A DNA stretch of 33,168 bases from a virus (Duplodnaviria; Caudoviricetes): the IMG/VR virus record IMGVR_UViG_3300022178_000333, positions 1-33,168 of that record; one strand, 5' to 3'. Shown piece by piece: positions 1-33,168 of the stretch (positions are counted from its first letter, which is position 1; each line of letters starts with the position of its first letter). Made by a program: the position numbers and the translations under genes. Below the pieces are notes generated by a model, which was given only the letters and a program-made list of their open reading frames with translations, was not told the origin of the DNA and did no database searches.

Positions 1-1100
1 AATTGCTTTACTTAATGATGCTCGACAATATGCAGCAAAATCTGGGCGTGAAGGCGAGGTTAGAACTCACTTTAATACGAATGCCTCTGCTGCAACAAAG
101 CGCAGGAATCTAGCAACAAAACGTGCTGAGGAATATAGAAACCTTAAACGCATTGAGCTAGGTCAAGGTGATCCAACAAGTCAGGCTGATCGTGAGATTG
201 TAGAAAAAGCTTTGGAACTTCAGTTATCGCCAGGTGTTTTGCTTTCTTCATTTTGGTCCAATCCAGAGCTAATGCAAACAAAGCAAGGCCAAGCAATACT
301 AAATGCTACTGGCAGTTTATCTGTAATGCCTCAATCTTTGCATGAGTCACTGTCTTCGTTTGCTAATGGTAATTTCTTAGGTGGAAGTCCTAGCGCTCTT
401 TTATCTCACTATACAAACTTTAGAGACTATGAGTACGGCGGAACAAGTATGCGGTCCGTCATGATGCAATCATTAGGTGAAGATCAAGTTGCAATGCTTG
501 ATTATCTAGCCGCTTCCGCTAGGGGCGGTATGGGTTCTGATCCAGAGTTTCTTGCAAGGGCATTTAAAGCTAAGTCTGAGTTTGAAAGTAACCCTGCATA
601 TAAAGAGCGTGTAGAGGCTTTCCTTGGCTCCTCGCTGTCAGACTACGTTTCTCAGATAGATGGCATTCAGGACGCGCCTCTGCAAGCCGTAGACGCAATG
701 AAGGCTGCTACTCTAGACCTCATGGGAATTTCCCAGCTTGGTGGGCTTAGTAAGTCAGCATTAACAGATACTTTAGAGCGACAACTAAAATCTAGATACC
801 CTAGTGGTGGTGGCATTGTAATTGGGCCTAATGGCGCTCTTAGAACATCAGCGCCTTTATCTTATGCTGCCCCAAGAAATGAAGACTTGCTTCAGGAATA
901 TATTATTGGAATGGTAACAGAAGCCGAGCCTGATGCAGAAAGACCAGAGTTTGGTGGTGATGTTGGAGCAATTGAGTTTACGGCTTCTGTTATTGCCGCA
1001 GGTAGAGTTCCATTATCAGGTAATATCTTCCTAAAACCTGTTGGGGTTCCAACGCAAGGATTGGTTCAGTACGCAGTATTTAGAAGAACTACCCCTGAGC
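1..1100. repeat. Imperfect terminal direct repeat, copy A (copy B at 32069-33168)
   Basis: aattgctttacttaatgatgctcg at 1 recurs at 32069, and both copies end with ...gaactacccctgagc. They are colinear with no indels but many substitutions. Confidence 0.97.
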
Positions 1101-1423
1101 AGGGCGGTTACAGGCAGATCAACACTATGGTTGATGTTGCTGGCATTAACGGAAAAATTGAAAGTGTTCCAGCGCCTTTGATCATTAGCAACCAAGACGA
1201 GAAGTTTTTGAAGATGGTAAGCTCTCGTAAAGCTAGGGAGGAATCTCAAGCAATTTATAGTGGAAAGCAAAAGTTTAATGCACCTAGACAAAAACTTACT
1301 TCATCTCTTTATGATGGGACTGTAATATCTGGTGGCGGCGGCGGTTTTGGTGGCGGCGGCGGTTTGTTTAGTCCTAGGGTTGGTACTATGATAGAAGATG
1401 GCCCTATAATGGTGCTTAACTAA
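2..1423 (+). CDS. C-terminal part of internal virion (ejection) protein, T7 gp15-position; continuation of the ORF starting at 30321
   Basis: The frame is open from position 2 and is in frame with the 30321 ORF through the terminal repeat. The joined ORF is about 1056 aa. The TTG start at 212 in the track is not the real start. Confidence 0.8.
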   Translation: MALLNDARQYAAKSGREGEVRTHFNTNASAATKRRNLATKRAEEYRNLKRIELGQGDPTSQADREIVEKALELQLSPGVLLSSFWSNPELMQTKQGQAILNATGSLSVMPQSLHESLSSFANGNFLGGSPSALLSHYTNFRDYEYGGTSMRSVMMQSLGEDQVAMLDYLAASARGGMGSDPEFLARAFKAKSEFESNPAYKERVEAFLGSSLSDYVSQIDGIQDAPLQAVDAMKAATLDLMGISQLGGLSKSALTDTLERQLKSRYPSGGGIVIGPNGALRTSAPLSYAAPRNEDLLQEYIIGMVTEAEPDAERPEFGGDVGAIEFTASVIAAGRVPLSGNIFLKPVGVPTQGLVQYAVFRRTTPEQGGYRQINTMVDVAGINGKIESVPAPLIISNQDEKFLKMVSSRKAREESQAIYSGKQKFNAPRQKLTSSLYDGTVISGGGGGFGGGGGLFSPRVGTMIEDGPIMVLN

Positions 1424-4400
1424 TGGCTAATAAATACAGTCCAGTATATTTCGAAAGGGATATTGTTAGTAGTCGCCCTTCCTTTGGGGAGACTGTATCT
1501 GCATCTGTTGGTTATAGCCTTGATCCTTTATTCGAAACAGTAGGTCAGACATTTAAGCACGGCATCCAGAAAGAAGCTGGATATAATGCAATGAAAGACT
1601 TAGGCGACTACGCTATTCATGCAGGGACATTAGCTCGTGCTGTTAGTCCAGATCATATGGCAAGTATGAAACGTGCTATTGATGAAAGCCAAGCAAGAAG
1701 GCAAGTGCTTGCTGACTCTACAATAGGCGCTCAGTTAGTTGCAGGTCTTCTTGATCCTGTTAATTTAATTGCTCTTCCTCTTGGTGGCCCTGTTGTTGGA
1801 GTGGGCAAATCAGCACTTCGTGTTGGTGTTGGGGTTGCTGCAGTTGAGACAGGAATAGAGCTAGGTTTAAGACAGCCATTTGATGCACTTCAAACTGCTG
1901 AAGAAAGCGCAATGAATGTTGTAACTGGTGCTTTGTTTGGTGCTGGTATTGGTGCTGCCTTTAGCGCCCCTATAACAGCTAAGGCTCGTGCGTATAATAA
2001 TACGCAAATAGCTTTAAAAGAAGAGTTTGATATGCTTCGTCGCATTGAAGACTTAGAAGGCTTAACTCAACAAGAAATACAAAATGTTGCTCCTCGTGCA
2101 GAACGAGAATTTGGTTTAGTTAGCGATGATGACTTGAATGCAACTATTGAAACTTTTGAGCGGCAAGCAGCAGAAACAGAAATGGAAGCAAACTCATATG
2201 CTGGGCGTCCTCAAGAGCAAGACTTCCGTGAACGTGTAGTAGAGTTTCGTGATTATGCAAAAGCATACAGGCATGAGAAAGCATTTAGAGAGTTAGAATC
2301 TCTAGGCGTTGATGTAAAAGACCCATATAAAATACTACCTTCTGCCTTTACTGACAGCATTTTCTACAAAGCAGTGTCGACACCAATGAAGCGAATACTG
2401 CAATCTAAGTATCCATCAGCAGTTAAAGAAAAATTTGTAAAATCATTTGGTGATAATGGAGTCGCCTTAGCTCTGAACTCTTTTGGATTGCCTACTCCTC
2501 AGTCAATTGCTATACGCAGCGCAGTTAGCAATGGCAATTGGGTGGCCGCTCATGACCAGATGGTTAAGTTATGGGCGTCTGATACAAACGCAGCCTTAAT
2601 AACACCTTTGGACATTAACGTATCTGATTTAGCAAGACGTGCCAGCCGTAGTGATGACACCTATAGAGGGTGGTTAACTAGGGTGAGTGAAAAAAGAATT
2701 AAGAATGTAACTGATTTAACTGACAATGAAGCAAAAGCTGTTGGTATTATTGATAATTACTTTCGCAATGCTGAAAAGCGACTTGAAGAGGTTGGTCTTA
2801 TTGGAACCAGCAAAGGCATTGATCGCAAGATTCAACAGCTTGAAGCAGAAATTGCTGATCTTAATACTAGGTTGGCAGGTGCTAAGTTGAAAACAACTAG
2901 GCGTGGTAAAGTCGAAGCTATGATGTTAGATAATCGCTTGTCTTTACTGGGAGAAAGAATTGCAGAAGAAAGAACAACTAAGCTTGCGTTAGAGGACGTA
3001 AAGATAAATGCTGAAAATCAGGATATGTTCTTCCCTCGCTTCTGGGACAACTCAGCTATTAAAGCTAATCGTCAAGAGTTCTCTGACATTCTGTTTAACT
3101 GGTATCAGAACAATCCGTATATTTATGAGAAGAATGCAAAGACTGCAGAGTTTGAACAGGTTATGTTATCTGTTGACCCTGAGAACATACAGAAAAGAGT
3201 AGATAAAAGTATAGCTACAATTCTTGGCGAGCAAGACCCAACTAATGTAGATAACATTGGATTTGGATACGGACGCTCTAAGCATTTTCGGCATCGCAAA
3301 ATAGACATACCTAATAAGCTTGTAACTAAGTTTATGATGACTGACCCGCTTGCAGTTATGAAAACATACGCTGCTCGCATTGAGCCTCGCTATGAATACG
3401 CAAAGATGTTTGGCAAGGACATTGATGGTGTTTTGTTAGATATAGAATCAGAAATGATAGCCAAAGGCTTTTCAACTGATGATATAAATAAAGTGCGCCG
3501 TGATTACATGCACATGTATGATCGCATTGCAGGTGCAGTTATTCGCAACCCTGATGCTTTGAGCCAGAAGGCTGCGTTTGTTCTTCGTGAAGCCGCTTCA
3601 TTTAGTTACATGGGTTCGGCGGGTTTGGCTGCGCTTCCTGACTTTGGTCGCATTGTTATGGAATATGACCTTGATAATGTAGTTAAAGGCACTCAAGCGT
3701 TAATGGAAAAAAACTCTATTAACATGACGGTGAATGAAACTAGACTTGCTGGTGAAGCAATCGATATTCTTCGCGGCTCTGCTCACATGAGAATGGTAGA
3801 AGACCTGTCTAATAATGTAGACGCTAACGATCTTCTTAGCAGCGCAAGGAATGCCTTTTACATTCTTAATGGTCTAGCACCCATGACTGGTATTGCTAAA
3901 CAACTTGCTGGCATCATCGACGCCCACACCATCATTGATTACTCCATCAAGCGAGGACGTGGCGAACTAGACGAGCAATCAATTACTTGGCTATCGAAGT
4001 ATGGCATAGGTGAAGAGGATTCTAAGCTTATTGCTAATGCTCCTTGGAGACAGCTTGATAATGGTTTGTATGCAGCAAACACTGATGAATGGTTAGATAA
4101 CTTTACCTTCCCTCAGACTGACGCTCGGATAGTAACCATTAATCCAGATGGGTCTCCTGTTGGAAAGCAAGTGGGCGATAGATACATACCTGCTTTCTAC
4201 GATGGCAAAACTATTTTTGCTGACATAGATTACATTGAAGGCGCAATGTATCAGGAGAAAGCTTGGACTAAGCCAAAGGTTGAGGGGGTAAAGCCTCTTG
4301 CAGAAAATGCTTTTAAAACCCCTAGAGCTTGGTCTAACTTTATTATGCTGCATGAAATTGCTCATACAAACTTTGCTCAAAAAGCTGGTGAAAGCAAAGC

Positions 4401-5172
4401 GCAATATGAAAATAGAATTAATGATATTGCTATGGAGCAGCACAAAGCTCAATCATCTATAAATGAAGAGACAGTTTTAAAGTTTCGCAGTGCCTTAAAT
4501 AGCGGTGTTCTCAATACTATTATGTCTGGAACTCCAGCAGATAAGCCAATCATTACTGATGGTGTTGCTTATGTTCCTATGAGCGTTGCATCTAAATTCG
4601 GAATGGTAGAAGACCCAAAGGTACGTGGCTATGCTCGCATAGAAAACGGACTAATGGGATTACCGTTTCAGTTCTATAGTTACACACTAGCCAACATAAA
4701 CAAAACAGTAGCTACACTGGCGCAAGGTCAAATTAAGAATAGAGCTATTGGCATAGGCACTTCTATGGGTCTTGCTTACTTGTCTCTGAAGCTAAGAACT
4801 CCTGACTTTGTTTGGGAGGACATGTCTGCTCAAGATAAGTTTGCAAGAAGCTTTGATATGAGTGGCGTAATGGCTCTCTATTCAGACTTATTCTATACTT
4901 CTATGCACACTTCACTTGCGCTAGGCGGTCCCAACATCACAGGTGGAATACTTGCACCTAAGTTTCCACAAGACCCTAGTGCAATGGATGCTGTTACAGG
5001 GCTTGCTGGTGCTGGTCCTTCTTGGGCTGCTGATGTAGGCGGTGGCATGTATCAGTTTGCTAATGGTGAGTATGGTGAGGGCGCTAAAACAATAGCAAGA
5101 AATGCTCCGTTTGCTCGTCTTTGGTTTTTAAAGGATGATATAAACCAGATTACACGCGCTTGGGCGCAGTAG
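1423..5172 (+). CDS. Large internal virion/DNA-ejection protein (T7 gp16-position) containing an HEXXH motif
   Basis: 1249 aa, helical, with Gly/Ala hydrophobic stretches. It is the last of three internal virion genes before the tail fibre, with a TAATG overlap to the upstream gene. Confidence 0.75.
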   Translation: MANKYSPVYFERDIVSSRPSFGETVSASVGYSLDPLFETVGQTFKHGIQKEAGYNAMKDLGDYAIHAGTLARAVSPDHMASMKRAIDESQARRQVLADSTIGAQLVAGLLDPVNLIALPLGGPVVGVGKSALRVGVGVAAVETGIELGLRQPFDALQTAEESAMNVVTGALFGAGIGAAFSAPITAKARAYNNTQIALKEEFDMLRRIEDLEGLTQQEIQNVAPRAEREFGLVSDDDLNATIETFERQAAETEMEANSYAGRPQEQDFRERVVEFRDYAKAYRHEKAFRELESLGVDVKDPYKILPSAFTDSIFYKAVSTPMKRILQSKYPSAVKEKFVKSFGDNGVALALNSFGLPTPQSIAIRSAVSNGNWVAAHDQMVKLWASDTNAALITPLDINVSDLARRASRSDDTYRGWLTRVSEKRIKNVTDLTDNEAKAVGIIDNYFRNAEKRLEEVGLIGTSKGIDRKIQQLEAEIADLNTRLAGAKLKTTRRGKVEAMMLDNRLSLLGERIAEERTTKLALEDVKINAENQDMFFPRFWDNSAIKANRQEFSDILFNWYQNNPYIYEKNAKTAEFEQVMLSVDPENIQKRVDKSIATILGEQDPTNVDNIGFGYGRSKHFRHRKIDIPNKLVTKFMMTDPLAVMKTYAARIEPRYEYAKMFGKDIDGVLLDIESEMIAKGFSTDDINKVRRDYMHMYDRIAGAVIRNPDALSQKAAFVLREAASFSYMGSAGLAALPDFGRIVMEYDLDNVVKGTQALMEKNSINMTVNETRLAGEAIDILRGSAHMRMVEDLSNNVDANDLLSSARNAFYILNGLAPMTGIAKQLAGIIDAHTIIDYSIKRGRGELDEQSITWLSKYGIGEEDSKLIANAPWRQLDNGLYAANTDEWLDNFTFPQTDARIVTINPDGSPVGKQVGDRYIPAFYDGKTIFADIDYIEGAMYQEKAWTKPKVEGVKPLAENAFKTPRAWSNFIMLHEIAHTNFAQKAGESKAQYENRINDIAMEQHKAQSSINEETVLKFRSALNSGVLNTIMSGTPADKPIITDGVAYVPMSVASKFGMVEDPKVRGYARIENGLMGLPFQFYSYTLANINKTVATLAQGQIKNRAIGIGTSMGLAYLSLKLRTPDFVWEDMSAQDKFARSFDMSGVMALYSDLFYTSMHTSLALGGPNITGGILAPKFPQDPSAMDAVTGLAGAGPSWAADVGGGMYQFANGEYGEGAKTIARNAPFARLWFLKDDINQITRAWAQ

Positions 5173-5186
5173 TTTGTCCTAGATTA

Positions 5187-5197
5187 TTTGTGCATTG
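5187..5197 (+). promoter_or_regulatory. Late promoter box TTTGTGCATTG
   Basis: Identical 11-mer at 18554 and 22540, with a 1-mismatch copy at 25774. It lies 45 nt before the tail-fibre ATG. Confidence 0.7.
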
Positions 5198-5242
5198 CTC
5201 TTCTTTGCTTGCTTGTGAGAGAAGAGAACAAAGAGGTGAACC

Positions 5243-7744
5243 ATGACAATAGACATTTCTGCCAACAATCCGCGCATTAGTTACTCAGTTGCTGCTGGTG
5301 TAACTCAGACATCTTTTACTGTGCCTTTTGAGTTCTTTGATGACTCAGATCTTAATGTTTATATCGACACCACCCTGCAAACTATTACTACTAACTACAC
5401 AGTAGCAGGTGGGGCTGGCTCCACAGGGACCATCACCATGTCTGTGACCGGCCCTAAGACTGTTATCCTTACTCGTGACACTACGATTGAGCGCACAACA
5501 GACTTTACTGCTGGCGTAGATATTAATCGCGCTGCATTGAATACACAGCTAGATACTCTCACTGCTATCTCTGCTGATAATAAAGACCTTGGAGAGCGGT
5601 CTATTCGGATTACTGACTATGACCCTGCGGCAGCTAACTTGCTGCTTCCTGACGCTGCTACACGCGCTGACAAGCTCCTTAGCTTTGACACCGAAGGCGA
5701 TGTCCAAGTGCAAGCTGCTGCTGACTTACTAACAGGCAGCGTTCTTGGAGCTAACTACACTAAAGCAAGCTATACTGGTGACGGAACTCAGACTGCATAT
5801 TCTACTGTAGAGAGTGCTGGGTCTAAGAATAACATTCAAGTGTATGTAGATGGCGTTTATCAAAACAAAGCTACGTTTTCTATTAGCGGCGCTACGCTGA
5901 CATTCACGGAAGCCCCACCCTTAAACTCTGCAATTGAGTTTATTGTGGGTAATGCTGTTACTTCGATTACTGGTGATGCCTCTGCGATTATTTACAATCA
6001 AGGCGGCACTGGCGCACAGGACAGAACACTAACAAACAGGTTGCAAGATACTGTATCTGTTAAAGACTTCGGTGCTATCGGTGATGGCGCAGCAAACGAC
6101 AGACCAGCTATTGCCGCTGCAATTGCATCAGGTGCAAAGGAAATCTATTTCCCATCTGGCACATATTACAAAGCAGGAACTGGTGCCGGACAAGGTATTA
6201 CGGTTCCTACTGGAGTAAAATTAACTGGTGAAAAAGGTGCAACGATTAAGCCAGAAGGCTACCCAGTATTTAGACTTTCTGAAAATTGTGAAGTTGAAAG
6301 TTTAAAGTTTGACAGTAGTGAAGGCGAAATAAACGCTGTTAAAAAAGTTAGCATTGTTCTCGAAATTTATGCAGATGACATCACAGTTACGAATTGTTCT
6401 TTTGAGGGTGGCAATCAAGTAATTTATATTTACACAGCGAATCGCCTTACTGTTGATGGATGTTACTTTACTGGTTGTGGTTATCAGGTCTTACAAAAAA
6501 CTGGATTTACATCTAATAACGGTCGAGTTCTTGATTGTGTTTCTGTAGACTGCACCACTGACTTTGTTGAACTTAACTCAACTGCGACTAACCCCTGCAC
6601 TAACTGGCTTATTAGTGGTAACACTGTCAAAAATATTGGGACTTCTAGTGGCACTCTAAAAACAGAAAGTCGTTTTGTAGGTGCAACTGCAACCAAGAAC
6701 ATCGTTATTACAAACAACTTGGTTGAGGGTGTGGCTGGCGACAGTATGCTTCACTTCGAGAGTGCATCTGGTGACATTATTGTTTCTAACAATACTTTTG
6801 TTGATCCCCATGGAAGCAATGGCAAGCTATGGTTTTTTACCAATAGTTCTAATGTTCAATCGTTTCATTTTGAAAGCAACATTGTTCGTTTTACTTCAGG
6901 TTATTCCTTGTATGCAACTGAGGGTGAAAAAGTTACCTATATGCAAGGTAACGATGATAGCCGACCAATGATTACAAACAACTCATTTATCAATGAAAGC
7001 TCAGAAACTCTGCGGCTTTTTACTGTGAGCGACACAGAAGACGTATTGATTATGAGTAATCGTATCGTAGGTTTTGATACTGTTCTTTCAAGTAGTATTG
7101 GCGCTTCTGGGTCGGCTCCCTACAATCGTCGTCTTGTGAATTTTCAGCAGAATATTGTTGAAGATATTGCTACAGCTGTTTGCATCATTGGTAATGGTGG
7201 CACTAGTCAGCGTCACTATGGTTATTACATTGATAACAATGCCTTTGATAACTGTGATGAAGTGTTTACTGTAGCTGCTGATAATGCTGTTCCTCTTAGC
7301 CTTACCAACAACCGTTGTCGTAATGGGACAAACATTAATGAAGGTTTGGTTATTGGTAACTTAGTCGCAACACAAGCTGTTTACGGCAACGCAGTAGAGA
7401 GTGATGCAACAACTACCCTTTCTAATGCTGCAAGTTACACTACTGGAACTAAGACAATATTTACGGGTCAGCCTTATCGCAGTTATTACATTAAAGTAAA
7501 AACTTCTGACGGCTCTCTTTCCAGCAATAACAGTTCTGCTGAAGTTGTAAGGATTGACTACAACAGCCCTATAGACATTGATCTTACCAGTATTTCAACA
7601 AGTAATTCTGGAACTGGTGGTTCGTCAGCTAACTTTACCTTGTCAATGTCAGGCAACAATCTTCAGTTTACGGCTGGTGCGGCAAGAACTGTCCAAGTTT
7701 CCATTGTTGGTAGTGTTCTGCCACAAAACACCACATTAACATAG
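5243..7744 (+). CDS. Tail fibre/tailspike: T7 gp17-like N-terminal anchor plus pectate-lyase-like beta-helix
   Basis: N-terminal 'TSFTVPFEFF..DLNVY...LTRDT' anchor pattern; 'VSVKDFGAIGDG..ND' beta-helix start; Asn/Thr-rich 'ISGN/ITNN/VSNN' repeats. Confidence 0.88.
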   Translation: MTIDISANNPRISYSVAAGVTQTSFTVPFEFFDDSDLNVYIDTTLQTITTNYTVAGGAGSTGTITMSVTGPKTVILTRDTTIERTTDFTAGVDINRAALNTQLDTLTAISADNKDLGERSIRITDYDPAAANLLLPDAATRADKLLSFDTEGDVQVQAAADLLTGSVLGANYTKASYTGDGTQTAYSTVESAGSKNNIQVYVDGVYQNKATFSISGATLTFTEAPPLNSAIEFIVGNAVTSITGDASAIIYNQGGTGAQDRTLTNRLQDTVSVKDFGAIGDGAANDRPAIAAAIASGAKEIYFPSGTYYKAGTGAGQGITVPTGVKLTGEKGATIKPEGYPVFRLSENCEVESLKFDSSEGEINAVKKVSIVLEIYADDITVTNCSFEGGNQVIYIYTANRLTVDGCYFTGCGYQVLQKTGFTSNNGRVLDCVSVDCTTDFVELNSTATNPCTNWLISGNTVKNIGTSSGTLKTESRFVGATATKNIVITNNLVEGVAGDSMLHFESASGDIIVSNNTFVDPHGSNGKLWFFTNSSNVQSFHFESNIVRFTSGYSLYATEGEKVTYMQGNDDSRPMITNNSFINESSETLRLFTVSDTEDVLIMSNRIVGFDTVLSSSIGASGSAPYNRRLVNFQQNIVEDIATAVCIIGNGGTSQRHYGYYIDNNAFDNCDEVFTVAADNAVPLSLTNNRCRNGTNINEGLVIGNLVATQAVYGNAVESDATTTLSNAASYTTGTKTIFTGQPYRSYYIKVKTSDGSLSSNNSSAEVVRIDYNSPIDIDLTSISTSNSGTGGSSANFTLSMSGNNLQFTAGAARTVQVSIVGSVLPQNTTLT

Positions 7745-7753
7745 GGGATCATC

Positions 7754-8497
7754 ATGGCTCTTACAAAAGCACATAACCGAATGATCGCAGGATCGCCAGT
7801 CAATGTAAAAGACTTTGGTGCTGTTGGCGATGGCGTAGCTGATGACACTTCTGCATTTACAGCGGCTAATACTGCATCTGGTGTGGCTTCTGTATTTGTT
7901 CCTGCTGGAACATATGTAATTACAGGCACAGTTACAGGTAACTTTTTTACATTTGGGGATGTTACTATTTCAAGTGGTACTGTAAACAGTATTACACAAA
8001 TCTCCCCTGCAATTACTCAATTATCTGCTGGCGCTGGTATCTCACCAGTTACAAATTCAATATTTAAAACATCTACAGTTGCTAACAATAATATAGTTAC
8101 AACAACAATTTTACTAGACTTGACTGGTTTGCAATCTGGTGGAACTGCTGGTGATATTATAGGTAAAAATGGTTCAGGCGCAGCTTATCTTGGACAGATT
8201 ACAGCAGCAAATAACGGAACAATTCTAGGTGTTTCAATGACCTGCTTAGAAGCCCCCGTAGGAGGGGATGCTGATATTGATTTGTATTCTGCTAATGAAG
8301 CTACGGGTGTTGAGGATACAGCTATTTCAGCTTTGACTGAAACTCAAGTTATAAATAGTGGAACATTTTCTGTAGGTACAATTGCTAGAGGTAATACAAT
8401 AGCAGCTAATCAGTATTTATATTTAGTTGGTCAAGGAACATCAAACGCAGCCTATAGTGCAGGTCGTTTACTAATAGTAATTACTGGATACTTGTGA
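7754..8497 (+). CDS. Second tailspike/fibre-like protein
   Basis: 'VNVKDFGAVGDGVADDTSAF..A...VFVPAGTY' pectate_lyase_3-type N-terminus; beta-rich Gly/Thr/Ser composition. Confidence 0.7.
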   Translation: MALTKAHNRMIAGSPVNVKDFGAVGDGVADDTSAFTAANTASGVASVFVPAGTYVITGTVTGNFFTFGDVTISSGTVNSITQISPAITQLSAGAGISPVTNSIFKTSTVANNNIVTTTILLDLTGLQSGGTAGDIIGKNGSGAAYLGQITAANNGTILGVSMTCLEAPVGGDADIDLYSANEATGVEDTAISALTETQVINSGTFSVGTIARGNTIAANQYLYLVGQGTSNAAYSAGRLLIVITGYL

Positions 8498-8505
8498 GGT
8501 AGAAC

Positions 8506-9123
8506 ATGACAATCAAACAACACGGTGGAATCTTTGGTCGCAACCCTTCGTTCAATACCTTAGATACAACAACAGTTACCGCATCTGGAAATATAACTTC
8601 GTCTGCTGGTAACATCATTATTAGCACATCAGGCAAAGGCATCGACTTTTCTGCCACCTCTGGCGCTGGCATAAGTGAACTATTCAATGACTATGAACAG
8701 GGTATCTTCACCCCAACACTAACAACAAGTGGAACTGACTTTTCCAGTGTTACTTATGACGGATTTACTGGTGGTAAATACGTTAAGGTCGGTAATCTTG
8801 TCACCGTATATGGCACAGTAAGGACTGATGCTGTTACTGTTGGCTCTGCAAGTGGTGCTGTCTGTATTGGTAGTTTACCATTTACCTCGGCTGCTCAAAC
8901 TGGAGCAACTAGAGACGGAAGCTGTCCCGCAGCTATATCTGATGCAACTACTTGGGGTTCTGATGTTCCTTGTGCTGGTCAAGGTTCTCCTAATTCTACT
9001 CTTTTACTTCTATATAAAAGAGCTTCTATAACTGGCAATATGTCTGTTGTTGCTCCAGCAGATGTTGCAACTGGTGCTAACTCAAACCGTATTGCCTTTT
9101 CAATGACATACGCATCAGCATAA
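8506..9123 (+). CDS. Tail fibre-associated protein
   Basis: 'GKGIDFSATS...NDYEQG.FTP...GKYVKVGNLV' pattern typical of marine phage fibre tips. Confidence 0.65.
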   Translation: MTIKQHGGIFGRNPSFNTLDTTTVTASGNITSSAGNIIISTSGKGIDFSATSGAGISELFNDYEQGIFTPTLTTSGTDFSSVTYDGFTGGKYVKVGNLVTVYGTVRTDAVTVGSASGAVCIGSLPFTSAAQTGATRDGSCPAAISDATTWGSDVPCAGQGSPNSTLLLLYKRASITGNMSVVAPADVATGANSNRIAFSMTYASA

Positions 9124-9133
9124 GGATTTAAAA

Positions 9134-9385
9134 ATGGCTCTTACTAAAACAACTATCAACGATAAGATTGAGGTTCTTACCCTCGCAGCAGGATACCCTG
9201 TTGTGCAGGTACGGAAAGCAACAATCATTGAAGAGAATGACGATGAACTATCACGAAACTTCCACCGTCATGTGATAACGCCTGATGCTGATCTCTCAGC
9301 AGAGGATGCTGACGTTGCAGCCATTGCTGGCACAGTATTCACAGATGAGGCTAAGGCTGCGTATGCTGCCTCTCAAGAGGACTAA
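9134..9385 (+). CDS. Small tail-fibre-associated protein (possible chaperone)
   Basis: SD aagga; 'VQVRKATII...FHRHVI.PDADLSAED' type; position after the fibre gene. Confidence 0.55.
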   Translation: MALTKTTINDKIEVLTLAAGYPVVQVRKATIIEENDDELSRNFHRHVITPDADLSAEDADVAAIAGTVFTDEAKAAYAASQED

Positions 9386-9389
9386 GTAA

Positions 9390-9584
9390 ATGGATAAGCG
9401 CACAGTATCTTCCGCGCATTTACGGATAGATGGATTGGAAAAGGATGTGATAGCACTTCAAACAGAGGTTCGTATTCAGTTTAAAGAGGTGTTTACTCGC
9501 ATTAAAAGAATTGAAGCAATCTTGCTGTCTGCTTCTGGTGCTACAATCTTAATGCTGATTGCGATCTTAACTAAGATGGGATGA
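9390..9584 (+). CDS. Small coiled-coil protein with C-terminal TM helix
   Basis: Heptad-like N-terminus followed by hydrophobic 'AILLSASGATILMLIAILT'. Confidence 0.6.
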   Translation: MDKRTVSSAHLRIDGLEKDVIALQTEVRIQFKEVFTRIKRIEAILLSASGATILMLIAILTKMG

Positions 9585-9588
9585 TGAC

Positions 9589-10095
9589 ATGCCCGTTGCA
9601 GAGATTTTAATTGGCATTAGTTTAGTCAAAGCAAGTGCTTCAGCTATTAAGGAAGGCTGTTCTGCTGCTAAATCTCTGAGCGACATGGCTCAATCTGTTG
9701 ATGGGCTATTTGAAGGTACTAAGCAGGTTCAAAAGGCAAGGGCTAATAAGTCTGGTATGTCTATGAAGGACCAGCTTGGTGCTGGCTCAGCAGCACAAGA
9801 AGTTATTGACGCTAGATTAGCTAAAGAATTACTGCATGAAGCACGTATGGCTATCTCTATGCGCTTCGGCCCTGAATGCTGGACTGAGATTGTTGAGCTT
9901 CAAAGGTCTAGGGAAAAAGAAGCCAAGCGTTTAGCTGCTATTGAGGCCCAAGCTAAGGCTGAGAAGCGAGAGGCAGTGCAGGGAATATTCATTATTATTA
10001 TTTCTATTCTTATAGGCATCACCATTATAGCAATCATTGGTACAGTTATCTGGGCTACACAAACAGCACCACCGCCAGCCGAAGGCATACGATAA
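9589..10095 (+). CDS. Membrane-anchored hypothetical protein
   Basis: 168 aa, helical, with a long C-terminal Ile-rich TM segment. Confidence 0.65.
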   Translation: MPVAEILIGISLVKASASAIKEGCSAAKSLSDMAQSVDGLFEGTKQVQKARANKSGMSMKDQLGAGSAAQEVIDARLAKELLHEARMAISMRFGPECWTEIVELQRSREKEAKRLAAIEAQAKAEKREAVQGIFIIIISILIGITIIAIIGTVIWATQTAPPPAEGIR

Positions 10096-10301
10096 TGGAA
10101 GGCTGGACTTTATATCTTGTTATTTTTTTTATAAATGGTGAGGCAGTTATGTTTGAAAATAATAAAAAGTTCCTTACAAAACAGGCATGCTATCAAGAAG
10201 GTTTGACAAAATCTATTGAGCTTTTAGAACGAACAGTAGCTATAATAGGTATTCCTGCTAAGGGTAGTTTCTCCTGTCAGGAAGTTGGTTTAGATGTTTA
10301 A
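10095..10301 (+). CDS. Small hypothetical protein (hydrophobic N-terminus, 2 Cys)
   Basis: TAATG coupling with the upstream gene. Confidence 0.6.
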   Translation: MEGWTLYLVIFFINGEAVMFENNKKFLTKQACYQEGLTKSIELLERTVAIIGIPAKGSFSCQEVGLDV

Positions 10302-10560
10302 AGTTTTATTGATAGCTTCTACGCTTGCGGGAGTAGCTAATCCAACTCATGTGAAGTGTCATTTGTGGAAGAGGTTTACTGACGTTAACGAACAGAAGGT
10401 ATGCGTGTATAGATTCAGTGCTGGTTTTGGTGGGCTTGGATACCATTATCCTACGCTTAGTTTTTCAGAATGCCCGAAAGTATTTAGCTGTGTCTATGAA
10501 AAAAAGGATAAGCGACCTAGCTTATCTGAGATATTAGATGGCCTTAAAGGAGGGTTCTAA
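10294..10560 (+). CDS. Small putative secreted Cys-rich protein
   Basis: Signal-peptide-like 'MFKVLLIASTLAGVA', 4 Cys, coupled to both neighbours. Confidence 0.6.
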   Translation: MFKVLLIASTLAGVANPTHVKCHLWKRFTDVNEQKVCVYRFSAGFGGLGYHYPTLSFSECPKVFSCVYEKKDKRPSLSEILDGLKGGF

Positions 10561-10760
10561 TGACAATAGTCTTTGAAAAAATACTAAAGTACAAACTGCT
10601 TCCCCGCTTTATGATGTTTGTTATGACAGTAGTTTATGTACGTTGCATCGAGTGGGCATTATCTATGCCTGATATTTCTACACAACAAGCCAGTTTAATT
10701 TCTGTAGTTACTGGCGCAATGACGGGGGCGTTTGCTGTATGGCTTTCGCATGAGAAATGA
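10560..10760 (+). CDS. Two-TM membrane protein (holin/antiholin candidate)
   Basis: Two hydrophobic helices; located in the lysis cluster. Confidence 0.55.
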   Translation: MTIVFEKILKYKLLPRFMMFVMTVVYVRCIEWALSMPDISTQQASLISVVTGAMTGAFAVWLSHEK

Positions 10761-11110
10761 TTGCTCAACTTATAGGTAGCCTTACTGGTCTTGCCACATC
10801 TATCATAGACGGTAAGACGCAGATCAAATTAACCGAAGCTGAGATTAAAAAGAAACAGCTTACTGGTGAGATTGATTGGGACATTGAGGCTATACGTGGC
10901 ACTCAAAATTCTTGGAAGGATGAGTGGATAACATTGCTTTTTAGCATACCGCTTATCTTAGCATTCTGTGGGGATTGGGGAAACGATATAGTTGCTCGTG
11001 GTTTTGCTGCCTTAGAAGTCATGCCTCAATGGTATCAGATTGCATTAGGTGGGATTGTAAGCGCCAGCATAGGAATGAGATCAGTGAGTAGGTTCTTTGG
11101 AAAAAGATAA
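10757..11110 (+). CDS. Putative holin (GTA-type 3TM holin-like)
   Basis: 'SWKDEWITLLFSIPLILAF...MPQWYQ..LGGIVSASIGMR' pattern; basic C-terminus; upstream of the endolysin. Confidence 0.7.
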   Translation: MIAQLIGSLTGLATSIIDGKTQIKLTEAEIKKKQLTGEIDWDIEAIRGTQNSWKDEWITLLFSIPLILAFCGDWGNDIVARGFAALEVMPQWYQIALGGIVSASIGMRSVSRFFGKR

Positions 11111-11222
11111 GGTAGTTCAGTTTCCTAAATTATCTGAGATAGACAGGCAGTACCTTGCTTTAGAAGAGCAACAAAAGATAATACTGGAACAGTTAAGATT
11201 AATAGTGGAGCAAAAGAAATGA
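11097..11222 (+). CDS. 41-aa hypothetical protein (not in ORF track)
   Basis: TTG start, MEKDKVVQFPKLSEIDRQYLALEEQQKIILEQLRLIVEQKK. It fills the gap, and its TGA overlaps the endolysin ATG (ATGA). Confidence 0.5.
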   Translation: MEKDKVVQFPKLSEIDRQYLALEEQQKIILEQLRLIVEQKK

Positions 11223-11692
11223 GTTTTAAATTATCAAACAGAAGTTTATCTCGTCTTCGTGGTGTTCACCCTGACTTAGTTGCTGTTGTTAAGGGAGCCA
11301 TAGAGCTTACTGATGTAGACTTTGGTGTTGGCTGTGGACTGAGAGATGAGAAACAACAAAGAGCTTTAGTAGCTAGTGGCGCAAGCAAGACGCTTCGAAG
11401 TAAACACTTGCAGCAGGCTGATGGATTTGGCCACGCTGTTGATTTGTTTGCTTATGTTCGTGGTTCTGTTAGCTGGTCGCTGCCTCTCTATGATAATTTA
11501 GCTGATGCAATGAAAGCTTCTGCTCGTGCGCGTGGCATTCAAATTCTATGGGGTGCTGCTTGGACTATACCTAACATTTCAGATTGGGATGGAACTATGG
11601 AAGAGGCAATGAATAGTTACATTGATACTCGCCGGTCACAAGGTAAACGTCCGTTCATTGATGGCCCACATTATCAACTTGCTTATAGTTAA
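11219..11692 (+). CDS. Endolysin, peptidase M15 family (L-Ala-D-Glu type)
   Basis: 'LS.RS..RL.GVHPDL', 'GLR...Q..LVA.GAS', 'SKHL...GHAVD' and 'DGPHYQL' Zn-ligand motifs. Confidence 0.9.
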   Translation: MSFKLSNRSLSRLRGVHPDLVAVVKGAIELTDVDFGVGCGLRDEKQQRALVASGASKTLRSKHLQQADGFGHAVDLFAYVRGSVSWSLPLYDNLADAMKASARARGIQILWGAAWTIPNISDWDGTMEEAMNSYIDTRRSQGKRPFIDGPHYQLAYS

Positions 11693-11726
11693 TAAGGCCC
11701 ACTAGAATTAATCCAGTGAGCCTTAT
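11692..11726. terminator. Hairpin between convergent late and early arms
   Basis: ataaggcccactaga / tccagtgagccttat inverted repeat; pairs fully with G-U on the - strand. Confidence 0.6.
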
Positions 11727-11812
11727 AGTTAATCACATGGTAGAAGTTACGAAAACCCATGCTTAACCTGTAGGTGTTAGGCCCGTGTACTACTGTGTAA
11801 AGCCGCGACCGC

Positions 11813-12160
11813 CTACTGCGCTATGGTTGCATTTTCATTTACTCTGTAGACCCAGCAATCTGCTGAACCTGACTTTCCTTTTCGGTCCTTTGCTTTAGGT
11901 GCAGGAACACGTCTCACTTTCTCAATTAAGTTAGAGCTAAACAAGTGTGAAAGCTGGGCTGATACTGAGTAAGCATTCAAATTCTTTTTCTTCACTATGT
12001 CAAAAGCTGTTGCCTCCTGCATTTGTTTTACTGTTTGCAAGATAATCTTTTGCTGTGAGGTAAGCTTATCTTTGACATACTCTCTGCGTCTATCGCATGG
12101 TAGCTTTGGACGGTTGCCTAGCTTAGCTTGCATACGTTCATATTGTAATATTTTATTCAT
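11813..12160 (-). CDS. Winged-HTH DNA-binding protein
   Basis: 'LTSQQKIILQTV...ATAFDIVKK.NLNAYSVSAQLSHL...NLIEKV' wHTH pattern. Confidence 0.65.
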   Translation of the reverse strand: MNKILQYERMQAKLGNRPKLPCDRRREYVKDKLTSQQKIILQTVKQMQEATAFDIVKKKNLNAYSVSAQLSHLFSSNLIEKVRRVPAPKAKDRKGKSGSADCWVYRVNENATIAQ

Positions 12161-12314
12161 CTTTATTATCCAGATGTTTTTTTAAAGACTGAACTAATGA
12201 AAGGATTTCATCGAGGTCATGGTATCTATTGTTGCCTGATGCTTTCATATCGTTTCTTACTATCTCTACTTTTCTGAAGAGTCTTATAAATATTGGTGAC
12301 GTTGGGTCTGTCAT
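12153..12314 (-). CDS. Possible 53-aa hypothetical protein (not in ORF track)
   Basis: MTDPTSPIFIRLFRKVEIVRNDMKASG...DNKDE. It fills the gap to the 12160 start but overlaps the upstream ORF by about 90 nt. Confidence 0.35.
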   Translation of the reverse strand: MTDPTSPIFIRLFRKVEIVRNDMKASGNNRYHDLDEILSLVQSLKKHLDNKDE

Positions 12315-12501
12315 CTTTTTTTCCCTGCATTATTACGCCCCATCTAATCTCATTTCTTTTGATGAAGCTGTTAAGTGTGGTGAGGTCTATCTCCAGCAAT
12401 TTTGCTGCTTGCGTTTGCGTTAGCTTTAGTGCGGATAAATGTTTTATTTGTTGGACTTGTTCATTGCGCTGTCTTGCTCGCATATCGTGCCAAGTTTCCA
12501 T
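12226..12501 (-). CDS. HTH protein (Fis-like helix-turn-helix)
   Basis: Start reassigned to METWHD after SD ggagga; 'LTQTQAAKLLEIDLTTLNSFIKR'. Confidence 0.7.
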   Translation of the reverse strand: METWHDMRARQRNEQVQQIKHLSALKLTQTQAAKLLEIDLTTLNSFIKRNEIRWGVIMQGKKDDRPNVTNIYKTLQKSRDSKKRYESIRQQ

Positions 12502-12512
12502 AGTTCCTCCTG

Positions 12513-12539
12513 AAAAAAGGGACGGCCCGAAGGCCATCC
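12513..12539 (-). terminator. Intrinsic terminator after ssb
   Basis: GGAUGGCC-UUCG-GGCCGUCC followed by C and U6 on the - strand. Confidence 0.85.
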
Positions 12540-12568
12540 AGTTGGTGTAAAGGGAGAACACCTTTAGT

Positions 12569-12955
12569 TTAGAACGGCGGTATCTCATCGTCAAATGAAA
12601 TATCAGGAACAGAACTTGTTTGTTGCTGCTGCTGACCACCCGCTTGTTTATCACTGACTTGGAAAGACATGTATGGTTTCCCATCCTTCATGCGTCTCCA
12701 TCCAGCAATGCGTTTGTCTTCACCAACAGGGCCAGAGTAATCGGGGGCTGCATCATTGCCCTTCTTATCATTGTCAAAAAGCACAGCCATTTTTCGGTAC
12801 ACTTCGACAATATTTCTACCGTCTTTGGTTGAGTCTTTAACTAATACAATCTTATAGTCATTGCCTTCGACATTCATCTTGCCTTGAAGAATCATTTGTT
12901 GAGTTGGGAACGGCGTGAATGCTGCGCCTCTGTTGGTATCATCATATTCTGCCAT
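12569..12955 (-). CDS. Single-stranded DNA-binding protein (DUF736-like)
   Basis: Start reassigned to MAEYDDTN; 'LF.NDKKGND.APDYSG', Gln linker, acidic tail 'FDDEIPPF'; follows the exonuclease and annealase. Confidence 0.75.
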   Translation of the reverse strand: MAEYDDTNRGAAFTPFPTQQMILQGKMNVEGNDYKIVLVKDSTKDGRNIVEVYRKMAVLFDNDKKGNDAAPDYSGPVGEDKRIAGWRRMKDGKPYMSFQVSDKQAGGQQQQQTSSVPDISFDDEIPPF

Positions 12956-12974
12956 GCTTCTGGCTCCTGTATTA

Positions 12975-13430
12975 TTACCAGCTATTGCTGCTACTCTTGT
13001 TGCCACTGTCTTGATCGTACTTGTTACCATCCATCTTGCCTAAGAAGACATCAGCATCACATCCAATGTGCGACAGTGCTTTGGTTAGGCCATCAGTGAT
13101 AGCCATCTTCGGTGCATCCTCAGCCATACGACCCTTAGCTGCATCAAAGAACTTACGGCACCCTGTGAAGGGGCCGAATGAATTTGCTGGTGATGTATGC
13201 CAGACTGTAACATGCGCCAGCACAGCGCTGTCTCCGTTGCTTACAGGCACTATCTCTGTTGTGTTGTGCCAACCCCAGCCCTCACCGACTGGTCCGAACT
13301 GCTCAGTCATCTTCATGACTTGGTATTGTGGATCGATAGCGGTGAAGCTGCGGCTACCGAAGCTGACCTTCTTCAGATATTTGGGGTCTGAAGAGGACAG
13401 CTTGTTCCATATGTCTAGGTTATTGCTCAT
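12975..13430 (-). CDS. Rad52/Sak-like ssDNA annealing protein
   Basis: 'TAIDPQY...MTEQFGPVG.GW' and 'EDAPKMAITDGLTKALS.IG..ADV' Rad52-like motifs; between the exonuclease and SSB. Confidence 0.72.
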   Translation of the reverse strand: MSNNLDIWNKLSSSDPKYLKKVSFGSRSFTAIDPQYQVMKMTEQFGPVGEGWGWHNTTEIVPVSNGDSAVLAHVTVWHTSPANSFGPFTGCRKFFDAAKGRMAEDAPKMAITDGLTKALSHIGCDADVFLGKMDGNKYDQDSGNKSSSNSW

Positions 13431-14215
13431 TGTTGATACGCGGCTCCCTTTCTAGGTGTTATTCGTAAAGACCCTCGTTTGTCTCGCTTGACTGTGAGGT
13501 AGTCGCAGTAGACTTCTCGTTCGTTCTGAGCAACCATTGCTTTAAGATCTTTCTTTGTGTTCTCAAACACTCGGTTTTTTTCATAGCCATTAACATACGT
13601 GACCGCCGCATCGACAAATCTATTGTCTGTGTTGGCGTCTCGCTTGACCATGTTGTCCACCGCGATCTTGTCAATGCTAAGTTGTACCGGTTCGTCATGA
13701 CCAACTGGCTCTTGTTTGCGAACAACGTAACCCCAGAACTCTGACACCACTGCCCACATAGAATCGAAATACTTTTCGTCACGGTCAACATAAGCTGCTT
13801 CCCATTTGTTGTTGCCAAAAATTACTGAGAGGTAAGCACCATCTGCTTTAGCAAGATGTGCATACAATTGTATCTGAGGCATGTAGTATTCTATAACACC
13901 TTCCATATTATTATAGGAGTTGGTGTGCTTGGCCTCAATTACATGGCCGTTCCATATGCCATCGACTGTACCTTTGGCTGGAACAGTTCCTATTTGTAAT
14001 TCATATTCATGCTGAAGATTAGACAAGATGCAATCATACTCGATTTCAAACCATTCAAGATTGAAGTCTTCAGTATAGCTACCGAGTTGTACTGCAAGAT
14101 TGCGAGACAAATCATCTGACTCCACAAGGCCAGTCTTGATCTGCCATAATTCTAACCAGTTCCCCTGCATTATTTTTACACAGTCGGAACCACCGATGAA
14201 ACCTTTGCGTTCCAT
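13427..14215 (-). CDS. YqaJ/lambda-exonuclease-like recombination nuclease
   Basis: 'RKGFIGGSD', 'GTVDG....VIEAK' (PD-(D/E)XK) and 'YMPQIQLY'; SD ggaga. Confidence 0.88.
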   Translation of the reverse strand: MERKGFIGGSDCVKIMQGNWLELWQIKTGLVESDDLSRNLAVQLGSYTEDFNLEWFEIEYDCILSNLQHEYELQIGTVPAKGTVDGIWNGHVIEAKHTNSYNNMEGVIEYYMPQIQLYAHLAKADGAYLSVIFGNNKWEAAYVDRDEKYFDSMWAVVSEFWGYVVRKQEPVGHDEPVQLSIDKIAVDNMVKRDANTDNRFVDAAVTYVNGYEKNRVFENTKKDLKAMVAQNEREVYCDYLTVKRDKRGSLRITPRKGAAYQQ

Positions 14216-14242
14216 AGTATTCTCCTTATATTATATAGGTTA

Positions 14243-14270
14243 TCTTACTGCATAGATGCAGCTTACTCAA
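14243..14270 (-). promoter_or_regulatory. Sigma70-type promoter TTGAGT-N17-TAAGAT containing palindrome CTGCA-N4-TGCAG (14248-14261)
   Basis: Same architecture as 17152-17180; lies upstream of the recombination operon. Confidence 0.7.
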
Positions 14271-14520
14271 GATATTTCTTGAAGTCTTTCTCTGTAAGAT
14301 CGGTAATTTCTAGCAACTTTTCTTTTTGCTTACCTTTGAGATAGCTCTCGCCTACTGGCATACCGTTCTTAATGCGGTCAGCCATGATCTGATATTCATC
14401 AAGCACATAACTATAGCTCTTGTATTCTTTAGCGTAGTGCTTAGAGCTAGTAGCTTTGCTGATGTGTGCATTCCACACACTGCTTTCTACATGCCGACCT
14501 ATTGATGTTGGTTTTTTCAT
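14263..14520 (-). CDS. Hypothetical protein
   Basis: Start reassigned to MKKPTS at the TAATG overlap with the upstream gene. Confidence 0.6.
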   Translation of the reverse strand: MKKPTSIGRHVESSVWNAHISKATSSKHYAKEYKSYSYVLDEYQIMADRIKNGMPVGESYLKGKQKEKLLEITDLTEKDFKKYLE

Positions 14521-14804
14521 TAGATTAATTCCCAGATTGTAATGCTTGTTCCCCACTTGCCCATCTTTGTGCGACCTGAGTCACAAAGAATGCCTTGGTT
14601 CTTAAGCTCTGATATTCTGGGTTGCACAGAAATTTCAGCACGGTTTAAAGCAAGTGCTGTCTCTTCTGTTGTAGCTTCTAACTGATCTTGAAAGTATTTT
14701 TTAACTTGATCTTTGATTGTAAGCTTGCCGTCTACATTAAATTCAGCAGCTTCTTTGCTTGCTTTATTCTTCTGGTAACCTATCTGCTCCTTTGAGTAAG
14801 GCAT
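14520..14804 (-). CDS. Winged-HTH protein
   Basis: 'ATTEETALALNRAEISVQPRISELKNQGIL.DSG' phage wHTH pattern. Confidence 0.7.
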   Translation of the reverse strand: MPYSKEQIGYQKNKASKEAAEFNVDGKLTIKDQVKKYFQDQLEATTEETALALNRAEISVQPRISELKNQGILCDSGRTKMGKWGTSITIWELI

Positions 14805-15120
14805 TTACATTCTCCATTAGTGTTAAGAATTGATCTCCGCTCATGATGACCAGAGTTTGCGGACTTCCTGTCCGTCTTTTATAGAAAGCAATGTCTCGCT
14901 TATCTAATACTGTAAAAGGACTAGGGAATCCTGACTTGTCTCTGTACTTTACTTCTCCCACCAGTTCTTGTCCGAAGAGTTCAAGCTTGATGTCGCCTGA
15001 ATACTCTCCTCCCAAGCTGCCTGAGAGGGGCTGTCTTTTCGCTTTGATCTTCGCTTTCGTGAGCCAGTCAACGAACCACTTCTCGTGGTAAGTTCCTTTA
15101 TTTTTGTTACGGTTTGCCAT
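14764..15120 (-). CDS. Hjc-like Holliday junction resolvase/PD-(D/E)XK nuclease
   Basis: 'KGTYHEK...R.PLSG...GDI...GEVK' motif order. Confidence 0.78.
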   Translation of the reverse strand: MANRNKNKGTYHEKWFVDWLTKAKIKAKRQPLSGSLGGEYSGDIKLELFGQELVGEVKYRDKSGFPSPFTVLDKRDIAFYKRRTGSPQTLVIMSGDQFLTLMENVNALLKGADRLPEE

Positions 15121-15269
15121 TTATCTTCCTTGTAGCAATGAAGGCATATGTACCAATGCTTTTCGTAGGTAGCTCCACTGTTGTTTTTAAGTATTGCAAC
15201 AAACAAATGAGCTTTTGTTTCACATGCAATGCAAGTAATTGAGTTACCTTTTCGTGACTTGGATGTCAT
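14949..15269 (-). CDS. Zn-ribbon protein (CxxC...CxxC)
   Basis: 'CIAC' and 'CLHC'; fills the 15120-15244 gap. The C-terminal part overlaps the resolvase. Confidence 0.55.
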   Translation of the reverse strand: MTSKSRKGNSITCIACETKAHLFVAILKNNSGATYEKHWYICLHCYKEDKWQTVTKIKELTTRSGSLTGSRKRRSKRKDSPSQAAWEESIQATSSLNSSDKNWWEK

Positions 15270-15492
15270 ATTGCAAAGCATCTAGCCAACACATCAGCAT
15301 AAATCCAGAGGGCAGTCTTTTGTGAGACTCCCACTTGTGGATGAGTGATACAGTGCAACCTATCTTATGAGCTAATGATTCTTGGCTTAAACTTTGCTCT
15401 AACCGAGCGTCTGTCAACATCTTTACCAGAAGTTCGTAATCTTTTGGTATACTCACAGGCTTGTTGTATCGCGTGAAGTCTTTCGATAGCAT
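15244..15492 (-). CDS. XRE/Cro-family HTH regulator
   Basis: 'LTDARLEQSLSQESLAHKIGCTVSLIHKWESHKRLPS' classic HTH_XRE; start uncertain. Confidence 0.85.
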   Translation of the reverse strand: MLSKDFTRYNKPVSIPKDYELLVKMLTDARLEQSLSQESLAHKIGCTVSLIHKWESHKRLPSGFMLMCWLDALQYDIQVTKR

Positions 15493-15649
15493 TGATTACT
15501 TTCACTGCTGTATCGTACCTAAGTTCAGTAACTTTATTGATAGCTCTGTAATAGGTAGACGTTGGGATGTCTGCTTCCTTGAAGGCGGTCAGCAAAGAGA
15601 TGTTATACCCCTTTGCTGTGTCTGTTATGTATTGAAGATAAGATTTCAT
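15365..15649 (-). CDS. HTH-like regulator, apparently leaderless
   Basis: 'ISLLTAFKEADIPTSTYYRAINK.TELRYDTAVKV' HTH-like; no SD, and the ATG abuts the operator palindrome. Confidence 0.65.
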   Translation of the reverse strand: MKSYLQYITDTAKGYNISLLTAFKEADIPTSTYYRAINKVTELRYDTAVKVINAIERLHAIQQACEYTKRLRTSGKDVDRRSVRAKFKPRIISS

Positions 15650-15650
15650 A

Positions 15651-15664
15651 CTGCACTAATGCAG
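15651..15664. promoter_or_regulatory. Operator palindrome CTGCA-CTAA-TGCAG
   Basis: Third copy of CTGCA-N4-TGCAG; TTGACA lies upstream on the - strand (15680-15685). Confidence 0.65.
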
Positions 15665-15668
15665 CAAT

Positions 15669-15896
15669 CTAAGGTCCATTGTCAAGGTCCATCCAATCTT
15701 CGTGACCGTATTCAATCTGGCCGCTGCCTCCGCAGTTATCGCAATCAAGAACTTCTTCTACGATATGCCCTATATCTACATCAAAGCTTGCGTACACATA
15801 GCGATCTCTCTCTACGGTGCCTATGCCTTGGCATTCAGGGCAGTCTACCCACACCTCATGAGTAAGGGATGGTGTCATCGATGTCTGGCTGCTCAT
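15669..15896 (-). CDS. DnaJ-type Zn-finger protein
   Basis: 'CPECQGIG' and 'CDNCGGSG' CxxCxGxG repeats; start uncertain. Confidence 0.7.
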   Translation of the reverse strand: MSSQTSMTPSLTHEVWVDCPECQGIGTVERDRYVYASFDVDIGHIVEEVLDCDNCGGSGQIEYGHEDWMDLDNGP

Positions 15897-16062
15897 TGTT
15901 ATCTTCCCAAGCTTTGGTTGCACGTTGTAAAAACTTCTCACGATTAAAGCGAGGATTGGTTTTCTCTAGCTCATCAGCTATTGAATGCAAATGGGTGGGC
16001 CAACTTACCATTGGCCCTATTGTATCTGCAATAAATTCATAGTGTTGTTTACTCATTCTCAT
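15856..16062 (-). CDS. Small conserved-type phage early protein
   Basis: 'MSKQHYEFIADTI...ADELEKTNPRFNREKFL' pattern seen in phage early genes; coupled to the DUF932 stop. Confidence 0.65.
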   Translation of the reverse strand: MRMSKQHYEFIADTIGPMVSWPTHLHSIADELEKTNPRFNREKFLQRATKAWEDNNEQPDIDDTIPYS

Positions 16063-16907
16063 GTCATTTCCAACCATTGTTTTGATTTCATTGCGTTGCT
16101 TACTAACACTTCGCGATTGTACTGCGCCTTATGAGGGGAGCGTAGTTCGCTTGTGTGACTAGACCAGTATGTAAGACAGTTATATAATGCCCACTTGTTA
16201 TTGCCCAAGTTGGCACGTTCATTGTCGTAAATGCCTAGCAAGTTTTCCAGTTGCTTTTCATTGGTCTTGGTGACTGACTGCTGACGTGTGAATGATTTGC
16301 AGACAGTCTTCTTAAAGAAGTCTTCGACTTGTGGGTGATCAAGGCTTGTAGCCATGTACCTTTGCCACTCTTCCTTGCGATTCATAAAGTGATCAAGGCC
16401 ACTGACTACCTTGGCTGCTGATCCTTCTACATTAATTGATGCGGTGTGTTTATACTTACTGCGAGCTACTGCGTCTGCTGTTGTGCAGCCATTGAGACAC
16501 CACAGTCTAAGACCATTGGCTTGCTGAGAGAAAGACCAACTAGCATCGTAGCTATTGAAGAATGATACTCGGAACTTAACATAGTCTCCGACTGCTGGCT
16601 CAACAACTAGGTCATTGAATAGTATCTCTCCTCGTAGCTTACGACCATTCTCCATAACATCTACTGAGACTTCATAATCTCTAGATAGATCAGCTGACTT
16701 CACTCCGTCGATAACAGAGTCAACTACATCTTGGTGATTAACGATCTTGTACCTTGAGCCGTGAAGCCCAAGGTTTTCATTGGTGTCTAATCGAACAACT
16801 GCTTTGTGTCCTTCGATGACATTGCCAAGCTGGTCATACACTGGCTGCTCTTCGACTTCAAAGTTGTAGTCATTGACTACTTCCATGTAACTAATTGTAT
16901 CTAACAT
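16059..16907 (-). CDS. DUF932-family protein
   Basis: 'AVVR.DT...LG.....Y.IV.H', 'NSYD.S' and 'RLWCLNG.......KH' motifs; start reassigned to MLDTIS. Confidence 0.8.
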   Translation of the reverse strand: MLDTISYMEVVNDYNFEVEEQPVYDQLGNVIEGHKAVVRLDTNENLGLHGSRYKIVNHQDVVDSVIDGVKSADLSRDYEVSVDVMENGRKLRGEILFNDLVVEPAVGDYVKFRVSFFNSYDASWSFSQQANGLRLWCLNGCTTADAVARSKYKHTASINVEGSAAKVVSGLDHFMNRKEEWQRYMATSLDHPQVEDFFKKTVCKSFTRQQSVTKTNEKQLENLLGIYDNERANLGNNKWALYNCLTYWSSHTSELRSPHKAQYNREVLVSNAMKSKQWLEMT

Positions 16908-17122
16908 TAGCCTTCTCTTTTCATTAGCTTGTTGCATTCATCTACAAGAGGGTCGAGGTCCATTTGCAGAAGCGCGATTGTAAACTTGTTGAACTCAGTT
17001 CCTTGTTCAATCCCTTCGATCTCTTCAGCAAAATACTTAAGGCATTTCGAAAGCTCCACTACTTGCTTGAGTGGCAGAGTAAGAATAACGGGCGTTTGCT
17101 CCCTGTCGATAAAGTTTGTCAT
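16907..17122 (-). CDS. Hypothetical early protein
   Basis: SD aaggag; downstream of the operator-containing promoter. Confidence 0.65.
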   Translation of the reverse strand: MTNFIDREQTPVILTLPLKQVVELSKCLKYFAEEIEGIEQGTEFNKFTIALLQMDLDPLVDECNKLMKREG

Positions 17123-17151
17123 TGCGTACTTCTCCTTTGGTTACATAGGTT

Positions 17152-17180
17152 AGCTTACTGCAAGTGTGCAGCTGTTACAA
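17152..17180 (-). promoter_or_regulatory. Sigma70-type promoter TTGTAA-N17-TAAGCT containing palindrome CTGCA-AGTG-TGCAG (17158-17171)
   Basis: The 29-bp block 17145-17173 is nearly identical to 14235-14263. Confidence 0.7.
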
Positions 17181-17191
17181 TAGTTAATTAA

Positions 17192-17211
17192 GGGAGCCAT
17201 TGCTGACTCCC
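17192..17211 (-). terminator. Hairpin after first early gene
   Basis: GGGAGUCA-GCAA-UGGCUCCC followed by UUAAUU on the - strand. Confidence 0.6.
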
Positions 17212-17225
17212 AGTAGTGAGGGGGC

Positions 17226-17654
17226 TTACGCCACCCTCTTTCTCAGGTTGCTGAAGTTATTTGGCTTGGCCTTTGTTGGCGCTGGCTTTCTGTTAGGGAG
17301 CCATGTTTCTCCGCCAGAGAATACTCCGTAGACTTCTTTGTCTGCGTTATGGCGATCGACTAGTTCGTCAAGCTCAGGCGTAAGGCGTTCAATCCAGCGC
17401 TCAGTGCGTTCCATTGCGTAGACGTTTTCTTCTTTAGCTGCGATGTCATACTCTGCAAGTGAGTCTGCGATCTGCTTGCGTTTGAAGTTAAGGCTGTTGT
17501 GTGAAGTGTAGCAGGCGTCTCTTGCGAGACCGATGAGGAACTTATCGTTAACCACAAGGCCACCAGTCTTGTTGTCAGGGTTGCTCATGTCATGATTGTG
17601 ATAGTTGATTACATCTAGTTTCAATTGCGCGAGTGTTGATAGCTTCTTAGTCAT
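17226..17654 (-). CDS. Hypothetical protein, first gene of the early arm
   Basis: 142 aa ORF with SD aggaga/agga; its start lies inside the long hairpin. Confidence 0.7.
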   Translation of the reverse strand: MTKKLSTLAQLKLDVINYHNHDMSNPDNKTGGLVVNDKFLIGLARDACYTSHNSLNFKRKQIADSLAEYDIAAKEENVYAMERTERWIERLTPELDELVDRHNADKEVYGVFSGGETWLPNRKPAPTKAKPNNFSNLRKRVA

Positions 17655-17916
17655 TTCCTAGTTCTCCTGTTCTGTGCGAGGGCCATCCCCGCAACGAGGA
17701 CTTCATGCAAGGAAGGCAAACGCCCAGCTTGCTGGGTGCTTGACGTTCGCCAGTACCAATTTGTCTCGCGAGGAATGACCCGAAGGGGCAGGGGAAATTG
17801 ATACTTGCGAATGTTTTGACGGCCATGCAATGAACAAACGAGTGCGGGGATGGTCAGAGCCTACATAACTATTAGGAGAATGACGGACTTGCGACTATCA
17901 ATACGAGCGTGATTGA
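17621..17916 (+). other. Long branched imperfect inverted repeat (structured ssDNA/RNA element)
   Basis: At least six nested paired segments plus side hairpins; see finding. Confidence 0.85.
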
Positions 17917-18080
17917 CACGGCAGTTTAGTATGTATTTCTGTCAAGCCTTTTGAGAACACCATTAGGTATAGGTTTGGAACCAATGCGTATAGTATGTGT
18001 GTTTAACCCATTGACAGACAATCCCAAGATGGTGTTTGTATGGGGGGGAAGAGGGAAGGGGGGGCCGTAAGGAGTAACTA

Positions 18081-18458
18081 ATGAATGATGTAAAACTTAG
18101 AAAGCTTACACCAAAACAGACAGCGTTAGTAGACACCATCGTAGCAAATGGATGTACCTTGAAAGTCGCTGCACCGTTGGCTGGATATGCTGATGGCGAG
18201 TCTGGAAGAGTGACTGCAACCAAGACTATGAAGTTGCCTCATGTGCAGCAGTATTTGATGCAAAGGATGAATGAGGAATTTGGGATTAGTGCTACCCTAG
18301 CTGCTGGAACTGTAAGAAGACTGGCTGTTGGAGCTAAATCTGAGTACGTTCAGCTCGAAGCAAGCAAGGATTTACTGGATAGAGCTGGCTATAAACCGAT
18401 AGATAGATCACAGGTACAGGTGGCTGGTGACATAAGAGTGACTATTGACCTAGGTTAA
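18081..18458 (+). CDS. Terminase small subunit
   Basis: 'LTPKQ.A.V......AA..AGY...A......P.V..YL' and 'SEYVQLEASKDLLDRAG'; SD aaggag. Confidence 0.8.
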   Translation: MNDVKLRKLTPKQTALVDTIVANGCTLKVAAPLAGYADGESGRVTATKTMKLPHVQQYLMQRMNEEFGISATLAAGTVRRLAVGAKSEYVQLEASKDLLDRAGYKPIDRSQVQVAGDIRVTIDLG

Positions 18459-18553
18459 TTGCATCTGGTCATAGCCCAGCTAGGGGGTAGGGGGGAAAAC
18501 TAGCGGCTAGTTACATGGTAATAGTCCCTCACTCCCACGATTATTCCAAAAGG

Positions 18554-18564
18554 TTTGTGCATTG
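18554..18564 (+). promoter_or_regulatory. Late promoter box TTTGTGCATTG
   Basis: Repeated motif; 46 nt before ATG 18611; TAGGGT lies 18 nt after TTGTCA. Confidence 0.7.
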
Positions 18565-18610
18565 TCATAATTATTTTTCTTGGTATAGGGTTCTATAAAA
18601 GGAGATTGAT

Positions 18611-18898
18611 ATGGATGTAGTAACGAAGGCGGCTGGTGCTGAGAACCAGTTTAGCGAAGCGTTGTCATTGCGCGGTGACTTTTCTCTTAGCATTTCAGGG
18701 ACGTTTGTGGGAACTGTTAGTGTTCAGCGCAGCTTTGATGGTGGGGGTTCTTGGGCTTCTGTAGATACGTTTACTGCTCCTATTGAGACTGCTGGTTATG
18801 AGCCTGTTGGCGCACAGTATCGTGTTGGCATTGCGAGTGGTGCTTATACGAGTGGGACTGCTACCTGTACACTTAGAGAGAATGACACTGGTCGTTAA
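18611..18898 (+). CDS. Small beta-rich hypothetical (possible virion) protein
   Basis: SD aaggag; 'SGTFVGTVSVQRSFDGG.SW' beta-sandwich-like. Confidence 0.65.
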   Translation: MDVVTKAAGAENQFSEALSLRGDFSLSISGTFVGTVSVQRSFDGGGSWASVDTFTAPIETAGYEPVGAQYRVGIASGAYTSGTATCTLRENDTGR

Positions 18899-18900
18899 TC

Positions 18901-19173
18901 ATGGTTGCTAAGAAGTATCAGAATCCAGAGGGCGGATTGAATGCTGCGGGTCGTGCTTATTTCAAGCGCAAGGAGGGTTCTAATTTAAAGGCTCCTCAAG
19001 GTAGCGGCACTCATGGCCGTCGAGTTTCTTTTGCTGCTAGATTTGGAGGCATGGCTGGCCCCCTTGAAGACAGCAAGGGGCGTCCCACTAGATTGAAGTT
19101 AGCATTAAAGAAATGGGGATTTGGTAGTAAGGAATCTGCCAGAGCGTTTGCTAGGAAGAATAGGAAGAGTTAG
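18901..19173 (+). CDS. Basic conserved phage protein (DUF6321-like)
   Basis: 'NPEGGLNAAGRAYF...GSNLKAP...RR.SF.ARF.GM...GRPTRL.LALKKW'. Confidence 0.65.
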   Translation: MVAKKYQNPEGGLNAAGRAYFKRKEGSNLKAPQGSGTHGRRVSFAARFGGMAGPLEDSKGRPTRLKLALKKWGFGSKESARAFARKNRKS

Positions 19174-19175
19174 CC

Positions 19176-19427
19176 ATGTGCATGAAGAAGCTAGAGAGTA
19201 CCCAGAACAAGCTTTTGCCTAAAGGTTTAAGAACGAATATGTTTGGCGGTAGGAGCAAGGCTTATAGCAAGGCTTTTAGCAAGGTTGAGAAAAAGAAGGC
19301 TGATCCTCTTCCCTCGTTAGGTACTCAGAAGGTTAATCGCGGCGAGGCTCCTTTGCTAGACACGCCTTATAAAAGAAAGGGCAAGAAGCCCCGATCTTTA
19401 ATTCAATCTACGCTAGGAGAATATTAA
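19176..19427 (+). CDS. Basic hypothetical protein
   Basis: Lys-rich ORF in a tightly packed operon. Confidence 0.6.
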   Translation: MCMKKLESTQNKLLPKGLRTNMFGGRSKAYSKAFSKVEKKKADPLPSLGTQKVNRGEAPLLDTPYKRKGKKPRSLIQSTLGEY

Positions 19428-19606
19428 TGGCTTGGTATACGAATGGTGACAACGAGCTTTATGAAGGTGCAACCCATACTTTAGGGGATCATACTTACAC
19501 TGGAGCAACTAGATTGCCGACAGCTAGGCGTCTTGTTCGTGGCCCTGATCCAGTACCAGCGCCCAAGCCAGTAAAGAAAGTTGCGAAGAAAAAAAAGAAG
19601 TCTTAA
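19427..19606 (+). CDS. 59-aa hypothetical protein with Lys-rich tail (not in ORF track)
   Basis: SD aggag and TAATG overlap; MAWYTNGDNELYEGATH...KKVAKKKKKS. Confidence 0.7.
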   Translation: MAWYTNGDNELYEGATHTLGDHTYTGATRLPTARRLVRGPDPVPAPKPVKKVAKKKKKS

Positions 19607-19623
19607 TGCGAGAGGAGAAATAA

Positions 19624-19758
19624 ATGCCTAGTGGTAAAGGAACTTACGGAACTAAGGTTGGTCGCCCTAAAAAGTCTTTATTGAGTAAGGCGCAAAATAC
19701 TTTGCCTGACAGTTTGAAGAAACGGATTATGGCGTTAAAGAAGAAAAAGAATGCCTAA
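19624..19758 (+). CDS. 44-aa basic protein (not in ORF track)
   Basis: SD aggag; MPSGKGTYGTKVGRPKKSLL...KKKKNA, with an AT-hook-like GRP. Confidence 0.7.
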   Translation: MPSGKGTYGTKVGRPKKSLLSKAQNTLPDSLKKRIMALKKKKNA

Positions 19759-20014
19759 AGGTCAGTCGCCTCGCAATAGAATGAATGCGCGTTATTCGTT
19801 GCTCTCTAAGCAATTAGAAAGTATGCCCAAAGATTATTCTATGGTAACTAAGTTACGACGAAAGGTTAAGGAGTTTCTTGGCACTTCTGATGGGCAGATG
19901 GTTACAAGTGTAAAGCGCGAGAATCTTTTGAAGAAAGTTAAGAAGATGGAAAGCACTGTTAGTGAAAAGTTTCGCAGTCAAAGAAACATAAGCGAGGAAC
20001 AAAATGGCGGTTAA
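19751..20014 (+). CDS. Basic hypothetical protein
   Basis: Overlaps both neighbours by a few nt. Confidence 0.55.
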   Translation: MPKGQSPRNRMNARYSLLSKQLESMPKDYSMVTKLRRKVKEFLGTSDGQMVTSVKRENLLKKVKKMESTVSEKFRSQRNISEEQNGG

Positions 20015-20171
20015 TGCTGCTGGCAATTATACAAAGCCAACAATGCGAAAGTCTTTGTTCAACAGAATAAAGGCTGCTAATGTTCAAGGCACTGCTGCTG
20101 GCAAGTGGTCGGCAAGAAAAGCGCAACTCTTAGCAAAGCGGTATAAGGCTGCTGGTGGAGGATATAGATGA
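20004..20171 (+). CDS. 55-aa basic protein, DUF5872-like N-terminal half (not in ORF track)
   Basis: SD gagga; 'NYTKPTMRK.LF..IKA.....AGKWSARKAQLLAKRYKAAGGGY'. Confidence 0.75.
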   Translation: MAVNAAGNYTKPTMRKSLFNRIKAANVQGTAAGKWSARKAQLLAKRYKAAGGGYR

Positions 20172-20317
20172 GGATTGAGTTTTGTAGTGTAAGCATGATG
20201 CTTAATATTATTGATGAGCTTCAGTTGCGAAGCATTAAATTTACTTGCAAGGTTGATGATCTTGGCTGCGGATATATTTGGTTAGAGCATGAAAGCATCG
20301 CAAAAATCGCTGCTTAA
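20168..20317 (+). CDS. 49-aa hypothetical protein (not in ORF track)
   Basis: SD ggagga and ATGA overlap; MRIEFCSVSMMLNIIDELQLRSIKFTCKV... Confidence 0.5.
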   Translation: MRIEFCSVSMMLNIIDELQLRSIKFTCKVDDLGCGYIWLEHESIAKIAA

Positions 20318-20525
20318 CTGGGGCAAACAGAAGTGGCGCACCAAGTCTGGCAAGAAGTCCAGTGAGACTGGTGAGCGTTATCTTCCTAGTAAGGCTATCG
20401 CTGCTCTTAGTAGTTCTGAATATGCAGCTACAACCGCAGCTAAACGAAAGGGCAAGGCTAAGGGTAAGCAGTTTGTGGCTCAACCGAAAGCTATTGCCGA
20501 TAAAGTAAGGAAGTATAGGACGTGA
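20289..20525 (+). CDS. Basic protein, DUF5872-like C-terminal half
   Basis: 'SQKSL..W.KQKWRTKSG....TGERYLP.KA...LS..E......KRKG...GKQFV'. Confidence 0.7.
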   Translation: MKASQKSLLNWGKQKWRTKSGKKSSETGERYLPSKAIAALSSSEYAATTAAKRKGKAKGKQFVAQPKAIADKVRKYRT

Positions 20526-20707
20526 GTTTTATTTCCACCCTTTCCCTAGCAGAGCTGGAAGTACTTAGACAGATAGTGCGCAAGGTGCATTTAACTTATG
20601 TACCTGCTGACTTTGCCACTGATGTGGAGTGCGATAAGATGATTGATACTATGGCTCCTGAGACTGTAGATAGAATGTTGAGGTTTGGGAGGCAGTATTG
20701 TGGCTGA
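20522..20707 (+). CDS. Hypothetical protein
   Basis: GTGA overlap; SD agga. Confidence 0.65.
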   Translation: MSFISTLSLAELEVLRQIVRKVHLTYVPADFATDVECDKMIDTMAPETVDRMLRFGRQYCG

Positions 20708-21023
20708 TTTAATTCCGTTTAATCCTAAAATACATAAGCCTATAGATTTAGTTGGGGGCCGTAAGGCCACTGAATATCTAGCGAGTGAGCGTTCACCAGA
20801 AGGTGGTGCATGGAATATACCGCAAATTTGGTTTAACTCTGATACAGGAAAGCCATCATACTTGTCTGGCGACAAGGCTTGGAATGAAGCCAAGAATTAT
20901 GAAGACAGGACTGGGAAAAAGTTTCCTAGATTTAAAGACATTAGCGCTGCGGTTGAGGCGGCTAAAGCTCGTAGTCGTAAGGGCGGAGCCTCAAAGAAAA
21001 GTCTAATAAGTAGAGATGATTAA
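20700..21023 (+). CDS. Hypothetical protein
   Basis: Start reassigned to GTG 20700 after SD ggagg; overlaps the TerL start. Confidence 0.65.
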   Translation: MADLIPFNPKIHKPIDLVGGRKATEYLASERSPEGGAWNIPQIWFNSDTGKPSYLSGDKAWNEAKNYEDRTGKKFPRFKDISAAVEAAKARSRKGGASKKSLISRDD

Positions 21024-22539
21024 TTTTAAATACAAACCAGACGGAGATGTGCTCAAGGCGTTTATGAAAGATGATACTTTCTTTCGTGGCATTCGCGGTC
21101 CTGTAGGTTCTGGCAAGTCTGTTGGCTGCTGCGTTGAAGTATTTCGCCGCGCTATTCAACAGGAAAAAGGTCCAGATGGTATTCGCAAAAGCCGCTGGGC
21201 TATCATTCGTAATACCAATCCACAGCTTAGAACAACCACTATTAAGACTTGGCTCGACTGGTTTCCTGAAAGCGACTGGGGCAGATTCACTTGGTCTGTT
21301 CCATATACTCATAGAATACAAAAGGGTGACATAGACCTTGAGGTTTTATTCTTAGCTCTTGATAGGCCAGAAGATGTTAAGAAACTTCTTTCTTTAGAAC
21401 TAACAGGCATATGGATTAATGAAGCTAGAGAAATTGCAAAGAGTATTATTGACGCCTGTACTATGCGCGTGGGTCGTTTTCCTTCTATGCGCGATGGCGG
21501 TCCTTCTTGGACTGGTGTCATTGCTGACACAAATGCTCCCGAAGAAGATCACTGGTGGCCGATTATGTCTGGTGAAGTTCCAGTGCCGGATCATATACCG
21601 CGTGAGCAAGCTAAAATGCTGGTTAAACCAGACAACTGGCGTTTCTTTACGCAACCCTCTGGTATGGTTGAAGATAAGAATAACGCTGGGGAAATAGAAA
21701 ACTACAAGCCTAATGAAAAGGCTGAGAACACAAAGAACATGATGAAGTCTTACTATCCCAATCTTATTCAAGGTAAGACCAAAAGCTGGATTGATGTGTA
21801 TGTAATGAACAGACTGGGCCATATTCAAGATGGCAAGCCTGTCTATCCTATGTTTGCACCAGAGGTTCACATTGCTTTAGAGGAAATACCTGTTGCTGCA
21901 GGTCATCCTGTATATGTTGGTGTGGACTTTGGGCTTACTCCCGCTGCTGTATTCGGACAGAAAGTAAGGGGTAGATGGTTCTTACAATCCGAAGTTGTTG
22001 CAATTGATATGGGCATTGTGAGGTTTGCAGAAGTTCTTAGGAATGAACTGTCAACTCGCTTTGCCGCAGCCAGTGATGTCATTATTTACGGTGATCCCGC
22101 TGGTGACTTTAGAGCGCAGACTGATGAATCGACTCCGTTCCACATTCTGCGCGGCGCTGGCTTGAGGGCTTTCCCCACGCACTCCAACTCTGTTGACCTT
22201 CGGCTTGAGGCTGTCTCTTCCCAACTCACCAAAATGGTTGAAGGTAAGCCAGTGCTATTAATAGATCGTCGCTGCCCTACTCTTATTAAAGGATTTGAAG
22301 GAGGCTATGCGTACAAGCGCATGGAGGTAAGCGGTGAAAGATACGCAGACAAACCAGATAAGAATATGTTTTCTCACGTTCATGATGCCGCTCAGTATTT
22401 GTTTCTAGGCGCTGGGGAGGGCAGAGCATTGATGGCATCTCAGAAACCTGCAAAGGCAGTAATAGCAAAACGTGGCTTTGATGTCTTTAATCGGGGTTCA
22501 AAAAAGAAAAACAAGCCAAGTCTTTGGGCAAGAATGTAG
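21016..22539 (+). CDS. terL: Terminase large subunit
   Basis: Walker A GPVGSGKS, Walker B IWINEARE, 'DTNAP' coupling motif, nuclease 'VGVDFG' and 'SHVHDAAQY'. Confidence 0.95.
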   Translation: MINFKYKPDGDVLKAFMKDDTFFRGIRGPVGSGKSVGCCVEVFRRAIQQEKGPDGIRKSRWAIIRNTNPQLRTTTIKTWLDWFPESDWGRFTWSVPYTHRIQKGDIDLEVLFLALDRPEDVKKLLSLELTGIWINEAREIAKSIIDACTMRVGRFPSMRDGGPSWTGVIADTNAPEEDHWWPIMSGEVPVPDHIPREQAKMLVKPDNWRFFTQPSGMVEDKNNAGEIENYKPNEKAENTKNMMKSYYPNLIQGKTKSWIDVYVMNRLGHIQDGKPVYPMFAPEVHIALEEIPVAAGHPVYVGVDFGLTPAAVFGQKVRGRWFLQSEVVAIDMGIVRFAEVLRNELSTRFAAASDVIIYGDPAGDFRAQTDESTPFHILRGAGLRAFPTHSNSVDLRLEAVSSQLTKMVEGKPVLLIDRRCPTLIKGFEGGYAYKRMEVSGERYADKPDKNMFSHVHDAAQYLFLGAGEGRALMASQKPAKAVIAKRGFDVFNRGSKKKNKPSLWARM

Positions 22540-22550
22540 TTTGTGCATTG
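22540..22550 (+). promoter_or_regulatory. Late promoter box TTTGTGCATTG
   Basis: Repeated motif; 49 nt before ATG 22600. Confidence 0.7.
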
Positions 22551-22599
22551 AGATTTAATTCCTTTTGTGCTTACGAAAGGGAAACAAAGGAGAGTTTCC

Positions 22600-22827
22600 A
22601 TGTGTCTTCCAAAGCCAAAGGTGGCAGGACCAAGCAAAGAAGAGATCAAACAGTCAGAAGAGGCAAGGGAAGCTGCTGAAATGGCTCAAAGAGAAGAGAT
22701 CGATAGACGCGCAATGCAAAAGAAAGAAGATATTTCTGATGTTTTAGGCAAGCGCGGTGGTCGTGGTGCAGGTCGCAGGTCTTTGTTTAGAGCTTCTGGC
22801 ACAGGATTTATGGGCAGGTTTGGCTAA
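22600..22827 (+). CDS. Small pre-portal virion-associated protein
   Basis: Start reassigned to MCLPKPK after SD aaggag; typical position before the portal. Confidence 0.65.
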   Translation: MCLPKPKVAGPSKEEIKQSEEAREAAEMAQREEIDRRAMQKKEDISDVLGKRGGRGAGRRSLFRASGTGFMGRFG

Positions 22828-24359
22828 TGGATGCAATTGCAAAGCAATATATCCAGAGCTATCAGAAGGCTAAAGCCCTTCGTGAAAACTGGGTTCCCTT
22901 GTTTGAGGAATGCTATGAGTATGCCTTGCCTCAACGTGAATCTTTTTATTACGAAGAAGCAGGACAGCGCCGAGACGAAAAGATATTTGATGAGACTGCT
23001 GTCGTTGGCGTTCAAGAGTTTGCAAGCAGACTACAAGCTGGCTTAGTTCCTAACTTTGCTCGTTGGGCTGACCTTGTTTCTGGCAGCGAAGTACCTGCTG
23101 CTGAACGAGAAGCCATTGATAATGAGCTAGATGAAGTTACTGAATATGTATTCGAGGTTCTTCAGAACTCTAATTTCAGTCAGGAAGTTCATGAGTCATT
23201 TATGGATTTGGCTGTAGGCACTGGCGTTCTTTGCGTTGAAGAGGGCGATGCAATTAACCCTGTAAACTTTACAGCAATACCATTGCCGCACGTTGTTTTA
23301 AGCACTGGCCCTGACGATAAGATCGATCACGTTTACAGAGAGAGAAAGAAGATTCTATTCGATCACCTTTCTGTTATCTATCCTAACGCTACCTTTGATC
23401 CAAAAGTTATGAATATGATGGGCAAGGGCAGAGAGACAACGGTACTTGAGATTGTCTGCAGGGATTATTCAAAAAAGAATCAAGAATCTTATCTGCACTA
23501 TGCAATCTGTATGACTACTAACACACTGCTATATTCAAAAGACATGTCTGGAATAGGGTCAAATCCTTTTGTTTGCTTTCGCTGGACTAAATGCGCTGGG
23601 GAAATCTATGGTCGTGGTCCGTTAATTAATGCGCTATCCGCAGTTAAGACCACCAATCTTACCATTGAATTAATCCTTGAGAACGCTCAGATGGCTATCT
23701 CTGGCATTTACCAGATGGAAGATGACGGTGTAATTAACCCTGATACCATCCAATTAGTCCCGGGTTCTATCATACCAAAAGCTATGGGCAGTCAGGGGCT
23801 TCAGCCAATTCAAGCGGCAGGACGCTTTGATGTAGCGCAACTTGTTCTTAGTGATATGCGTCTTAATATTAAGCGAGCCTTGTATAATGATATGCTTGGA
23901 AACCCTGATAAAACTCCTGCGACTGCAACGGAAGTAGCCGAGCGTATGGCTGACCTATCCAGAAGAATAGGCTCTGCATTCGGAAGGCTGCAAGCTGAAT
24001 TGGTCCAGCCTGTACTGCAACGGGTAATTTACATCCTAAAGAAACAAGGAAGAATTGAAGTTCCGAGCGTTAATGGACGTGAGGTTAAAGTTCGTTCTGT
24101 TTCACCACTAGCTCAAGCACAATCTAATCAAGACATTTCTAGCGTTGCTCGCTTTCTTGAACTGGTCGGTGGAGCGTTTGGACCTGAGATGTTGCAGCTA
24201 TTAGTAGATGGTGAGCAAACAGCAATTCACCTTGCTAAAAAGTTTGGTGTGCCAGAGAGCTTGATTCGTGATGAAGAACAGCGTAGACAAATAGCTGCAT
24301 TAGCGCAGCAAATGGCGCAGCAACAACAAGGACAGATGATTGGCGAACCAGAAGGTTAA
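22827..24359 (+). CDS. Portal (head-to-tail connector, T7 gp8/BPP-1 type)
   Basis: 'W..L.E.CYEYALPQR', 'IFD.TA', 'RW....GEIYGRGP', 'TATEV.ER', 'GRLQ.EL..P'; Gln-rich tail. Confidence 0.93.
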   Translation: MDAIAKQYIQSYQKAKALRENWVPLFEECYEYALPQRESFYYEEAGQRRDEKIFDETAVVGVQEFASRLQAGLVPNFARWADLVSGSEVPAAEREAIDNELDEVTEYVFEVLQNSNFSQEVHESFMDLAVGTGVLCVEEGDAINPVNFTAIPLPHVVLSTGPDDKIDHVYRERKKILFDHLSVIYPNATFDPKVMNMMGKGRETTVLEIVCRDYSKKNQESYLHYAICMTTNTLLYSKDMSGIGSNPFVCFRWTKCAGEIYGRGPLINALSAVKTTNLTIELILENAQMAISGIYQMEDDGVINPDTIQLVPGSIIPKAMGSQGLQPIQAAGRFDVAQLVLSDMRLNIKRALYNDMLGNPDKTPATATEVAERMADLSRRIGSAFGRLQAELVQPVLQRVIYILKKQGRIEVPSVNGREVKVRSVSPLAQAQSNQDISSVARFLELVGGAFGPEMLQLLVDGEQTAIHLAKKFGVPESLIRDEEQRRQIAALAQQMAQQQQGQMIGEPEG

Positions 24360-24603
24360 TATCGGAATAGACGGAATACAACGATCTGCTGATCTTGATC
24401 GACAGGTAAGCTACAACATTGCTCAAATATTCGAAGGGCCAACAGGCAAAGAAGTCCTGCGTTACTTGCGTTCCGTTACCATTGAAATGGTTAATGGACC
24501 TAATGTGTCTACTGAAGAACTGCGACATATAGAAGGGCAGCGTTATATCGTTGGCCTCATTGAGCAGAGAATAGCGCATTCACACAGGAGTAAGAACAAA
24601 TGA
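24340..24603 (+). CDS. Bbp19-like small protein
   Basis: 'F.GPTGKEVLRYL.......EGQR.IVG.I' motif directly after the portal. Confidence 0.75.
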   Translation: MANQKVNIGIDGIQRSADLDRQVSYNIAQIFEGPTGKEVLRYLRSVTIEMVNGPNVSTEELRHIEGQRYIVGLIEQRIAHSHRSKNK

Positions 24604-25328
24604 GCGTAATGGAATCAGAAAGCACTGAGCCTGCTGCGGCAGAGCCTCGTGACTTTGTAGTTGCTGAAGATACTCAATCCGAAAGACCAGAGTGGCTACC
24701 TGAGAAATACAATACTGGCGAAGATTTAGCTAAAGCATATAAAGAGCTTGAGTCAAAGTTAGGCGGTAAAGAAGAAGATATTCGAGGAAAGCTACTAGAA
24801 GAAATTCAAGCCGAAGCCTTTGGTGATCGCCCTGAAACTGCTGGTGATTATCAACTGCCTGACATTATTGACGAAGAATCTGCTGTTGATAGTGAGTTAT
24901 TACAGTGGTGGTCTGAACATGCGTTTGAAAACGGATACGGTCAAGAAGAGTTTCAACAGGGCATAGAGATGTACGCTCAAGCCATTTCTAGAAGTGAGCC
25001 AGATATAGAAGCTGAGTCAGCAAAGCTAGGTGATAATGCTAATGATCGCATTCAAGCTGCTTCACTGTTTGCAAATAAGTTCTTTCCTGAAGATGCGCTC
25101 CCAGCAATTGAACGCATGTGCGAAAGCCATGAAGGTATCATTGCACTAGAGTCAATAATGGAGGCAATGAAGGACGGTTCTTTTGCCAACAATACTCAAG
25201 CTACTGCTGGTGCAAGCGAGCAACAACTTCGGGAGATGATGAATGACCCTAGATACTGGAAAGAGCGCGACCCGCATTTTATCAATGAAGTCACAAAAGG
25301 CTACCAGCAAATCTACAAGGGAAGTTAA
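24600..25328 (+). CDS. Capsid scaffolding protein
   Basis: Acidic; 'RPEWLPEKY...LAKAYKELE.KLG' and C-terminal 'MMNDPRYW'. Confidence 0.82.
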   Translation: MSVMESESTEPAAAEPRDFVVAEDTQSERPEWLPEKYNTGEDLAKAYKELESKLGGKEEDIRGKLLEEIQAEAFGDRPETAGDYQLPDIIDEESAVDSELLQWWSEHAFENGYGQEEFQQGIEMYAQAISRSEPDIEAESAKLGDNANDRIQAASLFANKFFPEDALPAIERMCESHEGIIALESIMEAMKDGSFANNTQATAGASEQQLREMMNDPRYWKERDPHFINEVTKGYQQIYKGS

Positions 25329-25839
25329 GATCATTCAAAGGGGCCAGTATTATCTGACCCCTTTTACCTTAGACCATATAGATGAAGTAGTAGATAAGCT
25401 TAGCCGAGAAAATAGAAGAGAGTTAAAGCTTCTAGGATATTTATCTGTTCGCAAGGCAATTGAAGAAATGCAAAAGTCTTCTGAATGCTACATAGCTAGA
25501 AAGGGAAACGGTGGCTTCCTAGCTGTTGGTGGACTTTGGCACTCTGATGATCAGGACTTTCCTCAAATGTTTGCTATGTTCTCTGATGAGATTAAGGAAA
25601 ACTTTATCGCAATGGCGCGTGGATCGCGTATGATGGTAGACTTTTTTGACAAGACTCAAACGCATATGAGCATGACAATCCTAGCGGATTATGCGTTTAT
25701 GCTGGACTGGTCAAGCTGGTTAGGGTTCGAGGCTATTGGTGTTACTGAGAGTGGTGGTAACAAATATGTTGAATTTGTGCGTTGCAATCCAAAACAAAAC
25801 AATGTTTACGATGATTCATTACGGCCCGTAATGCACTGA
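25243..25839 (+). CDS. T7 gp13-like/GNAT-fold protein
   Basis: 'L..ENRREL..LG', 'AVGG' and 'W..WLGF' pattern; start uncertain, overlapping the scaffold gene by 86 nt. Confidence 0.55.
   Translation: MTLDTGKSATRILSMKSQKATSKSTREVKIIQRGQYYLTPFTLDHIDEVVDKLSRENRRELKLLGYLSVRKAIEEMQKSSECYIARKGNGGFLAVGGLWHSDDQDFPQMFAMFSDEIKENFIAMARGSRMMVDFFDKTQTHMSMTILADYAFMLDWSSWLGFEAIGVTESGGNKYVEFVRCNPKQNNVYDDSLRPVMH
25774..25784 (+). promoter_or_regulatory. Late promoter box variant TTTGTGCGTTG upstream of capsid gene
   Basis: 1 mismatch to the other three copies; TACGAT at 25807-25812. Confidence 0.6.
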
Positions 25840-25918
25840 AAGGCCCGAAAGGATACCCTTGCAGACGTGAGAGAGCGGACACCCGTTGCTAACTTTAACC
25901 TCAATAGGGACTGTATAA

Positions 25919-26728
25919 ATGGCCAATACAATTGACCAAGCCTTTATCAAACAGTTTGAGACTGAAGTTCACATGGCATATCAGCGCATGGGTTCTAAGC
26001 TTCGCAATACTGTTCGTACTACCAATGTCGCTGGGTCTGTTGCTCGCTTCCAAGTAATTGGAAAAGGCGTTGCAACAACTAAATCGCGCAATGGTAATGT
26101 CACTCCAATGGAACTGGCGCACACAAACGTCGAAGCCACTATGGCCGACTTCTATGCACCAGAGTACATTGATAAGCTAGATGAACTGAAGATCAACATC
26201 AACGAGCGTCAAGCTGTAGCGCAATCTGCTGCTGCTGCACTTGGTCGTAAAACTGATGAAATCTTGATTACTGCAATGGATGCAGGTGCTAGTGGCACTC
26301 AAATCCATGATACAGGTTCTGCTCTTGAAAAAGCTGACTTGCTCTCATTGTTTGAAACAATGGGTACTGCAGATGTTCCAGAGGACGGACAGCGTTATCT
26401 AGCTATGTCTCCAAAAGGATTTGCAGATCTGTATGCAATCAATGAGTTTGCATCTTCTGACTTTGTTGGGCCACAAAACCTGCCGTTTGCAGGTGGCATG
26501 ACAATGAAAGAGTTCTTAGGCTTTAAAGTATTCTCGACCTCTGCTGTAGCTGGTGGCAAAAACTTTGCTTACCACACTTCAGCTATCGGTCTTGGCATCA
26601 ATGCTGATGTTCAGACTGAGGTCAATTACGTTGCTGAAAAAGTCTCACACCTTGCAACTTCTATGATGTCTATGGGCGCGATTGTTATCGACGCCACTGG
26701 TGTCTACGAAGTTCTTGATAACAACTAA
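25919..26728 (+). CDS. Major capsid protein (T7 gp10/BPP-1-like)
   Basis: 'I..AF..QF..EVH.AYQ..GSKLR.TV', 'IDKLD.LK', 'AAALGRK.D..I', 'VP....RY', 'FLGF'; synteny. Confidence 0.88.
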   Translation: MANTIDQAFIKQFETEVHMAYQRMGSKLRNTVRTTNVAGSVARFQVIGKGVATTKSRNGNVTPMELAHTNVEATMADFYAPEYIDKLDELKININERQAVAQSAAAALGRKTDEILITAMDAGASGTQIHDTGSALEKADLLSLFETMGTADVPEDGQRYLAMSPKGFADLYAINEFASSDFVGPQNLPFAGGMTMKEFLGFKVFSTSAVAGGKNFAYHTSAIGLGINADVQTEVNYVAEKVSHLATSMMSMGAIVIDATGVYEVLDNN

Positions 26729-26740
26729 GGAGACTGATCA

Positions 26741-27007
26741 ATGGCTTACAACTCAGCTAATCTAACACGCTTGAGCGGTGCTTCTGGTGTTTCTCTGTGG
26801 CACTACACAACCACAGAAGCATTCTCTACCGTTCGTGCTGAAGATTACTTTGAAGATGCCCACCCAATGCTAAATATAAATGACGTTATCCTTGTCATTT
26901 CAGCATCAGGCGGCACACCAGTAGCTACATTGACTTACTTCAACGGCGTTGCAACCACTGCGGTTGACGTTGTTGACGGTAATACAATCTCAGCAACTGA
27001 CAGCTAA
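26741..27007 (+). CDS. Small capsid-associated (decoration-like) protein
   Basis: SD aaggag; directly after the MCP and before the hairpin. Confidence 0.6.
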   Translation: MAYNSANLTRLSGASGVSLWHYTTTEAFSTVRAEDYFEDAHPMLNINDVILVISASGGTPVATLTYFNGVATTAVDVVDGNTISATDS

Positions 27008-27012
27008 AGGAT

Positions 27013-27030
27013 TGGGGGCTTCGGCCCCCA
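27013..27030 (+). terminator. cUUCGg hairpin after capsid operon (no U-tract)
   Basis: TGGGGGC-TTCG-GCCCCCA. Confidence 0.55.
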
Positions 27031-27037
27031 TACCAAT

Positions 27038-27622
27038 ATGCCAGATGTAGCAAACACACCGATCAAAGTATGCTCTCGCGCATCTCTCTTAATTGGAGGT
27101 GACGCGATTCAATCTTTTGAGGATGGCACTGCTGAAGCAACAGTAAGCTCTGCTATGTATGAAGATATGGCTAGGTCTGCTTTAACCAATTCACGTTGGA
27201 GATTTGCAACTGATCAAGCTGTTCTTAATCGTTTAACTGAAGCGCCAACAGGAAGATGGGATGCTGCTTATCAATTACCAGCAGACTACATTATGCTTAG
27301 TGCTATTACAGTCAATGAGCAGAATATAAAATATGACCTCTATGGAACTAAAGCTTTCTGCAATGCAACGGCTACCGATACTGTTATAGCTGACTTCGTA
27401 TTTCGTGCTGATGAATCTACTTGGCCTCCATACTTTCTCACGGCTGTTCAATATATGATGGCTGGTGTTCTTGCTGTATCTGTAGCAAGAGATTCACAAC
27501 TTGCTTCGTTAATGGAGCAAAAGGCTAACTTTCAAATGGTACAAGCTCGGCGGCTGCACTCTCAGCAGCAGACAACTCGCAAGCTAGATACATCGAGGTT
27601 TATTGCTGAAAGGCGCAGCTAA
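27038..27622 (+). CDS. Tail tubular protein A/adaptor (T7 gp11-like)
   Basis: 'CSRA..LIG...I.SF', 'WRFA....L', 'AYQLP.D'; synteny. Confidence 0.85.
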   Translation: MPDVANTPIKVCSRASLLIGGDAIQSFEDGTAEATVSSAMYEDMARSALTNSRWRFATDQAVLNRLTEAPTGRWDAAYQLPADYIMLSAITVNEQNIKYDLYGTKAFCNATATDTVIADFVFRADESTWPPYFLTAVQYMMAGVLAVSVARDSQLASLMEQKANFQMVQARRLHSQQQTTRKLDTSRFIAERRS

Positions 27623-29862
27623 TGCAAAGAGTACGAGTTCCCATTAGCAGCTTTCAGTTTGGTGAAATCAGTGACTCCCTTGGAATGAGAACTGATACGC
27701 CGATCTACGCAGCTTCGGCTGAACGTTTAGAAAACATGGTTGTTATGACTGAAGGCTCCGTTAAGAAAAGAACGGGGTTAAAGTTCGTTTATGACTACGG
27801 TATTACTTACAGCTCTTCAAACCCAGAGCAGTCTCATTTGTTTCCTTTTGTGTTTGATGAGAATGAAGAATATATAATTTCTATTGAGCACCAAAAAGTT
27901 CGTTGCTTCAGAGTGGAAGATGGCACCACCAGTTTAGTTACTACACTAACAGCAGATACAAGCAGTGCCGCCCTTCCTTTTGATCAGGAATATTTGCAAG
28001 AATATACAACGGCTCAGTATGGTGACGTTAAGTTTATATGCCACCCACTTTTTGCTCCACGGATGTTAACTAGAACTAGCCTTACTGCGTTTGAAATAAG
28101 CACTTTTGCTTTTGATAAGCGAGCAGATAATAGCTCTACCTTTCAGCCATACGCACAGTTTCAATCTCATGGCACTACTCTTGATCCCTCAAAAACAAGC
28201 GGTACTGGCGCAACTCTAACAACAAGCGCTGATTATTGGGATCTTACTGGTGGCATATCAGGCGGGAACTATCCTAGTTCTCTTCATATTGGGACTATTG
28301 TTAGATACGATCAGAACGAAATATTAATTACAAGCGTTCAGTCTGCTACTCAGGCTACTGGTGATATTGTTGATGAGCTTTCTATTAGACTTGCAGTTTT
28401 AAATCCGTTTAGGACTATAGATGGCAGTACGACTGTTGAAGTAACCCAAATCAATCACGGTTATTCTGGCAGTGAAGCAATTGTAATAGCTGGGGCTAGT
28501 GCTACTGGTGGCATTAATACTGGCAATTTAAATGGTGCGAGAACTGTATCTGGTATAATCGATGAGAATACTTACACTTTTACCGCTGGCGGCGCGGCTT
28601 CCAGCGCAGTAGATGGTGGAGGTCAGGTTACAATTACAACCCACGCCCCAACTACCCAATGGGATGAGCAAGCTCTTTCAGCAAAAAGAGGTTATCCTGC
28701 TGCGGTTGAGTTCCATCAGAATCGGTTAGTCTTTGGTGGATCAATAGCACAGCCCGATAATGTCTGGATGAGCAAAATAGGTAGGTTCTTTAATTTTGAT
28801 GTAGGTGATGCTGCTGATGATGATGCTATTTCTTTAGTTGCAGCTACAGGAGATGTGAACGAAATAAGGTATCTAGTCTCTAACCGAGACCTTCAAATCT
28901 TTACTGCATCTAGTGAACTGTATGTTCCTACTTACCTCAATCAAGCCATTACGCCAACAAACGTACAGATCAGAAAGCAAACACCATACGGGTGTGAGCA
29001 TATTGAACCTATGCCTATTGATGGCGCAACAATCTTTGCTCAGCGCAATGGTAAGATTATCAGAGAGTTTCTTTTTACAGACAGTGAGGAAGCTTATACG
29101 TCCACTGCCGTTTCTACGATTTCTTCGCACTTAATAAATAGCCCTAAGTATTTGTCTGTTGTTCATAGTGGATTTGGCTTTCCTGATTCCTATGCTGCAT
29201 TAACAAGTGGCAATGGAGAGATGACTTTGTTTTCATCTAATAGGGCTGAGAAGAAAGCTTCATGGACTAGAGTAACTACGAATGGAGACTTTGGTTCTAC
29301 TGTAGCTATCGAAGATAGATTGTTTGCCAATGTTTATAACTCTGCTGGCAAGTTGCAGTTATGTGAGTTCTCTGGTGAAATTGGTTTAGACTTCTATGTG
29401 TATGGAGCGATTACTGCAAATAAAGTTGATGTAAGCTCAGTGTACTCAAGCGGTGATACTGTTGATGTTGTAGTTACTGACGGTACTGGTCAGTCCCATC
29501 TCGGTTCTTTTACTGTAGATTCTGGTGATGACGTAGACTTAACTCTTTACTCTGGGCTGGGCTTTACTCACGCTTATGTTGGTAAGAAGTTTACTGCTAA
29601 GATTATTACAAACCCAATTGATGCTAACATGGGTAGTGGCCCTGCTACTGGTGAGGTTCGCGGAATTGCAAATATAGTTCTCGACTTAAAGGAAACACGA
29701 TCTCTAAAGGTAAACGGGCATAATCTTGTTACTGAGACTGAGTTTACTGGCAAAAAAGAATTTAGAGTTCTTGGTTATAGCCGCGACCCTAAAGTAACAA
29801 TTGAACAAAATGATCCATTAGCAATGCAGGTTAATGGCTTAATAGTGGAGTTAGTAGTCTAA
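27622..29862 (+). CDS. Tail tubular protein B/nozzle (T7 gp12-like)
   Basis: 'SF..GEIS', 'N..V...G.V.KR.G', 'GYP..V.FHQNRL.FGG..QP..VWMS'. Confidence 0.88.
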   Translation: MQRVRVPISSFQFGEISDSLGMRTDTPIYAASAERLENMVVMTEGSVKKRTGLKFVYDYGITYSSSNPEQSHLFPFVFDENEEYIISIEHQKVRCFRVEDGTTSLVTTLTADTSSAALPFDQEYLQEYTTAQYGDVKFICHPLFAPRMLTRTSLTAFEISTFAFDKRADNSSTFQPYAQFQSHGTTLDPSKTSGTGATLTTSADYWDLTGGISGGNYPSSLHIGTIVRYDQNEILITSVQSATQATGDIVDELSIRLAVLNPFRTIDGSTTVEVTQINHGYSGSEAIVIAGASATGGINTGNLNGARTVSGIIDENTYTFTAGGAASSAVDGGGQVTITTHAPTTQWDEQALSAKRGYPAAVEFHQNRLVFGGSIAQPDNVWMSKIGRFFNFDVGDAADDDAISLVAATGDVNEIRYLVSNRDLQIFTASSELYVPTYLNQAITPTNVQIRKQTPYGCEHIEPMPIDGATIFAQRNGKIIREFLFTDSEEAYTSTAVSTISSHLINSPKYLSVVHSGFGFPDSYAALTSGNGEMTLFSSNRAEKKASWTRVTTNGDFGSTVAIEDRLFANVYNSAGKLQLCEFSGEIGLDFYVYGAITANKVDVSSVYSSGDTVDVVVTDGTGQSHLGSFTVDSGDDVDLTLYSGLGFTHAYVGKKFTAKIITNPIDANMGSGPATGEVRGIANIVLDLKETRSLKVNGHNLVTETEFTGKKEFRVLGYSRDPKVTIEQNDPLAMQVNGLIVELVV

Positions 29863-30311
29863 TGTCGGCAGAAGCAGGACTTATTCTAGCACTGGTTGGA
29901 GCTTCTTATCAAAGGTCCGCTGGTAAAGCGCAGCAAAAATCTGCTTACTTAAATGCTTACAACATTGAGACGCAGAAAAAGATTAGTGACACCGAAGCAA
30001 AGCAGCGTAGCAATGACAGAATGGAGCAATACAGGTCTAACCTGTCTGCTAACATTGCTTCTTTTGCCGCAATGGGTCGTGACATTGGTGGCGCTGATAG
30101 AAGTGTTGGGGCATTTCTTGATAGGCAAAAGCAAATTGCTACTGATGATGTAGCTCGCTCTGACTTTATGGGCATGGCTCAAGGAATGAAGCTACAGCAA
30201 CAAGCGGCTGCAACTCGCATAGAAGGCCGAGCTAGAAAGGTTGCTGCAGATATTGGTGCATTTACCACGGTAGTAAATGGAATAAGTTCCTACAATCAAA
30301 CTAAGGGTTAA
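29862..30311 (+). CDS. Internal virion protein (T7 gp14-position)
   Basis: Ala/Gln-rich, hydrophobic N-terminus, 'A.FAA.G' motif; synteny. Confidence 0.7.
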   Translation: MSAEAGLILALVGASYQRSAGKAQQKSAYLNAYNIETQKKISDTEAKQRSNDRMEQYRSNLSANIASFAAMGRDIGGADRSVGAFLDRQKQIATDDVARSDFMGMAQGMKLQQQAAATRIEGRARKVAADIGAFTTVVNGISSYNQTKG

Positions 30312-30320
30312 GGTGTTAAA

Positions 30321-33168
30321 ATGGCTGTAATCAGAGAGCAAAGACAATTTAAGATTGGCCCTGTTGGGGTTGCTCGCGCATCTGAGGGCGGTCGAATTAT
30401 TGGTGAGGCAATATCCAATAGCGCTAATCAGCTTGCAGGTGATTTTTTTAAGATGGCTGCTGTAGAGGCTGAGAAGACAGGGACAGAAGCGGGAGCGGCT
30501 GTTACTCGCGAGCAGGTAATTACAATTGATCCTAGAACTGGAAAGCCAGAAGCATTTGTGGCACCAGAGGGCTTTGGCAGAACTGCGACTGAAGCGTATC
30601 AACGTGTTGTTATGCGTAGGTTTCAACAATCGTATGATGATGAAATACAAAACAAAGCTAAAGAACTTTCTGTAAAGTATGAGAATAACCCTAATGGCGT
30701 TTCTTTGTATGAAACAGAAATGTCAGACTATATGGCAGCAATGTCAAATGAGGCTGAAGGTTCTTTTAAAACTTACATTCAGGATGTTGGAACAACTTAC
30801 CTTAACGCTACAAAAACAAATCTTGCGGCTGCACAAATCCGTAGAGAAAGAACAGCGGCGGCTACATCACAAGCTCTAGCCGTAGAGAATGGCTATGAAA
30901 GCATTGAGGGTTTAATAGCACAAATAGGTCCGTCTGCGCTTGAAGGGGCAACACAAACTAATTCGCTTATTCAACAAGTTGAAAACACTGTTAATGATGG
31001 TGTTAACTCTGGATTATTTGATAGCAGTGCTTTGTCTAGTATGAGTGAAGGCAAACAGCTTGCAGTTACTCGTGGCCTTATTCGATACGCCACAAACAAA
31101 ACCAATGATCCTGAAACCTTACAACTCTTGCAACAAGCAATCGGCACTCAGAACGCTGCATCAGTGCCAAAAGAGTTTTCTTATGTAGCATACGCTATGA
31201 TAGAAATGGGTTCTAACTATAGTGCTCTTTCTCAACTAGAGAAGTTTTCTGATGGATTGCTTTCTGACGCAGTGCAAAGAGCTAATGTAATACAGGCTCA
31301 AGAAGTTCGACAGATAGAAGCTGCTGAAGCAATAAGCGTATTTGATATGGAGCAAAATATGATTGCCTCTATTTCTAATGCGGTGGATATAGCGAGGGAT
31401 GCTAGAGTACCACCAGCAACCATCGCAGTTTATTCTGTAGACAAGTACAATCAGTACACCGACATTGCGCGCAATGCACTACGAGATGGCAAGTCAGATT
31501 TATCTAAGACAATGCTTGAAAATCGTGATAAGATTCTGGATGGCACAGTTGAAGGCTTAATGCTTCGCGCCGTTAGTGGGTTGTCAAAGAAAGAAACGAA
31601 TCAGCTTGAGAAAGCTATCTTTGATAAAAATCCTTTGCTTGCTCCACAAAGTTCACAGCAGTCACTACAAGCATTAATCAGTCTTGATTCTAAGGTTGAT
31701 CCTAAAATCCTAGAAGATTTTCTGCCTTTCATTGGCTCTTACAGAGATTCTACTGCAAAGTATATTGATAGCAACAATAAAGCTGGTGCTGCATCCCAAG
31801 CTAAAACTTTTCAGTTTCAAATTAACAATCTTAAAGGACAGCGTGGTGCTTTTGTAGGGAAGCAAGCCCAATCTATGGCTACAAAAATTTCTAAGATAAA
31901 AAATATTACTCCAGCTTTAGCAGAGTCATACTCTAAAGAAATACAATTTGCTGCAGCGCAAGCAAAAGTAAGCGAATACTTTGAGAAGAACCCATCAGAA
32001 GAAAGCGCGACAGATGCAGCTACATATCTTGCTGGTGGAAAAGCTACTAATAATTTAAGGCCAGATCAAATTGCTTTACTTAATGATGCTCGACAATATG
32101 CAGCAAAATCTGGGCGTGAGGGCGAGGTTAGAACTCACTTTAATACAAATGCCACTGCTGCAACAAAGCGCAGGAATTTAGCAGCAAAACGTGCTAAGGA
32201 ATTTTCAAACCTCAAACGCATTGAGCAAGGTCAAGGTGATCCAGAAAGCGTGACTGATCGTAAGCTTGTAGAAAAAGCTTTGCAATCTCAGTTACCGCAA
32301 GGTGTTTTGCTTTCTTCACTTTGGTCTGATCCAAATCTAATGAAAACAAAGCAAGGTCAAGCAATACTAAATGCTACTGGTAGTTTATCTGTAATGCCTC
32401 AATCTTTGCATGAGTCACTGTCTTCTTTTGCTAAGGGTAATTTCTTAGGTGGAAGTCCTAGCGCTCTTTTATCTCACTATACAAACTTTAGAGACTATGA
32501 GTACGCCGGAACAAGTATGCGGTCCGTCATGATGCAATCATTAGGTGAAGATCAAATTGCAATGCTTGATTATCTAGCCGCTTCCGCTAGGGGCGGTATG
32601 GGTTCTGATCCAGAGTTTCTTGCAAGAGCATTTAAAGCTAAGTCTGAGTTTGAAAGTAACCCTCAATATAAAGAGCGTGTAGAGGCTTTCCTTGGCTCTT
32701 CGCTGCCAGACTACGTTTCTCAGCTAGATGGCATTCAGGACGCGCCTCTGCAAGCCGTAGACGCAATGAAGGCTGCCACTCTGGACCTCATGGGAATTTC
32801 CCAGCTTGGTGGGCTTAGTAAGTCAGTATTAACAGATACTTTAGAGCGACAACTAGAATCTAAATACCCTAGTGGTGGCGGCATTGTAATTGGGCCTAAT
32901 GGAGTTCTTAGAACATCAGCACCTTTATCTTATGCTGCCCCAAGAAATGAAGACTTGCTTCAGGAATACATTATTGGAATGGTAGCAGAAGCCGAGCCTA
33001 ATGAAGGAAGACCAGTGTTTGGTGATGATGTTGGAGCGTTTGAGTTTACGGTTGCTGCTATTGGCGCAGGTAAAGTTCAATTATCAGGTAATATCTTCTT
33101 AAAACCTGTTGGGGTTCCAACGCAAGGATTGGTTCAGTACGCAGTATTTAGAAGAACTACCCCTGAGC
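30321..33168 (+). CDS. Internal virion (ejection) protein, T7 gp15-position; runs off the end and continues at the start of the window (not in ORF track)
   Basis: ATG 30321 after aaggtg, MAVIREQRQFKIGPVGVARAS...; I saw no stop, and it is in frame with 2-1423. Confidence 0.8.
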   Translation, partial: MAVIREQRQFKIGPVGVARASEGGRIIGEAISNSANQLAGDFFKMAAVEAEKTGTEAGAAVTREQVITIDPRTGKPEAFVAPEGFGRTATEAYQRVVMRRFQQSYDDEIQNKAKELSVKYENNPNGVSLYETEMSDYMAAMSNEAEGSFKTYIQDVGTTYLNATKTNLAAAQIRRERTAAATSQALAVENGYESIEGLIAQIGPSALEGATQTNSLIQQVENTVNDGVNSGLFDSSALSSMSEGKQLAVTRGLIRYATNKTNDPETLQLLQQAIGTQNAASVPKEFSYVAYAMIEMGSNYSALSQLEKFSDGLLSDAVQRANVIQAQEVRQIEAAEAISVFDMEQNMIASISNAVDIARDARVPPATIAVYSVDKYNQYTDIARNALRDGKSDLSKTMLENRDKILDGTVEGLMLRAVSGLSKKETNQLEKAIFDKNPLLAPQSSQQSLQALISLDSKVDPKILEDFLPFIGSYRDSTAKYIDSNNKAGAASQAKTFQFQINNLKGQRGAFVGKQAQSMATKISKIKNITPALAESYSKEIQFAAAQAKVSEYFEKNPSEESATDAATYLAGGKATNNLRPDQIALLNDARQYAAKSGREGEVRTHFNTNATAATKRRNLAAKRAKEFSNLKRIEQGQGDPESVTDRKLVEKALQSQLPQGVLLSSLWSDPNLMKTKQGQAILNATGSLSVMPQSLHESLSSFAKGNFLGGSPSALLSHYTNFRDYEYAGTSMRSVMMQSLGEDQIAMLDYLAASARGGMGSDPEFLARAFKAKSEFESNPQYKERVEAFLGSSLPDYVSQLDGIQDAPLQAVDAMKAATLDLMGISQLGGLSKSVLTDTLERQLESKYPSGGGIVIGPNGVLRTSAPLSYAAPRNEDLLQEYIIGMVAEAEPNEGRPVFGDDVGAFEFTVAAIGAGKVQLSGNIFLKPVGVPTQGLVQYAVFRRTTPE
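32069..33168. repeat. Imperfect terminal direct repeat, copy B
   Basis: Colinear with 1-1100. Confidence 0.97.

Follow-up and report, generated by a model that had tools for sequence, protein, structure and literature searches.

Directly upstream of the first leftward gene of an aquatic podophage, and on the strand that serves as its template, a stretch of 296 bases is predicted to fold back on itself into a long, branched rod, and the question raised by this locus is what such a structure does in a tailed virus with a double-stranded genome. We analysed it within its window, that is, the whole 33,168-nucleotide stretch of IMG/VR record IMGVR_UViG_3300022178_000333, and across its relatives. 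Promoters that are read by host RNA polymerase and are active only on single-stranded DNA (ssDNA) are established for conjugative plasmids (PMC9849209, PMC11541004, PMC12672017), with further plasmid descriptions in PMC13478746 and 10.64898/2026.01.09.698686; a literature search, with subscription journals mostly outside its scope, returned no report of a tailed dsDNA phage with an ssDNA promoter for host polymerase. By analogy with the plasmid elements, and with a probability that we put at roughly 0.6, the rod is an Frpo-like promoter of this kind, from which host RNA polymerase would transcribe the first leftward gene and perhaps also prime.

Genome layout and the first leftward gene

The podophage record is near-complete and has a terminal overlap. 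The ends of the window (1-1100 and 32069-33168) overlap at ~90% identity, which suggests a circular genome of ~32,068 bp in which two strain variants were joined at closure. From terS (18081) rightward lie the structural and packaging genes, and the leftward arm, which starts at 17654 and is likely the early arm, encodes DUF932, HTH proteins, RusA, YqaJ and an SSB-like protein. Among the 53 window proteins scanned, we found no polymerase, primase, helicase or Rep, no virion RNA polymerase of the N4 vRNAP type and no relaxase or transfer genes; PHROGs gave no match to a rolling-circle Rep among the same 53, several small ORFs being without assignment. Phage MEP301 is described as being without polymerases (PMC8024684). 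By TerL the closest cultured phage is Pelagibacter phage Hodr (63.8%), which shares the layout of the window; the DNA of 17100-18600 has no match among cultured phages. ArdC is present in relatives of the window phage. Hodr also encodes an HTH plus DnaT-like protein (L106:15431-15958), possibly a replication initiator, of which no counterpart was detected in the window.

The 142-aa product of the first leftward gene belongs to no Pfam, PHROG or Atlas family and has no tblastn match among cultured phages. Its structure model is confident and helical (pLDDT 88.7), and a fold search with that model returned nothing at E <= 0.001. Its family weakly resembles plasmid DUF2493 proteins in their N-terminal domain (hhalign 82%, E 1e-5), but only when profiles are compared, direct pairwise comparison with a plasmid DUF2493 protein being negative; the first gene of Hodr matches that domain directly (E 6e-7). 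Since all of these proteins are helical, we treat the relation as a lead. The protein has an acidic core (14 D/E vs 7 K/R), and a role as DNA mimic would be speculation. Later genes of the leftward arm are preceded by ordinary duplex promoter-like sites sharing a palindrome: at 17130-17173, 15623-15666 and 14220-14263 (all on the − strand) CTGCA-N-TGCAG stands directly 5′ of the −10 in all three, and is likely a common operator of the arm. The same promoter type stands before the first gene, an ArdC homologue, of one relative (L084), which has no rod.

On its other side the rod adjoins a conserved block (TGTCAA, TTGACA, G-tract, terS), ahead of which hairpin-plus-gene cassettes are interchangeable; upstream cassettes are swapped at the leftward TTGACA box, with loose ends at 17939. 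Between 17940 and 18016 lies an inverted TTGACA pair ~70 nt apart; in most relatives, though not in the window, such a pair encloses GTGACG-CGTCAC palindromes. Further, unrelated hairpin cassettes occupy the same slot upstream of terS in L041, L050, L063, L078-L080, L098 and L100. G-tracts at 18042-18064 and 18483-18499 flank terS and are kept across the family; they are candidate packaging signals, G-quadruplexes or R-loop sites. Of 80 terS contigs, 10 begin in the 250 nt before terS, against 0-5 in each later 250-nt bin, and 12 terminate in the 500 nt after it; both counts are confounded by the G-tracts and by shared sequence. Raised contig depth at 18333-18628, considered in the search for a genome end, is accounted for by sharing with co-occurring relatives.

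A conserved fold and the strand selected to form it

The features of the locus are collected in Table 1. Folded against shuffled controls on both strands, as the preliminary description had proposed, the 296-base rod goes far beyond chance: with RNA parameters the + strand gives −122.1 (z −6.45, 0/200 shuffles as good) and the − strand −99.0 (z −3.99, 1/200), and with DNA parameters the values are −58.5 (z −5.02) and −48.9 (z −3.66), respectively. Among 110 fixed 296-nt tiles of the window, on a grid that cuts the rod itself, the best value was −46.9 and the median −31.6. The stems named in that description all form in the folds. Five were checked pair by pair, namely 17621-30/17907-16 (2 G·T), 17633-42/17895-904, 17681-93/17843-55 and the side hairpin 17721-38 (1 G·T each) and, within the inner stem, its lower part at 17743-51/17806-14 (one G·T and one C·T); TAGGAGAA was placed at 17873-80 and the GAA mini-hairpin at 17776-90. 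Single contigs span the rod with 0-1 differences in runs X1, X2 and X11 (X1 or X2 being possibly the source sample), and it is no assembly artefact. Rfam gave 0 matches at E <= 5 in 16500-19000 and 0 at gathering score in 17 loci, and the available part of PMC5737381 describes no motif matching the rod.

Table 1. Features of the rod and its surroundings (positions in the window)
Feature	Position	Strand	Basis
Terminator-like hairpin with GCAA cap and weak U-tract, 3′ of the 142-aa gene	17192..17211	-	sequence
First leftward gene (142-aa all-helical protein)	17226..17654	-	sequence, profile, structure model
Whole branched rod hairpin, predicted	17621..17916	+ (template of gene 17226-17654)	folding, strand bias, covariation
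Lower left arm: template for codons 1-12 and ribosome site	17621..17669	+	sequence, folding
Small hairpin at predicted mRNA 5′ end	17675..17693	-	wobble lean
Internal loop, template side, facing 17835-17842	17694..17701	+	folding
Side hairpin and unpaired CTTG linker of three-way junction, template arm	17721..17742	+	family alignment
Tip module	17758..17800	+	83-93% identical to plasmid intergenic elements
TTGCGA, predicted −35 hexamer, non-template mimic arm	17805..17810	+	conservation, register
Candidate −10, weak: CAATGA (17 nt) or AATGAA (18 nt)	17828..17834	+	weakly conserved
Non-coding mirror arm copying leader, ribosome site and first codons, changing with them	17843..17916	+	sequence, pairing tests
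Conserved leftward TTGACA box, no −10 behind	17940..17945	-	TA at −10 in 1/48
Rightward TTGACA box, with a conserved G-tract, before terS	18011..18064	+	sequence, family comparison
terS and second conserved G-tract, candidate packaging or genome-end region	18081..18499	+	sequence, contig ends

Relatives were gathered through the 142-aa gene (25 loci) and through terS (best 80 of 595); sufficient upstream DNA was present at 91/103 loci, which formed 55 clusters. The design seen in the window, termed class A, occurs in 57 copies with 25 non-redundant representatives; these were first chosen with the core pattern and are mutually related, so that p-values are inflated and effect sizes carry more weight. 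A pattern scan of viral contigs yielded 96 loci, overlapping those already gathered, with the arms paired in 74/95 (4/71 in the control); 61 loci lie upstream of a member of the 142-aa family, and the core also precedes first genes unmatched by the profile of that family (13/74). A stricter junction-core pattern had 0 exact matches in a bacterial genome collection. The hairpin is real, and is conserved in a large family of Hodr-like aquatic podophages.

Variation within this family identifies the strand on which the fold has been kept. When the arms were aligned by Watson-Crick pairs only, which is neutral as to strand, the 25 representatives had, read on the + strand, 133 mismatches of the G·T kind and 29 of the A·C kind, where composition predicts 55:45; among isolated mismatches the counts were 76 and 3, with G·A about equal to G·T (77 vs 76). 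G·T exceeded A·C in 24/25 representatives, and the + strand folded better in 25/25 raw and in 22/25 against shuffles. The earlier proposal that the + (template) strand was selected to fold is thus supported. Compensating changes, whose search in relatives had likewise been suggested, were found as double changes at 14/24 predicted pairs (RNAalifold, 21 sequences, the other 4/25 having two very long tips and two hybrid frames). Moreover, when right arms and gene starts were paired across representatives, the best partner of an arm was the start of its own gene in 16/23, and this start ranked in the top three in 21/23, with a mean score of 57 for own and 35 for cross pairing (2/25 left out); the right arm is therefore kept in step with the coding sequence.

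DNA or RNA?

A bias toward G·T fits a + strand RNA as well as it fits DNA, and the preliminary description had kept as its alternative a structured antisense RNA of ~300 nt controlling the first leftward gene. The RNA fold (z −6.45) is compatible with it, and one rightward promoter-like site is present in the window as TTGATA-17-TAGTTC at 17636. However, this site starts inside the rod and its TTG is missing in aligned relatives, the 5′ end of the RNA would fall inside the coding region, and the antisense part would be wholly buried by its own 3′ arm. Isolated G·A mismatches as frequent as G·T are a better fit to DNA energetics, the core also precedes first genes outside the 142-aa family profile, there is no Rfam match, and the tip is common to plasmid elements that are read as single-stranded DNA. 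An antisense RNA is on these grounds improbable. Still more so, to the point of being a marginal candidate, is control of translation in cis, with the rod lying in a long − strand leader RNA from the TTGACA at 17940-45 and blocking the ribosome site: the − strand RNA does fold (z −3.99) with the ribosome site buried, but wobble pairs stand 133:29 against that strand and the leftward box has no −10 in 47/48 representatives.

That the fold forms as DNA is what its anatomy and its homologies, taken up below, point to. The mini-loops, which had been put forward as a mark of DNA, do not serve this purpose, since CC-GAA-GG is C-UUCG-G on the opposite strand and G-CTTG-C corresponds also to the RNA loop gCUUGc, both C-UUCG-G and gCUUGc being RNA loops. 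In a family-wide count over 20.4 kb (4/55 clusters left out), GCGNAGC occurred 17 times on the + and 5 times on the − strand, and unambiguous C(GNA)G hairpins 3 and 4 times.

Promoter-like anatomy of the rod

As in promoters of the Frpo/ssi type, a gene here is immediately preceded, on its template strand, by a long and stable stem-loop; the stem includes a predicted −35 box, TTGCGA, which is almost invariant and sits on the right arm immediately above the three-way junction. The ribosome site of the gene, GGAGA, is on the − strand at 17663-17667 ahead of the ATG at 17654. In the 22 representatives that bear the junction (4/26, without CYTG junction, being left out), a search symmetric for both arms found the right-arm heptamer off consensus in 2/22 and its partner in 15/22; one of these two deviants, a near-identical strain (L001, run X6), has TGGCGA in place of TTGCGA. 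Two hybrids with a class A core (L070, L105) carry TTGCGA exactly 17 nt before CATGAC/CATGAA, and four sister elements carry TTGACA, TTGACT, TTGACC or TTTACC, then 17 nt and CATGAC, in the same register as TTGCGA. The −10 hexamer is weak and variable, with an internal loop behind it, and several representatives lack A at −11. Many alphaproteobacterial promoters lack −7T (PMC7703639). An A/T tract resembling an UP element is found in part of the family only.

Offsets 27-37 from the start of the −35 are unpaired in 11-19 of 25 representatives, and transcription would start near 17695. The distance from junction to ATG is 74-85 nt in 59/61 loci (a redundant set). Wobbles in the leader hairpin favour the − (mRNA) strand, 15 vs 7, or by energy 19 vs 10 with 8 ties (n=37, 2/39 left out), a lean that is expected if the transcript starts in the loop. 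The tip, in turn, is freely replaced in relatives and ranges in length from 14 to 158 nt. TA is found at the −10 position of the leftward TTGAC box in 1/48 cases, against 22/48 for the rightward box, which gives no sign of a leftward duplex promoter, and a rightward promoter from the left-arm TTGACG/TTGCAG was rejected, the downstream tip varying in length as above with no −10 kept.

These features bear on whether the fold is a promoter at all, or is instead a binding site or roadblock on ssDNA for a phage protein, a recombinase or the replisome. The CTTG linker, present in 24/25 representatives (in part owing to how the set was selected), and its three-way junction would be superfluous for a bare promoter, the −10 is weak, cassettes are exchanged at fixed points adjoining the rod, and F ssp2 stalls fill-in synthesis (10.64898/2026.01.09.698686). 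We nonetheless give this explanation a slim chance, since the TTGACA-17-CATGAC register, the loop where transcription would start and the hairpin of the mRNA strand are features of a promoter.

Links to plasmid elements

The tip supplies a direct connection to plasmids. Its 42 nt match 136 plasmid records, of which 129 are conjugative or mobilizable, and in all four plasmid contexts examined the match lies just upstream of an opposite-strand DUF2493 or DUF736 gene; those of these plasmid elements that were folded form template-strand rods similar to that of the phage. The best 20 of 197 rows from blastn of 17600-17960 against plasmids all match the tip only, and no record covers 80% of the query; the homology is confined to the 42-nt tip and does not extend to the junction core. 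The plasmid hairpins (L107, L108, L111, L112, L216) share with the rod, besides the tip module (83-93% over ~42 nt), their strand with respect to the gene, template-arm side hairpins, an arm reaching the ribosome site, and downstream proteins that are weakly related (the profile match given above); they differ in junction sequence and arms, and in entering cells single-stranded by conjugation. In two of these plasmids (L216, L112) the DUF2493/DUF736 genes lie across the presumed oriT from the relaxase and point toward it, and this side, taken with the rule given in PMC11541004, makes the folding strand the inferred transferred strand.

Long template-strand rods ahead of DUF2493/DUF736 genes were observed in seven alphaproteobacterial plasmids (the five above, L113 and L115); they are likely ssDNA promoters outside the three classes known from F and pESBL. 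Separately, a small branched element lies between the rod and the TGTCAA box in L103 (2784-2869) and also in L105, L089, L082 and L077; that of L103 matches 1235 plasmid records, including the F leading region adjoining Frpo, and is possibly a primosome or ssi site.

Comparison with known single-stranded promoters and origins

Class 1 of the plasmid promoters comprises Frpo1 and Frpo2 of F (ssp1, ssiD) and ssi1-3 of ColIb-P9/pESBL, with classes 2-3 in pESBL and F (PMC9849209, PMC12672017, PMC11541004). Like its members, the phage rod is long and imperfect and lies on the template strand just upstream of a gene; its distal arm bears, below an A/T tract, a hexamer that begins with TTG, and the same gene arm of the phages includes DUF932 or ArdC genes. 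Frpo1 and Frpo2, folded from the F record, have such a hexamer beneath an A/T tract on the corresponding arm, and three Serratia Frpo′ candidates (PMC11541004, supplement 7) have TTGCGA at the corresponding place, the box being assigned by us in each case. Unlike class 1, the rod has a phage-specific three-way junction and no alignable homology to Frpo (no match to Frpo1/2 or ssi1-3 among the best 20 of 197 blastn rows against plasmids), its arm mirrors the ribosome site and first codons, and it resides in a tailed phage with a dsDNA genome, where neither relaxase nor oriT was seen and there is no conjugative leading region. The rod stands outside the Frpo sequence family, and we think it probable, if by no great distance, that it works like Frpo.

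Other precedents fit less closely. N4 hairpin promoters are short and are opened by torsion. They belong to N4-like phages, which use single-stranded promoters with polymerases of their own (PMC7145618). The resemblance lies in a dsDNA phage transcribing from locally single-stranded promoters; the window phage differs in showing no RNA polymerase of its own, and extrusion of an imperfect cruciform of 296 bp would, by estimate, be unfavourable. The single-strand origins of rolling-circle plasmids, ICEs and M13 are long imperfect ssDNA hairpins that may be read by host RNA polymerase, from which the phage departs in that no rolling-circle Rep was found and in that its structure is tied to a gene start. 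Hodr has, at L106:12166-12414, a near-perfect rod of 249 nt that mirrors the ribosome site and first codons of its first gene. With z −13.4, this rod folds about as well on one strand as on the other (−65.9 vs −63.4), and a fair duplex promoter can be read in its template arm.

Proposed mechanism and the case for priming

The preferred reading, an Frpo-like promoter, builds on the observed fold, its conservation and strand bias, the positions of the motifs and the plasmid homology of the tip, and it agrees both with the anatomy (TTGCGA register and loop) and with that homology, much as had been conjectured. In it, the single + strand would fold back and thereby likely rebuild a duplex promoter for the host sigma70 RNA polymerase, with the right arm standing in for the non-template strand and carrying the −35 and the weak −10. 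The pre-opened internal loop would probably rescue this −10 and set the start at about 17695. Travelling down the stem, the polymerase would read the left arm, and the mRNA would begin with the small leader hairpin; behind it the mirror arm could re-pair with the template, stripping leader and ribosome site off it and leaving them translatable. The 142-aa gene would thus be on only as long as the partner strand is missing here; fill-in to a duplex would turn the promoter off, and a transcript still hybridised could, as with Frpo, prime the missing strand.

As for where ssDNA would come from, the likeliest source would be 5′-to-3′ resection that begins at a genome end on the terS side, carried out by YqaJ of the phage or by nucleases of the host, since it is precisely the + strand that such resection would lay bare. 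Replication by strand displacement comes second; a start near terS would also expose the + strand. Cruciform extrusion from supercoiled duplex was rejected, at a cost of +314 kcal/mol against 165-238 of relief, a rough estimate that covers the window rod and not the near-perfect rod of Hodr.

Priming might also be the chief function, with the rod a single-strand origin (sso/ssi) at which RNA polymerase or a primosome makes the primer for the − strand on a displaced + strand, expression being incidental. The proteome is in keeping with this: no DNA polymerase, primase or helicase is among the 53 proteins scanned, and YqaJ, the SSB-like protein and RusA point to recombination-linked replication. 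The rod would be displaced last if displacement started near terS. Frpo itself primes in vivo (10.64898/2026.01.09.698686). Yet priming needs neither a mirror of the ribosome site and first codons, nor a fixed distance to the ATG, nor a 5′ hairpin of the mRNA strand, and the mirroring speaks for the gene being transcribed rather than for priming by itself. In L084 the first gene is preceded by an ordinary promoter-like site, with no rod, and there is no linked rolling-circle Rep with a double-strand origin (no Rep by PHROGs). The initial argument that a phage with no primase would use the element for priming is weakened by the HTH-DnaT-like protein of the relative Hodr; earliest expression, the other role then suggested, is conjectural, and duplex promoter-like sites of the ordinary kind serve other genes of the arm. 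We regard a primarily priming role as unlikely, if the least so of the alternatives weighed here.

Implications for the phage family

Conjugative plasmid DNA enters the cell single-stranded. If a tailed phage with a dsDNA genome has kept a promoter of the ssDNA type, this would imply a single-stranded phase, at entry or in replication, that has gone unrecognised, and the family affected is large and aquatic, with no polymerase, helicase or primase detected in it. The early arms of these phages would also be linked to the leading regions of plasmids, through control elements as well as genes. The promoter claim lends itself to a direct in vitro test with one 300-nt strand, and Hodr on Pelagibacter HTCC1062, a cultured relative with a rod at the same place, offers an in vivo system. 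We entertain, as a tentative idea more apt to fail than to hold, a plasmid-style entry: the first-entering end of the genome would be single on the + strand, and swappable fold-back promoters on it would fire genes of the leading-region type, prime fill-in and shut themselves off once the DNA is duplex, the mirror arm meanwhile freeing the mRNA. If this were true, the genes fired would be those of the 142-aa family and, elsewhere, of other cassettes, and a plasmid-style entry programme would span a widespread family of tailed dsDNA aquatic phages.
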